Part shown: positions 1-64,000 of the stretch, piece after piece | How the letters are laid out: each line of letters opens with the position of its first letter | Position numbering within the stretch: position 1 is the first letter of the stretch | Sequence record: MZ234025.1 | Direction: 5' to 3' (one strand) | Source of the DNA: Escherichia phage vB_EcoM-172859UKE1 | DNA: 64,000 nt | Made by a program: the position numbers and the translations under genes | The notes under the pieces: generated by a model | Seen by the model: only the letters and a program-made list of their open reading frames with translations | Databases searched by the model: none | Told to the model about the DNA's origin: nothing

Positions 1-456
1 TTCAGTCAAATCATTCCATGGGTACCATTCATCATTATAATATATTTCTTTTATGTTTTCACTTATCATTAATGCCTTGTTGTCATAAAACTTTTCAGGG
101 AAAGAAAAACGTATTTTTATACCAGCAACATCAAGTTCAGGTTCGACTAGTTCTTTTTGATATATCTCAAATGGTGCAGTTTTTTCTTTAGAGCATTTAG
201 GGCAAGTGAAAATAACGGGAACTTTTGTTTTGCCTATAGAGCCTGCAAAAACTTGCAGGAATATAAATGGTTGCCATGTTTTAGGGTACTCGCCAAAATA
301 ATCATCAATCAGATCGGCAATTATTTCTTTTTGTTCTTGCGGCGAACGATGTTCGATATCATTTCTAACTAGTAAAAAGTCTCTATAATCCGCCACAGTG
401 AACGGCTTAAAACGATGAACACCATCCGGTAATTTACAACGAATTATATTAGCCAT
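1..456 (-). CDS. 51: Partial CDS (N-terminal 152 codons, continues beyond window start); by gene order the baseplate hub assembly protein gp51
   Basis: Open reverse-strand frame from ATG (456-454) to window edge, [16 protein letters not shown]...CPKCSKEK; GGAG SD upstream; divergent from gene 26 as in T4. Name from synteny only. Confidence 0.5.
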
Positions 457-473
457 AATTACTCCTTTTCTAT

Positions 474-481
474 TATTTATA
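474..481 (-). promoter_or_regulatory. T4-type late promoter box TATAAATA (for gene 51)
   Basis: Exact TATAAATA on minus strand about 20 nt upstream of the gene 51 start. Confidence 0.6.
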
Positions 482-485
482 AATA
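478..485 (+). promoter_or_regulatory. T4-type late promoter box TATAAATA (for gene 26)
   Basis: Exact TATAAATA on plus strand upstream of AAGGAG SD and ATG 504; overlaps the divergent minus-strand box. Confidence 0.6.
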
Positions 486-503
486 CACAATAAAGGAGTT
501 AAC

Positions 504-1130
504 ATGTACAAATATACGTTTACCGTACGTTTAGGCGATAAAGAAGTGAATTGTAGAGCCTTTACTTTAAAAGAATATTTAGGACTCATAGGTGCGCGGG
601 CTACCGGTACTATTGAATCAGCAGTGAACAATATTATCACTAATTGCTCTAACGCTAAAAACTTGACTAAACAAGAAGCCGAGTTATTGTTGGTAAATCT
701 GTGGGCACATTCGTTAGGTGAAGTGAATCAAGAACACACCTGGAATTGTTCCTGTGGGCATTCATTTCAAGTCTATATGAATTTATTGCACACTCAATTA
801 GATGAACAGGCCGATCCCTGGTATTCGTTTAGTGGTATTAAAATTAAGTTCCGTCAACCTAAATTATTTGATGATAAAAATATCGCATTAATGATTGCTT
901 CATGTATTGAGGCTGTTTTTGTCAATGGAGAGTCCATCCCTGTTGAAGATTTAACTGAAGCAGAAATAAACGACCTTTACGGCCTTATAACAGAAGATGA
1001 CATGATCAATATTAAAAATCTTTTGGTATCACCATCAATTTATCTGGCAACCCCTATTAAATGTCCCAAATGCGGGGCGTCACACGTTCACACAATACGA
1101 GGCCTCAAAGAATTCTTTGAGTTACTATAA
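504..1130 (+). CDS. 26: Baseplate hub subunit gp26
   Basis: 208-aa ORF, same length as T4 gp26; lies between 51 and 25; strong SD; Cys pairs CSCG...CPKCG. Confidence 0.7.
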   Translation: MYKYTFTVRLGDKEVNCRAFTLKEYLGLIGARATGTIESAVNNIITNCSNAKNLTKQEAELLLVNLWAHSLGEVNQEHTWNCSCGHSFQVYMNLLHTQLDEQADPWYSFSGIKIKFRQPKLFDDKNIALMIASCIEAVFVNGESIPVEDLTEAEINDLYGLITEDDMINIKNLLVSPSIYLATPIKCPKCGASHVHTIRGLKEFFELL

Positions 1131-1528
1131 TGTCTAATATCAATAAACTTTATTCAGATATCGATCCAGAAATGCGTATGGATTGGAACAAGGACGTTGC
1201 TCGTTCTGTAGGACTTCGTTCTATTAAAAATAGTCTTCTTGGCATAGTGACAACTAGAAAAGGCTCACGCCCCTTCGACCCTGAATTTGGATGCGATTTG
1301 GTCGACGAACTTTTCGAGAACATGACACCGCTTACAGCCGATACGATTGAGCGTAATATCCAGGCAGCCGTCCGTAACTATGAGCCGCGCATCGACAAAC
1401 TTTCTGTAAGTGTAACGCCAGTATATGATGACTATACAGTTATAGTAGAGATTAGATTTTCGGTCGTAGATAATCCTGATGATATCGAACAAATCAAACT
1501 TCAGTTAGCATCAAGCAATAGAGTGTAA
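1130..1528 (+). CDS. 25: Baseplate wedge subunit gp25
   Basis: 132 aa; matches recalled T4 gp25 (MSNINKLYSDIDPEM...IEQIKLQLASSNRV); start overlaps gene 26 stop (TAATG). Confidence 0.9.
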   Translation: MSNINKLYSDIDPEMRMDWNKDVARSVGLRSIKNSLLGIVTTRKGSRPFDPEFGCDLVDELFENMTPLTADTIERNIQAAVRNYEPRIDKLSVSVTPVYDDYTVIVEIRFSVVDNPDDIEQIKLQLASSNRV

Positions 1529-1553
1529 TGCTTCAAGGCAACCTATGTATAAT
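1527..1553 (+). promoter_or_regulatory. T4 middle (MotA-dependent) promoter for uvsY
   Basis: MotA box aaTGCTTcA at 1527-1535, 12-nt spacer, TATAAT at 1548-1553. Confidence 0.6.
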
Positions 1554-1608
1554 GGTTTTAGGTCCTTCCGATACAGCCGGGAGATTATTAGTTAAAAGAG
1601 AGAATATT

Positions 1609-2022
1609 ATGAAGCTGGAAGATTTACAGGAAGAGTTAGACGCAGACTTAGCTATTGATACGACAAAGTTGCAATATGAGACGGCGAATAATGTTAAGTT
1701 ATACAGCAAATGGCTACGTAAGCACTCATTTATTCGTAAAGAAATGTTGCGTATAGAGACTCAGAAGAAAACTGCTCTAAAAGCAAGATTAGACTACTAC
1801 TCGGGACGAGGTGACGGTGATGAATTCAGTATGGACCGATACGAGAAATCTGAAATGAAAACTGTCCTGGCTGCAGATAAAGATGTGCTTAAAATAGAGA
1901 CTACTTTACAATACTGGGGAATTTTACTTGAGTTCTGTAGTGGTGCACTTGACGCAGTTAAATCTCGTAGTTTTGCACTTAAACATATCCAGGATATGCG
2001 AGAATTTGAAGCGGGGCAATAA
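1609..2022 (+). CDS. uvsY: UvsY recombination mediator protein
   Basis: 137-aa product from ATG 1609 (MKLEDLQEEL...DMREFEAGQ) matches recalled T4 UvsY; the ORF-track start at 1528 would span the promoter. Confidence 0.9.
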   Translation: MKLEDLQEELDADLAIDTTKLQYETANNVKLYSKWLRKHSFIRKEMLRIETQKKTALKARLDYYSGRGDGDEFSMDRYEKSEMKTVLAADKDVLKIETTLQYWGILLEFCSGALDAVKSRSFALKHIQDMREFEAGQ

Positions 2023-2246
2023 TGCGTTATTCAATTGAAGATGCCTTTAATAATGATGAAGAATTTGAAACTGAAATTAAATTCTTAATGGAAAAGTATC
2101 GTCTACGTCGTCAGGATATTCGTATCCTGGCAGACCACCCGTGTGGTGAAGACGTCCTTTATATTAAAGGAAAATTTGCCGGATATCTTGATGAATATTT
2201 TTATTCTAAAGATATGGGCATTGATATGCATATGAGAGTTGTATAA
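2022..2246 (+). CDS. UvsY.-1-like small protein
   Basis: 74-aa ORF, start overlapping uvsY stop; position as in T4. Confidence 0.6.
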   Translation: MRYSIEDAFNNDEEFETEIKFLMEKYRLRRQDIRILADHPCGEDVLYIKGKFAGYLDEYFYSKDMGIDMHMRVV

Positions 2247-2249
2247 ATA
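2242..2249 (+). promoter_or_regulatory. T4-type late promoter box TATAAATA
   Basis: Exact TATAAATA about 30 nt upstream of the 2279 ATG. Confidence 0.5.
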
Positions 2250-2278
2250 GATATGTAATTTCAACTTAGGAGGCAATC

Positions 2279-2446
2279 ATGTCAGATAAGATTTGTGTTG
2301 TCTGTAAAACTCCAATCGATTCTGCATTGGTTGTTGAAACAGACAAAGGACCAGCACATCCTGGTCCTTGTTATAATTATGTCCAACAATTGCCGGTTTC
2401 AGAAAGTTCAGAAGAGCAATTGAACGAAACCCAACTTTTACTATAG
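2279..2446 (+). CDS. Small Cys-containing protein (uvsY.-2-like), 55 aa
   Basis: ATG preceded by AGGAGG SD; MSDKICVVCKTPIDS...; below the 60-aa cutoff of the ORF track. Confidence 0.55.
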   Translation: MSDKICVVCKTPIDSALVVETDKGPAHPGPCYNYVQQLPVSESSEEQLNETQLLL

Positions 2447-2471
2447 TGTTACCTTTTTGCCTATGGTTTTT

Positions 2472-2501
2472 GGCCCTTCCAAAAAGGTCGGGCCTTTTTT
2501 T
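2472..2501 (+). terminator. Rho-independent terminator hairpin
   Basis: GGCCC...GGGCC stem followed by T7 run, between convergent uvsY.-2 and uvsW.1. Confidence 0.6.
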
Positions 2502-2503
2502 AA

Positions 2504-2737
2504 TTAGAAGTCTTCTTCCACATCCTCATCATCGTCGCCTTCAAGTTCGGCACGCTTACCTGCTAAGGCATCCCTGACAGAAATATCATCTGTATCTTTT
2601 AATTCCGTTTCTTTTATACGTTTCTTATAATAAGCTTCCAATTCTTCAAGCCCTTCTAAGGTATGACAACTAGCAATTTTACCCATGAATTCGTCAATAG
2701 ATGCTTCGTATAAAAATTGTTTAAATTCAAGTACCAT
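2504..2737 (-). CDS. uvsW.1: UvsW.1 (small acidic partner of UvsW helicase)
   Basis: 77 aa with acidic C-terminus DDDEDVEEDF, immediately downstream of uvsW as in T4. Confidence 0.8.
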   Translation of the reverse strand: MVLEFKQFLYEASIDEFMGKIASCHTLEGLEELEAYYKKRIKETELKDTDDISVRDALAGKRAELEGDDDEDVEEDF

Positions 2738-2762
2738 TTTTATCTCCTAAGGGCCGAAGCCC

Positions 2763-4277
2763 TTATAAATTAATTGTTTTCATTACATAGTTAAATTTCT
2801 CATCAGCGTAACGTTGGATACGATCAATACCGTGTTTTAACAAGTAATTAAGATGAGTATACTTCTTTTTAGTATTTAATGATTTAGGTTTTACACCTGC
2901 GTCATCTATGAGATCCCAAACTGTAGCAACAGCTTTAGAACCGTGCTTACGAAGCACACGACCTACGGTTTGAAGTACGATAATTTTTGATTTAACACCA
3001 TGGGCAAAAATAACATGATGAAGATTCTTGACTGAAATACCAGTAGAGAATACTCCATATGATGCGACAATAATAATGCCTTTACCATTTTCTGCCATGA
3101 CTTTAAGCGCGTTACGTGTTTCAGTATCAACTTCACCTGATACGTAATAAACTTTTTCGTATCCAAGCTCTTTAATAGCTTCAAATATTTCTTTACCGTG
3201 TGTAACGTGTTTAAACATTACAAAGGCGTTCTCGTCTTTCTTAGCCAATTTGACCGAAAGTTGAGCAATCCACTTTGTACGACGTTTTAGTCCGGTAATA
3301 ATTTTAACTTCTTCTTGGTATGTTTTACCTTTTAATTTAATGGCGAATTCGTCCGGATAACGAAGGAAAATACTATTAATCTTAAGCTCAGTTACCTGTC
3401 CGTCTTCCATTAATTTAGACGTGCTAACAGGACGGAAGATTTCGCCGAACATGCCTACGTACTGCATTACATTGGCTTTTCCGTCTCTTAATGAGCCAGA
3501 TAAACCGAATTTAAACATGCAATTATTTAATCCTGAGATGATTGAAGAAATACTTTTGCCTGTTGCTAAGTGGCATTCATCGTTCATCATCATACCGAAC
3601 TGAGAGAACCATTCTTTAGGCTGCTTAACTACCGTTTGCCATGTGCCAACAATAATTGGAGCGTCGTTTTTAGATTTGTCCGCTTTATCAGCACCACCGC
3701 CAATTTTCTTAATCATCGAATGACTAAACAAGCGATAATCAACAAAATCATTAGCCATCTGGGTTGTCAATGCTGTTGTAGGGACGATAATGAGAATTTT
3801 ACCTTCATAGTTCTCTAGATAATACCGAGCTAAAAGTGCTTGGATTAGTGATTTACCTGCTGATGTCGGAAGGTTTAAAATTCGACGACGATTAACTAGC
3901 CCTTCATATACTGCATCTTTTTGATACCAATGTGGTTCGATTTTGGCGTTGCCTGAATAAATTTCTTGTTTAGAAAGCCATGCGTCAAAATCTTCCCTGG
4001 TAAGGTCTTCAGTCTCAAAGATTTTAGGGTCAATCCATACAGAATAACTCATATTGTTACAGAACTTTTTTATTTGTCCTACAAGTCCATATGGTAACAA
4101 ACGATTGTAATCTAAAAGTCGAATTCTACCGTCCCATTGCCCATAGCGATATTTTGGGTTAAATTTATACCCGTCAGCTTCAAAGCTAAAAAAGTCACGA
4201 AGTTCGTAAAACGTACTTTCGTCGCATTCAATGCGCACGTGACTAAAATCATGAAAATGTACTTTAATGTCAGTCAT
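2763..4277 (-). CDS. uvsW: UvsW DNA/RNA helicase (SF2)
   Basis: 504 aa; Walker A PTSAGKS, DECH box; length and position match T4 UvsW. Confidence 0.9.
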   Translation of the reverse strand: MTDIKVHFHDFSHVRIECDESTFYELRDFFSFEADGYKFNPKYRYGQWDGRIRLLDYNRLLPYGLVGQIKKFCNNMSYSVWIDPKIFETEDLTREDFDAWLSKQEIYSGNAKIEPHWYQKDAVYEGLVNRRRILNLPTSAGKSLIQALLARYYLENYEGKILIIVPTTALTTQMANDFVDYRLFSHSMIKKIGGGADKADKSKNDAPIIVGTWQTVVKQPKEWFSQFGMMMNDECHLATGKSISSIISGLNNCMFKFGLSGSLRDGKANVMQYVGMFGEIFRPVSTSKLMEDGQVTELKINSIFLRYPDEFAIKLKGKTYQEEVKIITGLKRRTKWIAQLSVKLAKKDENAFVMFKHVTHGKEIFEAIKELGYEKVYYVSGEVDTETRNALKVMAENGKGIIIVASYGVFSTGISVKNLHHVIFAHGVKSKIIVLQTVGRVLRKHGSKAVATVWDLIDDAGVKPKSLNTKKKYTHLNYLLKHGIDRIQRYADEKFNYVMKTINL

Positions 4278-4306
4278 GTCAAATTACCATGTAATAAATA
4301 TAGTTA

Positions 4307-4314
4307 TATTTATA
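4307..4314 (-). promoter_or_regulatory. T4-type late promoter box TATAAATA (for uvsW)
   Basis: Exact TATAAATA on minus strand about 30 nt upstream of uvsW ATG. Confidence 0.55.
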
Positions 4315-4327
4315 ATGAGGAAATATC

Positions 4328-4996
4328 ATGATCGATAAAGACTATATTGAAGAGTTACGTGCTCTTTCTGATAAAAAGGAAGCCAAAGCTAAACTGTTTG
4401 AATATGCGGAACAATTTGGCATTAGTGTTAAGAAAACAAAATCATTCGATAATATTGTTATTGATATCGAAGAAGCTCTTAACGCACTGGCTGATGAACC
4501 ATTACCTGAAACTGATGGATTATCTATCACTGATTTAATTACTGCCGCAGACGATGTGGACGGTGTTAATTTCACCAACGAAGAAGTTAAAGAAGAAGCT
4601 ATTCTGTTGTTTGATTCTCCAACAGAACAAGTTGAAGTATTAGAAGTTGTCGAACAAGAAAAAGAATTCGACCATGATAAATTCGAAGAAGCAATTACTC
4701 AGGTTGTTGAATCTGAAAAAGAGCCTGAGTCAGAGGTAAATAAAGAAGTAAAATTTGTTCTGCCTGAAAATTTTAGTCCTACGCTCATTAAATTAGGCAA
4801 AGGCCTAGGATATGTTACTGTTCCTTGGTGGATTTATCAATGGATAGCCGAAACCCCAGATTGGAAATCTCGCCCAACTAGTTTTGTGCATGCTTCTGCT
4901 CACCAAACATTATTTAGCTTAATTTATTATATTAATCGCGATGGATCAGTTCTAATTCGTGAAACTCGTAATTCTTCTTTCGTAACATTAAAATAA
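4328..4996 (+). CDS. inh: Inh, inhibitor of prohead protease gp21
   Basis: 222 aa, acidic N-terminal half; size and position (between uvsW and hoc) match T4 Inh. Confidence 0.75.
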   Translation: MIDKDYIEELRALSDKKEAKAKLFEYAEQFGISVKKTKSFDNIVIDIEEALNALADEPLPETDGLSITDLITAADDVDGVNFTNEEVKEEAILLFDSPTEQVEVLEVVEQEKEFDHDKFEEAITQVVESEKEPESEVNKEVKFVLPENFSPTLIKLGKGLGYVTVPWWIYQWIAETPDWKSRPTSFVHASAHQTLFSLIYYINRDGSVLIRETRNSSFVTLK

Positions 4997-5005
4997 GGAT
5001 AACTT

Positions 5006-5785
5006 ATGGCTTTTACAGTTGATATAACTCCTAAAACACCTACTGGAGTTATAGATCAGACTCAGCAGTTTACTGCTACACCCAGTGGTCAAACTGGAGA
5101 TGGACCTATTACATATGCTTGGACTGTAGATGATGTTCCACAAGATGGAGCTGAAGCAACTTTTAGTTATGTACTAAAAGGACCTGCCGGTCAAAAGACT
5201 ATTAAAGTAGTTGCAACAAACCCAGTCCTAGACGCTGAAGCTGAAACAGCAGAAGCTACTACAACTATCACAGTTCAAAATAAGACACAAACGACCACCT
5301 TAGCTGTAACTCCTAATAGCCCTGACGCTGGAGTAATTGGAACAGCTATTGAATTTACTGCTACTTTAGCTTCGCAGCCATCGGGCGCAAACGCTACTTA
5401 TCAATGGTATGTAGATGATTCTCCTGTGGGCGAAGCAACTAACGCTACGTTCAATTACACTCCTGCCGAAAGCGGGGTAAAAAGAATTAAGTGTGTGGCT
5501 CAAGTAACTGCGACAGATTATGATGCACTAAGCGTTACTTCTAATGAAGTATCACTGACTGTTAATAAAAAGACACAGACAACTACTTTGGCAGTAACTC
5601 CCGATAGTCCTTCAGCTGGAGTAATTGGAACCCCAGTTCAATTTACTGCTGCCTTAGCTTCTCAACCAGTTGGAGCGTCTGCTACGTATCAGTGGTATGT
5701 AGATGATTCACAAGTTGGTGGAGAAACTAACTCTACATTTAGCTATACTCCAACTACAAGTGGAGTTAAAAAATTAAATGCGTAG
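5006..5785 (+). CDS. hoc: Hoc outer capsid protein, N-terminal part (Ig-like domains 1-3), ended by a frameshift
   Basis: Tandem Ig-like repeats (TQTTTLAVTP...YQWYVDD...); frame ends at TAG 5783-5785 after an A6 run; continues in another frame (see 5863..6423). Confidence 0.8.
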   Translation: MAFTVDITPKTPTGVIDQTQQFTATPSGQTGDGPITYAWTVDDVPQDGAEATFSYVLKGPAGQKTIKVVATNPVLDAEAETAEATTTITVQNKTQTTTLAVTPNSPDAGVIGTAIEFTATLASQPSGANATYQWYVDDSPVGEATNATFNYTPAESGVKRIKCVAQVTATDYDALSVTSNEVSLTVNKKTQTTTLAVTPDSPSAGVIGTPVQFTAALASQPVGASATYQWYVDDSQVGGETNSTFSYTPTTSGVKKLNA

Positions 5786-5859
5786 CCCAAGTAACCGCGG
5801 CAGATTATGATGCAAAGGAAGTTACTTCTAATGAAGTATCATTAACGGTTAATAAGAAG
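5281..5859 (+). repeat. Tandem direct repeat (2 x ~289 bp) encoding duplicated Hoc Ig-like domains
   Basis: Copy 1 about 5281-5570 and copy 2 about 5571-5859 align at the nucleotide level at most positions (identity not computed). Confidence 0.8.
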
Positions 5860-5862
5860 ACA

Positions 5863-6423
5863 ATGAATCCACAGGTTACATTGACTCCTCCTTCTATTAA
5901 CGTTCAGCAAGATGCTTCAGCTACATTTACCGCTAATGTCACTGATGCTCCAGAAGAAGCGCAAATTGCGTATTCATGGAAGAAAGATTCTTCTCCTGTA
6001 GAAGGATCAACTAATGTATATACCGTTGATACCTCATCTATTGGAAGTCAAACTATTGAAGTTACTGCAACTGTTACTGCTACTGATTATGATAGCAAAA
6101 CTATTACAGCAGAAGGTCAAGTTCAGGTAACTGATAAAGTTGCTCCAGAACCAGAAGGTGAATTACCTTATGTTCATCCTCTTCCACATCGTACTTCAGC
6201 TTACATCTGGTGCGGTTGGTGGGTTATGGATGAAATCCAAAAAATGACTGAAGAAGGTAAAGATTGGAAAACTGAAGATCCAGATAGTAAATACTACCTG
6301 CATCGTTACACTCTTCAGAAGATGATGAAAGACTACCCAGAAGTTGATGTTCAAGAATCACGTAATGGATACATCATCCATAAAACTGCTTTGGAAACTG
6401 GTATCATCTATACATATCCATAA
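5863..6423 (+). CDS. hoc: Hoc outer capsid protein, C-terminal part (4th Ig-like domain plus capsid-binding domain)
   Basis: C-terminus ...WCGWWVMDEIQKMTEEGKDW...ETGIIYTYP as recalled for T4 Hoc; this frame is open back to 5770, overlapping the upstream frame. Confidence 0.8.
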   Translation: MNPQVTLTPPSINVQQDASATFTANVTDAPEEAQIAYSWKKDSSPVEGSTNVYTVDTSSIGSQTIEVTATVTATDYDSKTITAEGQVQVTDKVAPEPEGELPYVHPLPHRTSAYIWCGWWVMDEIQKMTEEGKDWKTEDPDSKYYLHRYTLQKMMKDYPEVDVQESRNGYIIHKTALETGIIYTYP

Positions 6424-6429
6424 TTGTAA

Positions 6430-6450
6430 GGGGCTTCGGCCCCTTTCTTC
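6430..6450 (+). terminator. Rho-independent terminator after hoc
   Basis: GGGGC-TTCG-GCCCC hairpin followed by a T-rich run. Confidence 0.65.
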
Positions 6451-6524
6451 GTTTTTAAAGCATACAAAACACAACTTGAGATTGATGTATATAATGGCAC
6501 AAACCAAATAATACGGGATTGATT

Positions 6525-6719
6525 ATGAGAGCTGAAGTTGAAGTTTATACATTACATGAGGCGGGATTTTCATTCGTAGAAATTGCTCAAAAAATCGGTT
6601 TACAACCTAAAGAAGTTGGATTACTATGGACTAAAGCCGAGACAGCTCGGTCAAAGTTTAAAGCAAAAGAAAAAGTTGTATACCGTAAACGTCTGATTAA
6701 TAAAAAGGTGAAGAAATGA
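6525..6719 (+). CDS. Hypothetical small protein with helix-turn-helix-like segment
   Basis: 64 aa from ATG 6525; FSFVEIAQKIGLQPKEV resembles an HTH; basic C-terminus. Confidence 0.5.
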   Translation: MRAEVEVYTLHEAGFSFVEIAQKIGLQPKEVGLLWTKAETARSKFKAKEKVVYRKRLINKKVKK

Positions 6720-6967
6720 GTTTTGCACAGGAATTAAGAGAAAGGGCTCTGGCCACTAAAGCCAATTTGTTGAGTGATTTTATTACTAACTTCTCAGTAA
6801 TAGCAGAGAAAGCTGCTGACAAAGGTCAGACACAATTCACGTACTATCCATCAAAGAATGATTTAACTATCACCGAGCAAGTCGGGCAGTGGTTACGTGA
6901 TAATGGCTTTCAGTATAAAATTAATCACGACCAGCGTGATGGTCATTGGATAGAAATCAAGTTCTAA
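6716..6967 (+). CDS. Hypothetical protein (83 aa)
   Basis: ORF with start overlapping upstream stop; position of T4 24.2/24.3. Confidence 0.5.
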   Translation: MSFAQELRERALATKANLLSDFITNFSVIAEKAADKGQTQFTYYPSKNDLTITEQVGQWLRDNGFQYKINHDQRDGHWIEIKF

Positions 6968-6995
6968 TATGCTTTACAATTTTTGATGGTATAAT
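6968..6995 (+). promoter_or_regulatory. T4 middle (MotA-dependent) promoter for rnlB
   Basis: MotA box ATGCTTTA at 6969-6976, 13-nt spacer, TGgTATAAT at 6987-6995. Confidence 0.55.
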
Positions 6996-7086
6996 GAATC
7001 TAGGTTCTATCCATTCAAATTAAACATCTGGTCAGAGACAGAGTCTCTGCTAATTATTTTGATATTATTATTTATAATGGTGATTT

Positions 7087-8085
7087 ATGTTTAAGAAATA
7101 CAGCAGTCTTGAAAACCACTACAACTCTAAGTTTATTGAAAAACTCTACACTAATGGTTTGACTACTGGTGTTTGGGTAGCACGTGAGAAAATCCATGGG
7201 ACCAACTTCTCGTTAATAATTGAACGTGACAACGTCACATGCGCCAAGCGCACAGGCCCTATTCTTCCAGCAGAAGATTTTTATGGTTATGAAATCGTAC
7301 TCAAGAAGTATGATAAAGCTATTAAAGCCGTTCAGGAATTCATGTACACAGCTCGAGCCGTATCATATCAAGTATTCGGTGAATTCGCTGGTGGTGGAAT
7401 CCAGAAAGGTGTTGACTACGGTGAAAAAGATTTTTATGTGTTCGATATCCTTATCAATACAGAAAGTGGTGATAATACGTATTTGACTGATTACGAAATG
7501 CAAGATTTCTGTAATGAATTCGGTTTTAAAATGGCACCAATGCTTGGTCGTGGCACATTTGATGCTCTTATCATGATTCCAAACGACCTTGATTCCGTCT
7601 TAGCCGCTTATAATGCTACAGCGTCAGAAGACCTTGTCGAAGCAAATAATTGTGTATTTGATGCTAATGTTATTGGCGATAATACGGCAGAAGGTTATGT
7701 TCTGAAGCCTTGTTTCCCTAAATGGCTGCCAAACGGTACTCGTGTAGCTATTAAGTGCAAGAACTCTAAATTCAGTGAAAAGAAAAAGTCTGATAAGCCT
7801 ATTAAAACTCAGGTTCCATTAACCGAAATTGACAAAAACTTGCTTGATGTTCTAGCTTGTTATGTTACATTAAATCGTGTTAATAATGTGATTTCTAAGA
7901 TTGGGACTGTAACGCCAAAAGATTTTGGCAAAGTGATGGGATTGACTGTTCAAGATATTCTGGAAGAAACTTCTCGTGAAGGTATTGTATTAACATCATC
8001 TGATAATCCGAATCTTGTTAAGAAAGAATTAGTCCGAATGGTGCAAGATGTTCTGCGTCCTGCATGGATTGAATTAGTATCATAA
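7087..8085 (+). CDS. rnlB: RNA ligase 2 (Rnl2)
   Basis: 332 aa; matches recalled T4 Rnl2 ([21 protein letters not shown]...[10 protein letters not shown]...RPAWIELVS), lysine-containing KIHGTN motif. Confidence 0.9.
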
Positions 8086-8093
8086 CGAAAAAA

Positions 8094-8114
8094 GGGACCT
8101 TATGGTCCCTTTTT
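8094..8114. terminator. Bidirectional terminator between convergent rnlB and gene 24
   Basis: GGGACC-ttat-GGTCCC hairpin flanked by an A-run upstream and a T-run downstream. Confidence 0.7.
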
Positions 8115-8115
8115 A

Positions 8116-9396
8116 TTAGTCTATAATAATTTTAGGCAATTTAACACCGAGTAAAACAGACAAGTCTGAACGTCCTGCCATTTTATCCATGTCCCCACCA
8201 TCAATTATTCTCGCTTCTTTTTCGTCTTTTGCTACTGTGTAAGGATTTGCTGATAAAGCATATCTAACCAATAATCCGATAGACGGTTGCAAGCTTTCTG
8301 GATCAACTACAACTTTAAAAGCACCGACATGTTCCGGGTCATCTAAATCTACTCCTTCAGTGTATGGAGCATAAAAGATTGACCCTACAATTTCTTTTTC
8401 GCCGATATTTTCTACAACACCCACAACAACATAATCTAACGGGCTGTTGGTATCGCAGTAAAGAGGTAATCCATTTGCCAAGAATCCATAAGCATTTTGT
8501 GAAAGATACTTGTCATCTTCTGGCTTATGTTTTAACCAACCAGAAGCAGCAAGAATAGCAGCTGCACGAGCTGAGGCTACACAAAACGTTGCAGTATAAG
8601 TTGTCTCTTTTTGAATGTGTGATACCATTTCACACACCATTCGATATAATGAACGACCTGCTTCTGGAGCGGATGCATAACTCAAGTCAATAAATCCGGT
8701 GTCAGTAATTCCAGTAACTTTATAACGTTTCGATACAGTAATTAAAGACTGAAGAATATCTTTATTAATTTCATCAGCCATTTCAGTAGCAAGCAAATCT
8801 TCTAAGAAGTTAGGGGCATCAAATCCATTAGCTTCCAAATCTTGCGCTAATTCAACCGTGAGGCCAGTTTTAAGTTTACGAGATTTGACTGAAGTTTGCC
8901 ATTTATTAATCTGGAATCTTGCATCAGAAATTTCGCTACCAGAGCTTTCAAATTTGCTTGTTACCGCTGCATCTGAAAATAACCGTACCTTTAAATGAAC
9001 GATTGCAATCTGAAGAGCTAATTCTAGATCACTTTCTTGAATATCTGCAAATGGTGCATCTTCTAACACTTTATAGACGATATTATTATATTTGAAAAAA
9101 TCGCCTTTATTTAGTGTGACTTTTGATTCTTCTGTGAGTTCGGTAATTTTTTCTCGGTCTACATATCCAGCTTCACCCGCATAAGTAGCACCAGTTTTAA
9201 ATGTGAATTCGTTATCCGGGTTAAGATATTTGATACCATAAAAAGCAGCAACAGGTTGATTAGTTCTTTGTGTTGCTACAATGTCAGAATATATTAATTT
9301 AGTCGTAGCGCGAGTCAAAGCAACGAGATTTGGGCGACCAATTGAGTTGCTAGTAGACGTTGTAGATTCACGCAATAATTTTTGGATTTTACTCAT
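8116..9396 (-). CDS. 24: Capsid vertex protein gp24
   Basis: 426 aa; gp23 paralog downstream of gene 23 as in T4. Confidence 0.9.
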   Translation of the reverse strand: MSKIQKLLRESTTSTSNSIGRPNLVALTRATTKLIYSDIVATQRTNQPVAAFYGIKYLNPDNEFTFKTGATYAGEAGYVDREKITELTEESKVTLNKGDFFKYNNIVYKVLEDAPFADIQESDLELALQIAIVHLKVRLFSDAAVTSKFESSGSEISDARFQINKWQTSVKSRKLKTGLTVELAQDLEANGFDAPNFLEDLLATEMADEINKDILQSLITVSKRYKVTGITDTGFIDLSYASAPEAGRSLYRMVCEMVSHIQKETTYTATFCVASARAAAILAASGWLKHKPEDDKYLSQNAYGFLANGLPLYCDTNSPLDYVVVGVVENIGEKEIVGSIFYAPYTEGVDLDDPEHVGAFKVVVDPESLQPSIGLLVRYALSANPYTVAKDEKEARIIDGGDMDKMAGRSDLSVLLGVKLPKIIID

Positions 9397-9423
9397 TGCA
9401 TTTTTTCCTTATGTGATATAGAT

Positions 9424-9431
9424 TATTTATA
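9424..9431 (-). promoter_or_regulatory. T4-type late promoter box TATAAATA (for gene 24)
   Basis: Exact TATAAATA on minus strand about 30 nt upstream of gene 24 ATG. Confidence 0.6.
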
Positions 9432-9437
9432 AAGATT

Positions 9438-9467
9438 GTTTACAACGTATTTGGTATGTGATACTAT
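9438..9467 (+). promoter_or_regulatory. Early sigma70-type promoter (GTTTAC -35, TGaTACTAT -10)
   Basis: GTTTAC at 9438-9443, 18-nt spacer, TACTAT at 9462-9467; same cassette as at 45750-45813. Confidence 0.55.
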
Positions 9468-9503
9468 AGACTTATCAACTACAGAGGAGTAAACAAAATG
9501 ACT
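9462..9503 (+). repeat. 42-bp promoter/RBS cassette, exact copy of 45772..45813
   Basis: tactatagacttatcaactacagaggagtaaacaaaatgact occurs identically at both loci. Confidence 0.85.
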
Positions 9504-9767
9504 AAAGCACGTTTCTTACGAGATACTTTAAAAGTTCTGGAAGCTGAAGCAGTTAAGTTAGTAGAAAAATATGGTGCAAAAGTTAATGGTAATGCCTTCA
9601 ACAAAGTATGGATGAAAGTTGATTCTGAAGCTCGAGCTAAAGGTTATTGGGCCACTGATAAACTTGCATCATTCAAAAACAAAGACGGTTCTCCAGCATA
9701 TGTCCAAGAAGGTATGCCTAATTGGCAAAATATTTTGAAAACTTACATCGAAATTGCACAGAAATAA
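9498..9767 (+). CDS. Hypothetical protein (89 aa) inserted between genes 24 and 23 on the opposite strand
   Basis: ORF with GAGGAG SD; MTKARFLRDTLKVLEAE...; own early-type promoter; no recognisable domain. Confidence 0.65.
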   Translation: MTKARFLRDTLKVLEAEAVKLVEKYGAKVNGNAFNKVWMKVDSEARAKGYWATDKLASFKNKDGSPAYVQEGMPNWQNILKTYIEIAQK

Positions 9768-9777
9768 AACCAAAAAT

Positions 9778-9795
9778 GGGAGACCGAAGTCTCCC
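9778..9795 (-). terminator. Terminator hairpin downstream of gene 23
   Basis: GGGAGAC-cgaa-GTCTCCC hairpin; a T-run follows on the minus strand. Confidence 0.65.
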
Positions 9796-9819
9796 AAAAT
9801 AAGATTTAATCAATTAAGA

Positions 9820-11388
9820 TTAGATGCCTTTTACATATACACGTCTAAAGTAAGCGTTCTTACCAAGGCTGTTCAGGATAGACGGCATACCGGACTGGAT
9901 GCGAGCACCTGGAGCCTGCAGGGAACTTTCAGCAAACGGGTTAACACCGATACCGTAACGAGTTTTAAAGCCCATTACCGGCTGGAAGTTCTTAGGATCG
10001 GAACCACGCAGTGGGGTAAGTGCAACGTAAGGAGCATAGTAAATACCTGCATCCATTTCGTTAGCGCCTTTGTAACCAACGGTGAAGTAATCCTGTTTAG
10101 CATACTGGTCGATGTATACGCGGTATTTACCGCCAAGTACACCGGCAAATACAGACTTAGTAGTGTCGGTATTAAAACCAGAAGCCAGACCCTGTGCAGC
10201 GTAAGAAATACCAGTATCAACTGAAGCCAGTACGTTAACTACGTTACGGGAAGCGATAATGAAGTTACCTTCACCACGACCGGTTTGACGAGCAATTTCA
10301 ACTGCTTCTTTATCAATCTGGAACAACAGAGCTTTAAAGCTTTCACCGGCCCAACGAGCACCACGGATATCAATCGGGTCCTGGAAGTCGAATACACCAG
10401 CTTTAGAACCAACGATATTAGTCATACCAGATTTACCAACCTGAGCGGAGTAGTTAATCCAGTCAACAACTTCACGGTTGATTTCCAGCATAATTTCAGT
10501 AGCAAGAATACCACTCAGTTCAGCATCAGCATCCATACCGTGTACTGCACGGAGGTCTTGTGCCAATTCGATGGAGTAAGCTGCTTTCAGCTGACGAGAT
10601 TTAGCTTCAATAACTTGTTTGTCGATACGGAAGCCCATTTCGTTCCACGGGTTGTCGGTAGAACCATTGAAGCCTTCCTGAAGTTCAGCGATAGAAGTAG
10701 CCATACCTTCAGCGATTTCTACCAGTACACCTGCTTCCATTTGTTTGATAATTTCTGCATCCAGCAATTCTGGGGTAGAAGCCTCAGCGCTAATGGTAAC
10801 AACTTTAGTGGCCTGAAGATAAGTAGAACCAGTTTCAGCGAAGAAGTGATAATAAATGTCGCCGGCTACAGTGGACATACCAGCGGTAACAGGAGCAAAT
10901 GCTTTTGCAGCACCCTGACCAGAGAACATCGCATCTGGAGCATACATCGGATGGAAAGCTTCTTTAGCGTCAGCAGCGATAGGGTCTTTACCATATACTG
11001 CACGGAGAGCAAATACCTGACCGGTAGGGCTGTTCATAGGCTGAACACCACAAATATCAAAAGCGATCAGATTAGGAATAGCACGACGAACCATACCCAT
11101 AACTGCCGGCCCAATTTGGGTTACTGCACCAGAGGTTTGACCTGCTGCGATGTTCTGAGCATTATAACCGTGGTCACCACCAATTTCAGCTTCGGTCAAG
11201 AAAGAACCAAATGCCTGAGCGATTTTCTCGTCTTTATATTCAGGGGATACTTCGAAATCTTTTTCCTGGTTTTCGAAGATTTTAGCGATAATAGCCTGCT
11301 TGCTATTAGCGATTTCCGGCAGGCCTTCACCTTCCAGCAGTTCTTTCCATTTGTCTACGAGCTGAGCTTTAGTTTTGATAGTAGTCAT
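9820..11388 (-). CDS. 23: Major capsid protein gp23
   Basis: 522 aa; matches recalled T4 gp23 over most of its length (MTTIKTKAQL...NAYFRRVYVKGI). Confidence 0.97.
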   Translation of the reverse strand: MTTIKTKAQLVDKWKELLEGEGLPEIANSKQAIIAKIFENQEKDFEVSPEYKDEKIAQAFGSFLTEAEIGGDHGYNAQNIAAGQTSGAVTQIGPAVMGMVRRAIPNLIAFDICGVQPMNSPTGQVFALRAVYGKDPIAADAKEAFHPMYAPDAMFSGQGAAKAFAPVTAGMSTVAGDIYYHFFAETGSTYLQATKVVTISAEASTPELLDAEIIKQMEAGVLVEIAEGMATSIAELQEGFNGSTDNPWNEMGFRIDKQVIEAKSRQLKAAYSIELAQDLRAVHGMDADAELSGILATEIMLEINREVVDWINYSAQVGKSGMTNIVGSKAGVFDFQDPIDIRGARWAGESFKALLFQIDKEAVEIARQTGRGEGNFIIASRNVVNVLASVDTGISYAAQGLASGFNTDTTKSVFAGVLGGKYRVYIDQYAKQDYFTVGYKGANEMDAGIYYAPYVALTPLRGSDPKNFQPVMGFKTRYGIGVNPFAESSLQAPGARIQSGMPSILNSLGKNAYFRRVYVKGI

Positions 11389-11405
11389 TTGTGTTAACCT
11401 TTAAA

Positions 11406-12218
11406 TTAGAAACGAGATGCGACTTTCGCATATAAACTTACATTAGAATTCTGTTCTACCTGAGTTGTGGTAGTGTCAACTGCTTCGGCAACAAAATTAA
11501 GACCGGCAGCGTCATTGTCAACTGTATTTATACTTTCGGTAATAGCGGCTTCTTCTTTAGTAGAACCTTTAACCATTTCTACAATAGCAGTTAACTTAGT
11601 ACCAAATGCGTCAGAATAATCCATACCTTCAACCAGGCCAATAACTTTTTCTTTCTGAGATTCAGTCAGGTCTTTTACGCTTTCATTAATAGCGGTTTCA
11701 CGCTGAACGTAATTGATATATGCATCACGTTTGGTAACTTCTTCGAACAAACGAGCGGTTTCTTCTTTATGTTCGGCCAGCTCTTCTTCCATTTCTGCTA
11801 CAACATCTACAGATTCTTCTGGAACAACAACGTTATGTTCAACAAACAGTTCTTTCAGACCACCAAGCATGGATTCGAACAAATCAGCTTTAATGCCTTT
11901 ATCAACTGCGATTTGGTTTTCTGCGAGCCATTCTTTTGCAAGATGGTCTAGGAATTTAGAAGCTTGTTCAGCCAATTTTTTATCAGCTTTCTCTTCAGCA
12001 TCTTCTTTAGCCTTTTCAACTTCTTCTTCGGCTTTTTCGGCGATGGCTTTGATATGAGATTCAGCCAGTTTGACTGCTTCCTGCTTAACGGTGGCTTCGA
12101 ATACAGTGCTGAAATTAGCTTTAACGTCCGGAGACAGTTCTACTGATTCGAAAACACTATTAAGAGCAACTGAAGTCTCGATGTTCTGAGCTTCTTTCAA
12201 AAGTTGTTCTTTGATCAT
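11406..12218 (-). CDS. 22: Prohead core scaffold protein gp22
   Basis: 270-aa acidic coiled-coil protein directly upstream of gene 23. Confidence 0.9.
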   Translation of the reverse strand: MIKEQLLKEAQNIETSVALNSVFESVELSPDVKANFSTVFEATVKQEAVKLAESHIKAIAEKAEEEVEKAKEDAEEKADKKLAEQASKFLDHLAKEWLAENQIAVDKGIKADLFESMLGGLKELFVEHNVVVPEESVDVVAEMEEELAEHKEETARLFEEVTKRDAYINYVQRETAINESVKDLTESQKEKVIGLVEGMDYSDAFGTKLTAIVEMVKGSTKEEAAITESINTVDNDAAGLNFVAEAVDTTTTQVEQNSNVSLYAKVASRF

Positions 12219-12248
12219 TTTAGTGTCCTGTGGTTTAGATTACATTAT

Positions 12249-12256
12249 TATTTATA
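12249..12256 (-). promoter_or_regulatory. T4-type late promoter box TATAAATA (for gene 22)
   Basis: Exact TATAAATA on minus strand at the 3' end of gene 21. Confidence 0.55.
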
Positions 12257-12893
12257 ATGCTTTTAAACTCTCTGCGAGAGCTTTAAATGCTTCGTCAGCA
12301 CTGTTTTTGGTGATTTCCACCGAATTTTCTGATTCTGATATTTGTTTAGGAGTAACCCAAGCATCTGGAGCAGAAGGTCCCCATACGGCATCTACGCCGA
12401 CGGTTAATTTAAATCCTTCGTTCACGATACGGTACCCTTTATTGGTGTCGGTTAAAGAACCAAGACCACGAGAGGAAACACCTGGAATCCAACCAGCTCG
12501 TATATTAGCAGCTAATTTATCGCCGGGACCGTGGTCGCCTTCAATAATTCTAGCACGTCCATATACATCGTTTCCTTTCCACCACATATCTTCAATAATG
12601 ATAGCGGCTTGCATAGGGTCAACATTTGCACGAGGTGGATGGTTTAATTCTCCAAGGGCTTGTTTGGTTGCGACTTGTTCTTTAATATAGTCACTTACTG
12701 CTTTTTCCAAAACACGTTTAGGATATAAACGTTTATTTCGGTTAACAACCTCTGCCTGAAGAAAAATACCTTCTATATAAAGCCCTGGTTTTAAGCCAGA
12801 ATCTTTTCCATCATGAGATTCCAACATTGGAACGCCATCAATAATCTCACCGGGTTGACCCCAAGTTTCAATAAGTAACTCGGGTTTATTCAT
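12252..12893 (-). CDS. 21: Prohead core protease gp21
   Basis: 213 aa; position and size as T4 gp21. Confidence 0.9.
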   Translation of the reverse strand: MNKPELLIETWGQPGEIIDGVPMLESHDGKDSGLKPGLYIEGIFLQAEVVNRNKRLYPKRVLEKAVSDYIKEQVATKQALGELNHPPRANVDPMQAAIIIEDMWWKGNDVYGRARIIEGDHGPGDKLAANIRAGWIPGVSSRGLGSLTDTNKGYRIVNEGFKLTVGVDAVWGPSAPDAWVTPKQISESENSVEITKNSADEAFKALAESLKAL

Positions 12894-13318
12894 TAGCTTA
12901 ATCCTAATGCTTTACGACGTTTAAGAGCCTTTTTACGCTTACGCAAGCCTTTAACTTGGCCTGAAGGGTTAGCTTTTTTAGCTTTAACGACCTTACGAGC
13001 GATTTGTCTACGTTTTGCTTTAGAAAGACCAGTTGTTTGGAACGCGTTACGTTCACGAGTTTTACGGTCTTTAGTGCGGGTGACTTCACCACGAGAAGAA
13101 ACATGTTTAACGATAAACTCATTTAACTGTTCTTCATTAATAATGGAAGCCATTGCAACAGCTAAATCCGTTTCAGTTTCAAGCATGTTCTCGATAATAG
13201 TATTTATATCGTCAATATCGAGAGCAGAAGACAATGCATCGATTCGGCCCTGTGCTTCAGGAATAAGTGCTTCGACATTTTCGAGTACCAATTCATAAGA
13301 TTCAGGGATAAGATACAT
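12893..13318 (-). CDS. 68: Prohead core protein gp68
   Basis: 141 aa with basic C-terminus, between 67 and 21. Confidence 0.85.
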
Positions 13319-13554
13319 TATTCATCGTCCTCATCATCTTCGTCTTCGTCGTCATCGCCTTCATCAGCGTCGTCTTCCGAAGCTTTAGCTTTCTTTTCTT
13401 CTTCAGGTTCTTCGCCTTCAATCAAAAATTGAGAAGCGATTTCTGCTTTGCGTGCTTCAATCAAACAAACCGTTTTTTCTGCCATTGCACTTTCAAAAAA
13501 CTTTCGAGTAGCAACGAGGTCGTTTGATTTAATAGCTTGAATTAAATCGTCCAT
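13318..13554 (-). CDS. 67: Prohead core protein gp67
   Basis: 78 aa with poly-acidic C-terminus ([12 protein letters not shown]). Confidence 0.85.
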
Positions 13555-15125
13555 TAAAAATCCTCTTGTTCTTGGTCGGGGTCTTGGAAACGAGCCTCTT
13601 TCGACTCTTCTTCAATTTGCTTAGCCTCTTGTTCAATTTCCTCATCAGACATCTGAAGAATATCTTTCATAGCTGTTCTGTGAGAAATATATTTACCAAT
13701 AAATGGTTCGGCCATCTGAAGCATATTAATGCGACGCTCCAGAATCTCAGCATCCTTTAATTCCGAGAAATAACTATCCCGATGAAATTTTATCTTAATA
13801 TTATTTATTTCATCATTCCACTCATCTTCTGTAATAATTCCTTTAAGAATTAAATTAGTTTTAAGCGGGTCTAGGAATATCTCTTCAAATTTATGTTGCA
13901 GCTCACGAATAAATTTACCAAATGACAATTCATCTCGTGTAATAGAAGTACCAGCATCAAACTGTATACCACCTTGGTCACTTGGAATACGGGTAATAGG
14001 AATACGTAAAGCCATATAAAGCGCATTACGGAACCAACGTACATCTTCCATATTTCCAGTATTATCTGCACCTGGTAATGTGTCAACTTCTGTTACTGCT
14101 TTACCATCACGTCGTTGTAACCAATAATCTTCGGTCATCGACATAATATGCTGCTGGTTTTTAATCTTGCCTGTAGTAGCATCATATGCAATACGGTTTT
14201 TCATCGTATTCATAACATGTTGCATATGTTCTGCTGCTTTTCTTGAAGGCATATTACCTGTATCAACGTACCATACACGACGATCGGGAGCACGAGTAAT
14301 ACGATAAATTACGACGGCATCTTCAAGAAGTTTTAATTGGTTCGCTGGCTTAATAGCCCGATGCAAATAACCGATGATATTTTTACCACAACAATCAACT
14401 AAACCAGAATGGGCATAAACAATCGCGGCTTTAGGGATTTTTATTTTTGTGCCAGCTTCATATATGCGACCATCACAAGCATAAGATTCGTGTGATGTGT
14501 CATAAATGAAATATTCTTTATAACCCTTGACTATTTTAACACCGGCTTCAGTGGTTGTAATAACTTCACGGACATATTGAACTTGACGTGGGTCTAAACG
14601 ACGAAGCTCTTTAATACCTTCTTTAGGGCGTTTAGGGTCAATAATTTTATGGAAGAAAATTCGAGAATCTACATACCAACGCCTAAAATGGTCTGAACCT
14701 TTACGTTGGAAAGATAAATGATTCAACACTTCGTTAAATTCATCCAACATCATTGATTTGATATTTGGACTAAATTTTGTGTTGTCTAAATTTATAGAAA
14801 CGACTTCTGTATCATCTTCATACACGATAGCATCAGAAACTATTTCAGAGACCGCGTTATCCACTTCATAGTTCGTCATCAAATTTCGATACGTATCGAT
14901 TAATTCACGGGTTGATTTAAGCCCCGGTTCTTGACTACCGAACATTCTCTGAAACATAGCATTATATGTTTGCTGTGCTTCATTTTCAGATACTTCGTAT
15001 TCTTTAGCGCCGTCGTCTAATTTTGGTGCGGTGATAGATTCTAAATTTTCTTTTTCTTGGTCTTTGTAATCACGTTCGTCCATTTTTGCCCATGGAGCAA
15101 ACAAACTTAAGATATTAAATTTCAT
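13554..15125 (-). CDS. 20: Portal vertex protein gp20
   Basis: 523 aa; size and position as T4 gp20. Confidence 0.92.
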
Positions 15126-15153
15126 TGTATTCTCCGAATGGGAATTATAGTTA

Positions 15154-15161
15154 TATTTATA
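15154..15161 (-). promoter_or_regulatory. T4-type late promoter box TATAAATA (for gene 20)
   Basis: Exact TATAAATA on minus strand about 30 nt upstream of gene 20 ATG. Confidence 0.6.
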
Positions 15162-15209
15162 TGGACTTCTCCGTCATCACGGGAAGCTGGGGATTTCTCC
15201 CCAACCAGA

Positions 15210-15701
15210 TTATTCCCACCAATCAAGAGCAAGAGTTACTTCGAACGTTTCAATCTCGTTATTCGAATCCCAATCAAGAGATACTTCACCGACGTTAGTA
15301 GGCCACAAGCCAACAATTTCAACTTCTTTAGTGACCGTTTTAGCATCACGAGCAAATTGACGAACGATAGCAGACTTTTTATATTCAGCAGGTTTACCAC
15401 CGGTAATTTCATTACCTTGTCCTGCTGCAATACCTTGCCAATCAACAAATTTCTGACGAATGCTATGAGCATCATCGTTCATTACTGTAATAGTCCAATC
15501 ATCGAATGTACGATCACCGGCCACGTTAATTTTACGGTTCATATAAGAAACAGGAACCTTTTCAACGATCGCAGCAGGAAGAGCCGTAGCACGACACTGG
15601 AAGCTAAAGTTTTGCCCAAGATAAGAGATTTCTACTTCGAACAGGTTAGGGCGAGCGAAATCACCTGATTCGAAGGCACGAGTTACGTCATCTACAAACA
15701 T
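15210..15701 (-). CDS. 19: Tail tube protein gp19
   Basis: 163 aa, as T4 gp19. Confidence 0.92.
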   Translation of the reverse strand: MFVDDVTRAFESGDFARPNLFEVEISYLGQNFSFQCRATALPAAIVEKVPVSYMNRKINVAGDRTFDDWTITVMNDDAHSIRQKFVDWQGIAAGQGNEITGGKPAEYKKSAIVRQFARDAKTVTKEVEIVGLWPTNVGEVSLDWDSNNEIETFEVTLALDWWE

Positions 15702-15773
15702 ATTAGCCTCTGTAGTAATATGGGCTTAGGATTAACCTGATGCCCATAGAATTAATTTTTAAACGATATAGTA

Positions 15774-15781
15774 TATTTATA
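15774..15781 (-). promoter_or_regulatory. T4-type late promoter box TATAAATA (for gene 19)
   Basis: Exact TATAAATA on minus strand; adjacent 8-bp perfect palindrome ATGGGCTA/TAGCCCAT at 15781-15802. Confidence 0.55.
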
Positions 15782-15813
15782 TGGGCTACCGAAATAGCCC
15801 ATCAGGCGTCTTA

Positions 15814-17796
15814 TTAGGCACCTACAGCACCAATTAGTTCGTCGAAATCGGCACCAGTTGCTGTTGCTACAAAGTTCAACGTAATATAATTTATCGAGCG
15901 GGCAGGTTGTAAGTAGAAAGTAGCTACAAATTCATTACGGTCGATAACTGCTGGTGTGTTATTGGTAGTATCACAAACAACTTTAAAGTTATATACACCA
16001 CCGAGAGCTTTAATACCCTGTAGATATTGAGAAGTCTCTGTACGGAAAGAAGAACGGGTAAATGCGTTGTTCAATTCAAACAGGCGATATTTAGATGCTG
16101 AACCAATGTTCGTTTTAACCATATTGAACAAACGACGAACGTTAATACGGTCAAATGGTGAAGGAACAGAAGTGGCAGTTTTATCACCATACAGAACATA
16201 CCCATCACCACCGGTACCAGTAACAGGGTTAATAGCTTCCTGGTACAAACGATCACGCTGCGCTTGGCGAGTTTCAATTGCAAGCTTAATAACGTTAAGA
16301 ATTTGCCCACGGTTATAACCGGCAGGAGACATCCAAGGCTGAGAAATATTGTCTGTGCGAGCACAAAGACCGGCAATATCAGCAGCTAATGGAACCCAAC
16401 GATTCACATCATTATATTTGTCATATTGATATTTATAGTTACCGTCAATAGCAGCATAAGTAGAACTTACATTAAAGTTATTATCAGTGTAAGTTCCTGA
16501 CGCAGTACGCCAATCAACCAGATTATCAACTGCACGATTAACAGGAATACCGACTATAGTTGCACGTGGTGGTGAGCAAAGAACCAAGCAATCTTGGCGA
16601 GAATCACCAATTGCTACAACATGTTTCTGAACTGTAGAAGCAACTTCTAAAGATTCACCTGCACAAGAACCAGCAATAAACAACTGCGCATTAACAGATT
16701 CACGGTCAGCAAACAAATCCCAAGCTTCCATTAAATCACCAGCGTCAACAGTTTCATTAGATGATAAGCCGCCGCCCAGTTTGATTACGCCAGAGAAACC
16801 TTTTGGCCAACCTTGTGCAGTAGCGAAAATATAATTGCTTGCGCCTTTAGCAAAGAAATCATCAATAAAGATATTACTACCATAAATATCGCGTTCACCA
16901 CGTTTAGTAGAAAGAACTACACTCTGGACTACAGCATCGTTACGACGAACGATAATTGCATATTGGTCATCAGTTTGTGGACCATACCCAAAGATTGCTT
17001 TAGCCGTAGATGCACGAGTACCACCATCAGGATAAATTTTTAACTGGGCTGAAGCACCTTTGTCATAGTCTGCTTTAGATACGATTTCAATTTCGAGCTG
17101 GTCGCCAAGTTCACCAGGATAAAGAGCAACTACGCCTGGGACACCATATTTTTTAATAGATTCTTGGAAAGTTAGAGAAGTAATAGCTTCTTCAGAAGTT
17201 TCAACTTCAGTTAACAAAATACCCGAATCGGTTACGATAGAACCAATTGTAATAACGCCAGAGAGACCAGAAGAAGAACTGGCAACTTCGGCGGTCCAGT
17301 TAGAACCCAATGCCGGATATTCATTAATTTCTTTTGCACGAGCAATAATTTTACCGGTTGGGATATAAATGTTACGAATTTTACCATCGACATCAACTGA
17401 AGTGACATAACCATCTGCTTCAACAGTTTCGGTCAAATACTTAACGATAATTTTATCACCAACTGCATAGTTACTACCAGCAGCAGAGATTGTGAATTCA
17501 ATATTGCCTGCTACAGGAGATGAGTTCTTAGCAGTATCACGATCAACTGCGCGTACAACACGAAGGTCATTACCATATTGAAGGAAGTTCATAGCAGACA
17601 TGAAATAATCTGCTGTATCCGTATTAGGAGTACCAAACATATCAACCAATGCAACTTCATCAGTGATTTGTTTAATCTGGAATGCAGGTCCCCATTGGAA
17701 TTTTCCAGCCAGGGCAGCAGTACCAGTGGAGTTATTAACTACAGTACTCTGTACGGTAGTTTCTTTGAGCTCAACGCCCGGAGAGAGAAGTGCCAT
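15814..17796 (-). CDS. 18: Tail sheath protein gp18
   Basis: 660 aa, as T4 gp18. Confidence 0.95.
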   Translation of the reverse strand: MALLSPGVELKETTVQSTVVNNSTGTAALAGKFQWGPAFQIKQITDEVALVDMFGTPNTDTADYFMSAMNFLQYGNDLRVVRAVDRDTAKNSSPVAGNIEFTISAAGSNYAVGDKIIVKYLTETVEADGYVTSVDVDGKIRNIYIPTGKIIARAKEINEYPALGSNWTAEVASSSSGLSGVITIGSIVTDSGILLTEVETSEEAITSLTFQESIKKYGVPGVVALYPGELGDQLEIEIVSKADYDKGASAQLKIYPDGGTRASTAKAIFGYGPQTDDQYAIIVRRNDAVVQSVVLSTKRGERDIYGSNIFIDDFFAKGASNYIFATAQGWPKGFSGVIKLGGGLSSNETVDAGDLMEAWDLFADRESVNAQLFIAGSCAGESLEVASTVQKHVVAIGDSRQDCLVLCSPPRATIVGIPVNRAVDNLVDWRTASGTYTDNNFNVSSTYAAIDGNYKYQYDKYNDVNRWVPLAADIAGLCARTDNISQPWMSPAGYNRGQILNVIKLAIETRQAQRDRLYQEAINPVTGTGGDGYVLYGDKTATSVPSPFDRINVRRLFNMVKTNIGSASKYRLFELNNAFTRSSFRTETSQYLQGIKALGGVYNFKVVCDTTNNTPAVIDRNEFVATFYLQPARSINYITLNFVATATGADFDELIGAVGA

Positions 17797-17823
17797 TTTA
17801 ATTCCTCTTAATTTGCTTTATTT

Positions 17824-20149
<2,326 letters not shown>

Positions 20150-20974
20150 TTATTGTTTTCTAGGACCAGGAGGGGTTGGTGGAGTCGGGATTGGAATATC
20201 ATGAGTATAAGTTTGTTCAACTTCACCATTCCAATCTTGTGCTTCAACGTCTCTCGGTTTAATTTCTGTATCAACTGATTCAAAAACGCTGGCGGCTGTT
20301 TGAAGGTCTCGTTCATTAGCATGAAAATCAAGATAAGTCGTTTTAATAAGGCCTTCAGCTGCGCCTACCGGAGGATACATCCATCCATTTACTTCAAATG
20401 TTAATGACCACTCTAAACGTCGACGAGATAAATTATCACCGTCTATTTGTTCATCCATTGCTGCTGCCATCCATACGACTTTAATATCCCTTTCAAATGG
20501 AATATCCTGCCCATATTGCTCAATCATAGTCGTATTAAAATGCGGCTGAAAATATGGAATAATTTGCTCAACGATTTGGAACATATCATCTTCATAACGA
20601 GTAAAGATGCTCAGTTCAAAAATCATTTTAATTGGTGATGGGTTGTATTGGTCTACAATATCCTTAGTCGATTTACTCAAAAGAGAGTTATTCAATATAT
20701 TCGTTTTAAACGTTGGGTTATAAACGAAATCTACCATTTGGAGATTTATACGCGGTAGAATAGTTTCGACTTTAGCCACATCTTCTTGTGAGTTTATAGA
20801 GGTCCATTTATTAAGTTTCATCATAAAGTGCTCTTTAGATGCATACGTAATAGGAACTCTAATTAATTTATTGCCTGTAGACAATTGACGGTTAACTTGG
20901 ATATTTGAAAACAAATCGCCCATCATTGTGATATATCGCCTGAACGACGAGTTGTAAAAATAGCCAAACATCAT
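20150..20974 (-). CDS. 15: Tail sheath stabilizer and completion protein gp15
   Basis: 274 aa, position as T4 gp15. Confidence 0.9.
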   Translation of the reverse strand: MMFGYFYNSSFRRYITMMGDLFSNIQVNRQLSTGNKLIRVPITYASKEHFMMKLNKWTSINSQEDVAKVETILPRINLQMVDFVYNPTFKTNILNNSLLSKSTKDIVDQYNPSPIKMIFELSIFTRYEDDMFQIVEQIIPYFQPHFNTTMIEQYGQDIPFERDIKVVWMAAAMDEQIDGDNLSRRRLEWSLTFEVNGWMYPPVGAAEGLIKTTYLDFHANERDLQTAASVFESVDTEIKPRDVEAQDWNGEVEQTYTHDIPIPTPPTPPGPRKQ

Positions 20975-21023
20975 TTCTCCTAACCGGCCTTTCGACCGGT
21001 GTTTGCTTTATCTTATCTATTTA

Positions 21024-21788
21024 TTAATTCATAAACCCATCGTCAAATGGTGAATTTTGTCTACCACGGTTGTTAACTACTACATACGGCTCAACGTATT
21101 CACTTGCCTCTGAATTGATTTGCTCAACTTCAGAATATTCATCGATATTAATGTCATGGATACCGTCAAGATTTCTAACAGGGTTAAGTTCCAAGTCACT
21201 AAATTCAGGTATATTGATACCTTCATTTTTCTGAAGCACCGGATTGATTTCTTCGCCAGAGTAAATAAACTTGCCTGCAGTAATTTTACGAATCGCATTT
21301 TTACCTACTTGATAGAATGGGTCATATGGTTCAACCCAGTTAATCTCAAACAAACTGTTGTCCATTGGGAAGTATATTAAATCACCTTCCTTGGGCTCCT
21401 GATTGTTGACCTGGTGTTTGAAAAGACCCGGGTTAATAGATAATGTAACTTCGTCTTGAACTTGCATTCCGAAGTTGCTGAAGAACGATTTCGCTCCTTC
21501 ATAACCTTCAAATGAGTTCAGATATGCCGCAAATTTCCATGCTTTAGTAAATTTATTTTTAAGGTCCTCACCAAAGATAAGGTCCACAGCAACATATTCA
21601 CGTGGAACATAAAAACATTCAATACCGCGCATTTGTATGCTTTCTGCCACTAGAACATCGGCTAATGTCTGACTATTCTCATAATTATTAAAATTGACAA
21701 ATGGATTGAGGATTTCGGTCTCATTTGTCTGAGAATACCCACCACGATTTTCTAGCTTGGCGAAAAGATTTTTATCATAAGTTGCCAT
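21024..21788 (-). CDS. 14: Neck protein gp14
   Basis: 254 aa. Confidence 0.9.
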
Positions 21789-21789
21789 A

Positions 21790-22716
21790 TTAACCTACCA
21801 AAATACCTGCAGGAGGGTCCAGTAAATATAACTCTTCTCGTAAAGCTTCTTTCTCTAAACGAGCTTCTTCAATTAATCGAACACCATCAACAGTGACGCC
21901 ACCCGGTAACATCATACCTTGATGTTTAGCAAGAATTTGTCCATTAAGCTCTTTAGCTAATGCAGTTGCATAATCTTTAACCCAGCGGTTGTTATATGCG
22001 CCTTGTTTGGTTGCAGGATCTTCACCAACTCGACGTCCGACCAAATTATGGTCTGGATTATCATAACGTTCAGAAATAGACCATGAATCACGAGGACCGA
22101 CCTGTCCATACCCTACTGTATTTCCTACCATCTTATGGGTCTCGATATAAGAGCGAACATACGATTCAACGATAATGACATCTTTCTGTCTAAAGTTACC
22201 CATTACTTTTAATTGCTCGTTTGCAGAGTTAAACCAAAAATCTGGAAGAGGAGCAATCATATCTTGAAGCATACCCATATAAGATACTAATTGAGAATAA
22301 TACCCGAGGTCAGCGCCAAAAGCGTTCGGGCCGTAGAATTTACCACAATTACTACCCATACCACCTGAAACACCAGCCATTCCTAAAAGGAAATCAGTGA
22401 ACCATGGATAAGTTGCATTACCATCCATTGAAGTAATAGAGCCAACATTTGTTCTTATAATTCTTGTTACAGCAAATACGTTAGAACCGCGCATATCAAA
22501 TACGCCATGACGGTATTTTTCTTCGTCATCAACAAAAAATACATGGAAACCTTTATTCAACCCGTCAAAATGGTATTCGCCATAAAGTTCTAACGCTCGT
22601 GAAATACAATCATAAATTTGGTCTGTAGTTAATTCAACATTTACAATAGGAGCGCCTAAACGACGTAATATTACGTCCTTTAATTCTTTAGGGTTTTGTG
22701 CATTATAACCTGACAT
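21790..22716 (-). CDS. 13: Neck protein gp13
   Basis: 308 aa. Confidence 0.9.
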
Positions 22717-22748
22717 ATAAATCCTTTAGGGCCCGAAGGCCCTTTTCA

Positions 22749-24197
22749 TTAAGCTGTAGGAAGTTCAACCCATGCACCATCTTTGCGAACATAGAATTTA
22801 CCGTCTGAAGGAGCATCTTCAATATATCCAGCGTCCTTAAGAGTTTGGATTTCAGCTTCTGCAGCGGCCAAATCAGTTTCAAGAGTAGCAATTCTAGAAG
22901 TTAAACCATTAATTGTCGTATCATGACTTTTAACTGTAGGCAATATACCTCGTTCTTCAACAGTCGAACCATTTGGGTTGGTGCCATTTATAAGAGTATT
23001 TAATGTGTTTACAGAACCCTTAATTCCTGTGGAATTAGTCCCAACATCAGTTTGAATGTTCTGAATGTCATTACTCAGCCCACCGATAGTTCCTTCGAGC
23101 TCTCGAGTACGATAAAGCAAAGAGCCGTCTGGTTCCGGTTTCCCACCTGAAGCGTCAACACCGACTACGTTATTTAACCATGACACATTAAAACGCAATC
23201 CTGACGAAGAATCAGAGCCGACAACAGTGTTCAATGCTCCGATAGCATCAGTATTGAGTTTAATACGTCCTTGGATTGTAGTAGGCAAATCATCGGCGCC
23301 AATGGCAGTTTCTACCGTAGTCAAACGAGGTTTAATACCGCCTGATTGATTGAGCTCAAGATTAATGTCATTTATTGCTGAACTATTCGCATTAGTTGTA
23401 GTAATAATAGAAGTCGTATTAGGATACCCAATAGACTGTTTAATGCCATCCAAGTCAGCATTTTGACGCGACAAAGTTAAATCAATACTAGAAAGACGAC
23501 TAAACACTGGGGTAGTGAAAGAAGTACGAGGTCCCATTTCTTCGCGCAAGTGTTCGACTTCAAGAGTTAAAGAGCCAACATCAGAATCAGCAAATTTAGT
23601 TTCTAAATCAGTTAATCGAACACCGTGGTCAACAATTACGGAGCTATTAGTCATAATACGGCGTTTCATACCAGTGCTATCATTTCCTGGAGTAGGAACC
23701 CCATTAATATCTTGACCAGTATATTGTCCTAATTCGTTTTTAATCCAAAGCAGGTCGTTACGAACAGTTCTATAAACTGAATCTGTTTCCTGATTATAAA
23801 CACCAATATCATCAGTATTCGCATCAATATGTTCATTCAAATCATTCAATTCACTAGCGTGGGTTTGAACTGTGACTTTAATGACATCTATATCTTGGGT
23901 GTTCTGGCCTATCTGTGCAAGAGCATCAACATCCCCAGAAACATCTAAAATACCTTGAATAACTTTGATATCTTCATTGGCTGTATTCAAAGAAGATGCT
24001 ATAGTTTTAATATTAACATCTAACGCTTCTACATTACGTTGAACTTCAACAATAGGACGGTTCATTACACCTTCAGAACCGTATTTTGTGTCAGCACCTG
24101 TTATTTCTTCATCGTTTTTAATCCATTCAATACGACTCTGACCCGCGTCTGGCGGGCCGTCAACATATGGTAAATCTACCAGAGTTATATCAGCCAT
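22749..24197 (-). CDS. wac: Fibritin (whisker) protein
   Basis: 482 aa, coiled-coil repeats, C-terminal foldon-like GYIEDAPSDGKFYVRKDGAWVELPTA. Confidence 0.92.
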   Translation of the reverse strand: MADITLVDLPYVDGPPDAGQSRIEWIKNDEEITGADTKYGSEGVMNRPIVEVQRNVEALDVNIKTIASSLNTANEDIKVIQGILDVSGDVDALAQIGQNTQDIDVIKVTVQTHASELNDLNEHIDANTDDIGVYNQETDSVYRTVRNDLLWIKNELGQYTGQDINGVPTPGNDSTGMKRRIMTNSSVIVDHGVRLTDLETKFADSDVGSLTLEVEHLREEMGPRTSFTTPVFSRLSSIDLTLSRQNADLDGIKQSIGYPNTTSIITTTNANSSAINDINLELNQSGGIKPRLTTVETAIGADDLPTTIQGRIKLNTDAIGALNTVVGSDSSSGLRFNVSWLNNVVGVDASGGKPEPDGSLLYRTRELEGTIGGLSNDIQNIQTDVGTNSTGIKGSVNTLNTLINGTNPNGSTVEERGILPTVKSHDTTINGLTSRIATLETDLAAAEAEIQTLKDAGYIEDAPSDGKFYVRKDGAWVELPTA

Positions 24198-25780
24198 TAT
24201 TTTACCTTAATGATATAGTTTAAAGAAATATTCCATGGACGAGTTTCATTTCCAATTAATTCTGGACGATTCATGGTATATTTAGAGTTACGCTGAGACG
24301 CTGGATCAATTTCATATCCCTCGTTAGTAAAATATGAACGGTTATCCCAGTCAAGTCCTTTACGAGTACCAACAAAGTTTGAACGACGAGTATTACCAAA
24401 TGCACCGGAATCGTCATGTTCACCAAAACCACCAGCATGCTTATGATATGACATCTGTTGTTTTTGCACTTCACCAACATATCCACCGGTACAACCTACC
24501 GCTAGACGAGGCTTACCGAATTGGTCATTACCATTAACATTAGGGTTAGTTAAATGGTTACCACGACCTGAGCCACGAACAAATAATCCACGCATATCAG
24601 GCAAGCCTGGGTTAGAAGAACTACCACCATATCGTGTCCCAATTCTAGAAGCATATACCGGACATTCTGAAGCAGAAACGGTCCCACCGTGGCAGAAGCG
24701 CCAGTCAGAACTCGGTAAACTATCTGCAGCCCACATTGTAATAGCGCCAACTGGAAGAATTCGGTCTAATTCATTTTGAGTCACAATACGATTGCCTTGA
24801 ATATAACCGCCGGTCATATTGACATTACCAGTTATATTAGCGCCACCAGAACCAACCGTCAACGTATTATTAATGCGAAGCGTGCCATTAATAGTTTGTC
24901 CGCCTCGTTGGTGGATAACATCAGCATTCCAAGCAAGGGCAGAAGAACCATCACCACCTGATTGGCTACCCGCTTGTGTAGTTAAACGAACAACTCCACG
25001 TAAAGAAGTTGTAGCCCCACGCCCGTTTAATGTTGCGCCGGTCACTACAACTGAAGAGTTGTTACTATTTACTTCAGTCTGTGTCCCTAGTTTAACGACA
25101 CCTTTATTAGTTTCTGATGCTACTGAATTCATAAAGGTATAAGGTGAAATTGCATAGCCTTCACGCAGGGTGCCTTGTTGTGCTTGAGCAACTGTAGCTA
25201 AACGAACAACACCTGTAATAGATTCGGTGGCGTCACTATTATTTGGAGCAATTTGTGAAATAAGTTTAATTGCTAATTGTTGTGTTTTTAACGGGGTCAT
25301 TGCCGTTGTATCGTCAGAACCAGCTAATGCCGCAGCAGAAGTTGAAATTTTAATTACACCATTTGTTGCTTCTGTTGACACTTTTGTCTGAAATACATTG
25401 TCTATTTTTTGATTCAATTTAAGCGGAGTAATTGATGCATCGTCAATAGTTCCTGTTACTGCTTCATCTTCAGTAGCATAACGAGTTAAGCCATATTGAG
25501 TTTCGGTTGCATTAGGATATTGTAGACGAGCATTCAGTGTTGCCGGAGTAACAGCTTTACTATTATCTAATCCATCAATAACTTCTTGTGGAGTAGCTAT
25601 TTGAATAATTCCTGGTGTAGTAGTTGTTGCTTCCGGTACACCATTAACACCTGAAGGAGAAATAGCAGCTAATGCGGCTTGGACATTAGTGACTGTATCT
25701 GGAAAATTCGACCCCGTAGGGTCGAATTCAACGTAAATGGATTCGTTTGAAACGTGTTGGTATGTATTGTTATTACTCAT
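24197..25780 (-). CDS. 12: Short tail fiber protein gp12
   Basis: 527 aa, same length as T4 gp12. Confidence 0.92.
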
Positions 25781-26436
25781 GAGGCTCTCACAAAGTGGTA
25801 GAAAACGGTAGGAGTATCATGGTTATCAAGAGTAACCGTTTGGGCACCCAATAAATTCCATGTTCCGTATCCGGATTTTGCTTCAGACAAAATTTCTTGC
25901 GAAATTGTTACACCAAACGAAGCATATGTTGGCAACACATGACGTTGGTTATCTAAATATGTCACCTGAAGTTTATTACCTTCAGACGGATGGTCTTTAT
26001 AAGAAGAAATAGCGATTTGATTAGCAATGGCTTCTTGTAAAGCTATACGAACTTGTGCCGTTAATTCGTTATCAGTCATACCGATTGTTGCTTTAACAGC
26101 AAGTCCAAATACGTTAATAACGACCGGCGTTCCAGGGGCCAAAGTATCGTCGAGAACATCACCAGAAAAAGTCCAATAATCAACTTGTGCTGTACCTTCA
26201 GGCGATACGCCTGAAGTATTTGTGACAACAGTACCAATATCAGCTCGTGCCATATTATGGACATCATTTATTGCAGATTCTACGTTAGCATCATAAAAAC
26301 CGCGAGCTAACTGAGAAATAGTCACGGAACCTACAGCTTGGTTGTTTAAAACATCAATTTGAGCTGGATTTTTTCTGTAATTCAAAAAATCAGCATGACG
26401 GGAAATAACTCCCGCCTTTGTATTAAGTACAGTCAT
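25777..26436 (-). CDS. 11: Baseplate wedge subunit gp11
   Basis: 219 aa from internal ATG ([13 protein letters not shown]...), matching recalled T4 gp11; start overlaps gene 10 stop. Confidence 0.9.
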
Positions 26437-28241
26437 TATGCAATCCTTACCCAACGGTATACAGTTATAGATGGCTGAATATTAGTTATAGAACGCGCTG
26501 GAACATGAGATTCATTAGTCTTTGCATGGTCTTCACGATATTTAGTGTAAATAGGACCTTCTGCATCTGGGTCGTATTGACAACCGCCTATAATTACTGT
26601 ACCATTATCATCAGAAATAAGAACCTTTTCATCGGTTTGTGTAGCTGGTAAATCAGCATTTTCTAATGTGATGGTTGTTACACCAACGGTACCACCTGCG
26701 GTATGAGTAGGGTTACCATTGACGTCAAGGTCATTATTATTTAATGCAAAATTAGGATCCGACGCGTCGTCATTCCAACCTGCTAATACTTTGCCTTGTC
26801 CCCAAATTTTCCACGAACCAAAACCTAAATAAGTGGCCGGATTATTAGGGTTAACCGCATTTTCGTAAATAGTCCCGACAGGATAAATTGTATCAAATAT
26901 TGCTGAAATAGTCGAGAATTCACGTTCATACTTAGGAACAGGTTCTACATTAGGCCATCCAATTTTATCGAAATCGGTTAATGCAACGTCACCAGTAATT
27001 TCAATGTTAGACCCTTGAGAAACATATTTCTCGTCAGCGACATCAAGGATTTCTTCCATTTCAAGAAGAGTTCCTAAATCGTTATTAAACCATGTGATGG
27101 TAATAATGTCTTGGTCTTCAAATTGACGGTCAAACAGAATTGCGCTAGGGATATTATCGGTATATTCAATCGCATAATCTGTATACGATTGAGTCCATGT
27201 CCCACCGAGATTAGCGCATGACTCTTCAGAATCAGCATCCACGCCTTCACAACGGAAAATAGGAGTTCCAACAGTACCAGCTAATTCTTGGAGAATACCA
27301 TTGAAGCGAACTTCTAATGAATTCGGGTTAGGTGGTTCTGTAGGATTAATACCAAATGCTGTAAATGGAATAGACCTGAATGTACTCAAATCAGTGACGT
27401 AAATACTTCCGTCAATAGACTTTTTAGCAGTCAATTTACTATCTAAAATGCGAACTTGGCGACGAGTATATGAACTACGCCACTGAGAAACACCATCTAG
27501 GAATGTTTCAATTTGTACAGTGTCTCCAACATTACATGGTTGGCGTAATCTAATATTAAATCCATCAAGTGCAACCAGTTCACCAGGATTAGCGCCTGGA
27601 GAACCAAAATCACTATTATCACTGAATACATCACCATAATACAATTCGTTGCCACGATGTTTTACGCGAATGTTGTTAACGTTATAAGAGGTCCCGTTAA
27701 AAACATCCATGAAATCGGTCTGACCTTGGGTTTCAACCAGATATTCTCTACGAGCAACATTACTAATGTCAGAGCTAACTATTTTATCAATTTGTTTGTT
27801 CTTGATGTATTCCCAACGTCCAGGAGCACAATAAACTAATTCTAAGTCAGAGAACTGAACGTTAATTTCTACCGGAGATGAAGAACCTTTAATCGTGTCT
27901 CCGTTTGCCGGAATTAAAGTAACAGGGTTAATGTTCCAAGTTGCAAATACGTCACGAGCACGAATAACTTTATTATAGTCTGCAATTGTCCCTTTAGGAA
28001 GATTTACTGAAACTCGTCCAGAAGTAGTATTAATTGCATAAGATTTACCCCAAGCAGCCTTAAGATTAAGACCATCAGCCGCATCATAAGTCTTCCACGC
28101 ACCAGCGGCGTAAGGAACTTCACCATCACCTAATTCATAATAGATTTCGTCAAAGTTCTCATTTATTTTTTCACCACCTCGACGAAGGTAATCGCCTTGT
28201 CCGTCATCAACGACGTTACCAATTTTAATATTTTGTTTCAT
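26436..28241 (-). CDS. 10: Baseplate wedge subunit gp10
   Basis: 601 aa. Confidence 0.92.
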
Positions 28242-29113
28242 TATTGAGCGACCCCAATTTTCTGAGTTGAGATAATTTTAACTGCTGAACGTAATCCAAT
28301 AATATCGGATGTAATCGTCATAGTAGCAAAGTTGTTAATAATACTAAAGCTAATATTAGCAATCTCGTCGGTTTCATCTACATTACCAACTCGCATTACT
28401 GCAAATTCGGTAGAAAGAACTTCTGAGTTAATTGTATCTATTAGAATATTTATTTCGCATGTTTTTATTTTTCTACCGTCGGCGGATTGGCATGTAACAA
28501 GCAATTTAGCCATGTTATAATCTGTGCGATAAAACAGAGGAATAGAAACTGTGTTTCCTGTAAGACCCCAAGTCCCATCGACGGGAGATTCTTTCTGCCC
28601 AAACATGCTATCAGTAGAATAATTCCATACTGAAGTTGGCCCATTAATTTCAACACAACGAAGAACAACATGGGTATAAGGGGTGGAAATAACAAGATTA
28701 TTAAGAACACCTTTAATCGAACCATCGGTTACTTGGATACTTAAAGGATTGTTAACAGAAATAGACCCATTAGAGTTTATGAATTCCACAGAGTCACCTA
28801 ATTCAGGACGGTCAATAATAACAATCACACCGCCATCAGAAGCATCAATATCATGCATGGTGCCGGGTTTAATAGGAGTTTGATAATCGACCGCCTTTCC
28901 TTTTTGATAATAACCTGTGGCATGAATAGTTTGACCTGTAGGTCCGGTTCCATCTGCTACGGCCATTTTACGTTGATCGCCAAATGCATTGTAAATAGCG
29001 TTGATATCGTCATTTATTTTATTACCACCGTCGAATAAGATATCACCTGTTGAGGCATTACCAATTTCGCCGGTATCGATTAATTGTTTAGGAGTTTGCT
29101 TAAAAAATGCCAT
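28241..29113 (-). CDS. 9: Baseplate wedge subunit gp9 (long tail fiber attachment)
   Basis: 290 aa. Confidence 0.9.
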   Translation of the reverse strand: MAFFKQTPKQLIDTGEIGNASTGDILFDGGNKINDDINAIYNAFGDQRKMAVADGTGPTGQTIHATGYYQKGKAVDYQTPIKPGTMHDIDASDGGVIVIIDRPELGDSVEFINSNGSISVNNPLSIQVTDGSIKGVLNNLVISTPYTHVVLRCVEINGPTSVWNYSTDSMFGQKESPVDGTWGLTGNTVSIPLFYRTDYNMAKLLVTCQSADGRKIKTCEINILIDTINSEVLSTEFAVMRVGNVDETDEIANISFSIINNFATMTITSDIIGLRSAVKIISTQKIGVAQ

Positions 29114-29145
29114 AATTCTGCCTTTTGTTGTCCGATATTATATTC

Positions 29146-29153
29146 TATTTATA
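29146..29153 (-). promoter_or_regulatory. T4-type late promoter box TATAAATA (for gene 9)
   Basis: Exact TATAAATA on minus strand between the gene 8 terminator and gene 9. Confidence 0.6.
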
Positions 29154-29164
29154 GATACAAAAAT

Positions 29165-29182
29165 GGGAGCCCGAAGGCTCCC
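29165..29182 (-). terminator. Terminator hairpin after gene 8
   Basis: GGGAGCC-cgaa-GGCTCCC hairpin; a T-run follows on the minus strand. Confidence 0.65.
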
Positions 29183-29185
29183 TAA

Positions 29186-30190
29186 TTAAAACATAAACAA
29201 AATGTTAATTTCTTCTGTTTGGTCCATTGCCATAATAACAGGTGGTCGGTTTTCCATATAAATCATTTCACCAGAATGACGCTGCAGGTCTCTAGGGTCG
29301 TAATAATCCTTTTCTGCTTTAACATTAGGGTCATTTGGATTTTTCTTAGCTTCTAACGGGTTTGCGATAATTGATATCTGTCTAAAACCCTTGTTACCAG
29401 GCAAAGCTGCCTCAGGGAAATAAACCGAATCAAAATATGCTTTAAACCGCATCGTATTGGCTTTAACACGGTAAATCAAGCCATAGTCGTCTTGTTGCCA
29501 AGTTAAGTTATTTTCGTATCCCCAACGCGTAGGGTCTTCTTTAATTTCTTCCGGCCATGGAACTACAAGATATTCGTTAGTGCAACGGTTAATTGACACA
29601 TCGGCAGGAATCTCATAAAGATATTCCCAAATATATCCATCACCGGTTTCGATAACCCCATTAGCATCGCCTCTGCCTTCAGGAGGAGACATAGAACGAA
29701 CAGACGGGGTCCATTTACCACCCAATTTAAGACATTCATCTTTATTATCTAAAGATTCTATTGAACAGAGCCCTACGTCAGGGACATCTAAACAACGGTA
29801 AATTAACCAACCGGCTCCAACTTCTGTCGCGTTGTACGGAGCAGTATTACATGCGACTATATCGTTAATTCTAAACGTGTAAGGGTCTGGATATCGCACA
29901 TCTCCCCAATCACGCCTAGGAATAACAGAATCTAACATTGAAGGTAAAACTTTAACGGTACCCATCATATGGGTCCACATATCAGTAACACCAAGAACAG
30001 AATCTGTAGGATAAGGTGGGGCGAAGCCCACCTCATTTTCATTTGACGCCCAAGGCTCTGAACGCCCAAATGTAATATAAATGGAGTTCTTATCGTCTCC
30101 ATCCCCAACTGAATTGTAAAAATTCAGCATTTTCTCTGTTCTAAATTTTGATGTAACTATTGCACGATAGATAACACTTGAATCATTCAT
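29186..30190 (-). CDS. 8: Baseplate wedge subunit gp8
   Basis: 334 aa. Confidence 0.92.
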   Translation of the reverse strand: MNDSSVIYRAIVTSKFRTEKMLNFYNSVGDGDDKNSIYITFGRSEPWASNENEVGFAPPYPTDSVLGVTDMWTHMMGTVKVLPSMLDSVIPRRDWGDVRYPDPYTFRINDIVACNTAPYNATEVGAGWLIYRCLDVPDVGLCSIESLDNKDECLKLGGKWTPSVRSMSPPEGRGDANGVIETGDGYIWEYLYEIPADVSINRCTNEYLVVPWPEEIKEDPTRWGYENNLTWQQDDYGLIYRVKANTMRFKAYFDSVYFPEAALPGNKGFRQISIIANPLEAKKNPNDPNVKAEKDYYDPRDLQRHSGEMIYMENRPPVIMAMDQTEEINILFMF

Positions 30191-33100
30191 CTAATTTAAC
30201 CTGTGGTGGATTCACGGGGTCTCTTGGATTTCCTACATTATCGATTAACCGCTGTTCAACCAAATCTCTAAATCTAGAGAATGTTGTTCCGGACGCATCA
30301 AATAATGGGCTCATCAGTTTACGTCGTTCCGATGGAAGTTGACCTTGAAATATGGAGTTATTGTTTTCAGCGTTATAATCTTCAGGTAATGGATAATCTT
30401 GACCAGCCATAGGGCCTATTTCATATATCGCTTTACCTGTAATAGGGTCAAACTCAACATTTCCTTGTGGGTCTAATTTAGCCACTCGGTCTGCATATTT
30501 AGTCGGTAATCCAGAATCCCACTTATAGTTTTTGTATTTATTAATAATGGTTTCAACATGTTTAAGTGTTAATCCGGTGTTAATAAACATTGTGAGAAGG
30601 GTAATTGCGATAAATCCAAATCCAACCGGATGAACAAAACGTAATACGTCTGATTTCCAACGAGATGATGGAAGTTTAGATTTAATCTTCATTACGTAGT
30701 ATGCTCTACCACGATTTATGTAATCGATGTTGTTCTGAGAAAGCTCTTTACCTTTAATACCACGAACAATTTCACCTTCAAAACCAGGGAGTCTTTCAGC
30801 TTTAACTTCCTGTCCTTGGATTAAACGACCTAAGAGGTTGTGAATTGTTACAGCCCATTGTAATTTACCTTTAGAGTAACTTCTCTCGATATACGTCACA
30901 TTACAACGTCCTGTAGCGGTGTATATGGTTTGTCCGACCAAATCTTCTGTCAACGAATCAGATTCAATGATGATATCATATTCAGTCCCGGAACTAGATT
31001 CAATTTCAATTTCAACATCTTCGTTATAAAGCACTTTAAACAAGAATTTATATGATGCTTCAGTTCCTTTAGTTGAATAGAAGTCATAACTTCTTGATTC
31101 AAAGAAACGAGACACTAAATCGCGTTTTTCGGCGTTTAAGTAAATGTTTCGTTTATAAATCTCAGACCATAAGTATTCCCACGCATGTTCTTCGCGCGGA
31201 TATTGATTTTTAATAAGATTTAAAAGGTTGTTATAATGAGTCCCATAACCGTCAGAAAGATACCGAATATAAGCCTCGCAGAATGCTTCGAAGTTTGTAT
31301 TATCTAAAAGATAAGACTCTGGCATCATTGTAGTGAGCAATGGTCGTAAATCTGGGTCCGCAATACCATTCTCTTCCACAGGAGTCCATGTGGTATCTTT
31401 TTCTTGGTTTTGTAACGATGCTGTTAAGAATATATTAGTAGGCTTCCAAATTATAGAAACATTATCTCTAACACGATAACTAAAATCATAATAAGAAATA
31501 ATCTCACCTGATGCTTTATAGAAAATCATGCCAGATGCATATTTTTTAAATCCGGTGAAATCTACGTTAGGCATAACTATTGTACAGTCACCGTCCTTCC
31601 AATATTCATGAACTTCACGGTCTGAAGAACTAAGTGGATGATTCTCAATAACCTTAGTGTAAAGTAAATCAGAATAAATTACAACGGCCTTGTCTGAGTT
31701 ATTAATCCAACAACGAGTACCAGACTTTCTAGAATAACTAAAGAATGGCTCAGCATAGTATTCCATTGGTTGAGGAGTGAACGATTCCCATTGAGAGTCT
31801 TCAGTTGAAATAAATGCCATCATATGATAATGTTTATCAGCCAACCATTCGCGAGGATACTCATATTTAACAGCACCGATTAAACCGTACTTGACTTGTG
31901 TTTTTGGGTCATCAACAATATCCGATTCTAGAAATTTAAAATTACTAGATGAAATAGATAACTCAACACCATCAGTAGACATACTGGTGTACCCAGGTTC
32001 AATACGACGGCGTTCTTCTTCAGTATTACCAAACACACGTTTAAATGTGCCAGCATCATGGTCTAGAACGTAAATACCCTTATCAACAGAATCAACAATA
32101 GGAGTAGTCCTCGGGTCATCGTTAAGATTAACAACTTCACCGATAATCAGTGCAAATATTTTACCACCGACAGAATCCATTTTATAGCAAACTGCCTTAG
32201 GGTTACCTGTGATGTTAAATGTTTCTTGTTCAAACAAACGTTCGGAATACGTCGGAGATAACGGGTCTGAATCAATAGGGGCATTACTAGTTTTAATAAA
32301 ACGAACTTTATCTCGAGCAGCAACGTATACATAATCGTCATTGCAAACGATAGCTTCTGCAATACGTGACACGTTAGCAGGTAATGATGCGTAGTTACCA
32401 AATATTTCTACATCAAATCCTAAATTTAACTGGTCACCAATTTTAGCAAATGTTATATCTTGAGAACTAAATCTCACATCATCAGCAGACCAACGAACGT
32501 CAGTTGATTTACGCCCGTAAAATAATTTATCATACCCAAGAACATACGTGGTATAATCTGTCTGGTAATACACTGTTCTTGATACAGGGTACCCTACACG
32601 GTCATTAAACAATTTAACCGATTTCCAGGTTTGTCCCTTATCATTAGAGACTTTAACCACAGGCTGATACCGTTCAAACAAATAAAGAATTCCTTCGGAT
32701 TCCATCAAATAAACACGGTTTATATCATGACACACCTGTTGAATCGAACCTTGAATTTCATGATACTCATTTTCGCCAATAATGAAATTTTTAATAGATG
32801 AAATATCCGCATAAGCAGGGCTAAATTGGAACGATTCATTCATTAGAGCTGCCATTATAGTGTCGTTATTAAAATCGACATAAGCCATGTTGTTATTTGT
32901 AAATTTTTCTCTAATAAAAGTGTTAGCCAATTGCATTTCAATCATATGTTGAAATGTATACGCGTTAGTCTGAAATGATTCAAATATTTCGGTGTATACC
33001 CAATCAGATCTCTCGAAGCCTTCGGCTGCAGTTGATACACGAATAATATAAGAAGTTAATGGGTCTAAGCTACTTTCGAACCAGTTGCTATTAGGAGTAT

Positions 33101-33281
33101 ATCCTAAATTTATCCATCTGTAGCTGGCAGGGGGAATTATTTCCCCGTCTGCCGTTTTAGTCTCAGCGATTTCTACGAAATAGTAGAAATTAGCACCAAC
33201 GTCATCCCAGCGTATTTGAACTTGGTTAGCGGACAACTTGGATATTCTGAGACTTGTGACTGCTGGCGCTTTTACTGTCAT
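30183..33281 (-). CDS. 7: Baseplate wedge initiator gp7
   Basis: 1032 aa, same length as T4 gp7. Confidence 0.95.
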   Translation of the reverse strand: MTVKAPAVTSLRISKLSANQVQIRWDDVGANFYYFVEIAETKTADGEIIPPASYRWINLGYTPNSNWFESSLDPLTSYIIRVSTAAEGFERSDWVYTEIFESFQTNAYTFQHMIEMQLANTFIREKFTNNNMAYVDFNNDTIMAALMNESFQFSPAYADISSIKNFIIGENEYHEIQGSIQQVCHDINRVYLMESEGILYLFERYQPVVKVSNDKGQTWKSVKLFNDRVGYPVSRTVYYQTDYTTYVLGYDKLFYGRKSTDVRWSADDVRFSSQDITFAKIGDQLNLGFDVEIFGNYASLPANVSRIAEAIVCNDDYVYVAARDKVRFIKTSNAPIDSDPLSPTYSERLFEQETFNITGNPKAVCYKMDSVGGKIFALIIGEVVNLNDDPRTTPIVDSVDKGIYVLDHDAGTFKRVFGNTEEERRRIEPGYTSMSTDGVELSISSSNFKFLESDIVDDPKTQVKYGLIGAVKYEYPREWLADKHYHMMAFISTEDSQWESFTPQPMEYYAEPFFSYSRKSGTRCWINNSDKAVVIYSDLLYTKVIENHPLSSSDREVHEYWKDGDCTIVMPNVDFTGFKKYASGMIFYKASGEIISYYDFSYRVRDNVSIIWKPTNIFLTASLQNQEKDTTWTPVEENGIADPDLRPLLTTMMPESYLLDNTNFEAFCEAYIRYLSDGYGTHYNNLLNLIKNQYPREEHAWEYLWSEIYKRNIYLNAEKRDLVSRFFESRSYDFYSTKGTEASYKFLFKVLYNEDVEIEIESSSGTEYDIIIESDSLTEDLVGQTIYTATGRCNVTYIERSYSKGKLQWAVTIHNLLGRLIQGQEVKAERLPGFEGEIVRGIKGKELSQNNIDYINRGRAYYVMKIKSKLPSSRWKSDVLRFVHPVGFGFIAITLLTMFINTGLTLKHVETIINKYKNYKWDSGLPTKYADRVAKLDPQGNVEFDPITGKAIYEIGPMAGQDYPLPEDYNAENNNSIFQGQLPSERRKLMSPLFDASGTTFSRFRDLVEQRLIDNVGNPRDPVNPPQVKLDE

Positions 33282-35251
33282 TGTGAAATAGGCTCCAAAT
33301 CTATAGTTAAGTACTGAGGACGTAAGTCATTTTCGAATACAATTAAAGAACCATCCTTTGTAAAAATAATATCATCTGCAGGGTCGGAATAAAGTTCAAT
33401 TGTTTGAACTTCAAAACGGTCTGAAGTGAGGTCAATTTTAGCAATGTTCCAATAAATCGAATCGGCAGGATAATTCACTTCACCAATTGAATAGTATTTG
33501 TTTCGTCCGTCAGTAACAGTAAGTTTATTAAAATCATTACCTGTATAAGGTTGTATATTTTCGTTTTCAACAACATCACCGTCTGCAAATGGACCAATAA
33601 TAACTTGACCTATGCCACGGTCATTACGGTCAGAAGATACTATGCGAACACCGTATTTAATAGTTTCGTTTGCATTTTCTGGATTAGGTCTGTGCGAATC
33701 AAACGAGAATATATTAGATTCCATCGATCTATCTTTAATCTGATTATTGTATTTAATACCGGCCTCAGGCGTTTTATAGAAGTTTTGTACTTCGCGAACC
33801 ATTTGAATAGTAGCTGAAGAACCAATAATAGAAATATCTGCATCATCGACATAAGTTAGCATTTTAGATTTTGCAAACGATGAGTTAAAAATTTCTACAT
33901 CTTCAATATAATAACGGTCTATTTTATTAATAATCTGCCCTTCAAGATATTGTTCTGATTCTTGGAGTTTATTCAACGCGTATGTAACTTTGATATTCAT
34001 TTTGATAAACAAATAATCAGGCGAAATAACAACAGGTGTAATAGTCCCTAAGTTATAATCATTCAAATAGTTTTTGATATCATCACGTTGAACAGAAGTC
34101 AAATACAATCCAGATTTAGGCTTAGCAGCAATATATGCGTACCCTGGTTTAGATGAATCTGTGAATGTTTGAACCGCTTGAATAATAGAACCAAACCGCT
34201 CAGAGACGAATGTGTCATAGTCGGAAGCAGTTACACAACGTTGTTGAGTTTCGCGTTTAATTGTGCCTAATTCGCGGATACGTTCAATATCTTCAGGGTC
34301 ACCACCGCCGTCAGCCCCAACAAAGTCTGGGTTATTGCTAGGGTTCTCGTTAATATCGATTACCGTGATATTAGCTAATGTATCAGCATAAGAAAATCCT
34401 ACAGCACCGTTAGCATCTGCGCCATTAGTAGAAATATACTCAATTACGATTTTAGAACCCTGAACAGGTTTAAGGCCACCAATATAGTTAGATGTTAACG
34501 CACCTTCTGACGTGTTAATAGAGATTTCGCCTTCACCAAAATAAAATTCGGTGTTCCCATCAACTGTTTCACGCATATAATAGATTGTTGACGTAGAACC
34601 AGCGTGAACCATCGACTTACGAGTCCAGTTAATCCATTCTGCTCCGTCAACATACAACTTAACCAAATTACGGTCAATATTCTTATCACGAATAATGATA
34701 GGTTTTAATCTATCAAATGTTAATTCAGTGCGAACAATACGTCCTTGAGCTAATCGAAGACGTGGAAAATATTGGTTATTTTTGTCTTTAACTACAATGA
34801 CATCTTCAGTAGAAACAAAGTTATACGGGTTAACAGAAGTATCTTTAGCGTATGCTAAGAAACGAGTGCCACGTGGAATGGTGATATAGTTTCTATTTAA
34901 TGCATCTGTACATGTGAGCATAATTTCTGTTTGTGCTGCTGATTTAGATGAAGGCAGATATCCGTTATCTTGAGCCGCTTGTACAACAGAACTACGCAAG
35001 TTTGCAGTACGCATAAAACTTTCATACACTGCACTATTACTGAACTGTTGGATGTAAAGAGTGTTATATGCTAAAAGGTCACACAATACGTTTAAACGCG
35101 AACCTTCAAAATCATAATCAAGAAATTCATTCTGCCCATTGAGCCATTCAATAATGTTCTGTTTGATTTCGGCAAATGTGCCCCCGATAAAAATCTCGGG
35201 AATAGCATTCGCTGTTCGGGTTAATTGATAATTTACAGGAGTGTTTGGCAT
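33278..35251 (-). CDS. 6: Baseplate wedge subunit gp6
   Basis: 657 aa from internal ATG (MPNTPVNYQLTRTANAIPEIF...) matching recalled T4 gp6 N-terminus; the longer ORF-track start would overlap 5.4. Confidence 0.9.
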   Translation of the reverse strand: MPNTPVNYQLTRTANAIPEIFIGGTFAEIKQNIIEWLNGQNEFLDYDFEGSRLNVLCDLLAYNTLYIQQFSNSAVYESFMRTANLRSSVVQAAQDNGYLPSSKSAAQTEIMLTCTDALNRNYITIPRGTRFLAYAKDTSVNPYNFVSTEDVIVVKDKNNQYFPRLRLAQGRIVRTELTFDRLKPIIIRDKNIDRNLVKLYVDGAEWINWTRKSMVHAGSTSTIYYMRETVDGNTEFYFGEGEISINTSEGALTSNYIGGLKPVQGSKIVIEYISTNGADANGAVGFSYADTLANITVIDINENPSNNPDFVGADGGGDPEDIERIRELGTIKRETQQRCVTASDYDTFVSERFGSIIQAVQTFTDSSKPGYAYIAAKPKSGLYLTSVQRDDIKNYLNDYNLGTITPVVISPDYLFIKMNIKVTYALNKLQESEQYLEGQIINKIDRYYIEDVEIFNSSFAKSKMLTYVDDADISIIGSSATIQMVREVQNFYKTPEAGIKYNNQIKDRSMESNIFSFDSHRPNPENANETIKYGVRIVSSDRNDRGIGQVIIGPFADGDVVENENIQPYTGNDFNKLTVTDGRNKYYSIGEVNYPADSIYWNIAKIDLTSDRFEVQTIELYSDPADDIIFTKDGSLIVFENDLRPQYLTIDLEPISQ

Positions 35252-35259
35252 TTTAATTC

Positions 35260-35553
35260 CTATTTTATAAAGACTTTTGACGAGGCCTGAGAAACAGTAT
35301 CCCCGCATGAAATTGGGTCAGCCATTTGAACGGCCTTTTTACCGGTGACGTATACTTTAGATGTACGAGGTTCAGTAACACCTCCATGAGTCTCGTATGG
35401 TTTTTTAATTTCTGTATGAGGTGTTATTTGGTCTCCTGCCACAAGAACAGGAATACCGCCGGTGAACACTTTAGATTGGGAAGCATTTATTACAGTAGGA
35501 GGCCATGCTTCATGACCTGTTGTAACGCACTTGTCGTAACTTAAGCCAGACAT
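35260..35553 (-). CDS. 5.4: PAAR-repeat baseplate spike tip protein gp5.4
   Basis: 97 aa from MSGLSYDKC..., PAAR-type motifs, between genes 5 and 6. Confidence 0.8.
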
Positions 35554-35555
35554 TT

Positions 35556-36071
35556 TCACGGCCTCACATAAACATAGTTTCGTAATTGATGAGCCCATTT
35601 GCTCCAATTTCCTACTATAGTTTTTGTATAAACCTTAGTAAGAGTTTTTTGTACTGGAGCCGGTGGAGGTTCTGTACCAGAGTCACTTCTAGAACCGCCT
35701 GATGAACTTTCTTCTTGGTAGTTATAAATCATTTCAACCGTATAACTAAACACTTTACGAAGATTCTGAGGAGCTCTCCACAAATATAACTGTGTGGACT
35801 CATCTTTTGGTAAATCATCCCATGAAGATGCGGTTTCAAAATCATCATTTAATCGGTATTTCAATGCGTCCGAAGAAAAGCTAAACACACTTTCATATGT
35901 TCCATATAAACGATTACCATCTACCGTAATGCCTTGTGTCGGTTCATAATCTGTTATATTTATTGACACTAAAGTTTCGGTTGTTTCTAACTGTGGAGTA
36001 AAAAGGACGTCAATAGACGCCCCTTCCATGTCTTCTCCTAAGTCGGTATTTAAAGGAAGTATTTGTGCCAT
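35556..36071 (-). CDS. 5.1: gp5.1-like hypothetical protein
   Basis: 171-aa ORF between gene 5 and 5.4. Confidence 0.6.
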
Positions 36072-36074
36072 ATA

Positions 36075-37808
36075 TTACCCAATATCAATACGAGATCCGT
36101 CAACGGTGTATTGTCCTGAAGCTACTGAGCTCATTGTAGACATTGTTTCTGCCCAATCCCCGGCAACAGTCATATCAACATTACCATTAACAGTCCATTT
36201 AACGTTTCCGTTGACGGTGTAATCATGATTCCCTTCGACCTGAGTTTTAGCATCACCTTTAACAAGAATATCTGCATTTCCGTCAACAACTATTTTGATA
36301 TTACCCTTAACGTAAAGAGTTCCATCGCCTTCAACAGTTTTAGATTGGTTACCACGAATAAAGATTGTGTCATTGCCGTCTATTTGATGGAGGCGGTCTG
36401 CCATGTTATAATATATTTCATTAGCACCAACGTTAACAAGCTTATCGCCAGAAATCAAGAAGTTCCCATCGCCATTAGTGATGTCAAAAAGGTCTTCTAC
36501 AGTTTTACGAGTACGACGGCCGGATGGAGAAACTTCCTCATATGACCCTGTTGGATGAACTAAGCGATAACGTTCATTACCTGGAGTATCGTCAAATTCT
36601 TGGATATGACCACTTTCTGTTTCCATAGCATGAACGTATGGATACTCACCACGATAACTTGATTCCGGTTCTTTAAAAAGGATACGTGAATCTAATGGAA
36701 CAGGAGGACCAGCCGGGTCTTCTGGATCGGTATTTCTAGTAACTAAATCGGCACCAACTCCTGGTGAAGGTGGTGTTTTAACAGGAACACCGTATGATTC
36801 CATGTTACCTGTTAAAATAATTGTTGTTACACGTGAAGCGCGTCCTTTAGTCTGTTGGAACCATAATGAATCGCGTCCAGATTTGTATGCAGTTTTCCAA
36901 TCGCCTGCGGCCATTGCTTTAAGCATAGTATTGAATTTTGCTACACCACCAACGCCCATTTGGAAACACATGTTTTCTAATGCCATTTGACGAGACCTGT
37001 TCATTTTAGCATAAACAGGACCTACTTTAGAATTAGAACGAATGTCTTTCTGCATCTTAGCAAGGTCTTTCTCAAATAACGCTGTTGCTTCTTCTAATGT
37101 AATAGTTCCGGGATTTCCTGTTACTTCACGCCCTACTTGATCAGATAACAATTTATTAATTCGAGACATATCTCGGGTCTTTTCCATTACGATAAGGTGT
37201 CCAATACCTACTGTAGGATACCCAAGATGGTCCCAATACACTTTATCACGAAGACCTTCGTCACGACGTAACATTTCTGTTATTGTAAAATTAGGGTCGT
37301 CATCTTCTGGAATATTTGCTAAATCTGTATCGTCTGGGTTTATACCGTAATCCAAGTTGTTATCTTGAATTACGTTAGAGTTCGAATAATAACCAGCTTC
37401 ACCACCTTGGTTTAATACGTTCGTATCATTACCTAAACGTCGCGGATACTGGCCTGTCGGGTCTGAAAAACCTTCAAGTCTATTAGGCTTTTCACGTACG
37501 ATTCCGCCGTATGTACCAAGTACGATCCCGTTTGTTTTCCATTTGTCTAAGAAATGACCATATACTCGAGTTCCTTCAACAGGACCTGTAACAGAACCAC
37601 CAATACCTGACATTGATGCAGACGTAATAGGTTGAATAACAGTCATCCATGGAAGTTTTTCTGTAGGAATACCTTGTACATCACCTTGTGCTCTCTGTGC
37701 CGGATGAAGACCAACGACTCGAACTCGAACTCGCCCTTGTTTTAATGGGTCCATTCTGTCTTCGACAACACCCACGAACCAATTAAGACTACTGCTAATC
37801 ATTTCCAT
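36075..37808 (-). CDS. 5: Baseplate hub subunit and tail lysozyme gp5
   Basis: 577 aa; lysozyme domain plus C-terminal beta-helix VxGxxxxx repeats. Confidence 0.95.
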   Translation of the reverse strand: MEMISSSLNWFVGVVEDRMDPLKQGRVRVRVVGLHPAQRAQGDVQGIPTEKLPWMTVIQPITSASMSGIGGSVTGPVEGTRVYGHFLDKWKTNGIVLGTYGGIVREKPNRLEGFSDPTGQYPRRLGNDTNVLNQGGEAGYYSNSNVIQDNNLDYGINPDDTDLANIPEDDDPNFTITEMLRRDEGLRDKVYWDHLGYPTVGIGHLIVMEKTRDMSRINKLLSDQVGREVTGNPGTITLEEATALFEKDLAKMQKDIRSNSKVGPVYAKMNRSRQMALENMCFQMGVGGVAKFNTMLKAMAAGDWKTAYKSGRDSLWFQQTKGRASRVTTIILTGNMESYGVPVKTPPSPGVGADLVTRNTDPEDPAGPPVPLDSRILFKEPESSYRGEYPYVHAMETESGHIQEFDDTPGNERYRLVHPTGSYEEVSPSGRRTRKTVEDLFDITNGDGNFLISGDKLVNVGANEIYYNMADRLHQIDGNDTIFIRGNQSKTVEGDGTLYVKGNIKIVVDGNADILVKGDAKTQVEGNHDYTVNGNVKWTVNGNVDMTVAGDWAETMSTMSSVASGQYTVDGSRIDIG

Positions 37809-38383
37809 TATGCAATCTCCATCTCACGAATCAAATCTGTGATAAACGAGTTTATATCTTCTTTTGCAACAATTTTTATTTTACGAAGTTTTTCATTATC
37901 TAATACTGCCGCTTCATAAGTATCTACCGCAGCTAAAGGTCCTTTATATTGCGGATACTTACGAGCTTCATCACCTTTATCGTACCACACTAAAGGCTCA
38001 TCCGGATATGAAACCAAATTGTAAAATTTCTCACGGTTCTCGTTAATATGATAAAGAATTTGGTCGCCGCCTGCATTAGCATATTTCTGAATAGAAGCTT
38101 GATACGCTGCTTCCTGAGATGTAATCCAACCATAATACGGGTCGTAGTTGTCATTACACATCAAAAGGACCCAGTATAATTGAGGGTTGCCATAAATGAT
38201 ATTCGCTAGTTCTTCAGGACGCGGAGAGCCTTTAATATAATAAGAACGTAATCTATAATTGGCAGCAACACGCTTAAAGTACTCTTTATAGTTACGAAAT
38301 ATGTCTGTCATAGGAATAGTAGGTGCATTCTTATCAACTGTTTTAGCACTATATCCTATTGGGTCGAAGAATGTAAATAACAA
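37808..38383 (-). CDS. 53: Baseplate wedge subunit gp53
   Basis: 191 aa, upstream of gene 5. Confidence 0.85.
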   Translation of the reverse strand: MLFTFFDPIGYSAKTVDKNAPTIPMTDIFRNYKEYFKRVAANYRLRSYYIKGSPRPEELANIIYGNPQLYWVLLMCNDNYDPYYGWITSQEAAYQASIQKYANAGGDQILYHINENREKFYNLVSYPDEPLVWYDKGDEARKYPQYKGPLAAVDTYEAAVLDNEKLRKIKIVAKEDINSFITDLIREMEIA

Positions 38384-38410
38384 GATAGTCTCCTTCCAAT
38401 ATGAAATTGG

Positions 38411-38418
38411 TATAAATA
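38411..38418 (+). promoter_or_regulatory. T4-type late promoter box TATAAATA (for gene 4)
   Basis: Exact TATAAATA upstream of AGGAGG SD and ATG 38445. Confidence 0.6.
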
Positions 38419-38427
38419 ATAATACTA

Positions 38428-38435
38428 TTTATAAG
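38428..38435 (-). promoter_or_regulatory. T4-type late promoter box TATAAATA (for gene 53)
   Basis: Exact TATAAATA on minus strand in the divergent 53/4 intergenic region. Confidence 0.6.
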
Positions 38436-38444
38436 GAGGACAAC

Positions 38445-38894
38445 ATGGCCTACTCTGGTAAATGGGTCCCAAAAAATTTAAAAAAATACCGTGGAGACCA
38501 TACCAAAATAACGTATCGTTCAAACTGGGAAAAATTCTTTTTCGAATGGTTGGATAAAAATCCAGAAATTATTGCATGGGGTAGTGAAACAGCAGTAATT
38601 CCATATTTTTGTAATGCTGAAGGTAAGAAACGTCGATACTATATGGACATATGGATGAAAGATGCATCAGGTCAAGAGTTCTTTGTAGAAATAAAACCAA
38701 AGAAAGAAACTCAGCCACCTATTAAGCCTGCAAATCTTACTACCGCAGCAAAGAAACGTTATATGAATGAAATATATACCTGGTCTGTGAACTGCGACAA
38801 ATGGAAAGCTGCCTCAGCTGTTGCTGAAAAGAGAAATATAAAATTTCGAGTTCTAACCGAAGATGGTCTTAGAAAACTCGGATACAAGGGGTAA
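38445..38894 (+). CDS. 4: Head completion protein gp4
   Basis: 149 aa from ATG 38445 (strong AGGAGG SD); the ORF-track start at 38301 spans the promoter. Confidence 0.85.
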
Positions 38895-38896
38895 TT

Positions 38897-39718
38897 ATGA
38901 GCATATTCCAAATTATATCTGAAGGCGTACAAGCCCCTAAGATTGCTCAGTCTATGAATGAAAGAAAATGGATTGAGATAGGATTAGAATACAAGAAAGC
39001 TAAAGAGAAAGGAATCACTGCAAAAGCATTTGCAGAATCAAAAGGAATAAAATACTCGTCGTTTACATCTGCAATGTCTAGATATGCATCATCTATTAAA
39101 ACTGCACAGAAAATTGAAACGCTTGAATCTAAACCTAAAAATAAACTCAATAAGCAAGAACGTCAACTTCTGATGATAAACTCGTTTCGCAGTTCAATAC
39201 GAGAAAAGATTAGAAATGAAGGCGCAGCAGTAAACAATAAATCATCTAAGTGGTTTGTTGAAACAATTAAGAAAAGTGTAAAAGGTCATAAAGTAGTCAA
39301 GCCTACGCCAGGCAAAATTTATACTTACGTGTATGATGCTAAACATAAAGATACTCTGCCGTATTGGGACAGATATCCTTTGATTATTTATTTAGGATTA
39401 GGTAAACATAATTTGATGTATGGGTTAAACTTGCACTATATCCCACCTAAAGCACGACAACAGTTTCTTGAAGAATTGCTGAAGCAATATGCTAGCACAA
39501 CCACTATTACTAATAACACAAAGTTGAAGATAGACTGGAGCAAGGTGAAAGGATTTCAAGGTGCTGACAAAATGATTAAAGCATACCTGCCAGGCCACAT
39601 TAGAGGAACAATAACAGAAATAGCTCCTAAAGACTGGGCTAACATAATCATGTTACCTACTCAGCAGTTTATGTCAAAAGGAAAACGTTTCTCTGCGAAT
39701 ACTGTTTGGAAATCTTAA
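38897..39718 (+). CDS. 2: DNA end protector protein gp2
   Basis: 273 aa, as T4 gp2. Confidence 0.85.
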
Positions 39719-39820
39719 TTCTATTCTCTTCCGTTCTTCTGATATTCTGTTGAACCGGATTAATGGAAGAGACCTAAAACCATTATACTGCATTTTTATT
39801 AAAGCGTTTTTGAGGTGCTT

Positions 39821-40405
39821 ATGACTCGTCCAGCGAGACAGATTTTTAACCAAACAAATATAACAAACTTTGTTGTGGATATCCCAGATAGTACACGAAC
39901 TTCAGGTTTTGTGCTCAATGCCCAAACGGCTCCATTGCCAGGTGTGAGAATTCCTGTTGTTGAAACTGTGACAGGCACGATGGGGTTAGGACGTGCAATG
40001 CGCGCAGGCACTACATTTGAATATGACCCTTTTATTGTACGCTTTATAGTTGATGAAGACATGACGTCCTGGATGAACATGTATAAATGGATGCTCAGCA
40101 CTAATAACTATATAACCGGTCATAATACAGCCCACTCCGATGGTCCTGAGTTTGTTACTTTGCACATTTTAAACAACAATAAGACTGAAGTAGTTTTGAC
40201 GGCGAATTTCTATAAACCATGGATTTCTGATTTGAGTGAAATTGAATTTAGTTACACTGAAGACTCTGACCCTGCCGTTACGTGCGTAGCAACTATTCAC
40301 TATGCGTATATGACGATAGAAAAAGATGGTGAAGTCATTGTATCTCAACAACCACGTCAAACGGTCGAATCTAAATCCATTTCTAGACACCCTTCCTTGC
40401 GTTAA
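39821..40405 (+). CDS. 3: Tail completion and sheath stabilizer protein gp3
   Basis: About 194 aa from ATG 39821; position between 2 and 1. Confidence 0.8.
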   Translation: MTRPARQIFNQTNITNFVVDIPDSTRTSGFVLNAQTAPLPGVRIPVVETVTGTMGLGRAMRAGTTFEYDPFIVRFIVDEDMTSWMNMYKWMLSTNNYITGHNTAHSDGPEFVTLHILNNNKTEVVLTANFYKPWISDLSEIEFSYTEDSDPAVTCVATIHYAYMTIEKDGEVIVSQQPRQTVESKSISRHPSLR

Positions 40406-40458
40406 TCGCTTCTAGCTCCGTATGTTATAATCACTCATAAATTATATGAGGAAAACCT

Positions 40459-41193
40459 ATGGAGCTAATCTTTTTAAGTGGCATCAAACGTAGTGGCAAA
40501 GATACTACTGCTGATTACATCAATTCAAACTTTAAATCCGTAAAATACCAATTGGCATATCCGATTAAAGACGCTCTAGCAATAGCCTGGGGGCGTAAAC
40601 ATGCTGAAAACCCTGATGTATTCACCGAGTTGAAATACGAATACTTTGAAGGCATTGGATACGACCGTGAAACACCATTAAATCTCAATAAGTTGGATGT
40701 TATTGAATTATTGGAAGAAGCGCTAATTTATTTGCAAAGTCAATATTTACCGATTAATAATGTTAAAGTATTATCATCGTTAGAAGGTGGATATTCGTAT
40801 CTAGATATTAAACCATATGAAGCCCTGCGTGAAGCTATAAATAATATCAACGACACATGGTCAATCCGCCGTCTTATGCAAGCCCTCGGTACGGATGTTG
40901 TCGTTAATTTATTTGACCGTATGTATTGGGTTAAGCTTTTTGCATTAAACTATATGGATTATATTGGAAGTGATTTCGATTACTATGTTGTAACCGATAC
41001 ACGTCAAGTCCATGAAATGGAAACCGCTAGAGCGATGGGTGCTACAGTTATTCATGTGGTTCGCTCTGGTACGGAATCCACCGATAAACATATTACAGAA
41101 GCTGGGTTGCCTATTGAAGAAGGCGATTTAGTTATTACAAACGACGGCTCTTTAGAAGAGCTTTATTCTAAAATTGAAACAATCTTAAGGTAA
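40459..41193 (+). CDS. 1: Deoxynucleoside monophosphate kinase gp1
   Basis: 244 aa; P-loop GIKRSGKDT; matches recalled T4 dNMP kinase N-terminus. Confidence 0.9.
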   Translation: MELIFLSGIKRSGKDTTADYINSNFKSVKYQLAYPIKDALAIAWGRKHAENPDVFTELKYEYFEGIGYDRETPLNLNKLDVIELLEEALIYLQSQYLPINNVKVLSSLEGGYSYLDIKPYEALREAINNINDTWSIRRLMQALGTDVVVNLFDRMYWVKLFALNYMDYIGSDFDYYVVTDTRQVHEMETARAMGATVIHVVRSGTESTDKHITEAGLPIEEGDLVITNDGSLEELYSKIETILR

Positions 41194-41197
41194 TAAA

Positions 41198-41883
<686 letters not shown>

Positions 41884-41896
41884 TTTTCACAAAACA

Positions 41897-41926
41897 GTTT
41901 ACATAAGGATGATGGTGTGTTACTAT
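41897..41926 (+). promoter_or_regulatory. Early promoter with embedded inverted repeat
   Basis: GTTTAC at 41897-41902, 18-nt spacer, TACTAT at 41921-41926; inverted repeat GGATGAT/ATCATCC flanks the -10. Confidence 0.6.
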
Positions 41927-41960
41927 CATCCTATCAAATAAACAACCTCAAGGAAATAAA

Positions 41961-42248
41961 ATGAAAACTTATCAAGAGTTTATATCACCTATTGCTAACG
42001 TTTCTACTCTGACCGAAGCAACCCTTACTTCCGAAGTTATTAAAGCAAATAAAGGACGTGAGGGTAAACCAATGATTAGTCTGGCTGACGGCGAAGAAGT
42101 AAAAGGTACTGTTTACTTAGGGGATGGATGGTCTGCTAAGAAAGACGGCGCTACTATTGTTATCTCTCCGGCTGAAGAGACCGCACTGTTTAAAGCTAAG
42201 CATATTTCTGTAGCTCAGCTTAAAATTATTGCAAAAACTCTTCTGTAA
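41961..42248 (+). CDS. ipI: Internal protein I-like (capsid-targeted, DNA co-injected)
   Basis: 95 aa (length of T4 IPI precursor); N-terminal capsid targeting sequence MKTYQEFI...LTE; position after 57B. Confidence 0.65.
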   Translation: MKTYQEFISPIANVSTLTEATLTSEVIKANKGREGKPMISLADGEEVKGTVYLGDGWSAKKDGATIVISPAEETALFKAKHISVAQLKIIAKTLL

Positions 42249-42251
42249 GTA

Positions 42252-42281
42252 GTTTACACGCTGATAGGACTATGTTATAGT
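42252..42281 (+). promoter_or_regulatory. Early promoter within palindromic cassette
   Basis: GTTTAC at 42252-42257, 18-nt spacer, TGtTATAGT; lies in the 28-bp palindrome GATAGGACTAtgttatagTAGTCCTATC. Confidence 0.6.
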
Positions 42282-42290
42282 AGTCCTATC
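42263..42290 (+). repeat. 28-bp palindromic promoter element (copy 1 of 4)
   Basis: Identical to 49071..49098 and 61235..61262; one mismatch at 50635..50662; truncated copy at 45981..46000. Confidence 0.85.
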
Positions 42291-42318
42291 AAAACAAATG
42301 AGTAAATGGAGAAATAAA

Positions 42319-42504
42319 ATGAAACGCGCTGAACTGATTCGTAATGTTGCTGTAGTAATTGCTTCAATGGCTTTTAGTTTTTCGATGTTTGTAGGATTCA
42401 TTTGTGGACTACTGACAACAACTGAAAACTCTAACTCATTGGTAGTAGCATTTCTAATCGGCTTAATCGCTATCGTTATGGATAAAATTGCAAAAGGTGA
42501 GTAA
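42319..42504 (+). CDS. Small membrane protein (61 aa, two predicted TM helices)
   Basis: ATG 42319 preceded by GGAG; hydrophobic segments VAVVIASMAFSFSMFVGFICGLL and LVVAFLIGLIAIVM. Confidence 0.55.
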   Translation: MKRAELIRNVAVVIASMAFSFSMFVGFICGLLTTTENSNSLVVAFLIGLIAIVMDKIAKGE

Positions 42505-42505
42505 A

Positions 42506-42868
42506 ATGAAATATCACGTATATGCGGATTTTGAAGCAAATCCTTCTAAAGACCCTGATTGTCGTTTGATACGCAGACCATTTGATTCGGCAGCTCAAGC
42601 ATGGGCTTGGATTAAAACTTGTACTCCTTCTTACATTTTCTTTGAAGTGGTAGACGATAACGGTGTTCTGCATCCAGAACCCACAGAAACTATTAATTTC
42701 CTTCTGTTTGCTGGTTACGACTGTTATCCTCTTGGCGGTATCGATGATCTTGTTGCTACAGGAAAAACTGTTGAAGCTCTTCGCGAAATTTATAAAAACG
42801 CGGAAGAAAATTTTGACTGGTATCATATTGTTGATGCTCATACCTTTGAAGTGGTGGAACACTCATGA
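42506..42868 (+). CDS. Hypothetical protein (120 aa)
   Basis: ORF with GGTGAG SD, tightly packed in operon. Confidence 0.55.
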   Translation: MKYHVYADFEANPSKDPDCRLIRRPFDSAAQAWAWIKTCTPSYIFFEVVDDNGVLHPEPTETINFLLFAGYDCYPLGGIDDLVATGKTVEALREIYKNAEENFDWYHIVDAHTFEVVEHS

Positions 42869-43155
42869 TTCTTTATGCTAAAGTAAAATCTGTCGAGAAT
42901 GGATATGAAAGCGATCAACGTGCAGCTAAAGCACTAGTCGATGACTACGGTATTCTGACTAACTTTGAGGTTGAAAAGGTTTATATCGACCGTTCATCTT
43001 CACAGGTTAAATTACTCTGCGAAGACAATAAATTTAACACAGTTAACTTTGATTTCTTTATTGAAACAGAAAAAGGCCCTCTTGAATATGATATTTTCAA
43101 GAATCCTTTGAAATTACGTTGCATTGAATATAATTACATTAATATGGTACGGTGA
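42865..43155 (+). CDS. Hypothetical protein (96 aa)
   Basis: ATGA start/stop overlap with upstream ORF. Confidence 0.55.
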   Translation: MILYAKVKSVENGYESDQRAAKALVDDYGILTNFEVEKVYIDRSSSQVKLLCEDNKFNTVNFDFFIETEKGPLEYDIFKNPLKLRCIEYNYINMVR

Positions 43156-43159
43156 GTAA

Positions 43160-43675
43160 ATGAATATTTGTTTAGGCAGTACAATTCCTAAGGGTTACGT
43201 AATTGATGTCACTACTTGGGAAAATGACGGCGACAACTATAAAACCAAAACATTATTTGGTGTGGAAGAGCATGAGCTCCAACAGTTTAAATATCTCTTG
43301 AAGAAATTTAAGAGTCGTCATTCTAGCACTAAAGCTGAACGTTACTGTGGTAATACACCATTCAGTGATTGCTCGCTTTTAATCTATGAATACTTGGTTG
43401 AAGGACTGTTCTCAGACCAGCTTTATCCAGAATTCATTAAAAAGGTCTTTGGTATTGAAGTCGACCTTGGTGATAAATCTGAAGAAGACGAAGCCCGCGT
43501 ATTCGACCTGTTCTTTGTGAAAGGCGATGAGATATCTCAAGGACTTATTGATATTCTTGGCTATGCTTCTGAATACTACGACTATGATTTCTTGCGTGTA
43601 GTTGAACGTGTTGAATTCGCTTATATTGAAGAAGAAATTGTTTTGCCAACTGTTAAAATGATTGATTTGCTTTAA
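43160..43675 (+). CDS. Hypothetical protein (171 aa)
   Basis: ORF with GGTGAG SD; acidic C-terminal half. Confidence 0.55.
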   Translation: MNICLGSTIPKGYVIDVTTWENDGDNYKTKTLFGVEEHELQQFKYLLKKFKSRHSSTKAERYCGNTPFSDCSLLIYEYLVEGLFSDQLYPEFIKKVFGIEVDLGDKSEEDEARVFDLFFVKGDEISQGLIDILGYASEYYDYDFLRVVERVEFAYIEEEIVLPTVKMIDLL

Positions 43676-43754
43676 GAATTATGTGGTATTATTAATTCAT
43701 ACCCTCTATTACCAAAGGTGCTCTAAAGTGCCTTTCATAATAGAAAGTTATTTA

Positions 43755-43829
43755 GGCCCTGTAGCTCAATGGGAGAGCTGTCAGCTCATAACTGATAGGT
43801 AGCTGGATCGAAACCAGCCAGGGTCACCA
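43755..43829 (+). tRNA. tRNA-Met (anticodon CAT; could be initiator, elongator or lysidine-modified Ile2)
   Basis: Hand-folded cloverleaf: 7-bp acceptor stem, D arm GCTC/GAGC, anticodon loop CTCATAA, T arm GCTGG/CCAGC, encoded CCA; T-loop ATCGAAA is atypical. Confidence 0.75.
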
Positions 43830-43832
43830 ATC

Positions 43833-43909
<77 letters not shown>

Positions 43910-43927
43910 ACTTTAAGTGAGGAAAAT

Positions 43928-44272
43928 ATGAAAGGCAATATTTATCTGGTAGTTCATGACTTAACGTTTTATTTTAACGAACGTGAAACAGTTATTTCCG
44001 ACCGGTTGATTAATTCGTTATATCAACACGCTGATTACGTTTATTTCCAAAATGAATTTGGCCATTGGAAGTTTCTTAAAAACCGTTCAGGGTTAACTAG
44101 TTTTGAATACTTTGACCGTAAAGACCTTTTAAACGAAATTCCATTACAACATCGGTTCCAGAAACGCGAATCACTATACTATTGTCGTCATATACCAAAT
44201 GCTGAATGTGTTAATGAAGCGATTAATCTATGGCGGCGGCGTCGAGAGCAAATTGATGATATGCCAAAATAA
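43928..44272 (+). CDS. Hypothetical protein (114 aa)
   Basis: ATG 43928 after GAGG SD, just downstream of the tRNAs; the ORF-track start at 43880 would overlap tRNA-Arg. Confidence 0.55.
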   Translation: MKGNIYLVVHDLTFYFNERETVISDRLINSLYQHADYVYFQNEFGHWKFLKNRSGLTSFEYFDRKDLLNEIPLQHRFQKRESLYYCRHIPNAECVNEAINLWRRRREQIDDMPK

Positions 44273-44273
44273 G

Positions 44274-44583
44274 AAGCCGGGTCGCTACCGGCAAGTCGTC
44301 GGACTGATGTTCCCTGAGTAAGGACTGGTCTTAATAAATCTTTACGATTTGTTAATATCCCCTTACATCACAGCAGAAACGGCGCACCGAATTATCGATT
44401 CGAGGAAATATCTTTGCCGTAAGCCGAGTAGCGTTTTTGACGGAACGTTCGGATATGGTCGAGATATGGCCTTTTAAAAATATTGAGTAGCGTCAACTGC
44501 TTAATAACCGGGTTCGAATCCCGGCGTTTCGTACAAACACTTGCCTTAGCAGGTGGAACCCCGACAAGGTTGCCGCAAGGCTT
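44274..44583 (+). ncRNA. Candidate stable noncoding RNA region next to the tRNA genes
   Basis: About 310 nt without a credible ORF, GC-richer than surroundings, tRNA-like T-arm CCGGG-TTCGAAT-CCCGG at 44508-44524, ends at a strong terminator; analogous to T4 stable RNAs by position. Confidence 0.3.
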
Positions 44584-44612
44584 AGCCCCTTCCGAAAGGT
44601 CGGGGCTTTTTG
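44584..44612 (+). terminator. Rho-independent terminator
   Basis: AGCCCC...GGGGCT hairpin followed by TTTTT; near-identical copy at 60733. Confidence 0.7.
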
Positions 44613-44656
44613 GCATAATAATAAATAGATAAGTTAATTAACTTAGGAAAAGCAAC

Positions 44657-45121
44657 ATGAAATCATACGCTGAATTTTTGACTGAACAATCTAGTTCAGA
44701 TGTAAAAGCCGCTGCGATTGCAGCAATTCAAGCAGGTAAATATTCTTACAAAGACGCCTCTGATGAAGAACGTTTCCGTTTTATTAGAGATTTTAAAGCC
44801 GAAGGTTTTACTAATGCTAATACTGTTAGCCGAGTTTTTAAAAGCCTAGCTGCATCAGGTGAATTGTTCCAGAAAGCTACAGGTAAAGCACCTGCGCCAA
44901 AAACAGACCCTAAAGCAGCTCAAGAAAAAAATATCGCCAAAGGAATTATTTCTAAGTATGAAGCAATTCTTAAAGAGCTTTTAGTAATCAAAACAGAAGG
45001 CCAGAAACTGGCACGAGCACATAGCTTCAAAGATAATCCTCACGCTCATAGCCTTGAGTATGTTGAAGATATCCAAAAACTTATTAAAGACCGTATCTGG
45101 TCTGCTAAACAAATTAAATAA
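44657..45121 (+). CDS. Internal-protein-like protein with CTS-like N-terminus (154 aa)
   Basis: N-terminus MKSYAEFLTE resembles the T4 capsid targeting sequence MKTYQEFIAE. Confidence 0.55.
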   Translation: MKSYAEFLTEQSSSDVKAAAIAAIQAGKYSYKDASDEERFRFIRDFKAEGFTNANTVSRVFKSLAASGELFQKATGKAPAPKTDPKAAQEKNIAKGIISKYEAILKELLVIKTEGQKLARAHSFKDNPHAHSLEYVEDIQKLIKDRIWSAKQIK

Positions 45122-45126
45122 TAGAA

Positions 45127-45155
45127 TGCCCCTTCCTTATGGTTGGGGCCTTTTG
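45127..45155 (+). terminator. Rho-independent terminator
   Basis: GCCCC...GGGGC hairpin followed by a T-rich run. Confidence 0.6.
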
Positions 45156-45187
45156 GTATCTAGGGCATAAAAATATTTCATAAAGAT

Positions 45188-45216
45188 GTTTACTTCTTCT
45201 AAGGACATGATACTAT
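45188..45216 (+). promoter_or_regulatory. Early promoter
   Basis: GTTTAC at 45188-45193, 17-nt spacer, TACTAT at 45211-45216. Confidence 0.55.
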
Positions 45217-45244
45217 AGACTTATCAACCATAGAGGAAAATGTT

Positions 45245-45748
45245 ATGAGTCTTTACACTGAACTGAATAAAAAATCTGAAGAATCTGCTGAAACTATTTT
45301 TAAAAACGTGCAAAAGCGTATTTTGGAAAAGATGTATGATGCAGCATCTAAAGGTGAAAAATCTTGCCGGTTTCCGATGAGGTGTTCTTCTGATTTATGC
45401 GCAAATACTATTGAATGGCTGGAAAGTGAAGGTCTTACGGTAGAGAAAAACCCGGCGACTTCTATTGACGGCGAATCATATATTAGTATTTCTTGGGATA
45501 AATCAAGGGTAGAAGAGAAAGATGGTGATTGGGTTGTAGATGTTAAAACTTCTGATGGTGGACGTTCTGTTGAAGTTTCGGCTGTAGTTAAAGGTACCCA
45601 CGAACAAAGGACTTGGGGTTGGGGTGGTGAAGAAAAAGAAATTGTTCTTAGTGTGATTGCCAGGTCAACTAGTAATAAAATTGCACAAAGCATCATTGAC
45701 GCTGCAATTGCTGAAGCAGAAAAAATTTGCAAAATTAAAAATAAATGA
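45245..45748 (+). CDS. Hypothetical protein (167 aa)
   Basis: ORF following promoter and GAGGAA SD. Confidence 0.55.
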   Translation: MSLYTELNKKSEESAETIFKNVQKRILEKMYDAASKGEKSCRFPMRCSSDLCANTIEWLESEGLTVEKNPATSIDGESYISISWDKSRVEEKDGDWVVDVKTSDGGRSVEVSAVVKGTHEQRTWGWGGEEKEIVLSVIARSTSNKIAQSIIDAAIAEAEKICKIKNK

Positions 45749-45749
45749 T

Positions 45750-45777
45750 GTACAAACGCCAAGGATGGTGGTACTAT
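45750..45777 (+). promoter_or_regulatory. Early promoter (weaker -35 GTACAA)
   Basis: -10 TACTAT at 45772-45777 inside the 42-bp cassette duplicated at 9462. Confidence 0.45.
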
Positions 45778-45813
45778 AGACTTATCAACTACAGAGGAGT
45801 AAACAAAATGACT
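45772..45813 (+). repeat. 42-bp promoter/RBS cassette, exact copy of 9462..9503
   Basis: Identical sequence including -10, GAGGAG SD and ATG ACT. Confidence 0.85.
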
Positions 45814-45972
45814 ACTTTAATTATTTGGTTCGATGAAAATGAAGAAACATACTGTGTGAATATTGGTGAAAGTCCAATGCCTGAATTTGAATCCTCGGAT
45901 AAAAACTCTGTTGTATCTTGGGCTGAAGGTTATAAAGCAGCTAAAGGTGACGTTGAAATAATTTACATCTAA
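45808..45972 (+). CDS. Hypothetical small protein (54 aa)
   Basis: ATG 45808 after GAGGAG SD within the duplicated cassette; the ORF-track start at 45745 spans the promoter. Confidence 0.5.
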   Translation: MTTLIIWFDENEETYCVNIGESPMPEFESSDKNSVVSWAEGYKAAKGDVEIIYI

Positions 45973-45990
45973 GTAAGTTTATGTTATAGT
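45961..45990 (+). promoter_or_regulatory. Early promoter (truncated palindromic cassette)
   Basis: ATTTAC at 45961-45966, 18-nt spacer, TATAGT at 45985-45990; only the right arm of the palindrome is present. Confidence 0.45.
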
Positions 45991-46018
45991 AGTCCTATCA
46001 AATCAAGAGGAAAACAAA

Positions 46019-46246
46019 ATGGCTAAAGTTAGTATTGATGTCGTTGATTATGAATACACAGAAGAAGTTATTCGCAACCGCCACCCTGAAGTTCGTATCG
46101 ATTCAGTCCAAGATTCCAAGTTCTGGACAACTGAGCTTAATCTGAGTGGTCCTTATGAAGCTGTTAAGAAGTTCATGGTTGAAGAATACTGCGAAGGCAT
46201 GCACCCCGAAGACGCCAAGTTTTATGTCAATTTGATTAAAAAATAA
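46019..46246 (+). CDS. Hypothetical protein (75 aa)
   Basis: ORF after AGAGGAAAA SD. Confidence 0.5.
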   Translation: MAKVSIDVVDYEYTEEVIRNRHPEVRIDSVQDSKFWTTELNLSGPYEAVKKFMVEEYCEGMHPEDAKFYVNLIKK

Positions 46247-46275
46247 TTTACAAACTCTTGAGAGCAGAGTATAAT
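46246..46275 (+). promoter_or_regulatory. Promoter with -10 TATAAT in the loop of an inverted repeat
   Basis: ATTTAC at 46246-46251, 18-nt spacer, TATAAT at 46270-46275; arms GAGAGCA/TGCTCTC. Confidence 0.5.
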
Positions 46276-46316
46276 GCTCTCGTTGGATAATAAACCACCA
46301 ATTGAAAGGTAATAAT

Positions 46317-46910
46317 ATGAACACACTGAAGAAACTTGTTGAATTCATCCGCACTAAACTTGGTACTGCTATGGCTAAAAATCTGACTGTCGAAGAACAG
46401 TATAACGCAGCTGCAGATAAGTTGATTACCCAAATCAAAGAACTAAAAACGGCTTCTGTTAAATCTATTAATGAAGAAAAACGTATTCGCGAACTTGTTA
46501 ATGAAAAGAACAAACAAGCCGCTTCTAAGGAACGTGAAATTCGTAAGCTCTTGGCTGAAGGACAAGATGTTACCATGCATGCTAAGCTTGGTCTTCTGTA
46601 TCGTCGAACTGCCGAACAACTTAATACAAAAGCTGACGGGTATGCCGCTATGCGAATTGAAATTGCTCGTAAGGTGGTTGAACTTGATGATGCTCGTCAG
46701 AATCTGGCAATCAAACTCGAATACATTCGTGAAACTCGAGCAGCCAACGCCCTTGGTATCTCTACGGCTGATGATGTAATTGAAATCGCTGCACTGACTA
46801 AGGTTGATATCGAAGACACTCTGACTCGTGTTGAAACGTTCAATGGCACTCCAGCCGGCGTCGAAACCACTTCTGCTGATGTACAAGAATATATTAACTC
46901 TTTGAAATAA
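46317..46910 (+). CDS. Coiled-coil protein, possibly PspA/IM30-like (197 aa)
   Basis: ATG 46317 (the ORF-track TTG start at 46302 is unlikely); long heptad-rich helices; PspA resemblance is by eye only. Confidence 0.5.
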
Positions 46911-46918
46911 AATAATAC

Positions 46919-46940
46919 GGAGGACTCCGGTCCTCCTTTT
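46919..46940 (+). terminator. Rho-independent terminator
   Basis: GGAGGAC-tccg-GTCCTCC hairpin followed by TTTT. Confidence 0.7.
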
Positions 46941-46959
46941 GGATAATAAAGGAGTTAAC

Positions 46960-47562
46960 ATGCGAAACCAAAATAATGATATTGACTCAATGTTCGAAGA
47001 GTTCCGAGATAAGGTAAATCCACCTACGTCTTTAGTTGATTCATTACGATATGTTGCAACCGGACGTAAATGGTACTGGTCGTCTTCTTATGAGACTACT
47101 GAGAAAACGGCTAGCCATAGCAGAAAATCTTTATTAGCCCCAGGTATTATGATTCATGATATCGGAGCTATTGCTAAACTAGTTGCAGACCATGATATTA
47201 GATTCACTGATTTCGTTGCTCCTACATGGTCTGTTTGTTGTTTAAACACTGAATTGGAATATATCAGCGAACGCTCTGAAGATTATTATGGTTTTAGAGA
47301 TAAGCTTCTGAGGTCTAATATGTTTTATATCGATACAGAAGTTCTAGTCGATAATAAAAAATATTACTTTACGTTAATCATCGATTCTGAAACTATGTAT
47401 GAAGGCAAGCCTTTGCTTAAAAGAGTTGATGCTTTAAGTGCTATTGATGCGCTTTATGAAACTATGGTTGTTAGTCCTAATTTCACTAACAATTTAATCC
47501 TTGAGCAATTTATTATGGAATGTAGAGAATATGTCAAAGCCAACCCTGTACATGCCAATTAA
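46960..47562 (+). CDS. Hypothetical protein (200 aa)
   Basis: ATG 46960 after AAAGGAG SD. Confidence 0.55.
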   Translation: MRNQNNDIDSMFEEFRDKVNPPTSLVDSLRYVATGRKWYWSSSYETTEKTASHSRKSLLAPGIMIHDIGAIAKLVADHDIRFTDFVAPTWSVCCLNTELEYISERSEDYYGFRDKLLRSNMFYIDTEVLVDNKKYYFTLIIDSETMYEGKPLLKRVDALSAIDALYETMVVSPNFTNNLILEQFIMECREYVKANPVHAN

Positions 47563-47926
47563 GCCCTGGGCGTATGAATACAAGCGTAAATTAATCCCAA
47601 ACGAAGTACTATTTGGCCCTATTTTAGCTTTAGCATTTTTAATCTTTATGATTGTAGGAGCTGTTTTAGATTCTAGTGAAGTTATATCGTCTGATGCAGT
47701 GTTTTTACTTATTATAGCCGGGTCGTTTATTGTGCCATTTTTATTAATGCCTATTAACTGGGTGGGATATTGGTACCAAGGCCGTCATCACAGAGCTCGA
47801 GTTCGTGAATGGAAAGTTCAGTGCGCAAAAGCCAAAGCTCAGTATGATGAAGCTGTTAAAAAGTATGAATATGAAGAAGCTATGGAATTCGTTAAGGAAA
47901 TAAGATGCAAAAGCCTCAACTCTTAA
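47531..47926 (+). CDS. Membrane protein (two TM helices, basic C-terminal helix); start uncertain (47531 or 47552)
   Basis: Hydrophobic segments LFGPILALAFLIFMIVGAVL and AVFLLIIAGSFIVPFLLMPI; overlaps upstream ORF. Confidence 0.5.
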   Translation: MSKPTLYMPIKPWAYEYKRKLIPNEVLFGPILALAFLIFMIVGAVLDSSEVISSDAVFLLIIAGSFIVPFLLMPINWVGYWYQGRHHRARVREWKVQCAKAKAQYDEAVKKYEYEEAMEFVKEIRCKSLNS

Positions 47927-48264
47927 CCGTATGGCCTTCTCTTGGTGAGAACATTCTAATTTTTATTATGAGTATTGGCATGGGATTTGCCTTTGGATTA
48001 GTTGGATTTCTTATTGACGGCGTTGTGTTAGGATTTATAGGGAACACTGGTGGATTCACAGACCAATGGCAGGACTTACGATATACTCAAGCCTTTGCAT
48101 CAATCGCATCCTTTTGTACAGTAGTCTATTTTTACTACGATTTTATAAACCATAACAAGAAAAATAAAAAGGTTTACGCTTCTCAAATGATTAGTTATAA
48201 TGAACTCCTAGCTAGACGTGAAAATGAAACAATCGAAAACTTTATTAAGGAATGTAGAAAATGA
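47905..48264 (+). CDS. Membrane protein, member of the C-terminal ENFIKECR family
   Basis: 119 aa; TM segment plus C-terminal ...ETIENFIKECRK, shared with ORFs at 50680 and 51673. Confidence 0.55.
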   Translation: MQKPQLLTVWPSLGENILIFIMSIGMGFAFGLVGFLIDGVVLGFIGNTGGFTDQWQDLRYTQAFASIASFCTVVYFYYDFINHNKKNKKVYASQMISYNELLARRENETIENFIKECRK

Positions 48265-48566
48265 GTAAGATTATTGAAATTAAAGTACCAGAGTTTAATG
48301 ATGCCAAATCCGCTTCAGATGCAATTTATAAACTTCTGAATCAAGCTGAACGTATCGAAGAAGAAGCAACAAAGATCGCAGACCAATATGCCGTATCATT
48401 TTCTGTAGGTGATTATGGTAGCGGTCGTACTTATTATCCTAAGGGTGAAATCGTATCCCAGTGGATGAAAGATGAAATTGAAAATAATGGTGGCGATGTT
48501 AAGCGTGAAGGTAATGGTTACGTTATTACTGAAGGTGCTTGGGTTTCGTCTTCTGCGTTGTGCTAA
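48261..48566 (+). CDS. Hypothetical protein, paralog family member 1 (C-terminal GWVSSS..C)
   Basis: 101 aa ending GAWVSSSALC. Confidence 0.55.
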   Translation: MSKIIEIKVPEFNDAKSASDAIYKLLNQAERIEEEATKIADQYAVSFSVGDYGSGRTYYPKGEIVSQWMKDEIENNGGDVKREGNGYVITEGAWVSSSALC

Positions 48567-48575
48567 GGAATCATT

Positions 48576-48848
48576 ATGTCTAAAGAACAAACCGAACTGG
48601 CTGAAGCTGTAGCAAAAATCTATGCAGCTATTGAGGCTGCCAAAGAAATTGCTGATAAACAAAACACAACATTCGACTTGTATCCAGCTTATGGTATGGG
48701 TGGAACCTATCATTCACCCGGACATCTTAAAGCCGATCTTGAACGTTGTACAAAAAACGGTTATGCTGAATGGGCTGATGTTTATCAATACGACTACAAC
48801 CTGAGCCTTGAAGATGGTGGTTGGGTTGCATCTTCACACACTTGCTAA
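48576..48848 (+). CDS. Hypothetical protein, paralog family member 2
   Basis: 90 aa ending GGWVASSHTC; SD AAGGAA. Confidence 0.55.
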   Translation: MSKEQTELAEAVAKIYAAIEAAKEIADKQNTTFDLYPAYGMGGTYHSPGHLKADLERCTKNGYAEWADVYQYDYNLSLEDGGWVASSHTC

Positions 48849-48857
48849 GGAAACCAT

Positions 48858-49055
48858 ATGTCTCGTGAATTAGATTGTGCTGTACGTACCGCGGTAGCTG
48901 CTCTAGAAAACCTGTTCCAAATTGCAACAGAAGAACGCGAAGAAGTTACATTATGGATTGAAGATAACGCAGGTCTGAATCTCCAGGACGCGATCTCATT
49001 ATCTAATAATAGCATTACTGTTCAAGGCTGGGTATCGTCTAGTTATTCTTGCTAA
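48858..49055 (+). CDS. Hypothetical protein, paralog family member 3
   Basis: 65 aa ending QGWVSSSYSC; SD AAGGAAA. Confidence 0.55.
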   Translation: MSRELDCAVRTAVAALENLFQIATEEREEVTLWIEDNAGLNLQDAISLSNNSITVQGWVSSSYSC

Positions 49056-49059
49056 AACA

Positions 49060-49089
49060 GTTTACAATAAGATAGGACTATGTTATAGT
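49060..49089 (+). promoter_or_regulatory. Early promoter within palindromic cassette
   Basis: GTTTAC at 49060-49065, TGtTATAGT -10; exact 28-bp palindrome copy at 49071-49098. Confidence 0.6.
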
Positions 49090-49117
49090 AGTCCTATCAA
49101 ATTAAATGGAGTCCGCA

Positions 49118-49357
49118 ATGATTTATTACGAAAGTATCGGAACCAAAGTGATTGGTAAAACCATTACTCGTGAAAAGTTTGCAAAGATATTCGATATGCG
49201 TTATAAAAAATCTGAACACAAAGGCATCCGATTCGAAGATGCGCACTGTACAATTTGCCCTTATAATGAAGACATAAATGGTACAATCGTTCCATTGGTA
49301 GAGGCTTCACATGATGACCTCTGGGATGAATATAATATCGCATGTCGTGAAATTTAA
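49118..49357 (+). CDS. Hypothetical protein (79 aa)
   Basis: ATG 49118 after GGAG; the ATG at 49106 lies within the conserved AAATGGAG cassette. Confidence 0.5.
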   Translation: MIYYESIGTKVIGKTITREKFAKIFDMRYKKSEHKGIRFEDAHCTICPYNEDINGTIVPLVEASHDDLWDEYNIACREI

Positions 49358-49385
49358 GTTAATGAATTAATCCGAGGAAAATATT

Positions 49386-50342
49386 ATGATGTTAGTTATT
49401 GGTTCTCGTGCACTTCACTATCATGGTCTTATTGATTCTAGCGCTATCAAAAATAGTGATTGGGACTTTATTGCGGACCAAGGTTCTTGGAATGCATTCA
49501 AAAATCAAATGATGGGTGTATATGTTCACCAAGATAACCCTGATGTCCAAGTTTTCAAATGCTTCCATAATGGACGCGAAACTCATTTTGAAGCATATAT
49601 TGTTCCGGCGATCACTAATGTCCGTGAATTAGTCGGTGAACTCACTCCTGAAGATTTCACGTCTTCTTATGACCTTTTAAAATACGCCAAGAAAAATTTG
49701 ACTAAAGACCGTTTGACCGGGTTTTACTGGGCAACTCCTGAGATATGTCTTGCAATTAAAATGTCTCATCGTTTCAAGAAAAATAATCCATTCTTTTTAA
49801 AGACTATGAACCATATTCAGTATCTTCGCGGTAAAGGTGTTACACTGAACGATGAACTTACTGAAATTATGCTGAAACGCCAGAAAGAAACTTTGAACTA
49901 TGCTCACCCGGTTCTTGACACTTCTAAAAGTGCGTTCTTTAAAGATGACATCTATACATATGACCATGATACTATTCATGAAGCCATTGCACTAACTGAC
50001 CAGCCTGCTTATAAGTTTTATATGAAAGAAGGCTCAGAAGTTATGACATCACGCGAGAAGTTCGAATCATTACCAGAAATGGTTAAATTAGCCGGTGTAT
50101 ATGAAGAAGCTTGTGTATTAGCTCTTGAACGTTCACAGATTCCTAACGACTTTAAAATCCATCCGAGTGATAGTTTTATGATGGCCCTTGAAAAGGTCTG
50201 TACATCAATCACATCAGGATGGTTCCGTGAGTTCGCTTGGGAAAATTATAGCAAAGTAGTAAGTATGTACCAAAGCTTAGGACATGACGATTACGTCAAG
50301 CGTTTCAAACAAAACTTTCATATGGTAAAACCTTTCAAATAA
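49386..50342 (+). CDS. Hypothetical protein (318 aa) with a weak nucleotidyltransferase-like GS...DxD N-terminal motif
   Basis: IGSRALHYHGL...NSDWDF near N-terminus; longest ORF of the accessory region. Confidence 0.6.
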   Translation: MMLVIGSRALHYHGLIDSSAIKNSDWDFIADQGSWNAFKNQMMGVYVHQDNPDVQVFKCFHNGRETHFEAYIVPAITNVRELVGELTPEDFTSSYDLLKYAKKNLTKDRLTGFYWATPEICLAIKMSHRFKKNNPFFLKTMNHIQYLRGKGVTLNDELTEIMLKRQKETLNYAHPVLDTSKSAFFKDDIYTYDHDTIHEAIALTDQPAYKFYMKEGSEVMTSREKFESLPEMVKLAGVYEEACVLALERSQIPNDFKIHPSDSFMMALEKVCTSITSGWFREFAWENYSKVVSMYQSLGHDDYVKRFKQNFHMVKPFK

Positions 50343-50354
50343 TTTCACAAAACA

Positions 50355-50384
50355 GTTTACAAGGTCTGTAGTTGTTGATACTAT
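50355..50384 (+). promoter_or_regulatory. Early promoter with inverted repeat
   Basis: GTTTAC at 50355-50360, 18-nt spacer, TACTAT at 50379-50384; arms AGGTCTGTAG/CTATAGACCT. Confidence 0.6.
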
Positions 50385-50422
50385 AGACCTATCAAAACAA
50401 ATGAGTGAATGGAGATATAAAA

Positions 50423-50623
50423 ATGACTACTTTGAATAAACGTTTCGGTAAAGCTAAACCTGGTTGTGCAGCAGAACGTCGTTATGTTTTCGCTCAGTTA
50501 GAAGATGTAGAGTATCAGATTAATCAAGTTCACATTACTGGTATCGAGCCTATGTGTGGCCTTGAAGCTCTTCGTGAAGTTCGTGATGGGTATCGTCGTG
50601 ACATCGAAGAAATGTCAAAATAA
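50423..50623 (+). CDS. Hypothetical small protein (66 aa)
   Basis: ATG 50423 after GGAG within the conserved RBS cassette. Confidence 0.5.
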   Translation: MTTLNKRFGKAKPGCAAERRYVFAQLEDVEYQINQVHITGIEPMCGLEALREVRDGYRRDIEEMSK

Positions 50624-50624
50624 G

Positions 50625-50653
50625 TGTACAAACTGATAGGGCTATGTTATAGT
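50625..50653 (+). promoter_or_regulatory. Early promoter within palindromic cassette
   Basis: GTGTAC -35, TATAGT -10; 28-bp palindrome with one mismatch at 50635-50662. Confidence 0.55.
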
Positions 50654-50679
50654 AGTCCTATCAACTTGAGGAGAATATT

Positions 50680-50985
50680 ATGAAATTAACAGAAACCAAC
50701 CGAATCGGTCTTTTTACAATATTTGCATCGCTTTTTTACGCAGCTCTTTCTGTTGCAGTATTACAAAAGGCTTACGATATGGATGGTGTTCCTGGTTGTA
50801 TATTTTTATCACCGTTTTTATTATTCGTCGGAGCTTTGATATTATATGCCACGTCCGGTTTAGACCATAATGTCTGGGTCAATTATAAACGTAAATTGTC
50901 CGAAGAAGAACACGCAGAAGCTCGTAAAAAAGCTATTGAATCTACCAATCTAGAAAATTTCATTAAAGAATGTCGAGGAAAATAA
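50680..50985 (+). CDS. Membrane protein, ENFIKECR family
   Basis: 101 aa; two hydrophobic segments; C-terminus ...STNLENFIKECRGK. Confidence 0.55.
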   Translation: MKLTETNRIGLFTIFASLFYAALSVAVLQKAYDMDGVPGCIFLSPFLLFVGALILYATSGLDHNVWVNYKRKLSEEEHAEARKKAIESTNLENFIKECRGK

Positions 50986-50986
50986 T

Positions 50987-51673
50987 ATGAATAGTTCTAA
51001 AGTGTTTAATAGTCAAGCTCGTGCAGTAGGTGGTTTTGCCGGCGGTATTTCTAATGATAAAATCAAGAACGAGCCTATGTTCTTCAACTGTAGTTTAGAA
51101 TTTGCTTATAATAACGGCGGTCCTATTACTCGCTCTTTCATTATGAACTTGCCGGATGATTGGAACACCGACCAGGTTGTATTTGATTCACGAGTCCACA
51201 TGCTGATGCCTGGTTGGTATCCTGCAATCCCAGGCTATCACCATGATGACGTACCACGCCCAGATATTCCAGTTGGTCAACACTTTATTACTGCAGGACA
51301 ACCTGACTATGACAACCCTCGTTACCATTCTGAACATATTCTTGGTCTTGTTAACGCTGATGTGTGTCCTACTCATTTTGCAACAGGAACTGCGGAGTTC
51401 AGTCAGATTCCTTATGGCGAACTTATCTATCGCCAGTGGCACAAAGAAGTCCTCGAAAAAATTGAAAAAGGTGAACTAGAGAAATGGGAAGCTCCAGATC
51501 GTACTCTTCTTCAGTTTGATTGGCAAACATGGCACACTGGTTCTCGTGCAATTAGTAACGGATGGCGTTGGTTCGGACGTGTATCTCGTAATACAGACCG
51601 AGTTAAAAAGATTACCAATGAAATTCGTGTCAATGCTCAAGTTTATCTGGAATTCCCTATGGAAGGCTGGTAA
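50987..51673 (+). CDS. Hypothetical protein (228 aa)
   Basis: ORF after GGAAAA SD, Trp/His-rich. Confidence 0.55.
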   Translation: MNSSKVFNSQARAVGGFAGGISNDKIKNEPMFFNCSLEFAYNNGGPITRSFIMNLPDDWNTDQVVFDSRVHMLMPGWYPAIPGYHHDDVPRPDIPVGQHFITAGQPDYDNPRYHSEHILGLVNADVCPTHFATGTAEFSQIPYGELIYRQWHKEVLEKIEKGELEKWEAPDRTLLQFDWQTWHTGSRAISNGWRWFGRVSRNTDRVKKITNEIRVNAQVYLEFPMEGW

Positions 51674-52164
51674 TGATACATAAAATTCACTGGGCAAACA
51701 TGGACGATGACGACGAAGGTACTTCATATTATTCTATAGATTGGACAGGATGTCCATCCTACTTAGTGAAACGTCATTGTCAAGCATTTAAAATCGACCA
51801 GCCAGCAGGTATTATTGTGAACAGATACATTAACGGATATCAACCTATCGATGAAGTAATACGAACAACTCAAGCTGAGCTTGAAAAGTTTTTCAATAAG
51901 TGCCAATGGATAACAGGATGGATTATATTTGTACCGTCAGTGTGGTTTTTTAGTACTAAGGTGAGTTCTTTCGGTTTTGTTGATATTATTGCTATCTTAT
52001 TAGCATCTAGTATCATAAGTGTTGTTGGTGGCATCATTGGCGGCGGTACCGCCGCCATCATTATTAATCTTATTAAAAGTAGTTTACAAGAACATAAAGA
52101 CAAGATAAAAGCCAAGAATAATGAAGTTGAACGTTTTATTACCGAATGCAGGAATTTGAGATGA
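51673..52164 (+). CDS. Membrane protein, ENFIKECR family
   Basis: 163 aa; C-terminal TM region and ...NNEVERFITECRNLR. Confidence 0.55.
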   Translation: MIHKIHWANMDDDDEGTSYYSIDWTGCPSYLVKRHCQAFKIDQPAGIIVNRYINGYQPIDEVIRTTQAELEKFFNKCQWITGWIIFVPSVWFFSTKVSSFGFVDIIAILLASSIISVVGGIIGGGTAAIIINLIKSSLQEHKDKIKAKNNEVERFITECRNLR

Positions 52165-52397
52165 GTATAGCAATTTACATTAAATCAGAATCATGTGATA
52201 GTTATCTGTACACATATGATAAAGATGTGTCAGAAGAAAAAATCAAAGACGATCTTAATATGGACCTTGATTTGTTCCGTCCTATTGCAGATTACAAACT
52301 TGCGGTCTCTAATAGTGAAAGTCCATCTAAAGAAACGCGCATTGAAGAATTTATGTCAGAATTAATGGCCAAATCATGGGACCGAGATGATGAGTAA
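52161..52397 (+). CDS. Hypothetical acidic protein (78 aa)
   Basis: ATGA overlap with upstream stop. Confidence 0.45.
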   Translation: MSIAIYIKSESCDSYLYTYDKDVSEEKIKDDLNMDLDLFRPIADYKLAVSNSESPSKETRIEEFMSELMAKSWDRDDE

Positions 52398-52845
52398 GAA
52401 AAATAAAGTGAAAGAACTATCAGCCGGTATTATCTTCATGACAAAAGATAAAGAGTTATTCATGGGGCGTGTAACTGGTTCTCGTCCTAAAGGTGCATTA
52501 GCTCATCGGTGGGATATTCCTAAAGGCCGTGTCGAACCCGGCGAATCTCCTATTGAAGCCGCTATTCGTGAATGCGAAGAAGAAACTGGGTTTACACAAT
52601 ATGACCCTGCCTTCCTGAAAGACCTAGGTGAACATAATTACTCAGACAATAAGAATATTCATCTGTTCCTATATACCATCCCTGTAGAGCACGAGCAATT
52701 CAGAAACAGTGTTTGTAATTCTTATCATACATTCCCAGACGGACGACAGATTCCTGAATTTGATGCATTCGCTTTAATTAAACCTTCTCAATGGGAATAT
52801 GTAATGGGCAAATCATTATATAAGGTGCTCACTACCCTCCTATAA
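52387..52845 (+). CDS. nudE: Nudix hydrolase NudE
   Basis: 152 aa; Nudix box GRVEPGESPIEAAIRECEEETG; directly upstream of e as in T4. Confidence 0.85.
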   Translation: MMSKKNKVKELSAGIIFMTKDKELFMGRVTGSRPKGALAHRWDIPKGRVEPGESPIEAAIRECEEETGFTQYDPAFLKDLGEHNYSDNKNIHLFLYTIPVEHEQFRNSVCNSYHTFPDGRQIPEFDAFALIKPSQWEYVMGKSLYKVLTTLL

Positions 52846-52855
52846 GTAATAAATA

Positions 52856-52875
52856 CCTCCTATAAACGTGGGAGG
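52856..52875 (+). promoter_or_regulatory. RBS-sequestering hairpin with embedded late-promoter-like box upstream of e
   Basis: CCTCC...GGAGG inverted repeat enclosing TATAAACG; the right arm is the SD of e. Confidence 0.45.
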
Positions 52876-52879
52876 TATT

Positions 52880-53368
52880 ATGAATATATTTGAAATGCTT
52901 CGTAATGACGAAGGTCTTAGACTGACTTTATACAAAGACACTGAAGGCTTTTGGACGATTGGCATAGGCCATTTAGTAACAAAGAACCCGTCTTTAGCCG
53001 TAGCTAAAGCTGAACTTGACAGAATGATCGGTCGTAAATGCAACGGTACAATTACCCTTGATGAGGCTGAAAAGCTATTTAATGAAGACGTTGATAAAGC
53101 CGTTCGCGGAATCTTGGGTAATGCTAAACTTAAACCGGTATACGATTCTTTAGATGCGGTTCGTCGATGTGCATTGGTCAATATGGTCTTCCAAATGGGT
53201 GTAGCAGGCGTCGCCGGTTTTACTAATTCTCTTCGTATGCTTCAACAGAAACGTTGGGACGAAGCGGCAGTAAATCTAGCCCAATCTAAATGGTATCGTC
53301 AGACACCTAATCGCGCGAAACGCGTAATCTCAACATTTAAAACAGGAACTTGGAAAGCGTATATATGA
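52880..53368 (+). CDS. e: Lysozyme (endolysin) e
   Basis: 162 aa from ATG 52880; matches recalled T4 lysozyme ([20 protein letters not shown]...TGTW). Confidence 0.95.
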
Positions 53369-53646
53369 AAACATATAGTGAATTTTTATCAGAATCTATT
53401 CTTAGCGAAGCTACTGACACATTTGCAACTAAGCTAGGTGCAGCTTTGGTTGAAGCTGAAAGTCTATTAGCACGTATTTCTGAACTTGCTAGTAAGATAG
53501 ATACTCGCAAATTTGAGCGCACTAGTGATATCGTTAAGCTTGAAGCATTGTTGCGCATGTGCGATAAACCGGAAGAAATCGCTAAGAACGGCTCTCTAAT
53601 GAAACAACGTCTTGAAAAATATATTTCAGGCGCTTCAGAAAAATAG
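53365..53646 (+). CDS. Internal-protein-like protein with CTS (93 aa)
   Basis: N-terminus [10 protein letters not shown]; located between e and denV where T4 has ipIII/ipII. Confidence 0.6.
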
Positions 53647-53647
53647 T

Positions 53648-53677
53648 GTTTACTTCCTCCAAGAGTTTTGATACTAT
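53648..53677 (+). promoter_or_regulatory. Early promoter with inverted repeat whose right arm contains the SD
   Basis: GTTTAC at 53648-53653, 18-nt spacer, TACTAT at 53672-53677; arms TTCCTCCAAG/CTTGGAGGAA. Confidence 0.6.
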
Positions 53678-53704
53678 ACATTCATCAACTACTTGGAGGA
53701 AATT

Positions 53705-54118
53705 ATGACCCGTATCAATTTAACACTTGTTTCTGAACTGGCCGACCAACATCTTATGGCTGAGTATCGTGAATTACCTCGTGTATTCGGTGCAGTCCGT
53801 AAACATGTCCAAAACGGTAAACGTGTAAAAGATTTTAAAATCTCTCCAACATTTATCTTAGGCACAGGTCACGTAACATTCTTTTACGACAAACTCGAAT
53901 TTTTACGTTTACGACAAATCGAGCTAATCGCTGAATGTTTGAAACGTGGTTTCAAAATCAAGGACACGACAGTCCAGGATATTTCCGACATCCCTGCCGA
54001 ATTTCGTAATAATTATGTCCCGTCCGAAGCGTCCATTGCGATAAGTCAAGCACGCTTAGATGAAAAAATTGCTCAACGTCCGACTTGGTACAAATACTAT
54101 GGTAAATCAATTTACTAA
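53705..54118 (+). CDS. denV: Endonuclease V (pyrimidine dimer DNA glycosylase) DenV
   Basis: 137 aa from ATG 53705; matches recalled T4 endonuclease V ([34 protein letters not shown]...). Confidence 0.95.
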
Positions 54119-54124
54119 GGAAAA

Positions 54125-54241
54125 ATGAAAATGTATCAAGAATTTATCATTGAAGCAGATGCCAAAGGTCCTAAAGTAGATGTTGACGATATTGGATACG
54201 ATTTTAACAACTTCGGAATTATTTCTGGCGGTAAAGCTTAA
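54125..54241 (+). CDS. Mini internal-protein-like peptide with CTS (38 aa)
   Basis: MKMYQEFIIEADAKG...; AAGGAAAA SD; below the ORF-track cutoff. Confidence 0.4.
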   Translation: MKMYQEFIIEADAKGPKVDVDDIGYDFNNFGIISGGKA

Positions 54242-54244
54242 ATT

Positions 54245-54274
54245 GTTTACGCTTAAGTATTAATATGGTATAAT
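54245..54274 (+). promoter_or_regulatory. Early promoter (near-consensus)
   Basis: GTTTAC at 54245-54250, 18-nt spacer, TGgTATAAT at 54266-54274. Confidence 0.65.
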
Positions 54275-54304
54275 TACTCTATCAAAACAAACAAGGAAAC
54301 AAAA

Positions 54305-54619
54305 ATGAAAACGTATAAAGAATTTATTGCAGAATCCGCCAACCAACGCGTTGAAGGCGGTTATATTTGGATTGAACAAGTTGAACCACCGAGCCGCACT
54401 TCTACAGGTAAATGGAAAATTACTGTTGATGGTCCTGGTGGTAAACGTAGGACCCTTAAAGAAATTAATGGGTACTATGAAGAAGCTCTTTCGGATGCAG
54501 GAACTTACATGATGCAAATCATGATTAAAAACCCTGAAAACCGTTTTGCAGCTAAAGTCTTCCGTCGCATCGGTAATAAACTTTATGATGCATACTCTAA
54601 AAACTTCCCTAAAGAATAA
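54305..54619 (+). CDS. Internal-protein-like protein with CTS (104 aa)
   Basis: N-terminus MKTYKEFIAE. Confidence 0.6.
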   Translation: MKTYKEFIAESANQRVEGGYIWIEQVEPPSRTSTGKWKITVDGPGGKRRTLKEINGYYEEALSDAGTYMMQIMIKNPENRFAAKVFRRIGNKLYDAYSKNFPKE

Positions 54620-54644
54620 CATAAATTAAAACAATAGGAACAAA

Positions 54645-54974
54645 ATGAAAACGTATCAAGAGTTTATCACTGAAGTTACATTATCTGCGGAACAGAAAGC
54701 TGCTATCGAAGAAGGTAAAAATCCCAAAGTAACATATAAAGTAAATAGTAAAGGCGTTTTTGATGGTTTGGTTCAAGACCCTGAATTGAAAAAAGCTCTT
54801 TCTAAAACTAATGCGTACTTTGCTCCTAAATTTAACACAGCCGGTGTACTTATTGGATTGGATGTATTCAACTCTAAAGGTGTTCTATCTAGTGCCTTTG
54901 GTTATGCCGCTAACAAAATTACCAAAGCTGCATGGGAATCCAATACCAAACAAGCTCAAAAGCCTAGAGTATAA
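54645..54974 (+). CDS. Internal-protein-like protein with CTS (109 aa)
   Basis: N-terminus MKTYQEFITE. Confidence 0.6.
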   Translation: MKTYQEFITEVTLSAEQKAAIEEGKNPKVTYKVNSKGVFDGLVQDPELKKALSKTNAYFAPKFNTAGVLIGLDVFNSKGVLSSAFGYAANKITKAAWESNTKQAQKPRV

Positions 54975-55081
54975 TTCTTGCCTAATAAAGGGAAACGCAA
55001 CCTCTCCTCATGAACGTCGAGTCCTCTGAGTGATGTACCTTTTCCAACCTGTAATAAGGTCGAGCCCAAGTGCGGTAATGG

Positions 55082-55111
55082 GTTTACATAGCGAGTCGAA
55101 GGACCTAACAT
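55082..55111 (+). promoter_or_regulatory. Putative early promoter
   Basis: GTTTAC at 55082-55087, 18-nt spacer, TAACAT. Confidence 0.4.
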
Positions 55112-55147
55112 GTGCCACGGAATGGCCCCAACCTTAAGAGAAACTAA

Positions 55148-55687
55148 ATGAGAACATTTTTAACCGGACCTTATCTATCCCTGATGAATGCTTTTACACA
55201 CCATTCTGATGCTAGAGTAGAAGAAATTTGTAAGAACGGTTATGCCCCACCGTTTGAAGACGTACTCAAGCAGTACTGTACACTTCGTTTAGACGGCGGC
55301 AGACAATCCGGTAAATCAATTGCTGTGACTAATTTTGCTGCTAATTGGTTGTATGATGGCGGAACAGTTATTGTTCTTTCTAATACTTCAGCTTACGCTA
55401 AAATTTCTGCCGGCAACATTGAAAAAGAATTTTCTCGATATTCTAGCGATGATATTCGATTCCGTTTATTTACTGATTCTGTCCGTAGTTTTATTGGTAA
55501 TGAAGGACATAAATTCCGTGGATTAACGCTTTCTCGTATTCTGTACATAATTGACGAGCCTATTAAAGCTCCTGATATGGATAAGATTTACGACATCCAT
55601 ATTAAAACAGTCCAACACTGTTGCAAAAGCAAATATTGCATCGGCGGTAATGCTCGTCCTCAATTTTTTGTGATTGGAATGCAATGA
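55148..55687 (+). CDS. P-loop NTPase of unknown function (179 aa)
   Basis: Walker A GGRQSGKS and Walker B-like ILYIIDEP. Confidence 0.6.
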   Translation: MRTFLTGPYLSLMNAFTHHSDARVEEICKNGYAPPFEDVLKQYCTLRLDGGRQSGKSIAVTNFAANWLYDGGTVIVLSNTSAYAKISAGNIEKEFSRYSSDDIRFRLFTDSVRSFIGNEGHKFRGLTLSRILYIIDEPIKAPDMDKIYDIHIKTVQHCCKSKYCIGGNARPQFFVIGMQ

Positions 55688-55992
55688 TGACAACTATTGA
55701 AGTTTTTGAGTATTGTTATAACAGCCCAGTATGCAATAAAAGGGCTCTTGTAGAAAATTATGAGATTTACCATTTTAAACCTAAACGATATCGTTTGACT
55801 AAAGGTCCGTTCGCAGGGCAGCAGGTTCTTTGTACTGCTCCTAATGCACGGTTGATGACTAGTATTCCGCATTTCAAAATGGAATTTATTGATGGGCCAT
55901 TTAAGGGATTAATAACTCAAAGTTTAATGGCGTTTAATTCCGATCCATTTTTGATTAAAGAAAAATCTTGGATAAATTTATTTTCTAATTGA
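55684..55992 (+). CDS. Hypothetical protein (102 aa)
   Basis: ATGA overlap with upstream ORF. Confidence 0.5.
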   Translation: MMTTIEVFEYCYNSPVCNKRALVENYEIYHFKPKRYRLTKGPFAGQQVLCTAPNARLMTSIPHFKMEFIDGPFKGLITQSLMAFNSDPFLIKEKSWINLFSN

Positions 55993-55998
55993 GGTTAT

Positions 55999-56361
55999 AT
56001 GAAAGCATATCAAATTCTTGAAGGTGAACATAAAGGCACTATTTATTTTGAAGACGGTACTCAAGCCCGGATTATTGTCTCTAAGACTTTTAAAGAAGAC
56101 GCTATTGTAGATCCAGAAATTTTCTACGGTTTGAATGCTCGTGAAATTGAAATTGAACATCAACCTAAAGTTAAAATTGAAGGTGGTCAACACCTGAACG
56201 TTAACGTTCTGCGTCGCGAAACTCTGGAAGATGCAGTTAAGCATCCGGAAAAATATCCGCAGCTGACCATCCGTGTATCCGGTTATGCAGTTCGCTTTAA
56301 CTCTCTGACTCCGGAACAGCAGCGCGACGTTATCGCTCGTACCTTTACCGAGAGTCTATAA
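55999..56361 (+). CDS. Autonomous glycyl radical cofactor GrcA/YfiD-like protein
   Basis: 120 aa; C-terminal ~60 residues ([60 protein letters not shown]) match recalled E. coli GrcA; host-like codon usage there. Confidence 0.85.
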
Positions 56362-56585
56362 TGGCTAAATTGATTATAGAAGGGTCTGAAGATGTTTTAA
56401 AATGTTTTGCCGCCTGGTTTAGTTGCTCAGGCGAGCAATCATTCATTGAAGCATTTAGAATTGGTGATATTACTGGAAACTATCCGACAACTGATATCAC
56501 TGTACGTGGATATGGTATTAATGAGCCTATCCAATTGGTCGAATATGACCTTGCCACAGATGAGGAAATTCCTTATGTCGATTGA
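56361..56585 (+). CDS. Hypothetical protein (74 aa)
   Basis: TAATG overlap with upstream ORF. Confidence 0.5.
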   Translation: MAKLIIEGSEDVLKCFAAWFSCSGEQSFIEAFRIGDITGNYPTTDITVRGYGINEPIQLVEYDLATDEEIPYVD

Positions 56586-56820
56586 AGACATCAAAGGCTA
56601 CAAGCCGCATACCGATGATAAAATCGGTAAAGTGAACGCTATTAAAGATGCCGAAGTTCGTTTAGGACTTATTCTAGACGCCCTGGCAGAAGAAGCATTA
56701 TCAGCAAATACTCCTGAAGCTCTGACGGCTTTGTCCCAATTGAACTGTGCTAAAGAACGCCTAAAGGAATCTAGTATGTGGGCTTGTCGTGCGGTATTTC
56801 AACCAGAGGAAAAATACTAA
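56575..56820 (+). CDS. Hypothetical protein (81 aa)
   Basis: ATG 56575 after GAGGAA SD; the ORF-track start at 56407 overlaps the upstream gene. Confidence 0.5.
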
Positions 56821-57119
56821 TGGCTCAAATCCTATCAGGCTTTGGAACTCATTATGAAGCATCTCGACGCATAACTGAAAGCAATCCTTTTGGCCTTGTT
56901 CCGAAGCACAAGAAAATTCAAAGCCTTGATGACTTTGAGAATCGCTTATGGGCCCTCTTTAATGAGTACAAGGCATATCTGAAAGAAGACGCTGACGATT
57001 GTCTTGAAGAAGATGAGATTGCGTATTACGAACAACGCCTTGAACAGCTCAAGAACTTCCACCAGGTTCGTGACGAAGTATCTAAAGCAGTTAAAAAGTT
57101 AATTCCTTTCAAAGAGTAG
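56820..57119 (+). CDS. Hypothetical protein (99 aa)
   Basis: ATG 56820 after AGAGGA SD; the ORF-track start at 56778 is less likely. Confidence 0.5.
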
Positions 57120-57147
57120 TTTACTTCTCCTCTAGTTGTGTTACTAT
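57119..57147 (+). promoter_or_regulatory. Early promoter with 14-bp inverted repeat whose right arm contains the SD
   Basis: GTTTAC at 57119-57124, 17-nt spacer, TACTAT at 57142-57147; arms TTCTCCTCTAGTTG (57125-57138) / CAACTAGAGGAGAA (57156-57169). Confidence 0.65.
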
Positions 57148-57175
57148 AGACCTGTCAACTAGAGGAGAAATCAAA

Positions 57176-57634
57176 ATGACTATCAATTCAGACGTTTTTA
57201 TCCGCCGTAATAAACTCCGTCGAATCTTTGAAACGGAGTTCCGCAAAATAAATGCCAGTATAAAAGATGCTGCAAAGTCTCTTGGACTACCAGGCTTTCA
57301 TATCAAGTATTCTCAACATCTCTTAGATCGTGCCATCCAGAGAGAAATAGATGAGAATTACGTTTTTGAATTATTTCGTAAAGTAAAAAATCATGTTAAA
57401 GAAGTTGCAGAATTTTTATCAATGCCGGCACGTCCAGATGTTGATGAAGATTTTGTCGAAGGTGTCGAATATCGCCCAGGCCGTTTAGAAATAACTGATG
57501 GAAATCTTTGGTTAGGACTTACAGTTTGTCGCGAAAATCCGGCATTCAAAATGAAGACTCTTCAATGCAGAATGGCTATTATTAACAATAAACGACTACC
57601 AGGAAAAGCTTCTAAAGCAGTGATTAAAATCTAG
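57176..57634 (+). CDS. regB: RegB site-specific endoribonuclease
   Basis: 152 aa; matches recalled T4 RegB (MTIN..VFIRRNKLRR...YSQHLLDRAIQREIDE...GKASKAVIK). Confidence 0.9.
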   Translation: MTINSDVFIRRNKLRRIFETEFRKINASIKDAAKSLGLPGFHIKYSQHLLDRAIQREIDENYVFELFRKVKNHVKEVAEFLSMPARPDVDEDFVEGVEYRPGRLEITDGNLWLGLTVCRENPAFKMKTLQCRMAIINNKRLPGKASKAVIKI

Positions 57635-57642
57635 AGGTAAAC

Positions 57643-58185
57643 ATGAGAAAAGCACTACTCGCTGGTCTATTTGCTCTTTCGTTATCAGCACATAGCTCCG
57701 AGCATACTTTTAGTAATGTCCAACTCGATAACTTGAATTATGCTTATCAGTTTGGGGAACAGTTTTCTAAGGATGGAAAATTTAAAACGCATGAAAATAT
57801 GCATAAGAAAGGACTTGGATACATAATGGCCGCAATACTATGGCAGGAATCATCTGCTGGTATTAATCTTAAAGATAAGAAAGGTCACCATGCGTATGGA
57901 ATGTTCCAAAATTATCTACCAACAATGAGGGCAAGAATTAACCAGCTTGGTTATAATATGACTGATGCCCAAATTAAGAAAATGCTATCTAAGCGGTCTA
58001 ATTCAACCAGATGGGCTTATATCGAATTTTCTTATTGGTTAAATATACATAATGGGGATATAAGAAAAGCTATATCCTCATACAATGCGGGATGGAAGAC
58101 AAGTGCTGGAAGTAAATATGCTTCTGAAGTCCTAGAAAAGGCTAATTACCTTAAATCAAATAAACTACTGGAAATAAAAGAATGA
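57643..58185 (+). CDS. Putative secreted lytic transglycosylase (SLT-like)
   Basis: Signal-peptide-like N-terminus; ES motif (WQESSAG) and AYNxG-like SSYNAG typical of SLT domains. Confidence 0.55.
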   Translation: MRKALLAGLFALSLSAHSSEHTFSNVQLDNLNYAYQFGEQFSKDGKFKTHENMHKKGLGYIMAAILWQESSAGINLKDKKGHHAYGMFQNYLPTMRARINQLGYNMTDAQIKKMLSKRSNSTRWAYIEFSYWLNIHNGDIRKAISSYNAGWKTSAGSKYASEVLEKANYLKSNKLLEIKE

Positions 58186-58529
58186 CCAAAATGTTGGCTT
58201 TAATAGTTGGCTTGGTTTCATTTAACACTCTTGCTAATACTACATATACTGATGTAACGGAGTATACAAACAGAACGGCGTCTGATTATTGTGGTAAAAG
58301 TCAAGAGTGTAAAGTAGATTTTTCACAAAAATTGTTATATGCGTATAAAGACGGAGAAAAAGATGGGGCGTCTAGTAGGTTCAAGGCGTCTACCTTAATT
58401 AAAAGATACTATAAAAAATGGCAAATATTAGAATGCTCGGTGGCGGAACCTAAAGATAAGGCAGCATGCAATTCTATGGTGGACCGTCTAGTTGACTCTT
58501 ATACTAGAGGACTTGCAGCAAGTGATTAA
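58182..58529 (+). CDS. Putative secreted Cys-containing protein (115 aa)
   Basis: N-terminal signal-like MTKMLALIVGLVSFNTLA; four Cys. Confidence 0.5.
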   Translation: MTKMLALIVGLVSFNTLANTTYTDVTEYTNRTASDYCGKSQECKVDFSQKLLYAYKDGEKDGASSRFKASTLIKRYYKKWQILECSVAEPKDKAACNSMVDRLVDSYTRGLAASD

Positions 58530-58989
58530 AAACTATATCAAGGGCGATATTGTCGCCCTGTTTTCTAAAGGTAATAATATTGCTCATGGGTGTAATTGTT
58601 TTCATACAATGGGCGCTGGTGTGGCAGGACAATTAGCAAAGGCTTATCCAAAAATTCTGGAAGCCGATAAACTTCAAACCGAATTCGGAGACGAGTCTAA
58701 ACTCGGGTCTTATTCGGTTTATGAAAAATATTTTAAGACCCATAAAGCTTATTGCTTTAATCTTTATACACAGTTTGAGCCTGGACCTAATTTTGAGTAC
58801 TCTGCTTTAATGAATTGTATAATAGAATTAAATAAATTCGGAAAGAATAAGATAACAAAGCCTTTAATTTATATGCCAAGAATTGGTGCTGGTATCGGTG
58901 GCGGAAACTGGGATATCATCGAAGAGATTTTAGATACGTATTCCACTAAACTAGAAATTGTGATTGTTGATTGGGAACCATTATTATGA
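58492..58989 (+). CDS. Macro-domain-like protein (start uncertain, ATG 58492 or GTG 58522)
   Basis: Motifs GDIV, HGCNCFHTMGAGVAGQL and PRIGAGIGGGNW resemble macro-domain GDIT / NAAN..GGGV / GxxG signatures. Confidence 0.6.
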   Translation: MTLILEDLQQVIKNYIKGDIVALFSKGNNIAHGCNCFHTMGAGVAGQLAKAYPKILEADKLQTEFGDESKLGSYSVYEKYFKTHKAYCFNLYTQFEPGPNFEYSALMNCIIELNKFGKNKITKPLIYMPRIGAGIGGGNWDIIEEILDTYSTKLEIVIVDWEPLL

Positions 58990-59198
58990 ATATACATTAT
59001 CCACATCCATACGACCCAAAGAATAAGGCAGTAATTATTCGTCAATGGGAACGCATTTGTCGTACTAAATGTCCAATTAATAGTCCACATGATGTAGATA
59101 AAGACTACATTGGAACATTCGTTGAATATACCTTTATTGATAAGAAAGGTCGTAAACAGCATGTAGAAGAATACTGCTTAAAGGTGACATGGTTATGA
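58986..59198 (+). CDS. Hypothetical protein (70 aa)
   Basis: ATGA overlap with upstream stop. Confidence 0.45.
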   Translation: MNIHYPHPYDPKNKAVIIRQWERICRTKCPINSPHDVDKDYIGTFVEYTFIDKKGRKQHVEEYCLKVTWL

Positions 59199-59401
59199 GC
59201 CAAACAAAAATTCTTACAGGCGCTAAATGCGAAAAATGCGAATGGCCTGTAGTTTTTGCTTTATGCAATGACGAAATGGCTTGTGATTTTGATTATTGGT
59301 GTTACTGTTCGAACAAAGGTTGTAGTAATCATAAAGGTGAAGGGTTTTACTCAGGATTTTACCCTTACCCAGATTTCGTTAAAGAAGGTGAACCTAAATG
59401 A
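59195..59401 (+). CDS. Cys-rich small protein (68 aa), possible zinc ribbon
   Basis: CEKCEW...CDFDYWCYCSNKGC. Confidence 0.5.
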   Translation: MSQTKILTGAKCEKCEWPVVFALCNDEMACDFDYWCYCSNKGCSNHKGEGFYSGFYPYPDFVKEGEPK

Positions 59402-59580
59402 AATTGACTAAAGAAGAGAAAGCTAAACTGTTCGAACTTATCCATGACCTATTGGATGAACAAGCAGCCACCAATGCGTACGATGAATATGCTCCTTTGA
59501 CGGACGAAGAATATCACGCATTGATGGAATCATTTGACAGGAAAGAACAAGAACTCATTGACTACGTGAATTCACTATAA
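59398..59580 (+). CDS. Hypothetical protein (60 aa)
   Basis: ATGA overlap; helical acidic protein. Confidence 0.45.
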   Translation: MKLTKEEKAKLFELIHDLLDEQAATNAYDEYAPLTDEEYHALMESFDRKEQELIDYVNSL

Positions 59581-59589
59581 GGGACTCTT

Positions 59590-60171
59590 ATGGCTAGTTT
59601 AATTTTTACATATGCCGCTATGAATGCTGGTAAGTCCGCTTCATTACTTACTGCCGCACATAACTATAAAGAACGTGGCATGGGTGTATTAGTTCTTAAA
59701 CCGGCTATTGATACTCGCGATTCAAAAGGTGAAATAGTCTCTCGTATTGGTATTCGTCAGGATGCCAATATAATTACAAAAGACATGGACATCTTTGAAT
59801 TCTATAAATGGGCTGCAGCACAAAAGGATATTCATTGTGTATTTGTTGACGAAGCTCAGTTCTTAACTACTGAAAAGGTGTATCAACTTAGTCGTATTGT
59901 TGACGTATACAATGTGCCAGTAATGGCATATGGACTACGAACAGATTTTAAAGGTAATCTATTTGAAGGTTCTCAAGCATTAATGGCTATTGCCGATAAG
60001 CTTGTTGAACTTAAAGGTGTCTGTCATTGTGGTAAAAAGGCCACAATGGTAGCTAGAGTCACGGAAGACGGACTTCCAATTACAGATGGCAGTCAAATTG
60101 AAATTGGTGATACTGATAGATACGTGTCATTATGCCGGAAGCATTGGAATGATTTGACAGGGTTGTTATAA
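59590..60171 (+). CDS. tk: Thymidine kinase
   Basis: 193 aa; matches recalled T4 Tk (MASLIFTYAAMNAGKSASLL...CRKHWN). Confidence 0.95.
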   Translation: MASLIFTYAAMNAGKSASLLTAAHNYKERGMGVLVLKPAIDTRDSKGEIVSRIGIRQDANIITKDMDIFEFYKWAAAQKDIHCVFVDEAQFLTTEKVYQLSRIVDVYNVPVMAYGLRTDFKGNLFEGSQALMAIADKLVELKGVCHCGKKATMVARVTEDGLPITDGSQIEIGDTDRYVSLCRKHWNDLTGLL

Positions 60172-60198
60172 ATACTAATATCTAACCAAGAGGTATAT

Positions 60199-60411
60199 AT
60201 GCAGCAATTAAACGAAAGACAACTTCGTAATCTTACTGTAACCCAATTGGATGAAATCCGAAGAGAATTAGGACATTCTATTTCTCATTTAAATGAGGAT
60301 ATCCGTCAAACTGGTTCTAAAGCTGATTATACACGCAAGCGCAAGCTGGAAAAATACCTCACAGATGTTAAGGCCGTCCAAAGGCGAAAAATAAATACTG
60401 GCCAAAATTAA
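60199..60411 (+). CDS. Hypothetical basic protein (70 aa), rI.-1 position
   Basis: ORF after AAGAGG SD between tk and rI. Confidence 0.5.
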
Positions 60412-60423
60412 CAGGAGGCCTAT

Positions 60424-60726
60424 ATGGCCTTAAGAGCGATAGCTGTCATAGCGATGCTGGGGTTTTTTGCAGCAACAACTCCTATCGTTGGTACTGCACA
60501 TATCGACCCATATTTTGATAACTTTATGGAATCAGGGATTAAAAACGTATATACTTTGTTTGAAATTCAAAATGTCGAGAATTCTGAAAAATTCTATAAG
60601 TATATGGCAAAGCATTACAAAAATAGTCCCTGTGATGATGCATTTGAATGTCATGAACAAGGCATAAAAACCGCCAGACAATTTGCTGAGTTCATGAAAA
60701 TAAAATTAGAGCCTACATCTATCTAA
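60424..60726 (+). CDS. rI: Lysis inhibition regulator RI (periplasmic antiholin)
   Basis: 100 aa; signal-anchor N-terminus; matches recalled T4 RI (DP.FD.FMESGI..VY.LFE...PC...FEC). Confidence 0.65.
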   Translation: MALRAIAVIAMLGFFAATTPIVGTAHIDPYFDNFMESGIKNVYTLFEIQNVENSEKFYKYMAKHYKNSPCDDAFECHEQGIKTARQFAEFMKIKLEPTSI

Positions 60727-60732
60727 TTTAAT

Positions 60733-60761
60733 AGCCCCTTCCGAAAGGTTGGGGCTTTTTG
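60733..60761 (+). terminator. Rho-independent terminator (copy of the 44584 element)
   Basis: AGCCCC-ttccgaaaggtt-GGGGCT followed by TTTTT. Confidence 0.7.
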
Positions 60762-60771
60762 GCATTTAGCA

Positions 60772-60800
60772 GTTTACTTTTCCTCAGGTTGTGTTATAGT
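60772..60800 (+). promoter_or_regulatory. Early promoter
   Basis: GTTTAC at 60772-60777, 17-nt spacer, TGtTATAGT. Confidence 0.6.
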
Positions 60801-60827
60801 AGACCTTACTTACTAGAGGAGAACGTT

Positions 60828-61007
60828 ATGTCACGTAAAGAAAAAATTTCTAAGTTAATGTTTTTGATTGAAGAGTACGCTAATGCGGTATCTGATTGGG
60901 AAAATGCTCATGGTTGCGAAGATGGAGACATCGACATTAACAGAGCTATGAAAAAGATGGCCGATACGCACACCGAATTGCAAATGTATGTTAACGAGAT
61001 TATGTGA
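60828..61007 (+). CDS. Hypothetical protein (59 aa)
   Basis: ATG 60828 after GAGGAGAA SD; the ORF-track start at 60759 spans terminator and promoter. Confidence 0.45.
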   Translation: MSRKEKISKLMFLIEEYANAVSDWENAHGCEDGDIDINRAMKKMADTHTELQMYVNEIM

Positions 61008-61014
61008 GGATATT

Positions 61015-61224
61015 ATGCTTTACGATTATACTGGAAAATCTGAAGACGGTGTACTTGAACTTTTACCTGAAAGCGCTGAAGATGACGATATGACGACGGT
61101 GATGTTTTGTAAAAATGGCCCTGGGGATAAGGGATGGATTTATCTTCGTCAAGAAAATGACTTAATTGTTTTGGACCCTAAACAAGTTGAAGAACTTTAT
61201 CAACATTTAAAACACAATCGGTAG
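61015..61224 (+). CDS. Hypothetical acidic protein (69 aa)
   Basis: ATG 61015 after GAGGA SD. Confidence 0.45.
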   Translation: MLYDYTGKSEDGVLELLPESAEDDDMTTVMFCKNGPGDKGWIYLRQENDLIVLDPKQVEELYQHLKHNR

Positions 61225-61253
61225 TTTACAACTTGATAGGACTATGTTATAGT
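61224..61253 (+). promoter_or_regulatory. Early promoter within palindromic cassette
   Basis: GTTTAC at 61224-61229, TGtTATAGT -10; exact 28-bp palindrome copy at 61235-61262. Confidence 0.6.
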
Positions 61254-61281
61254 AGTCCTATCAAAACGAACGGAGAACAAA

Positions 61282-61392
61282 ATGAAACTTTTGCTTATCG
61301 CTTATGTTGTAGTACAATACAATTATCCGATGTTTACTTATAACATGGTAAACGGCATAGTGAATCTTATTGAAACGAGTATGGTAAAATGA
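61282..61392 (+). CDS. Small hydrophobic peptide (36 aa)
   Basis: MKLLLIAYVVVQYNYPMF...; CGGAG SD; ATGA-coupled to the next ORF. Confidence 0.35.
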   Translation: MKLLLIAYVVVQYNYPMFTYNMVNGIVNLIETSMVK

Positions 61393-61568
61393 CCCGTGAA
61401 CAAGCTAATAAATTGATGGACCTTATCCATGACTTACGTGAAGCCGATTCAGATTTGAATGATGTAGCTTATCATGCGGTAAATGATAACGGAGACTTTT
61501 ATGAAAATCAGGTTGACGCTTGCCAGAATGCTTTGGTGAATTTTGTTGAAACTTTAATTGGTGAATAA
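61389..61568 (+). CDS. Hypothetical acidic protein (59 aa)
   Basis: ATGA overlap with the preceding peptide ORF. Confidence 0.4.
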   Translation: MTREQANKLMDLIHDLREADSDLNDVAYHAVNDNGDFYENQVDACQNALVNFVETLIGE

Positions 61569-61569
61569 T

Positions 61570-62100
61570 ATGAAAACTGTAATTGAAACAACTGAATTGT
61601 TTGGTGATTTATGTATTGAAAAACGCGGTTATGCTTACGTTCTGACGCAAGAAGATGATGCTGTTACTATTCTTCCTATGGAACTGGACAAGATTTTGAA
61701 ACTCAATCCACCAGGCCATGCATCTGTAATTAACATTGACGAAGACCTTCAAGTTCGTTTTTATCATGGACTTTATAGTGGGGTTAATATCGAAACTGAA
61801 GACGAATGTTTTTCTATTAATAATTGGAAAACATTCGTCACTAAGGTGAAAGAATTCGTGGAATCTGAAACAGCCAAAAAGGCCAAACTTCAATGGGCTA
61901 AATGCCGTAATGCTTTTATTACAAATCAGGACAACCCTGACTATACAACAGTCCTGAGCGTTAATCCTTCTTATGAAGATGGAGACGTCGTAGTTATTCG
62001 CCAAATTGATGACCTTCGTCAACATATCATTACATTAGACAAAGATGAAGCAGTTGCTCTTAAAGCTTATCTCGATTCTATTATCCCGACTTTGAAATAA
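61570..62100 (+). CDS. Hypothetical protein (176 aa)
   Basis: ATG 61570 directly after the upstream stop. Confidence 0.55.
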   Translation: MKTVIETTELFGDLCIEKRGYAYVLTQEDDAVTILPMELDKILKLNPPGHASVINIDEDLQVRFYHGLYSGVNIETEDECFSINNWKTFVTKVKEFVESETAKKAKLQWAKCRNAFITNQDNPDYTTVLSVNPSYEDGDVVVIRQIDDLRQHIITLDKDEAVALKAYLDSIIPTLK

Positions 62101-62109
62101 GGAATTATT

Positions 62110-62583
62110 ATGATTATCAATGAAAACTCTTGGCACTTTAAAATTTATGCCACGTTCAATAGTACGTGGAATCGTCCGAAAACATTATGTGCTTATTTTT
62201 GGAAAACGTTTATTCCGGTATTGGCTGTTTCAATTGTTGGATTTGCAACTTTAGCAGGTGCCGCAATCATTGGCCAAGAAATTTTAATTAAATTCTTTGT
62301 CTTTAGTAGTTTATGGACATTAGTTCCTGCTTCAATTGGTATAGGCATTTTAACAATATCAGTAATGGTTCTTATTGCTGTCGGGGCGGTAATTGGTCCG
62401 TCTTGGTTGTTAGACAAATATAACGACAGAAAATATTATAAAGAAATTGAGCTCATTGCACAAAACCAAGAACGAATTAAAAATGGACTTGAGCCTATTG
62501 AACGTAAGAAATCATTAATAGGTGAATACCTTAAAGCTCGTAAAGAAAAAGTCTGTCCTACTCTTGAATATAAGGCTAAATGA
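62110..62583 (+). CDS. Membrane protein (157 aa, several TM helices)
   Basis: Hydrophobic segments FIPVLAVSIVGFATLAGAAIIG and GIGILTISVMVLIAVGAVIG. Confidence 0.55.
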   Translation: MIINENSWHFKIYATFNSTWNRPKTLCAYFWKTFIPVLAVSIVGFATLAGAAIIGQEILIKFFVFSSLWTLVPASIGIGILTISVMVLIAVGAVIGPSWLLDKYNDRKYYKEIELIAQNQERIKNGLEPIERKKSLIGEYLKARKEKVCPTLEYKAK

Positions 62584-63569
62584 TGAAAACAATTATGAAA
62601 GGCTACTTTGGTAGCCACCTTTATGGAACGTCTACTCCTGAATCTGACGTCGATTTTAAAGAAATTTATGTCCCTCATGCTCGTGATATCTTGACCGGTA
62701 ACGTTAAAGAACACATGAGCAAGAACACTAACAACACTGCTTCTAAGAACACAAAAGACGACGTGGACCATGAGTTGTATAGTCTCAAATATTTCTTTAA
62801 ACTAGCTGCAGATGGTGAAACCGTCGCATTAGATATGCTTCACACTCCACAAAGTCTAGTAGTTAAATCTGATTTGCCTGATGTATGGAAGTATATTCAA
62901 GATAACAGGTCTCGTTTCTATACCACTAACATGAAATCTTATTTAGGGTATGTCCGTAAGCAAGCTTCTAAATATGGTGTCAAGGGTTCTCGACTGGCTG
63001 TTCTTCGTCAAGCCCTTAAACGTTCTAATGAATGGGGACAATACTTTGATAATGGTGCGGTAATTCGTTTATCACATATGAAGAATGTTCTGCCTGTAGG
63101 TGAATTTGCTTCATGGGTTGAAACCGAAAACGAGAAAACAGGTAAGCAAACATTCTATAATCTATTAGACCGTAAATTCCAAGACACGTTAACCAATAAA
63201 GAGTTCAATGCCATCCTGGTTAAACTGGAAGAGAACTATGGTGAACGTGCTCGTAAGGCGGAAGCCAACGAAGGTATTGACTGGAAAGCATTGAGTCATG
63301 CATGTCGTGGTGGACTTCAATTATTGGAAATTTACAAAACCGGTGACCTGGTTTACCCGCTTCAGGATGCTCCATTTATTCTTGATGTTAAGCTTGGTAA
63401 ACATACGTTTAAAACTGTACAAGAATTCCTAGAAGATATCGTTGACCAAGTTGAACAAGCATCAGAACAAGCCGCTAAGAACGGTATGCAACAAAAAGTA
63501 GATATGAGTTTCTGGGATGATTTCCTTGAGCAAGTCTATCTCGAAAATCATAATTCTTACTATAAATAA
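62580..63569 (+). CDS. Putative nucleotidyltransferase (pol-beta-like fold), 329 aa
   Basis: Canonical minimal NTase motif GS-x9-DxD near the N-terminus: YFGSHLYGTSTPESDVDF. Confidence 0.6.
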   Translation: MMKTIMKGYFGSHLYGTSTPESDVDFKEIYVPHARDILTGNVKEHMSKNTNNTASKNTKDDVDHELYSLKYFFKLAADGETVALDMLHTPQSLVVKSDLPDVWKYIQDNRSRFYTTNMKSYLGYVRKQASKYGVKGSRLAVLRQALKRSNEWGQYFDNGAVIRLSHMKNVLPVGEFASWVETENEKTGKQTFYNLLDRKFQDTLTNKEFNAILVKLEENYGERARKAEANEGIDWKALSHACRGGLQLLEIYKTGDLVYPLQDAPFILDVKLGKHTFKTVQEFLEDIVDQVEQASEQAAKNGMQQKVDMSFWDDFLEQVYLENHNSYYK

Positions 63570-63600
63570 ATAGATAAATAACCATTCACTTGAGGTAAAT

Positions 63601-63882
63601 ATGAAAAAATTAGTAATTGGTTTATTCGCAGTAATGATGGCGTTCTCTGTTGGTGCTACCACGGGTGCAGCCAGCGGTAGTGCAGGAGCTGGTGGTAACC
63701 AGTCTTCTGGGCCTTCCAACGGTTCGGTAAATGCATCACATTCTCAGGGTATTGAGAATATCAAATCAAGCTATATTAATAGCACTGCCGGACAAGCAAC
63801 TGAAGCATGGTCAAAGGGTCGAGTAGTTACTCGCTCCGTATTCTGTGATATGCCTAATTATGTTGCTAAGTGCGATAAGTAA
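63601..63882 (+). CDS. Putative secreted Gly/Ser-rich protein (93 aa)
   Basis: Signal-peptide-like MKKLVIGLFAVMMAFSVGA, low-complexity G/S/N region, two C-terminal Cys. Confidence 0.5.
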   Translation: MKKLVIGLFAVMMAFSVGATTGAASGSAGAGGNQSSGPSNGSVNASHSQGIENIKSSYINSTAGQATEAWSKGRVVTRSVFCDMPNYVAKCDK

Positions 63883-63887
63883 ATGTG

Positions 63888-63906
63888 GGGACCTTCGGGT
63901 CCCTTT
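63888..63906 (+). terminator. Rho-independent terminator
   Basis: GGGACC-ttcg-GGTCCC hairpin followed by a T-rich run. Confidence 0.6.
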
Positions 63907-63933
63907 AGGGGGTTAAAATATTTTTAAAAAGTA

Positions 63934-63962
63934 GTGTACATGCTTTTAGGATATGTTATTAT
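63934..63962 (+). promoter_or_regulatory. Early promoter at window end
   Basis: GTGTAC -35, TGtTATTAT -10, followed by the conserved AAATGAGTAAAT.GGAGAA RBS cassette; gene lies beyond the window. Confidence 0.45.
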
Positions 63963-64000
63963 AGACCTATCGAAACGAAATGAGTAAATTGGAGAATAAA

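Follow-up and report, generated by a model that had tools for sequence, protein, structure and literature searches.

The window analysed here is a 64,000-nucleotide stretch of the genome of the Escherichia phage vB_EcoM-172859UKE1 (MZ234025), a T4-like coliphage belonging to Mosigvirus. Between positions 5,006 and 6,423 it carries a hoc gene that is divided between two reading frames. A preliminary description of the locus had already named the gene hoc, and this assignment holds: the genes run inh-hoc-24.3-24.2-rnlB in the window just as in T4, teqskov, F31 and PST, and identity to T4 Hoc exceeds 90% over the aligned parts. The 259-aa and 186-aa hoc products and the Inh protein are exact matches to three consecutive MZ234025 proteins. 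GenBank lists both hoc pieces as separate CDSs, each named 'capsid and scaffold protein'; as a point of annotation, these two CDSs are one frameshifted hoc gene. The features of the locus are as follows.

4328..4996, + strand: inh (inhibitor of prohead protease), conserved upstream neighbour, product identical to QZI80109.1
5006..5785, + strand: hoc 5' reading frame, 259 aa, identical to QZI80110.1
5006..5281, + strand: Ig-like domain 1, residues 1-92, from the alignment to T4 Hoc 1-92
5282..5569, + strand: repeat copy 1, Ig-like domain 2a, residues 93-188, the unit missing from T4
5477..5488, + strand: copy-1 paralogue of the frameshift site, GTA AAA AGA ATT, in frame, a G interrupting the run
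5570..5856, + strand: repeat copy 2 (Ig-like domain 2b), orthologous to domain 2 of T4, holds the frameshift
5768..5773, + strand: A6 run from which one A is missing (-1 deletion); A7 in the parental allele, in frame as GTT AAA AAA ATT
5770..6423, + strand: rest of hoc in the -1 frame; no additional stop or indel when compared with intact relatives
5783..5785, + strand: premature TAG, product of the frameshift
5857..6132, + strand: Ig-like domain 3, restored residues 285-376
5863..6423, + strand: sole start-codon ORF in the -1 frame, 186 aa, identical to QZI80111.1
6133..6420, + strand: C-terminal capsid-binding domain, counterpart of T4 Hoc 281-376, restored residues 377-472
6428..6455, + strand: terminator-like GC hairpin with a T tract behind it, directly after hoc

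The Hoc frame had been said to stop at the TAG at 5783-5785 and to continue in another frame. Indeed, ORF 5006..5785 translates to 259 aa and ends at that codon, its product consisting of native residues 1-256 followed by the out-of-frame residues L-N-A, while the -1 frame has a TAA at 5767-5769 and is then open from 5770 to the TAA at 6421-6423, with a product ending in ...ETGIIYTYP. The A run at 5768-5773 comprises, as described, exactly six A with TT on either side, the base count being that of the deposited consensus sequence. Adding one A restores the frame, as had been proposed, and gives a 472-aa Hoc containing ...SGVKKIKCVAQV..., which matches the pattern of ...SGVKRIKCVAQV in the upstream repeat. 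The view that hoc is interrupted by a 1-nt deficit in the A run is likewise borne out by the in-frame relatives, which show A7 or AAAAAGA at this position; at the paralogous site of copy 1, other phages have A7 or a frameshifting A6. Thus a single intact frame encoding the Ig string and the capsid-binding domain is not present in the window: it is broken at 5768-5785, and the gene is a frameshifted hoc allele. The 186-aa ORF covers the last Ig domain and the capsid-binding domain. Its predicted ribosome-binding site is weak (TAAGAAG, 3 nt upstream of the ATG), and a 186-aa 'mini-Hoc' may be initiated at ATG 5863. Low-level full-length Hoc may also be produced through ribosomal or transcriptional slippage on the A6 run.

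The restored 472-aa protein was aligned with T4 Hoc (376 aa, PDB 5VF3 chain Z; E = 1e-219). The preliminary description had counted four Ig-like domains, one more than in T4. This count was confirmed by the alignment to T4 Hoc domains 1-3, in which T4 residues 93-111 are matched twice and domain 2 is present twice, indicating one extra 96-aa Ig-like unit. The Pfam models PKD, Ig_2, PKD_3 and PKD_4 pass their cut-offs within residues 111-373, where more Ig-family models match below theirs. Restored residues 377-472 are almost identical to T4 Hoc 281-376 in the alignment, and the capsid-binding part of Hoc is the C-terminal domain (PMC10385173).

The two repeat copies had been described as closely aligned and as the outcome of a recent duplication. 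A tandem repeat does exist and has a period of 288 nt (copy 2 measures 287 nt, not 288, owing to the deletion), but 'closely' is generous for copies with a DNA identity of 76% and a protein identity of 80%. The recent date does not stand: the copies differ at 69 of 288 positions, and each is 89-99% identical to its own orthologue in other phages of two genera. Third codon positions account for 43 of the 69 differences and, judging from the sequence comparison, both repeat copies are under purifying selection. About 600 of the 660 matching phage records span at least 80% of the long hoc form, and the four-Ig Hoc appears to be the majority form among the T-even phages. The single domain 2 of T4 is orthologous to copy 2 (92.7% identity, versus 80.2% to copy 1), which would make T4 the short minority form.

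The preliminary description had left three explanations open for the break: a sequencing error, a genuine pseudogene or slippage-dependent expression. Of these we favour a genuine mutation, a frameshift allele of hoc at the DNA level in vB_EcoM-172859UKE1, with a probability of roughly 80%; an error is improbable, and slippage-dependent expression finds no support. The presence of the mutation in the phage DNA is suggested by several comparisons. When the 148 ORFs of at least 70 aa that phage F31 has in its homologous 65 kb are compared with the window, the sole gene split between two frames in the window is hoc. The in-frame A7 occurs on an identical 70-nt haplotype in mobillu, BEU50 and ECO111 5-P, and PST likewise has A7 at the site. 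A 466-nt block that is 100% identical to the window, A6 included, is carried by PM105, a separately sequenced laboratory-bred phage of another genus that is 75-82% identical to the window outside the block; apart from PM105, the best identity over this block among 50,697 records is at most 98.3%. In the hoc of PM105, CHD16UKE1-like and window-like segments alternate in a fine mosaic, which fits real recombination; this hoc also shows an apparent +1 junction in copy 1, and its A6 is probably shared with the window by descent. PM105 is not a fully independent second observation, as both phages come from the same laboratory and cross-contamination is conceivable; no breeding parent of PM105 is declared as 172859UKE1. 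The window and PM105 share a second identical block at 44367-44589, which was considered as a further recombinant patch and discarded because it corresponds to the ultra-conserved rnaC/rnaD region, where 479 records show an identity of at least 99%.

Lesions in hoc recur in other phages. Split hoc genes were found in T6 (AP018814, MH550421), FriedrichMiescher ('Hoc part 1/2'), NHEP10, ECCR664, 101117BS1/PM107/PM108, UPWr_E2, PM105 and PST. Frameshifts at the site described here or at its paralogue are present in NHEP10, FriedrichMiescher, T6, ECCR664, 101117BS1 and UPWr_E2, in counts that are small and from a search partly centred on this site; their recurrence points to a mutational hot spot in a dispensable gene. 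In copy 2 the variants include A6 (window, PM105) and A8 (NHEP10), and in copy 1 the tract is A6 in 101117BS1 and UPWr_E2. The copy-1 A7-to-A6 allele of the wild phage 101117BS1 is also present in PM107 and PM108, which were bred from it. T6 carries a +1 lesion at the same site, byte-identical across two T6 genome records. That independent T-even genomes, including the classical T6, are broken here implies that Hoc status often varies between natural and laboratory stocks. Literature searches on frameshifted hoc genes and hoc pseudogenes brought up no account of this pattern, and pattern scans of IMG/VR for the A6, A7 and A8 alleles gave 0 matches, such phages not being represented in IMG/VR.

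The allele would have arisen when the parental in-frame A7 lost one A by replication slippage, giving A6; we infer polymerase slippage as the mechanism. Translation would then terminate 10 nt past the A6 run. The phage is expected to be Hoc-negative or almost so, its capsid presumably lacking Hoc. Such a loss would be tolerated because Hoc is dispensable for growth, and the lesion is recent, since the 650 nt that follow it show no other damage. The A6 could in principle revert through the same slippage: in T2, T4 and T6, runs of at least 6 identical bases give reversible +/-1 frameshift variants at about 3e-4 per population (bioRxiv 10.1101/2025.10.21.683753). The mechanism is a classical one, not a new one, and the gene is dispensable. 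The predicted absence of Hoc is relevant to a collection of therapy candidates, since Hoc influences mucus adherence and immunogenicity.

If the phage were truly A7 and the deposited consensus had dropped one A, the split would be an artefact of sequencing or assembly. A 1-nt change in a homopolymer is a classic type of error, the exact 259-aa product is confined to this record (its 90% cluster adds a PM105 fragment alone), the shared laboratory makes a shared contamination of PM105 conceivable, and some of the other lesion records look of low quality, such as ECCR664, a 134-kb 'complete genome' with hoc broken in several places. However, MZ234025 was obtained by Illumina MiSeq 2x300 sequencing and SPAdes assembly (PMC8614997), which rarely miscall an A7 consensus. 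The window has two other A7 runs, at 38480-38486 and 44925-44931, both within ORFs and in frame, and with 46 A6/T6 runs besides, all genes other than hoc are intact. The A6 block is moreover dominant in a second library, that of PM105, within a fine mosaic that low-level contamination would not yield, and equivalent lesions are inherited, from 101117BS1 to PM107 and PM108, or the same in both T6 records. We therefore consider an artefact improbable. Misassembly through the tandem repeat is also unlikely by reasoning, as copies 76% identical should not confuse MiSeq/SPAdes. Still less credible, to the point of being highly improbable, is an evolved slippage-dependent expression, in which programmed -1 ribosomal frameshifting or transcriptional slippage would yield full-length Hoc beside the truncated product. 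A -1 shift in AAA AAA would give exactly the conserved ...VKKIKCVAQ..., and in E. coli tRNA-Lys is known to slip in the P site on A runs; some phage structural proteins reportedly gain Ig-like domains through programmed frameshifts, as Fraser et al. are said to have described in 2006. Against this, the site, T AAA AAA T, is no canonical X XXY YYZ heptamer: with GTT AAA AAA TTA in the zero frame, the P-site tRNA would re-pair to UAA. No stimulatory hairpin or pseudoknot was found in the 87 nt downstream (5774-5860), whose fold is no better than that of shuffled sequences (MFE -14 kcal/mol versus -12.7 +/- 2.6, z = -0.49), and the upstream GGAG is conserved Ser-Gly coding sequence in both repeats rather than a dedicated signal. 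The shift would lie inside an Ig domain and not at a domain boundary, and the two-frame arrangement is not conserved, relatives being in frame (A7/AAAAAGA) and A6 being shared by PM105 alone. Efficient transcriptional slippage usually takes place on longer runs, typically of about 9 or more, and the 6-nt A run is well under such lengths. Without heptamer, structure or conservation, programmed frameshifting was rejected.

A different proposal accepts the same DNA mechanism as the frameshift allele that we favour and adds selection for switchability: the A7 tracts of both duplicated Ig domains would be kept as a contingency locus, that is, as reversible ON/OFF decoration switches of which A6 is the OFF state. 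The locus does hold a homopolymer of at least 6 nt within an ORF (A6 here, A7 in the parental allele), and each of the two tracts shows +/-1 variants in more than one unrelated isolate (the window and NHEP10; 101117BS1 and UPWr_E2), hence across independent lineages, in small numbers and with partly biased ascertainment. T-even homopolymers of at least 6 bases act as reversible contingency loci in agt and rIIA (bioRxiv 10.1101/2025.10.21.683753). As Hoc affects mucus adherence and is highly antigenic (PMC10385173, PMC11853027), ON/OFF heterogeneity could matter. Furthermore, hoc is broken in 3 of the 6 bred phages checked (PM105, PM107 and PM108, but not PM123, PM133 and PM136) versus 1 of 4 ancestors. 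In contrast, the copy-2 site is mostly the interrupted, stable and non-slippery AAAAAGA, the exact A7 haplotype occurring in 3 records only, which argues against maintenance by selection. At copy 1, the A7 haplotype is in frame in about 45 records among the matches listed, against one lineage with A6 on this haplotype, a ratio expected of a neutral hot spot in a dispensable gene. An A7 is also short for a dedicated switch, and the ascertainment was in part centred on this site. Such selection thus seems unlikely to us. A related idea, that the paralogous A tracts together with the offset GTT-A7 and GTA-A5-G alleles, which would give out-of-register hybrids on recombination, form a reversible Hoc ON/OFF switch, is doubtful as well. 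If it were true, populations would hedge by keeping both Hoc+ virions, which adhere to mucus and are highly antigenic, and Hoc- virions, with the A6 allele as OFF; the hoc A tracts are in any case a concrete and readily assayed candidate for the idea of homopolymer contingency loci in phages.

Compared with known systems, the frameshifted allele resembles T4 hoc (NP_049793, 376 aa; PDB 5VF3, 8T1X and others) in its genome position, between inh and 24.3/24.2/rnlB, and in its plan of an Ig-like domain string followed by a nearly identical C-terminal capsid-binding domain. It differs from T4 by the additional 96-aa Ig-like unit (four versus three Ig domains) and by the frameshift; at the site T4 has GTA AAA AGA ATT, in which a G breaks the run. 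Its nearest counterparts are the 1419-nt genes for the 472-aa four-Ig 'large head outer capsid protein'/Hoc of teqskov, mobillu, F31, CHD16UKE1 and several hundred Tequatrovirus/Mosigvirus records, which are 95-98% identical to the window in nucleotide sequence and intact, whereas the window is one A short. The split hoc genes of other phages share with the window +/-1 lesions in a dispensable gene and, except in PST, the lesion falls at the S-G-V-K-K/R-I codons, either in copy 2 or at the paralogous copy-1 position. The direction and exact run differ, however (A8, G5, A4, or a hybrid GTT+AAAAAGAATT), and the A6 of the window is common to PM105 only. In systems with programmed -1 frameshifting (dnaX A AAA AAG; tail chaperone G/GT; T7-like 10A/10B), overlapping frames also meet at an A-rich site, but hoc lacks the heptamer, the stimulatory structure and the conserved split, so that there is resemblance only. 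The T-even homopolymer hot spots (rII and e of Streisinger; agt and rIIA in Gomez, Barrick & Waters 2025, whose main text does not name hoc; bioRxiv 10.1101/2025.10.21.683753) have the same proposed mechanism, in which a T4-type polymerase slips on an A run within a conditionally dispensable ORF and yields +/-1 null alleles, which in hoc would likewise be revertible. The hoc A tract is shorter than the agt run (bases 288-296, 9 nt).

ORF analysis of hoc, which encodes the T4-type outer capsid decoration protein, confirmed that the Hoc frame stops at TAG 5783-5785 and that the remainder of the protein continues in another frame, as had been read from the sequence. In the frame one base back, a TAA at 5767-5769 is followed by an open stretch from 5770 to the TAA at 6421-6423, ending in ...ETGIIYTYP. 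The homopolymer at the break consists of exactly six A (5768-5773) with TT on either side, and the seventh A proposed in the preliminary description does mend the frame: one added A gives a 1419-nt gene and a 472-aa protein (restored Hoc) whose junction reads ...SGVKKIKCVAQV.... The neighbouring genes (inh upstream, 24.3/24.2/rnlB downstream) are in the same order as in T4.

5006-5785, plus strand: hoc 5' ORF, 259 aa, stop TAG 5783-5785
5282-5569 and 5570-5856: tandem Ig-like repeat units 2a (copy 1) and 2b (copy 2, with the frameshift site); DNA identity 76%, protein identity 80%
5472-5488 (copy 1) and 5760-5776 (copy 2): paralogous frameshift hot-spot sites, codons S-G-V-K-K/R-I
From ATG 5863: ORF 3' of the break, 186 aa, weak ribosome-binding site
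6428-6455: predicted hairpin terminator after hoc

The 259-aa product, the 186-aa ORF and Inh exactly match QZI80110.1, QZI80111.1 and QZI80109.1, three consecutive proteins of vB_EcoM-172859UKE1 (172859UKE1) on a 168,667-bp contig, and hoc is already annotated as two 'capsid and scaffold protein' CDSs in GenBank MZ234025. This record is the single wastewater-isolated Mosigvirus of Loose et al. 2021, obtained by Illumina MiSeq sequencing (600-cycle kit), SPAdes assembly and Prokka annotation (PMC8614997). The best whole-region matches (F31, moskry, G53 and mar005P1) reach only 98% because MZ234025 is absent from the phage collection searched. The 259-aa fragment would comprise Ig domains 1 and 2a together with the greater part of 2b, and the sole possible C-terminal product would be the putative 186-aa ORF. 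Short Hoc-like proteins made up of one Ig domain and the binding domain occur naturally (PMC10385173).

Restored Hoc aligned with T4 Hoc (376 aa; PDB 5VF3 and others) with E = 1e-219 in stretches 1-111 and 189-472. T4 residues 93-111 were matched twice, and Hoc of 172859UKE1 therefore contains one extra 96-aa unit, in agreement with the initial count of one more Ig-like domain than T4; Pfam PKD and Ig models span restored residues 111-373. The two units differ at 69 positions, with 15/11/43 differences at codon positions 1/2/3, a signature that long purifying selection on both copies would leave, and each copy shares 89-99% identity with its own orthologue in teqskov, F31, NHEP10, PST and PM105. 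Of the 660 phage records that matched, about 600 span at least 80% of the 1418-nt hoc query, a cut-off that a short T4-type hoc, covering only about 79.7%, falls under; from this we infer that the four-Ig form is probably the majority among matching records. It is present in both Tequatrovirus and Mosigvirus. The single domain 2 of T4 matches copy 2 at 92.7% versus 80.2% for copy 1, indicating that the unit missing from T4 is copy 1. Hoc proteins have been described as differing in their number of Ig domains, which ranges from one or two to ten (PMC10385173, PMC11853027). The suggestion of a recent duplication is not supported, given the divergence of the copies, the third-position bias of their differences and the close orthologues across phages: the extra Ig domain appears to be old and common.

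We consider it probable (about 0.8) that 172859UKE1 carries a genuine frameshifted hoc allele. The alternative is a base lost from an A7 run in the consensus. In-frame A7 is found on an identical 70-nt haplotype in mobillu, BEU50 and ECO111 5-P, and the PST copy-2 site is also A7. Consensus errors at A7 are not typical of MiSeq data assembled with SPAdes, and of the window's homopolymers (27 A6, 19 T6, two A7, one T7) both A7 runs lie in frame within ORFs, a tail completion/sheath stabilizer homologue and a 154-aa ORF. When 148 ORFs of at least 70 aa from the homologous 65 kb of F31 were searched against the window, hoc was the only gene mapping to two frames, one 84-aa ORF in a divergent replaced segment aside. 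The sequence downstream of the break has no further defects, and the lesion is therefore probably young. Other uncompensated single-base indels look intergenic or at divergent-segment edges, by an annotation check covering all but those at about 56164 and 44078. Position 56164 (CC versus CCC in F31) adjoins about 400 nt without alignment to F31 (56702-57109), where the 84-aa F31 ORF matches only partly; the indel at about 44078 falls close to the 3' terminus of a 55-aa F31 ORF. A separate 223-nt block (44367-44589) is shared by 479 phage records at 99% identity or more and is annotated rnaC/rnaD (T4 stable RNAs) in RB27 and RB33; Rfam gave no family at gathering score over this block.

The A6 haplotype likewise predominates in a second library, that of PM105 (MZ234041), a Tequatrovirus bred in the same study and sequenced and assembled separately (PMC8614997). 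A 466-nt block of PM105 is 100% identical to window 5603-6068, A6 included, while identity over the remainder of the 50 kb compared is only 75-82%; no record besides PM105 exceeded 98.3% over this block. PM105 hoc matches its ancestor CHD16UKE1 at 1-475, the window at 476-1064 (about 590 nt, save a CHD16UKE1-like patch at 569-598) and CHD16UKE1 again at 1065-1158, a fine mosaic that fits what real recombination would produce. The left junction of the patch lies inside the A run, out of register (+1). The study declares four breeding ancestors, none of them 172859UKE1 (PMC8614997), and the patch of this phage in PM105 implies that either an undeclared parent was used or the breeding mix was contaminated. 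Since both phages come from the same laboratory and this parentage is undeclared, the two A6 observations are not perfectly independent.

Junction alignments revealed two types of in-frame allele with A runs offset by one base, GTA AAA AGA ATT (T4, teqskov, F31, CHD16UKE1) and GTT AAA AAA ATT (mobillu, PST), and the following lesions (-1, one base lost; +1, one gained).

Copy 2, 172859UKE1 and PM105: A6 (-1)
Copy 2, NHEP10: A8 (+1), annotated as two CDSs
Copy 2, FriedrichMiescher (BASEL collection): G5 for G4 immediately upstream (+1), annotated 'Hoc part 1/2'
Copy 2, T6: GTTAAAAAGAATT, 13 nt versus 12 (+1), byte-identical in AP018814 and MH550421
Copy 2, ECCR664: A4 for A5 (-1)
Copy 1, 101117BS1 (wild isolate) and its bred progeny PM107 and PM108: A6 (-1)
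Copy 1, UPWr_E2 (separate GenBank submission): A6 (-1)
Copy 1, PM105: GTT+AAAAAGAATT (+1), exactly at the CHD16UKE1/172859UKE1 junction

T6 hoc, 1132 nt with the +1 lesion GGAGTTAAAAAGAATT, has two CDSs in one genome record and none annotated in the other. The sole lesion seen elsewhere in hoc was in the Yersinia phage PST (KF208315; G5 versus G4 in relatives, at about nt 39), whose record annotates hoc from an internal start only (930 nt). Ascertainment is biased in that some broken-hoc cases came from site-centred queries; 101117BS1, UPWr_E2, FriedrichMiescher, T6, NHEP10 and PST were found through whole-gene or protein-cluster lists. Among the matches listed, about 45 records carry the in-frame copy-1 A7 haplotype, so broken alleles are sporadic and not the norm. 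Broken hoc was found in three of the six bred phages checked (PM105, PM107 and PM108; not PM123, PM133 or PM136) versus one of four ancestors; that ancestor, 101117BS1, accounts for only 2-8% of the PM105, PM107, PM108 and PM133 genomes. The difference could be due to chance, or it could hint that Hoc loss is favoured under breeding conditions.

Slippage-dependent expression, raised earlier as an alternative, found no support. The site, T AAA AAA, does not fit the X XXY YYZ pattern, folding of the 87 nt that follow is no stronger than that of shuffled sequence (z = -0.49), and the split arrangement is not conserved among relatives. Six A are too short for efficient transcriptional slippage, and low-level spontaneous slippage, if present, would not amount to an evolved mode of expression.

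The A6 allele, which is probably genuine, is most simply read as the outcome of classical slippage during replication, acting on the longest homopolymer in a gene that is dispensable. A further route may be exchange between the two offset allele types out of register, which would account for the hybrid junctions of T6 and of copy 1 in PM105. In T2, T4 and T6, +/-1 variants of runs of at least six identical bases occur at about 3e-4 per population and revert readily, and have been termed contingency loci (10.1101/2025.10.21.683753, 2025 preprint); the main text of that work does not name hoc. The lesion lies in a common four-Ig form, is already visible as two GenBank CDSs and involves a well-known mutational mechanism. 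The added value is modest: a recurrent hot spot at paralogous positions of a duplicated Ig domain, in independent phages including T6, which links hoc to the new contingency-locus idea.

Follow-up and report, generated by a model that had tools for sequence, protein, structure and literature searches.

How does a small gene come to lie, on the opposite strand, between the two capsid shell genes of a T4-type phage, and what kind of gene is it? We addressed this question in a stretch of 64,000 nucleotides of Escherichia phage vB_EcoM-172859UKE1 (MZ234025.1), referred to below as the window, in which an 89-aa ORF occupies the intergenic region (the slot) between genes 23 and 24 and shares its leader with a second locus of the same window. 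An initial annotation had proposed that the ORF was inserted together with this duplicated promoter cassette. Our analysis leads to a different picture: the slot probably holds an old, resident and self-contained early-gene cassette, of which the leader was converted and the payload was exchanged by recombination in its regulatory ends.

Organisation of the gene 23-24 slot

With 99.5-100% identity, the region matches genomes of Mosigvirus, a group of RB69-like coliphages of the T4 type that includes mar005P1, PhAPEC2 and JS09. The gp24 encoded in the window shares 95% amino acid identity with T4 gp24. The ORF list and the flanking genes confirmed the position and strand of the 89-aa ORF, and a hairpin and a late promoter motif were found on its two sides, as previously described. 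The features are:

7087-8085, plus strand: rnlB
8116-9396, minus strand: gene 24 for the capsid vertex protein, which borders the slot on the left (ORF list; PhAPEC2 annotation)
9424-9431, minus strand: gene 24 late promoter TATAAATA (reverse complement of tatttata), recognised in the sequence by the late-promoter consensus of PMC1524935
9438-9467, plus strand: early promoter with -35 GTTTACA (9438-9444), a 17-nt spacer, TGn (TGA) and -10 TACTAT (9462-9467)
9462-9504, plus strand: leader block of -10, 5'UTR, Shine-Dalgarno (SD) sequence, ATG and four further nucleotides, exactly equal to 45772-45814
9498-9767, plus strand: 89-aa ORF with ATG start, RB69ORF188c / phrog_6003 family (ORF list, phrog_6003 match)
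9777-9796, minus strand: gene 23 terminator hairpin GGGAGAC-UUCG-GUCUCCC with a C(UUCG)G loop and a T-run on the minus strand only
9820-11388, minus strand: gene 23 for the major capsid protein, which borders the slot on the right (ORF list, annotation)

The two promoters stand back-to-back. Only 6 bp separate the late promoter of gene 24 from the early -35 element, and the A/T-rich late promoter lies at the place expected for an UP element of the divergent early promoter. Judged by the consensus for T4-type early promoters (PMC1524935, PMC4122927), the site at 9438-9467 has the expected A/T-rich upstream sequence (9415-9437) and a GAGGAG SD sequence ahead of the ORF, located at 9484-9489 and thus 8 nt before the ATG (9498-9500). 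The pattern KTKTACA-N17-TAYTATAG, searched with up to two mismatches, has 10 matches in the window, each of them on the plus strand, compared to 2.0 +/- 1.5 in shuffled sequences, none of which (0/100) reached 10. The slot promoter (GTTTACA-N17-TACTAT) matches this pattern without a mismatch and therefore belongs to the early-promoter family of the phage, in agreement with the early-type promoter assigned initially.

Folding against shuffled sequences gave no indication of structure in the 5'UTR (z = 0.06). The ORF ends ahead of the gene 23 terminator hairpin, for which folding yielded -13.5 and -16.1 kcal/mol (z about -4.5 and -4.1); the value of -13.5 belongs to the plus strand, which forms the same stem without a U-tract. 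The hairpin constitutes the right homology arm of the cassette and is identical in the phages LF82-9, VR5 and 04086.

Together, these elements form a complete unit of early promoter, unstructured leader with a strong SD sequence, 89-aa ORF and gene 23 terminator hairpin. Going by the promoter consensus, host sigma-70 RNA polymerase would start near 9474 early in infection, and a small basic protein would be expressed; a literature search found no Mosigvirus transcriptome. As no U-tract follows the hairpin on the plus strand, transcripts probably continue past it as antisense RNA to gene 23.

Family, age and selection of the 89-aa gene

The ORF carries the annotation 'similar to RB69ORF188c'. 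Its match to phrog_6003 is full-length (E = 2.1e-45), with residues 1-89 aligned to positions 1-90 of the 90-position profile, and its product is 100% identical to the PhAPEC2 protein. RB69ORF188c/189c, VR7 gp190 and phrog_6003, all annotated as hypothetical proteins, represent the same family at the same position. A tblastn search detected the family in 239 phage records, about 120 of them with at least 80% identity and 119 with less than 60%; among the latter, sampled copies showed 31-38% identity. Slot and orientation are the same for divergent copies in Gaprivervirus VR20 and the Dhakaviruses VR5 and 04086, and also in PhAPEC2, and metagenomic copies with 61%, 70% and 34% identity likewise lie between genes 23 and 24. 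Overall, syntenic homologs span 30-71% amino acid identity across at least three genera plus metagenomic lineages, and two deeply divergent alleles (about 31% identity) coexist within Mosigvirus itself. Six pairwise comparisons gave dN/dS values of 0.07-0.12, which indicates purifying selection. The residues M1, K3, F6, L21, N30-G31-N32-A33, N35, A45, W51 and Q70 are invariant in the family.

Intact in the window, the gene is disrupted in the RB69 reference (NC_004928; L045 6211-6633), where a +1 and a -1 indel split it into ORF188c (41 aa) and ORF189c (29 aa) and where it also carries a cluster of substitutions. This state reflects either a pseudogene of the laboratory strain or old sequencing errors. 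The gene is split in phage mogra as well, and the disruption in both phages marks it as dispensable. At the level of sequence comparison, the slot ORF is thus an old, selected and dispensable accessory gene.

An exhaustive profile search of 1.8 billion representatives returned about eight true family members, two of which lie in contigs that are not T4-like (P0021 and P0023; L041 3001-3264 and L042 3001-3255). One of these contigs has only short stretches (~80-90 nt) in common with Erwinia phages of ~84-85 kb, which we take to be Ounavirinae-like. The second contig has its relatives among 42-kb Serratia siphoviruses, and here the family gene adjoins a gene for a GpJ-like tail protein. Three further candidates were rejected: in P0022 and P0024, both Big_2/Ig repeat proteins, the match was spread over numerous weak stretches, and P0020 appears to be a chimeric fragment containing part of a family sequence.

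States of the slot across T4-like phages

We compared the gene 23-24 region in T4-like genera sampled from a phage collection and in IMG/VR loci; a gp24-profile search of IMG/VR had yielded 19 loci, mostly close relatives. The slot is polymorphic:

Empty, 77-120 bp with late promoter and terminator: Tequatrovirus RB27, Gelderlandvirus STP4-a, Jiaodavirus pKp20, Pseudotevenvirus Miller, Hadassahvirus Minot and the IMG/VR loci L016, L024 and L025
ORF only: the window, VR5, VR20 and JS98
ORF with a segD-like GIY-YIG gene starting 3 nt downstream: 04086, IME341, LF82-9 and ATK47
segD only: T4, Yersinia phage MHG19 and L023
Unrelated ORFs on the same strand as genes 23 and 24: 44RR and Krischvirus Makalu

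This variation, together with the clean cassette swaps described below, supports the earlier view of the position as a hotspot, and the homing endonuclease gene that it mentioned for T4 is indeed there: segD has the position and orientation of the slot ORF. The early -35 element beside the gene 24 late promoter belongs to a junction, TATTTATAAAGnT(T)GTTTACA, that is common to all occupied opposite-strand slots (T4, VR5, VR20, MHG19), and is therefore ancestral to the occupied slot, whatever the payload. The ends of the cassette are defined by the empty slot of L025, which reads TATTTATAAAG|CTACAGAAACAAGAATGGGAGACC and equals the VR5 slot minus exactly the segment from the -35 element to the ORF stop. 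In the 'empty' slots of STP4-a (L031 2621-2722) and L024, TTGTTTTACA is retained beside the gene 24 late promoter. It may represent a remnant of the early -35 element after loss of the cassette.

Origin of the duplicated leader

Recombination between promoter cassettes termed PeSLs (promoter-early stem-loop) has been described in T4-type phages (Arbiol et al. 2010, PMC2839356; Comeau et al. 2014, PMC4122927). The initial annotation had taken a 42-bp promoter/RBS cassette, shared between the slot and the accessory region, as a sign of cassette-mediated insertion. The duplicate itself was recovered; its exact length is 43 nt (47 nt with one mismatch), and the -35 element lies outside of it. No exact repeat in the window is longer, and its chance expectation is about 1e-17 (by arithmetic). 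Most other long exact repeats are early-promoter cassettes too, and blocks of early promoter, SD sequence and ATG recur ahead of small ORFs (repeat families D1, D3, D4 and D5). The loci related to the slot leader are:

45208-45228, plus strand: third, partial block of -10 and initially transcribed sequence, TGATACTATAGACTTATCAAC, 21 nt exactly shared with 9459-9479 (family D4)
45748-45814, plus strand: cassette A, early promoter ATGTACA-N17-TACTAT with the identical leader, driving the RB69ORF145c homolog
45808-45972, plus strand: 54-aa ORF, RB69ORF145c / phrog_5461, in the e.8-frd.3 accessory region, sharing its leader with the slot gene

The partial copy lies downstream of a stem-loop (45126-45159), which results in a full PeSL-like arrangement (45126-45247; families D7 and D4).

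In the comparison of the slot with cassette A, the -35 element and the spacer are wholly different and identity begins at the -10 element. The -35 element, spacer, -10 element, TATAGACTTATCAA and ATGACTA of cassette A are also found ahead of RB14ncORF134c of T-even phages, which indicates that the block is native to ORF145c. RB69-type slot ORFs of other lineages have unrelated leaders, and the -35 element and spacer of the slot are conserved with T4, VR5, VR20 and MHG19. Because the -35 element is ancestral to the slot and only the half from -10 to ATG equals the 45.8-kb locus, the duplicate most likely reflects conversion of a leader and not delivery of a gene. The simplest and most likely reading is that the ORF145c leader was copied into the slot by gene conversion early in Mosigvirus history. 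The outgroups suggest the direction from cassette A to the slot, and overwriting of the -10-to-ATG leader by the RB69ORF145c cassette would account for the 43-47-nt identity.

The leader block is unchanged in the window, PhAPEC2 and JS09, and three private changes occur only in the decayed slot copy of RB69. The 47-nt identity is nearly fixed among Mosigviruses; it could reflect one old duplication held by selection instead of ongoing conversion. PhAPEC2 has no ORF145c, and its cassette A is fused to frd.3 at GAGGAG/AAACAAAATG (window 45748-46021; PhAPEC2 locus 800-905). Judging from this junction, the loss is a deletion between two adjacent early-promoter cassettes.

A second early-promoter family occurs in the window at 42251-42313, 45960-46022, 49059-49121, 50623-50685 and 61223-61285. 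It is characterised by an inverted repeat across the spacer and the -10 element (GATAGGACTA / TAGTCCTATC), perfect over 10 bp in three copies and degenerate in two. As only the 3' arm would be transcribed, the repeat looks like a DNA-level motif (operator or recombination motif) and not like an RNA hairpin.

Exchange of the payload and association with segD

Exchange of the payload is visible in the phages LF82-9 and ATK47, which have a Mosigvirus backbone (94.6% and 92.4% nucleotide identity to the window in genes 24 and 23, respectively). From gene 24 through the promoter and leader up to GAGGAG, their intergenic sequence agrees with the window at 100% of positions, and then switches to the Dhakavirus sequence ATTAAAAATGAAC... 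The ORF that follows shares 54% nucleotide identity with the window and 89-94% with the Dhakaviruses VR5 and 04086, and the segD homolog next to it shows 57% amino acid identity to T4 SegD. Gene 23 is window-like again (94-100%) from its stop codon, and gene 24 is 99% window-like from its start. These junctions delimit the exchanged piece by the SD sequence on the left and the terminator hairpin region on the right. A conversion tract reaching into gene 23 or gene 24 of LF82-9 was considered and discarded, as both genes keep window-like sequence as far as the edges of the slot. Whole payloads would thus pass from one phage genus to another, the left crossover lying at the SD sequence and the right one at the terminator hairpin or after it.

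Two further observations concern the head genes themselves. Within gene 23, the window and LF82-9 (L006) share only 64-67% identity over a patch of about 200 nt (about 10720-10920), compared to 91-100% in the remainder, which suggests a separately exchanged segment within the major capsid gene. At 5270-5862, a Hoc-like head decoration gene contains units of about 288 nt repeated in tandem (families D2 and D8; 73-82% identity) that correspond to the repeated Ig-like domains of the Hoc-like protein.

The segD type of LF82-9 is present at 95% identity or more in 31 records. In T4, segD is preceded by TTTACA-N17-(TGA)TATTAT beside the gene 24 late promoter (NC_000866; L005 7233-7300, minus strand). 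A review from 2010 stated that no segD-specific promoter was identifiable (PMC2988022); the motif found here suggests that T4 segD stands behind an early-type promoter orthologous to that of the window. GIY-YIG homing endonuclease genes of the segD family would land directly past the ORF stop and probably drive some of the swaps by co-conversion. This driving role is uncertain, since, according to Sokolov 2018 (as cited in PMC10448857), T4 SegD does not promote homing of the gene that encodes it.

Genes resembling segD (46-53% amino acid identity over ~77% of the protein) also occur in T4-like phages of Klebsiella, Cronobacter and Enterobacter. In the one record that was checked, phiKp_19 (LC768482), such a gene (173861-174370) lies directly downstream of gene 23 (173356-173772) on the same strand. 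The 3' flank of gene 23 may therefore be a recurrent landing site for endonucleases.

Predicted structure and function of the slot protein

AlphaFold2, run with a 15-sequence alignment, predicted a fold of helix, helix, beta-hairpin and helix with high confidence (pLDDT 93, pTM 0.79), and a family member with 31% identity in BFVD has the same predicted fold (TM 0.85). The protein is small and basic, with a net charge of about +6 by residue count. The initial statement that it contains no recognisable domain agrees with the Pfam search, in which nothing exceeded the threshold (best hit DUF4859 with 17.9 bits, cut-off 22.6). PADLOC gave no match, the best hit of a profile search against the PDB (E 0.025) was judged to be noise, and a word-indexed protein search as well as the exhaustive search of the 1.8 billion representatives returned only its own family. 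Neither by fold nor by sequence was a relative of known function detected in these searches. A GIY-YIG or HNH nuclease domain was likewise absent from the ORF in Pfam and PADLOC; its neighbour in LF82-9 matches homing endonuclease models (1.8e-22). The literature yielded nothing on ORF188c except name collisions with the ORF188c of other phages.

Our best guess is that the protein is an early effector directed at the host or its defence, which binds a macromolecule and is neither an enzyme nor a capsid component. Its charge of +6, small size, early promoter, dispensability and mobility across phage families favour such an accessory binder over a role in the capsid.

Comparison with known systems

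The slot resembles a PeSL in several respects. It combines a conserved block of early promoter, SD sequence and ATG, which is repeated in the genome ahead of small ORFs of unknown function, with ORF replacement at a junction inside this block (at the SD sequence in LF82-9 and ATK47), and the deletion of ORF145c in PhAPEC2 at GAGGAG/AAACAAAATG falls into the block as well. PeSL crossovers were mapped between the -10 element and the SD/ATG and yield deletions, insertions and replacements (PMC2839356, PMC4122927). The slot promoter also fits the promoter form TTTACW-N17-TAYWAT reported for T4/PST (PMC4122927). In contrast to a PeSL, no stem-loop was found just upstream of the -35 element in the slot (9432-9480 against shuffled sequences, z = 0.18) or in cassette A; the stem-loop of the slot is the gene 23 terminator at the 3' end of the cassette, and the gene 24 leader and late promoter lie upstream. 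Moreover, the slot is located inside the conserved virion module, where PeSLs are reported to be rare (PMC4122927). Excised mini-circles, which inverse PCR can reveal, are an experimental hallmark of PeSLs (PMC2839356).

The locus of T4 segD, a free-standing GIY-YIG gene between genes 23 and 24 that has been discussed in the context of homing-endonuclease co-conversion (Edgell et al. 2010, PMC2988022), shares with the window the slot, the opposite-strand orientation, the junction of late promoter and TTTACA and the type of gene 23 terminator hairpin. A segD homolog lies 3 nt past the ORF stop in 04086, IME341, LF82-9 and ATK47. The two loci differ in that the window has no endonuclease gene and T4 no 89-aa ORF.

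A third system is the shuffling of the T4 internal-protein (IP) locus (Repoila et al. 1994, as cited in PMC4122927). According to this secondary account, small non-essential genes are also swapped there as modules through conserved flanking regulatory or leader sequences, but the IP genes share a coding N-terminus, the capsid-targeting sequence, and their products are packaged. The slot ORF has no more than 5 nucleotides of coding sequence (ATGAC + TA) in common with its partner and has no targeting signal. It starts with MTKARFLRDTLK, and the IP-type N-terminus (MKTYQEFIAE-like, with a gp21 cleavage site) is absent.

Elsewhere in the window, N-termini of the type MKTY(Q/K)EFI are encoded at four ORF starts (41945-41990, 54109-54154, 54289-54334 and 54629-54674; family D6). 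These N-termini resemble the T4 IP capsid-targeting sequence, and the ORFs probably constitute the shuffled internal-protein locus.

Alternative explanations

Three other explanations of the slot were weighed. The recent insertion favoured by the initial annotation, in which the ORF would have arrived with the duplicated promoter/RBS block, for instance by integration of a PeSL mini-circle, could draw on the many T4-like genera with an empty slot, on the resemblance of L025 to a VR5 slot that lacks exactly the segment from -35 to the ORF stop, and on the documented integration of a mini-circle in RB49/phi1 (PMC2839356). However, the ORF is syntenic across genera at 30-71% amino acid identity, each time with a different leader, and must therefore predate the shared 43-nt block. 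The -35 half is ancestral to the slot and lies outside the duplicate, and neither a duplicated stem-loop nor a second cassette flanks the ORF. Insertion on a recent time scale is thus largely refuted, and we regard this explanation as unlikely.

It may also be asked whether the functional unit is the early promoter together with an antisense, 'anti-late' RNA that damps premature expression of the capsid genes, with the coding payload being incidental. The junction of the two promoters is kept with the ORF, with ORF and segD or with segD alone, the plus-strand hairpin has no U-tract in the window and in T4, and the disrupted ORFs of RB69 and mogra retain the promoter region. On the other hand, the protein is under strong purifying selection (dN/dS 0.07-0.12) and has a confidently predicted, conserved fold, many T4-like genera have no promoter at this site, and read-through is not conserved, since VR20 has a T-run after the hairpin when read in the direction of the ORF. 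We consider a primarily regulatory role of the slot improbable. A capsid-related factor acting with gp23 and gp24, such as an internal protein or an assembly helper, appears highly improbable. The conserved position between two capsid shell genes in three genera, a weak match to the PHROG family 'internal virion protein' (phrog_8765, E = 0.09) and the residues L-V-E at positions 21-23, which in our own reading of the alignment resemble a gp21 cleavage site, could point in this direction. Yet the gene lies on the opposite strand behind an early and not a late promoter, its product has no T4 IP capsid-targeting N-terminus, E23 is not conserved, distant homologs occur in unrelated phages away from capsid genes, and the slot is empty or contains segD only in many phages with near-identical gp23 and gp24. 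The reading of the slot as an old resident cassette with a converted leader and an exchangeable payload remains the one we prefer.

It may be speculated further that the phrog_6003 protein is an early effector with a new fold that moves between T4-like myoviruses, an Ounavirinae-like phage and a 42-kb siphovirus, and that it targets host defence or takeover or modulates cleavage by the adjoining segD-type endonucleases. This is a tentative proposal that we ourselves consider rather doubtful. If it were true, the two Mosigvirus alleles with ~31% identity would reflect an arms race and not neutral hitch-hiking.

Significance

The mechanisms that emerge here, PeSL shuffling and the traffic of homing endonucleases, have been described before and leave the picture of T4-type genome evolution unchanged. 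The slot provides an example, at the level of coordinates, of modular exchange within an otherwise conserved T4 head-gene block, in which crossovers fall at the Shine-Dalgarno sequence and the terminator hairpin and in which one slot cycles through four states: empty, ORF only, ORF with homing endonuclease, and endonuclease only. The residual novelty lies in the uncharacterised, well-folded protein family. As a small and selected family without a known relative, phrog_6003 is a candidate for functional screens.

Follow-up and report, generated by a model that had tools for sequence, protein, structure and literature searches.

What is the 70-nucleotide segment that separates ipI from the trna.4 homologue in Escherichia phage vB_EcoM-172859UKE1: an ordinary early promoter, a mobile repeat, a terminator, or a regulatory element in which a promoter and an RNA hairpin are superimposed? 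The segment occupies positions 42252-42321 of a 64,000-nt stretch of record MZ234025.1, which we call the window and on whose + strand all features below are given. The phage is a Mosigvirus (RB69-like, T4-type) with ~97% identity to phage mobillu. The window holds about 17 such "plug-in" control cassettes, nearly identical to one another, and since elements of this kind are on record for T4-type phages, the finding is real but largely ordinary. We think it probable that these are composite T-even cassettes that combine an early promoter, a hairpin formed in read-through RNA only, which either masks the Shine-Dalgarno (SD) sequence or leaves it free, and a portable stretch of homology.

Predicted early-promoter cassettes in the window

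At the ipI-trna.4 site, an A/T-rich, UP-element-like stretch (42227-42251; 72% A+T), which includes the ipI stop codon (42246-42248), precedes a -35 element of the T4 early-promoter type, GTTTAC (42252-42257), an 18-nt spacer, and an extended -10 element in which TGt (42273-42275) is followed by TATAGT (42276-42281). The -35, the spacer of 17-18 nt, TGn, and the TAnnnT hexamer of T4-type early promoters are all matched exactly within 42252-42281, and the -10 spacing places the predicted +1 at the A at 42288. Superimposed on the promoter is a hairpin whose left arm, TGATAGGACTAT (42262-42273, core 42263-42272), lies in the spacer, upstream of the predicted start, whose right arm, GTAGTCCTATCA (42280-42291), spans -6 to +4, and whose loop and closing pairs are the extended -10 itself. 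As + strand RNA, the 12-bp stem folds with -17.7 kcal/mol (z = -6.9); its RB69 orthologue has an internal A·C mismatch. Downstream, a 5'UTR module, AAAACAAATGAGTAAATGGAGAAATAAA (42291-42321), which is found again at 50394 and 63973, contains the SD GGAG (42308-42311) and, at 42319-42321, the ATG with which the trna.4 homologue starts. An alternative start at 42298, in frame with trna.4, was rejected because the same module at 50394 has that ATG out of frame.

The pattern GTTTACN{14,15}TGNTAYWRT matches 11 times in the window, always on the + strand, against 0.02 matches expected, and an SD and an ATG lie shortly downstream of each match. Five more sites carry one mismatch in the -35 (ATGTAC at 45748; ATTTAC at 45961 and 46246; GTGTAC at 50624 and 63934), and a single site at 48172 lies within the 3' end of a gene. 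A generic sigma-70 scan was uninformative because it gave no enrichment (80 sites found, 65.6 +/- 8.7 expected); only the T4-specific pattern is enriched. In total the window has 17 cassettes, all on the + strand ahead of an SD and an ATG, in agreement with the at least 14 intergenic sites of common promoter architecture counted in the first-pass annotation; 15 of the 17 lie between 41.9 and 64 kb, and the 57B-to-nrdC region holds 15. The 25 nt upstream of the -35 average 74% A+T over the 17 cassettes, compared to 62% for the window.

Consensus and orthology together predict each site to be a strong, T4-type early promoter of the sigma-70 class. The cassettes share with T4-type early promoters the GTTTAC, TGn, and -10 elements, A-rich upstream sequence, and C-rich positions -3 to -1 (Hinton 2010; Nolan et al. 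2006), and the T4 regB promoter is a typical early promoter (Uzan and Miller 2010, PMC3014915). Of the cassettes in the window, 15 have orthologues, among them that of the ipI-trna.4 site (Pe:76459), that Nolan et al. (2006) listed as early promoters of RB69, so that the orthologous RB69 promoters have been known as predictions since 2006. The NBG1 and ATK47 records place a "promoter" label on the frd.3/e.6 cassette only, leaving the ipI-trna.4 one unlabelled, and the T4 RefSeq record annotates no promoter features; in the literature searched, no usable genome-wide map of T4 start sites turned up. At the DNA level, an A/T-rich region, GTTTAC, a 17-18 nt spacer, TGn, the -10, and a conserved CTATCAA start region would thus direct transcription into a short leader, which contains a GGAG-type SD and leads to the start codon of a single small accessory gene.

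The most conspicuous module is a 28-bp palindrome, GATAGGACTAtgttatagTAGTCCTATC, with exact copies at 42263-42290, 49071-49098 (in the cassette of an RB69ORF135c-like gene, 49060-49120), and 61235-61262 (cassette 61224-61284), and a copy with one mismatch, a G·U pair, at 50635-50662 (cassette 50624-50682, -35 GTGTAC). All copies lie on the + strand, none is expected (100 shuffles), and the first-pass annotation had placed them correctly; it had also recognized a truncated copy, which proves to be the frd.3 cassette (45961-46021), where the loop and the right arm are present and the left arm is absent. Although 28 bp are identical at three loci, the surroundings differ, both in the UTRs and in the 5 nt that separate the -35 from the palindrome. 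Among dispersed repeats the cassettes predominate; they are built as mosaics of sub-modules. A MITE-like mobile element was considered and rejected, since the palindrome never occurs away from its promoter frame, its loop being the -10 and its right arm the conserved start region; a full-text literature search for the palindrome sequence returned only unrelated primer matches.

A stem of at least 8 bp is present in 11 of the 17 cassettes. The cassette upstream of ipI (41897-41963) has the hairpin AGGATGATGGTG/TACTATCATCCT (41906-41917 / 41921-41932) around its -10, and its T4 orthologue has other arms, TGATGAGGTA/TACCTCATCA. The cassette at 50355-50425 has AGGTCTGTAGT/ACTATAGACCT (50362-50372 / 50380-50390), with one G·U pair. 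Upstream of e.6 (46246-46319), GAGAGC/GCTCTC (46259-46266 / 46275-46282), represented in the mobillu paralogues by GGAGC/GCTCC and GAGAGA/TCTCTC, encloses the -10 and not, as had been proposed, the SD, which is near 46306. Six cassettes have no meaningful stem, so the hairpin is dispensable for promoter function and not universal. Stems are lacking at 54245-54307, upstream of an internal-protein-like gene, and no significant stem is found at 45748-45810, upstream of a 54-aa ORF and with the weak -35 ATGTAC, or at 9438-9500, an isolated cassette in the late-gene region whose -10-to-ATG module is 98% identical (46/47 nt) to 45768-45814. The cassette upstream of nrdC.10 (63934-64000, -35 GTGTAC) ends at the window edge.

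Pairing of the spacer with downstream sequence

Complementarity between the spacer and downstream sequence is far above chance, and the same is true of T4, where the arms are other sequences in the same register. The longest helix between the spacer and downstream sequence has a mean length of 8.07 bp in 43 mobillu promoters, compared to 5.75 +/- 0.16 for shuffled spacers and 6.08 for chimeras; for 17 T4 promoters, the mean is 8.94 bp versus 5.95 +/- 0.29, with differing arm sequences. When the register is fixed across 76 distinct promoters, 64.2% of cells pair (shuffles, 57.0 +/- 1.0, with 0/500 reaching the observed value), and sliding the register leaves 32-49% of cells paired. In the same fixed-register set the covariation score is 0.313 versus 0.215, and double-sided changes occupy 94 cells where 52 are expected from shuffles (~1.8-fold). 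Arm variation was taken from GenBank relatives because the loop plus right arm, looked up as an exact match in IMG/VR, turned up at just seven loci, too few for an unbiased test.

Which molecule is under selection is suggested by the kind of changes that the stems tolerate. Internal mismatches in 48 distinct helices, which are not phylogenetically independent, comprise 15 G·U and 2 A·C (p = 0.002), and one pair at locus 61224 is A-U in the window, G·U in mobillu, and G-C in ATK47. Together with the covariation, these steps and this bias suggest selection on + sense RNA. The + strand of the cassette hairpins folds 2-7 kcal/mol better than the - strand; for the palindrome of the 50624 cassette, for example, the free energy is -17.1 kcal/mol as + strand RNA compared to -10.5 kcal/mol for the - strand. 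Part of the G·U excess could, however, stem from a strand bias in mutation, with C changing to T in the non-template strand, and the A·C mismatch in the RB69 orthologue of the ipI-trna.4 hairpin likewise speaks against this reading.

Two hairpin classes and their possible roles

Since the predicted start lies 3' of the left arm, only transcripts that arrive from upstream carry both arms and can fold the hairpin. The left arm in the spacer would therefore pair with the sequence downstream of the -10 in read-through RNA alone, and the consequences should depend on where the right arm falls. In one class, which includes the ipI-trna.4 site, it falls on the -10/+1 region and the SD is accessible. 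In the other it covers the SD; this class comprises the cassettes of an RB69ORF146c-like gene (45188-45247; arms 45194-45201 / 45231-45238), of denV (53648-53707; TTCCTCCAAG at 53654-53663 and CTTGGAGGAA at 53692-53701, the T4 arms being TCTCCTGTAG/CTACAGGAGA), of regB (57119-57178; a perfect 14-bp repeat, 57125-57138 / 57156-57169, with a 15-bp equivalent at the T4 regB promoter), and of mobD.2a (60772-60830; arms 60778-60785 / 60816-60823). Of the inverted repeats said in the first-pass annotation to contain the SD, those of denV (10 bp) and regB (14 bp) do so, and that of e.6 does not. Stems of the SD class have loops of 17-30 nt that span the entire -10 and start region.

Predicted folding separates the classes sharply. 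At the four SD-class cassettes, the SD has a probability of being unpaired of 0.00 in read-through RNA, compared to 0.43-0.60 when transcription starts at the promoter (0.43 at 45188, 0.52 at 53648, 0.57 at 57119, each against 0.00), whereas folding of the ipI-trna.4 site reveals no sequestration of the SD, with values of 0.88 and 0.89, respectively. The SD class thereby has, by predicted folding, the layout of T4 e, soc, 49, and I-TevI, in which transcription from an internal promoter begins downstream of the 5' arm, the 3' arm covers the SD, and long transcripts are silent and promoter-initiated ones translatable (Uzan and Miller 2010, PMC3014915). An analogy to gene e, drawn earlier for the cassettes at large, hence fits this class and fails at the ipI-trna.4 site, where the SD is open in both RNAs. 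The known hairpins delay expression via late or middle promoters; here, in contrast, the internal promoter is early, so that the predicted effect, for the SD class and not for the ipI-trna.4 site, is to confine expression to the early period. We infer that the SD class may represent the gene e logic moved to early promoters: read-through RNA would be translationally silent, and the gene would be expressed solely from its own early promoter.

At the ipI-trna.4 site, a hairpin of about -17 kcal/mol would form ~15 nt past the upstream stop codon and leave the SD free. We speculate that it most likely serves as a 3'-proximal RNase shield for the upstream cistron together with the A/U-rich promoter sequence, or as a weak attenuator of read-through. 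A bolder and distinctly tentative generalization, to which we give less than even credence, is that early-promoter hairpins form a general system of RNA-level insulation among the T-even phages, its register shared by T4 and the RB69-type members, that either silences the SD or caps the upstream cistron. If this were true, SD silencing would confine regB, denV, and the like to the first minutes of infection, and insulation could contribute to the unexplained rapid drop in early-protein synthesis after early promoters are switched off.

The stem-loops could instead act as terminators or attenuators of upstream transcription, making each cassette an insulated terminator-plus-promoter unit. This is what the authors who described PeSLs, defined as intergenic units that join an AT-rich upstream region and an early promoter to a stem-loop, an SD, and the start codon (Arbiol et al. 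2010, PMC2839356), proposed for their elements; an RB49 PeSL stem-loop inserted between a promoter and lacZ cut expression approximately as rrnB T1 did (Arbiol et al. 2010, PMC2839356), and the hairpins in the window come directly after the upstream stop codon. We nevertheless consider termination unlikely. On the + strand, no U-tract lies 3' of the cassette hairpins, whose tails are A-rich (AAAACAAA), and a + strand terminator scan called none of them; the stems are AU-rich, as opposed to the polyG/polyC stems of RB49, the long loops of the SD-class stems are unlike those of a terminator, and the decrease in lacZ expression would be equally expected from RNA processing or translational effects. 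Without U-tracts the hairpins are not canonical terminators, and the terminator half of the PeSL concept finds no support in the sequence. The ipI-trna.4 hairpin itself, with AAAACAAA as its tail and G-C in just 4 of 10 core pairs, does not have the features of an intrinsic (Rho-independent) terminator. GC-rich terminators with U-tracts were found elsewhere, two of them upstream of cassettes; the 45188 and 60772 cassettes are each preceded by a terminator-like hairpin (at 45126 and 60732, respectively).

We regard as improbable a second alternative, in which the palindrome acts on duplex DNA, either as an operator bound by a dimeric protein of phage or host origin, such as one that shuts off early promoters, or as a cruciform or recombination signal for a structure-specific nuclease. 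It would account for 28 bp that are identical at three loci despite differing surroundings, for the overlap with the -10, where a repressor would act, and for the breakpoints at cassettes described below, and it could bear on the shut-off of T4 early promoters, the mechanism of which is reported as unknown (Uzan and Miller 2010, PMC3014915; Hinton 2010). Yet the arms vary widely among promoters and among T4/RB69-type orthologues while complementarity is kept, which argues against a single sequence-specific operator, and much of the identity needs no operator, being expected of a loop made of the extended -10, a right arm made of the conserved start region, and a left arm complementary to the latter. 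A cruciform or duplex, moreover, would penalize G·U and A·C mismatches equally, at odds with their strand-asymmetric distribution, and crossovers occur at the -35, CTATCAA, or UTR rather than at the stem base or loop. That the stems are functionless by-products, which would arise from a partial self-complementarity of the promoter consensus and spread among cassettes through duplication and gene conversion, strikes us as very improbable. The right arm and loop do match the promoter consensus, the left-arm-less 45961 copy and the six stemless cassettes still look like good promoters, and segment exchange among cassettes is clear; against this account stand, however, shuffled spacers and chimeras that fall far below the observed pairing, T4 promoters with unrelated arms in the same register, the ~1.8-fold excess of double-sided changes, stepwise compensation at 61224, and alternative cassettes with other palindromes in the same slots.

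Gene exchange at cassettes and relation to known elements

The remaining component of the composite cassette that we favor is portable homology, which the cassettes provide because 30-60 bp of near-identical sequence stands at many gene junctions; T4 recombination uses microhomologies of 6-10 bp. Comparison with relatives shows exchange of single genes at cassettes: single-ORF differences between relatives include three clean cassette-to-cassette crossovers at equivalent positions of neighboring cassettes, one of them at the ipI-trna.4 site. There, in ATK47 and Shf125875, an Ip7 gene is inserted in the UTR (42308-42324). ATK47 lacks the 54-aa ORF downstream of the 45748 cassette as the outcome of a crossover at CTATCAA (45814/45982) between that cassette and the one at 45961, and a 50361/50624 crossover at the -35 has the 50355 cassette as its left partner. 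Phage ST2 has a 1134-bp insertion at the 45188 cassette, the 57119 cassette is the right edge of a block replaced in AV111 and ST2, and it is by IP-gene cassettes that the window, RB69, and ATK47 differ; alternative cassettes inserted at these slots have palindromes of their own, GATAGGGTA/TACCCTATC and GGGCTCAT/ATGAGCCC. Relative to random positions, breakpoints are enriched, with 8 of 32 ends falling in cassettes that make up 5.8% of the region (p = 4e-4). Relative to gene junctions, ~27% of which have a cassette, there is no clear enrichment: roughly half of the events touch a cassette, and the signal weakens because a junction-only null predicts about half as well.

Genes are inserted, deleted, or swapped singly at cassettes, with a working promoter and RBS kept. 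The cassettes may accordingly be viewed as joints for swaps of small accessory genes in T4-type phages, including those for injected internal proteins, which recent work identifies as inhibitors of host Type IV restriction enzymes. Because a gene between two cassettes brings its promoter and RBS along, such joints should be useful in the study of phage pangenomes and in the engineering of therapeutic phages.

How do these cassettes relate to elements already on record? The likeness to PeSLs that the first-pass annotation had noted is borne out by the same composite architecture, with a stem-loop inside the promoter (z = -6.9 at the ipI-trna.4 site); PeSL stem-loops lie mostly between the -35 and -10 or overlap the -10 (Arbiol et al. 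2010, PMC2839356). The PeSLs of RB49 and phi1 also have G-T pairs in their stems, occupy hyperplastic regions beside small accessory ORFs, and account for single-ORF indels in close relatives via recombination between flanking elements. They differ in having near-perfect TTGACA/TATAAT promoters and polyG/polyC stems, in place of the GTTTAC and AU-rich stems seen here, and their terminator activity and mini-circles were shown by experiment; the sequence of the cassettes in the window bears no terminator signature. RB69-type phages are unmentioned by Arbiol et al. (2010, PMC2839356). As summarized in that paper, Repoila et al. (1994) described analogous elements, T4 early promoters with AT-rich stems, at the internal-protein loci of T-even phages, that is, in the same phage group and, going by this summary, the same ipI region. 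T4/PST PeSLs similarly combine TTTACW-N17-TAYWAT early promoters with weaker AT-rich stems (Comeau et al. 2014, PMC4122927), and elements of both sets have been put forward as a means of reshuffling the genes for internal proteins (Repoila et al. 1994, as cited in Arbiol et al. 2010; Comeau et al. 2014, PMC4122927).

Against this background, our additions are modest. Work on the promoters themselves has said little of hairpins: Nolan et al. (2006) on RB69 promoters contains no term matching inverted repeats or hairpins, and Hinton, on T4 early promoters, refers just to "additional regions of consensus" of unknown meaning. Comeau et al. (2014, PMC4122927) put the T4/PST stem-loops immediately 5' of the promoter; in contrast, the significant pairing that we observe, here and in the T4 scan, runs from the spacer to the +1 region or the SD. 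T4 and RB69-type phages share the register of this pairing but not its sequence, the kinds of mismatch suggest an action in + sense RNA rather than in duplex DNA, and the hairpins divide into a class that masks the SD and a class that leaves it free. From these points come testable hypotheses on the confinement of regB and similar early genes to the first minutes of infection. The ipI-trna.4 cassette, a member of the latter, is a PeSL-like element of a kind already described in T4-type phages.

Predicted early promoter cassettes of an RB69-like phage

Over 41-51 kb the window is 97.6% identical, full length, to Escherichia phage mobillu (MN850622.1) and ~97% identical to APCEc01, MM02 and others; its close relatives are Mosigvirus, i.e., RB69-like Tevenvirinae. 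Annotation transferred from these relatives places an early-gene block on the + strand from ~40.4 kb to 64 kb, in the order gene 1, 57A, 57B, ipI, trna.4-trna.2, tRNAs, frd.3, e.6-e.2, nudE, e, denV, further IP genes, vs.x, regB, vs, tk, rI, mobD.x and nrdC.x; T-even phages are classically hyperplastic in this region. Two database records deserve caution. Phage ST2 (OM982647.1) carries the taxonomy line Guernseyvirinae; Kagunavirus and appears misclassified, since it aligns colinearly with this Mosigvirus window at ~96% identity. In mobillu (64.2-78.5 kb), many unrelated small genes are called "endoribonuclease" or "thioredoxin", which looks like carry-over from the adjoining regB and nrdC in source databases, making those names unreliable.

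The flagged site at 42252-42321, between ipI (stop 42246-42248) and a trna.4 homologue (ATG 42319), had been read in the first-pass annotation as one of a recurrent family of cassettes combining promoter, stem-loop and RBS. That observation holds in all essentials: the element is real and its interpretation correct. The shared promoter architecture, GTTTACN{14,15}TGNTAYWRT, is matched 11 times where 0.02 would be expected, always on the + strand, and permitting one -35 mismatch raises the number of cassettes in the window to 17, each followed by an SD and start codon. The 28-bp palindrome recurs exactly at 42263, 49071 and 61235 and with one mismatch at 50635 (0 expected). A+T content in the 25 nt upstream averages 74%, vs 62% for the window; a generic sigma-70 scan of the window revealed no enrichment, so what sets these sites apart is the T4-specific architecture. 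The kind of element is known, and its promoter component is not new, having been predicted earlier in RB69: Nolan et al. (2006) list 58 early-promoter sites (57 per the paper's text), and those in the homologous region are orthologues of window cassettes, named here by the coordinate at which the -35 starts. Thus Pe:77187 corresponds to 41897, Pe:76459 to the flagged 42252, Pe:69254 to 49060, Pe:67959 to 50624, Pe:64934 to 53648 (denV), Pe:61376 to 57119 (regB), Pe:58138 to 60772 and Pe:57689 to 61224, and other RB69 Pe sites match several more cassettes. Nolan et al. make no mention of hairpins or inverted repeats.

Stem conservation and the probable strand of selection

The stem, whose left arm lies in the promoter spacer, is a general, selected property of these promoters. 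Across the whole mobillu genome, the longest spacer-to-downstream helix averages 8.07 bp in the 43 promoters that pass our filter, against 5.75 ± 0.16 bp (maximum 6.16, 200 trials) with shuffled spacers and 6.08 bp in chimeras that join the spacer of one promoter to the downstream region of another. In T4, whose arm sequences bear no relation to those of the window, 17 promoters at 40-80 kb average 8.94 bp vs 5.95 ± 0.29; T4 examples are 73939 in the 57B-ipI spacer (arms TGATGAGGTA/TACCTCATCA), 65799 in the ipIII-ipII spacer (14-bp repeat), 57990 (15-bp repeat), denV (arms TCTCCTGTAG/CTACAGGAGA) and regB (15-bp helix). When 76 distinct promoters drawn from seven genomes, all with an 18-nt spacer, are stacked ungapped and scored in a single register (11-21/30-40), 64.2% of cells pair vs 57.0 ± 1.0 after shuffling (0/500 reach the observed value), 94 cells are altered on both sides vs 52 expected, and the covariation score is 0.313 vs 0.215 (0/500), shuffle figures that are not probabilities because the sequences are related. 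Sliding the partner by 1-3 columns lowers pairing to 32-49%; like the shuffles, this control and the dissimilar arm sequences of T4 point to conserved pairing.

Three observations bear on the level at which the stem is selected. A search that gives G·U and A·C equal treatment finds 15 internal G·U vs 2 internal A·C mismatches in 48 distinct helices read on the + strand (p = 0.002), or, by a rough count of independent events, 13 vs 2. RNA folding finds the + strand stabler than the - strand at four hairpins (-17.7 and -15.7 kcal/mol at 42252, -17.1 and -10.5 at 50624, -15.5 and -10.3 at 50355, -15.4 and -10.1 at 41897). At 61224 one pair reads A-U in the window, with G·U in its place in mobillu and G-C in ATK47. 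All three observations are as expected if selection acts on a + sense single strand, read-through RNA arriving from upstream being the obvious candidate; an internal A·C mismatch in the RB69 copy of the flagged hairpin speaks against it. Strand-biased mutation could supply part of the G·U excess, and it is formally possible that the selected single strand is non-template DNA. A duplex operator or cruciform would not favor one mismatch type over the other.

Predicted SD masking and a possible terminator role

The hairpins fall into two positional classes. In the -10 class (41897, 42252, 46246, 49060, 50355, 50624 and 61224), the right arm starts at a distance of 0-7 nt from the first base of the -10 hexamer, which forms the loop; in the SD class (45188, 53648, 57119 and 60772), it contains the SD and ends 3-7 nt before the ATG. 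An SD-containing right arm had also been assigned to 46259/46275, where the repeat encloses the -10 without the SD; the assignment stands for 53648 and 57119. The predicted transcription start, the A of CTATCAA 7 nt past the -10, is consistent with the C-rich stretch at -3 to -1 in RB69 early promoters (Nolan et al., 2006), and promoter-initiated RNA of either class would therefore lack the left arm. In partition-function folding, read-through RNA of the SD class gives a P(SD unpaired) of 0.00, promoter-initiated RNA 0.43-0.60; in the -10 class the hairpin folds and the SD is accessible (0.88 and 0.89 at the flagged site). The proposed analogy with T4 gene e is thus limited to the SD class, denV, regB and two others, where predicted folding masks the SD, and fails at the flagged site, where the SD is predicted to be open in both RNAs. 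Synthesis of RegB is tightly limited, its early promoter falls silent within 2-3 min, and RegB targets the SD of its own gene (PMC3014915); the modeled SD masking fits this behavior. A 5'UTR module, AAAACAAATGAGTAAATGGAGAAATAAA, common to 42291-42318, 50394-50421 and 63973-64000, presents GGAG in an A-rich context and is a candidate RegB endoribonuclease site of the kind reported to be cut in early mRNAs.

For the -10 class, the flagged site included, function is something we infer, and a terminator or attenuator role remains a rival. Such a role was demonstrated for one GC-rich RB49 stem-loop (Arbiol et al., 2010; PMC2839356). It is not simply transferable, because no U-tract follows any cassette hairpin, the tails are A-rich, and the terminator scan made no + strand call at the cassettes; judged by sequence, these hairpins are not canonical terminators. 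GC-rich terminators with U-tracts do occur in the window as a four-copy family (GCCCCTTCCGAAAGGTCGGGGCTTTTT; 2471-2504, 44583-44616, 45126-45159 and 60732-60765), two of them directly upstream of cassettes. Two members of this family, 44583 and 60732, share 97% identity. What remains of interest is the RNA-level reading and the SD-masking early promoters, both testable.

Rearrangements and described elements

Comparison of the window with ATK47, Shf125875, AV111, ST2 and mobillu yields 16 distinct rearrangement events at 41.8-64 kb, three of them textbook cassette-to-cassette exchanges. A 72-aa ORF (50423-50623) is missing in Shf125875, AV111 and ST2, which retain a single chimeric cassette joined at the -35 hexamers of 50355 and 50624; a 54-aa ORF (45808-45971) is missing in ATK47, the junction being the CTATCAA box of 45748 and 45961. 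An extra Ip7 gene in ATK47 and Shf125875 is inserted at 42308-42324, within the flagged cassette's UTR, with a cassette on each side, and the ATK47 annotation records a "43 bp direct repeat"; in RB69 an additional IP gene sits instead between 57B and ipI, with cassettes at both bounds. In AV111 and ST2 the -35 of the regB cassette is the exact end of a replaced block, and ST2 has a 1134-bp insertion at 45188 with a different palindrome, GGGCTCAT/ATGAGCCC. Cassettes, 5.8% of the region, contain 8/32 breakpoint ends (p = 4e-4), with 12/32 within 21 nt; however, ~27% of gene junctions carry a cassette, half of the events touch one, and the enrichment largely disappears under a gene-junction-only null. 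That cassettes mark gene presence/absence boundaries is borne out by the three clean crossovers, and the positive evidence is homologous junction geometry, not counts. Among dispersed repeats in the window cassettes predominate, and they are visibly mosaic, combining upstream/-35, hairpin/-10 and UTR modules variously; T4 recombination at 6-10 bp microhomologies is documented.

Other repeats and breakpoints were seen. Two sites 36 kb apart, 9458-9504 and 45768-45814, share at 98% identity a 47-nt module that spans the -10 through ATGACTA; one copy lies in the late-gene region, the downstream genes are unrelated, and the pair suggests a long-distance cassette exchange. A segment joining an SD to N-terminal coding sequence (MKTYQEFI...), of the type seen in T-even internal proteins, is repeated at 41945-41990, 54109-54154, 54289-54334 and 54629-54674; the array of IP-like genes at 54.1-55.1 kb, which includes a short, possibly truncated ORF (54125-54241), is rearranged more than any other stretch in the compared relatives. 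In the tRNA region (43760-43906), where breakpoints lie away from cassettes, tRNA content varies between relatives: an extra tRNA-Asn is present in AV111 and ST2, and an 874-bp insertion in AV111. A ~288 bp tandem repeat (5270-5862; 73-82% identity) within the large outer capsid (hoc-like) gene presumably encodes repeated protein domains.

For spacer-to-start-region or spacer-to-SD pairing, register conservation and G·U bias, we found no description in the literature searched, which did not include Repoila et al. (1994) or the 2003 T4 genome review, and we claim no priority. The resemblance to promoter-early stem-loops (PeSLs) proposed at first pass is upheld, the cassette architecture agreeing with their sequence-level definition (PMC2839356) and matching the analogous elements at T-even IP loci that Arbiol et al. 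(PMC2839356) describe from Repoila et al. (1994). Comeau et al. (2014; PMC4122927) extended PeSLs to T4/PST, drawing the stem-loops just upstream of the promoter, and this is the layout formed by the terminator-like hairpins at 45126 and 60732 with cassettes 45188 and 60772.

Follow-up and report, generated by a model that had tools for sequence, protein, structure and literature searches.

The segment of Escherichia phage vB_EcoM-172859UKE1 (MZ234025.1) described here is almost certainly the distal end of the tRNA operon of this phage, comprising an orthologue of the T4 stable RNA rnaD (44269-44389), an orthologue of the T4 stable RNA rnaC (44396-44532), a conserved trailer and an intrinsic terminator, the whole extending to position 44613 of the window (the complete 64,000-nucleotide stretch of DNA that was analyzed). 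As objects rnaD and rnaC are already known from T4, their sequences having been determined in the 1970s, and the new part is their comparative structure and distribution. As judged by sequence comparison, rnaC is a strongly constrained tRNA-derived four-way junction and not a decayed tRNA.

Identity and layout of the segment

The original prediction, made from the letters of the DNA and a list of its open reading frames, had described positions 44274-44620 as an ORF-free, GC-richer segment that could hold either counterparts of the two stable RNAs of T4 or a decayed tRNA. As a block the segment stood, but its start did not, as the first base of the RNA block is 44269 rather than 44274, five bases earlier, and the block therefore overlaps the TAA stop (44270-44272) of the upstream ORF, which sits within the first bases of rnaD. 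At 44269-44612 the G+C content is 48%, higher than in the 64-kb window (38.1%) and in either flanking ORF (35-37%). The interval from the stop of ORF 43928-44272 to the start of ORF 44657-45121 has just mechanical ORFs of 40-74 aa, none of which is open across homologues. Both tRNAs, both flanking ORFs and the segment are on the + strand, and the features are as follows:

43755-43829, + strand, tRNA-Met (CAU), identified by ARAGORN and the Rfam tRNA model
43833-43909, + strand, tRNA-Arg (UCU), identified by ARAGORN and the Rfam tRNA model
43928-44272, + strand, ORF of 114 aa, phrog_3355 (unknown function), between tRNA-Arg and rnaD
44269-44389, + strand, rnaD (species 2 RNA) orthologue, 121 nt, placed by alignment to the T4 and RB3 features
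44390-44395, + strand, spacer AAUUAU, 6 nt, identical in T4, RB3 and ATK47
44396-44532, + strand, rnaC (species 1 RNA) orthologue, 137 nt, ends according to the Broida and Abelson record X03016
44533-44613, + strand, conserved 3' trailer of the tRNA operon, 92.5% identical to T4
44585-44593/44598-44606 with T5 at 44607-44611, + strand, intrinsic terminator, identified by terminator scan
44657-45121, + strand, ORF, phrog_2280, downstream of the segment

Features were mapped by a four-way alignment that placed the annotation of T4, RB3 and the Mosigvirus ATK47 on this sequence. The segment aligned base for base with the T4 rnaD and rnaC features and shared their order and the terminator. In the T4 record (NC_000866) both are annotated as misc_RNA directly after tRNA-Arg, rnaD as "species 2 RNA" at 71053-71171 (4615-4734 in X03016) and rnaC as "species 1 RNA" at 70908-71046 (4741-4877 in X03016); the RB3 record likewise annotates both, and that of ATK47 annotates rnaC at the equivalent position. 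The rnaC of this phage is identical to that of RB3 (137/137, 100%) and nearly so to that of T4 (135/137, 98.5%), while rnaD matches its counterparts in ATK47 and T4 at 118/121 (97.5%) and 105/122 (86%) positions, respectively. Based on the alignment, the annotation of the three records and these identities, we consider the orthology reading to be correct, and the suggestion that the segment contains the counterparts of the two T4 RNAs was thus borne out.

Escherichia phage moha (MN850590) matches the 1-kb region around the segment at 100% identity; it is a Mosigvirus, i.e., an RB69-like relative of T4. When 44274-44625 was compared by BLAST with 50,697 phage records, 806 were matched, in 679 cases over 80% or more of the query, and T4 and its close relatives were among the matches, with 90-96% identity. 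Positions 44267-44616 are 92.6% identical to T4, relative to 71-82% for the alignable neighboring coding DNA, and rnaC is conserved at 97-100% in more than 700 phages. The rnaD/rnaC block is, on this comparative evidence, under strong purifying selection.

The setting of the pair is both like and unlike that in T4. As in T4, rnaC lies in the tRNA operon on the tRNA strand, after rnaD and before the operon terminator, with the same predicted fold and two substitutions only. However, the operon of this phage has two tRNAs vs. eight in T4, consistent with the initial expectation of only two: ARAGORN and Rfam gave tRNA-Met and tRNA-Arg (59.4 and 71.1 bits, respectively, with the Rfam tRNA model) and no others in the 64-kb window. 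In addition, an ORF lies between tRNA-Arg and the two RNAs. Its product has 67% amino acid identity to T2_136, which is encoded at the same position, and an unrelated ORF is found at this place in teqskov, whereas T4 has no ORF here and its tRNA-Arg abuts rnaD.

In T4 the eight tRNAs and both stable RNAs are on one primary transcript of ~1.75 kb, which ends downstream of the species I gene (PMC2330249). The segment of this phage has no T4 late-promoter motif (TATAAATA) nearby. By the T4 records and literature, rnaD and rnaC would be released from a single long transcript of the tRNA operon and persist as stable RNAs, and the AAUUAU spacer, which places a U at position -1 of rnaC, is presumed to be a processing site. 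Both T4 RNAs were found by RNA-seq and Northern blot to accumulate late (PMC9697503). The accumulation of a stable rnaC of ~140 nt processed from the operon transcript is known for T4 only and would be expected in this phage by analogy.

The trailer contains the following structures:

44538-44544/44549-44555, hairpin H1
~44572-44581, small hairpin with a GCAA loop

The strong terminator that had been noted at the end of the segment is present as a G+C-rich hairpin followed by five T residues. The terminator scan match itself spans 44590-44605 with a CTTTTT tail, and X03016 labels a feature in the trailer "pot. terminator." In the Dhakavirus phage AnYang the terminator stem has a compensatory change, GCCCC/GGGGC being replaced by GGCCC/GGGCC. 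An alternative 7-bp trailer pairing, CCCCGAC/GUCGGGG, is weakened in AnYang.

The tRNA-like fold of rnaC

According to X03016, species 1 is 137 nt in length, from CGAUUCG... to ...CGUUUCGU; by the NC_000866 convention the ends of rnaC in this phage would instead be 44395 and 44533. The consensus fold obtained from 15 diverse rnaC sequences is a four-way junction with compensatory changes in 27 of its 40 pairs. Its elements in this phage, all on the + strand, are:

44396-44402/44525-44531, acceptor-like stem, 7 positions, with five Watson-Crick pairs and two U-U mismatches
44403-44405/44470-44472, D-stem analogue, 3 bp, directly after the acceptor-like stem
44406-44407 (AA) and 44468-44469 (elbow GG), internal loop from which the long hairpin exits
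44408-44467, inserted long hairpin of ~60 nt at the D-loop position
44437-44442, apical loop UUGACG of the inserted hairpin, proposed kissing partner of 44491-44496
44473-44480, A-rich linker, 8 nt, UUUAAAAA
44481-44490/44497-44506, arm 2, 10 bp with a 6-nt loop, at the anticodon position
44491-44496, arm-2 loop CGUCAA, proposed kissing partner of 44437-44442
44507, single base A between arm 2 and the T arm
44508-44512/44520-44524, T arm with loop UUCGAAU at 44513-44519, stacking on the acceptor 3' strand
44532, discriminator-like base U

The tRNA-like T arm pointed out in the original prediction (CCGGG-TTCGAAT-CCCGG) is located exactly at 44508-44512, 44513-44519 and 44520-44524, and its acceptor-like strand proved to be the 7 nt directly following (44525-44531), which pair with 44396-44402, so that the acceptor-like stem abuts the T arm. 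The short palindromes it mentioned are also present, e.g., ATCGAT, TTCGAA and GAACGTTC.

Covariation across relatives and Infernal searches with Rfam had been named as ways to check the segment, and both were run. With the tertiary pairs included, 97.0% of cells in 27 rnaC sequences from at least nine phage genera are paired and 28 of 47 pairs have changed on both sides, counts that derive from a model-fitted alignment, with a MAFFT alignment giving the same picture. By comparison, shuffled controls had 84.5% of cells paired (none of 500 reached 97.0%) and a slid partner only 36-47%. The terminal 5'/3' stem is 100% paired with compensatory changes, and the two U-U mismatches of the acceptor-like stem are U-A pairs in PM2. 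The A-rich single-stranded linker is present in all rnaC homologues compared. Single-sequence folding gave z-scores of -4.55 for rnaC and -3.27 for rnaD, with none of 200 shuffles as stable.

Searches with existing models were negative for both RNAs. No Rfam family matched rnaD or rnaC, whether gathering thresholds or E ≤ 10 were applied, and the tRNA model RF00005 had no match in 44269-44613 even at E ≤ 10; ARAGORN called no tRNA in the segment and no tmRNA in the whole window, and there was no Rfam tmRNA match. The sole match of the YrlA model (RF02553) in the window was of 16.6 bits over the two real tRNAs (gathering score 69), leaving rnaC and rnaD unmatched. Chance-level Rfam matches in the segment were to tRNA-Sec (16.6 bits at 44440-44532) and, on the minus strand, isrK (16.5 bits). 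A covariance model built from the 15-sequence rnaC alignment (R1) identified exactly one copy per phage, at 124-172 bits, and matched the rnaC of this phage over its full length at 164 bits. The same model also recognized real tRNA genes, weakly (14-29 bits) but over its full length, among them those for tRNA-Gln and tRNA-Ser, and we therefore regard the overall architecture of rnaC as tRNA-like.

Two tertiary contacts can be proposed. The apical loop of the inserted hairpin (UUGACG) and the loop of arm 2 (CGUCAA) are exact complements over 6 bp, suggesting that rnaC may form an intramolecular 6-bp kissing loop. These positions are paired in 99% of cells in the 27 sequences, and one pair is A-U in 20 sequences and G-C in 7, UUGACG/CGUCAA having become UUGGCG/CGCCAA in all seven Marfavirus-type sequences. 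At the elbow, the GG at 44468-44469 accompanies the T-loop UUCGAAU, and in Kanagawavirus and Winklervirus CG is found with UGCAUGC or UGCAUUC; the elbow position and T-loop position 55 are accordingly G-U in 21 sequences and C-G in 6. This is the covariation that an elbow composed of G18/U55 and G19-C56 would predict, with G18/U55 replaced by C-G. The kissing-loop and elbow covariations each represent only one or two evolutionary events. Two other interpretations of these sequences were considered and rejected. One, in which the 5' strand GAUUCGA would pair with the T-loop UCGAAUC, is contradicted by the 5' strand being invariant where the T-loop becomes UGCAUGC; the other, that the TTGACG loop is a -35 promoter element, fails because the loop covaries with CGUCAA and the scan reported no promoter-like site there.

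The likeness to a canonical tRNA (RF00005) thus comprises an acceptor stem of seven positions on a 5-bp T stem, the UUCGAAU loop, the four-way junction, the elbow covariation, a setting among tRNA genes, and CCA or ACA after a discriminator-like base. There are also clear differences: rnaC has no anticodon loop, the equivalent loop being of 6 nt and paired with 44437-44442, it carries the ~60-nt hairpin in the D-loop, it lacks nucleotides 8-9, it has the two acceptor U-U mismatches, and it is not detected by ARAGORN or the tRNA model. Two other kinds of RNA invite comparison. In tmRNA (SsrA), which is made by tRNA-processing enzymes, an acceptor/T-arm minihelix is combined with non-tRNA helices that replace the anticodon arm. 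Such a minihelix joined to non-tRNA helices is also found in rnaC, but rnaC has neither the tag reading frame nor the pseudoknot ring of tmRNA, it is of 137 nt only, and the G3-U70 alanine identity pair is absent from T4- and moha-type rnaC. YrlA is a non-coding RNA whose termini form the Ro-binding stem; it and rnaC are both non-coding with a tRNA-like module, that of YrlA being internal.

The ends of rnaC are also reminiscent of those of a tRNA. In X03016 the first base of T4 rnaC, C, has as its partner the final G of the acceptor-like stem and the last base is the next U, so that the ends of species 1 correspond to tRNA positions +1 to 73, with the first base opposite position 72. All sequences compared have U or A immediately before +1, and the genomic continuation after rnaC is ACA in most phages and CCA in the Marfavirus group and PM2. 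From these ends, the -1 base and the ACA/CCA continuation, we infer that the 5' end would be cut by RNase P and the 3' end trimmed, with CCA then added or repaired. It is as an inference only that we propose such handling, because of the two U-U mismatches, the lack of nucleotides 8-9 and the encoded ACA rather than CCA. Mature species 1 has a length of 140 nt, which would fit 137 nt plus CCA.

Several rival readings of the segment have to be weighed against this fold. Enterobacter phages PG7 and SonariX have an annotated tRNA-Met corresponding to the 3' 95 nt of rnaC (~44440-44533), raising the question of whether this part is a real class-II tRNA with a long variable arm. ARAGORN does call a tRNA-Met in these two phages and a tRNA-Phe in Pet-CM3-4, the tRNA-Sec match covers the same positions, and homologues show 84% pairing in an alternative acceptor helix (44440-44447 with 44525-44532). 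However, the anticodon is inconsistent (Met or Phe), there is no ARAGORN call in this phage, IME523, F48 or PM2, and the tRNA-Sec match, with an E-value of 3.9, falls well short of the gathering score (47). The alternative helix is essentially without compensatory change and has one position mismatched in 18 of 27 sequences, in contrast to the terminal stem described above, and the ends of the T4 RNA in X03016 span all 137 nt. We therefore rejected the 95-nt fold on the grounds of the absent covariation and the inconsistent anticodon calls, and a genuine tRNA at this place is very improbable; it is feasible that the alternative helix may give rnaC a second conformation.

Still less credible is that the segment is a neutral, decaying tRNA pseudogene, or more than one, left from a larger ancestral cluster. 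The part of the original prediction that saw something tRNA-like here was right, as the architecture of rnaC attests, and the presence of a T arm and acceptor-like stem in a Mosigvirus that has lost most tRNAs (two here vs. 8-10 in T4 and RB3) is what such a remnant might look like, but the part that saw decay did not hold. Decay is not compatible with an RNA that is 98.5% identical to that of T4 when neighboring genes are 71-82% identical, that is conserved at 97-100% in the more than 700 phages, that has helices maintained by compensatory substitutions in at least nine genera, and that is a stable, abundant transcript in T4 (PMC9697503). Equally implausible is that the segment encodes small proteins, as in many GenBank records. 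The region does overlap mechanical ORFs of 42, 49 and 74 aa, several records annotate CDSs ("hypothetical protein" once or twice), and a 45-aa CDS is annotated in Marfavirus; however, no frame is kept open in the homologues, the 74-aa ORF on the minus strand is interrupted in T4, rnaC of Proteus, PM2 and PG7 has stops in all six frames, and the substitutions preserve pairs, not codons.

rnaD and the distribution of the two RNAs

The rnaD orthologue, located immediately 5' of rnaC, has two helices that are shared with T4:

44276-44280/44288-44292, 5' hairpin with loop GUCGCUA
44295-44301/44380-44387, long-range stem, invariant

The likeness to T4 rnaD resides in these two helices, in the position of the RNA, and in the 5' 48 nt and 3' 25 nt, which are nearly invariant. 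The central long hairpin, by contrast, varies between phages, with three sequence versions, and has diverged from that of T4, and overall identity is 86%; in addition, the 3' end is ...GCGCACC-G here vs. ...GCGCACCA in T4 (CACCG vs. CACCA), and an ORF rather than tRNA-Arg lies upstream. The consensus fold of rnaD has 23 pairs, 5 of which are compensatory, a weaker support than that for rnaC. We considered whether rnaD might be a second tRNA-like RNA and rejected this, as it had no match to the tRNA model or R1 and the bases immediately preceding its 3' CA/CG tail form part of the long-range stem. It would instead be a separate module consisting of a 5' hairpin and a long irregular hairpin, lacking tRNA likeness.

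Besides Tequatrovirus and Mosigvirus, rnaC homologues were found in Kanagawavirus, Karamvirus, Gelderlandvirus, Mosugukvirus, Kagamiyamavirus, Winklervirus and Marfavirus. In these other genera rnaC lies between tRNA genes with spacers of 5-8 nt, e.g., Trp/rnaC/Gly, and in Karamvirus and relatives it is in the middle of the cluster, not at the 3' end. Recent exchange could underlie part of the very high identity of rnaC between genera. Homing endonucleases make the tRNA region a hot spot of conversion (PMC2330249).

Conversely, rnaD is confined to Tequatrovirus, Mosigvirus and Dhakavirus. In the Dhakavirus phages AnYang and IME341, rnaC is absent, with no R1 match, and rnaD is joined straight to the trailer; in genera other than these three, rnaC occurs without rnaD; and Mosigvirus has retained both RNAs with its tRNA set down to two, as compared to the 8-10 tRNAs of T4 and RB3. 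From these three situations we conclude that rnaC and rnaD are independent modules, neither of which needs a large tRNA set. Scans with degenerate patterns recovered 13 loci from IMG/VR and three from metagenomes, all from T4-like phages, so that these scans did not extend the family beyond enterobacterial T4-like phages (Straboviridae and Marfavirus).

Possible function and significance

T4 mutants from which the tRNA region has been deleted can grow on laboratory strains, and any function of rnaC or rnaD would therefore be conditional. The roles of both RNAs have been called unknown (PMC3014915; PMC9697503; PMC12685909), and the literature we searched had no paper that gives a function for rnaC or rnaD or describes their structure. 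During adaptation of a T4-like phage to host ECOR34 a convergent SNP arose in rnaD (PMC12685909), which hints at a host-dependent role for that RNA. The tRNA region of T-even phages is known to counter tRNA-directed defences via its real tRNAs (PMC13096335).

For rnaC, the fold suggests a tentative proposal. The loop on the anticodon side would be locked by the kissing contact and, being sequestered in this manner, would leave rnaC unable to decode, while the acceptor, T arm and elbow would be the features through which the RNA is recognized. It is possible, and in our view the likeliest of the roles considered, that rnaC is a trans-acting mimic of the upper half of tRNA and a candidate decoy for a host or phage factor. 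Candidate targets would be a tRNA-directed defence nuclease or a processing enzyme, or alternatively rnaC might be a cofactor. Part of this proposal, and one we advance with a little more reserve, is that rnaC may have been maintained over a long time in at least nine T4-like genera, independently of rnaD and of tRNA number.

The alternative is that the block acts in cis, as a structured 3' sequence that directs processing, keeps 3' exonucleases off the upstream tRNAs and ends transcription, with the stable RNAs as by-products. That the block is always found at or in tRNA clusters and is co-transcribed with them (PMC2330249), that Dhakavirus keeps the trailer alone where rnaC is missing, and that no function has been found over 50 years (PMC3014915) are all consistent with such a role. 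Nevertheless we consider it unlikely, as a by-product needs no conservation of 97-100% across 137 nt in more than 700 phages, the conserved kissing loop and elbow contact would be unexplained, persistence would be unexpected in phages retaining just two tRNAs, and in Karamvirus and relatives rnaC lies within the cluster and not at its 3' end.

The practical value of these findings is in annotation, as neither RNA is among the Rfam matches, the moha record is blank over the region, and misannotation recurs in public records in the form of spurious "hypothetical proteins," the 95-nt "tRNA-Met" and the 45-aa CDS. The function of rnaC and rnaD is a 50-year-old question for which there is now a comparative model that can be tested, its testable elements being the tRNA-like upper half of rnaC, the locked lower half, the two covarying tertiary contacts, and the independent distribution of the two RNAs. 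The model for rnaC directs the search for a partner to factors that bind the upper half of tRNA, and should rnaC prove to be a trans-acting mimic of this kind, an RNA without a known function since the 1970s would be given one.

The 5' strand of rnaC and its homologues in public records

The 5' strand of rnaC, the orthologue of T4 species 1 RNA, is CG(A/G)UUCGAGG (44396-44405 in the window) and is near-invariant across the 27 homologous sequences compared, a constancy that extends to both U residues opposite the U-U mismatches of the acceptor-like stem. This strand, which resembles a T-loop motif (GGUUCGA), is more conserved than base pairing demands.

Homologues of rnaC are misannotated in public records, at the following loci from other phages (own coordinates):

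L007 (PG7) 1246-1340: 95-nt "tRNA-Met" annotated over the rnaC homologue
L038 (SonariX) 1554-1648: 95-nt "tRNA-Met" annotated over the rnaC homologue
L006 1246-1341: rnaC homologue
L018/L019 1216-1353: rnaC homologues

The stretch of Pet-CM3-4 homologous to the "tRNA-Met" of PG7 and SonariX was called tRNA-Phe by ARAGORN, Marfavirus records place a hypothetical CDS of 45 aa at the rnaC homologue, and in many Tequatrovirus and Mosigvirus records rnaD (the T4 species 2 RNA orthologue) and rnaC are covered by one or two "hypothetical proteins"; in the moha record nothing is annotated there. The Enterobacter phage SonariX record (PQ898399) is a 248-kb "partial genome" without taxonomy, possibly assembled as a chimera or concatenate, and the arrangement of its tRNA cluster and rnaC is exactly that of Karamvirus PG7.

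Other signals in and around the tRNA operon

Two sub-threshold Rfam matches lie antisense to tRNA-Arg:

43833-43907 (within), minus: Plastid-ycf2, 30.7 bits
43833-43907 (within), minus: Plastid-psbl-rps4, 26 bits

We rejected both as artefacts, because these plastid UTR families evidently include tRNA-derived sequence. Across the whole window there are 19 instances of the T4 late-promoter motif TATAAATA versus 7.7 expected, chiefly on the minus strand from 4 to 30 kb (e.g., 4307-29153), and none of these sites is near the tRNA/rnaD/rnaC block.

Within the trailer, two segments could form a 7-bp helix rivaling the terminator hairpin, a pairing that is weakened in AnYang:

44559-44565: CCCCGAC
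44599-44605: GUCGGGG

Gene content on either side of rnaD

Precisely in the interval from tRNA-Arg to rnaD lies one ORF, the stop codon of which overlaps the first bases of rnaD:

43928-44272: ORF of 114 aa, phrog_3355, function unknown

At the same junction T2 has a homologue of this ORF (67% aa), teqskov has an unrelated ORF of 184 aa and T4 has none. Different genes appear to have inserted here repeatedly.

Dhakavirus is missing rnaC, yet retains rnaD and the terminator trailer:

L024 (AnYang) 705-901: rnaD and trailer, without rnaC
L027 (IME341) 705-895: rnaD and trailer, without rnaC

The sequence at the rnaD-to-trailer join is ...GCGCACCGAA|CACUUGCC...; it looks as though rnaC was lost, or was never inserted, as one unit in the manner of a tRNA gene.
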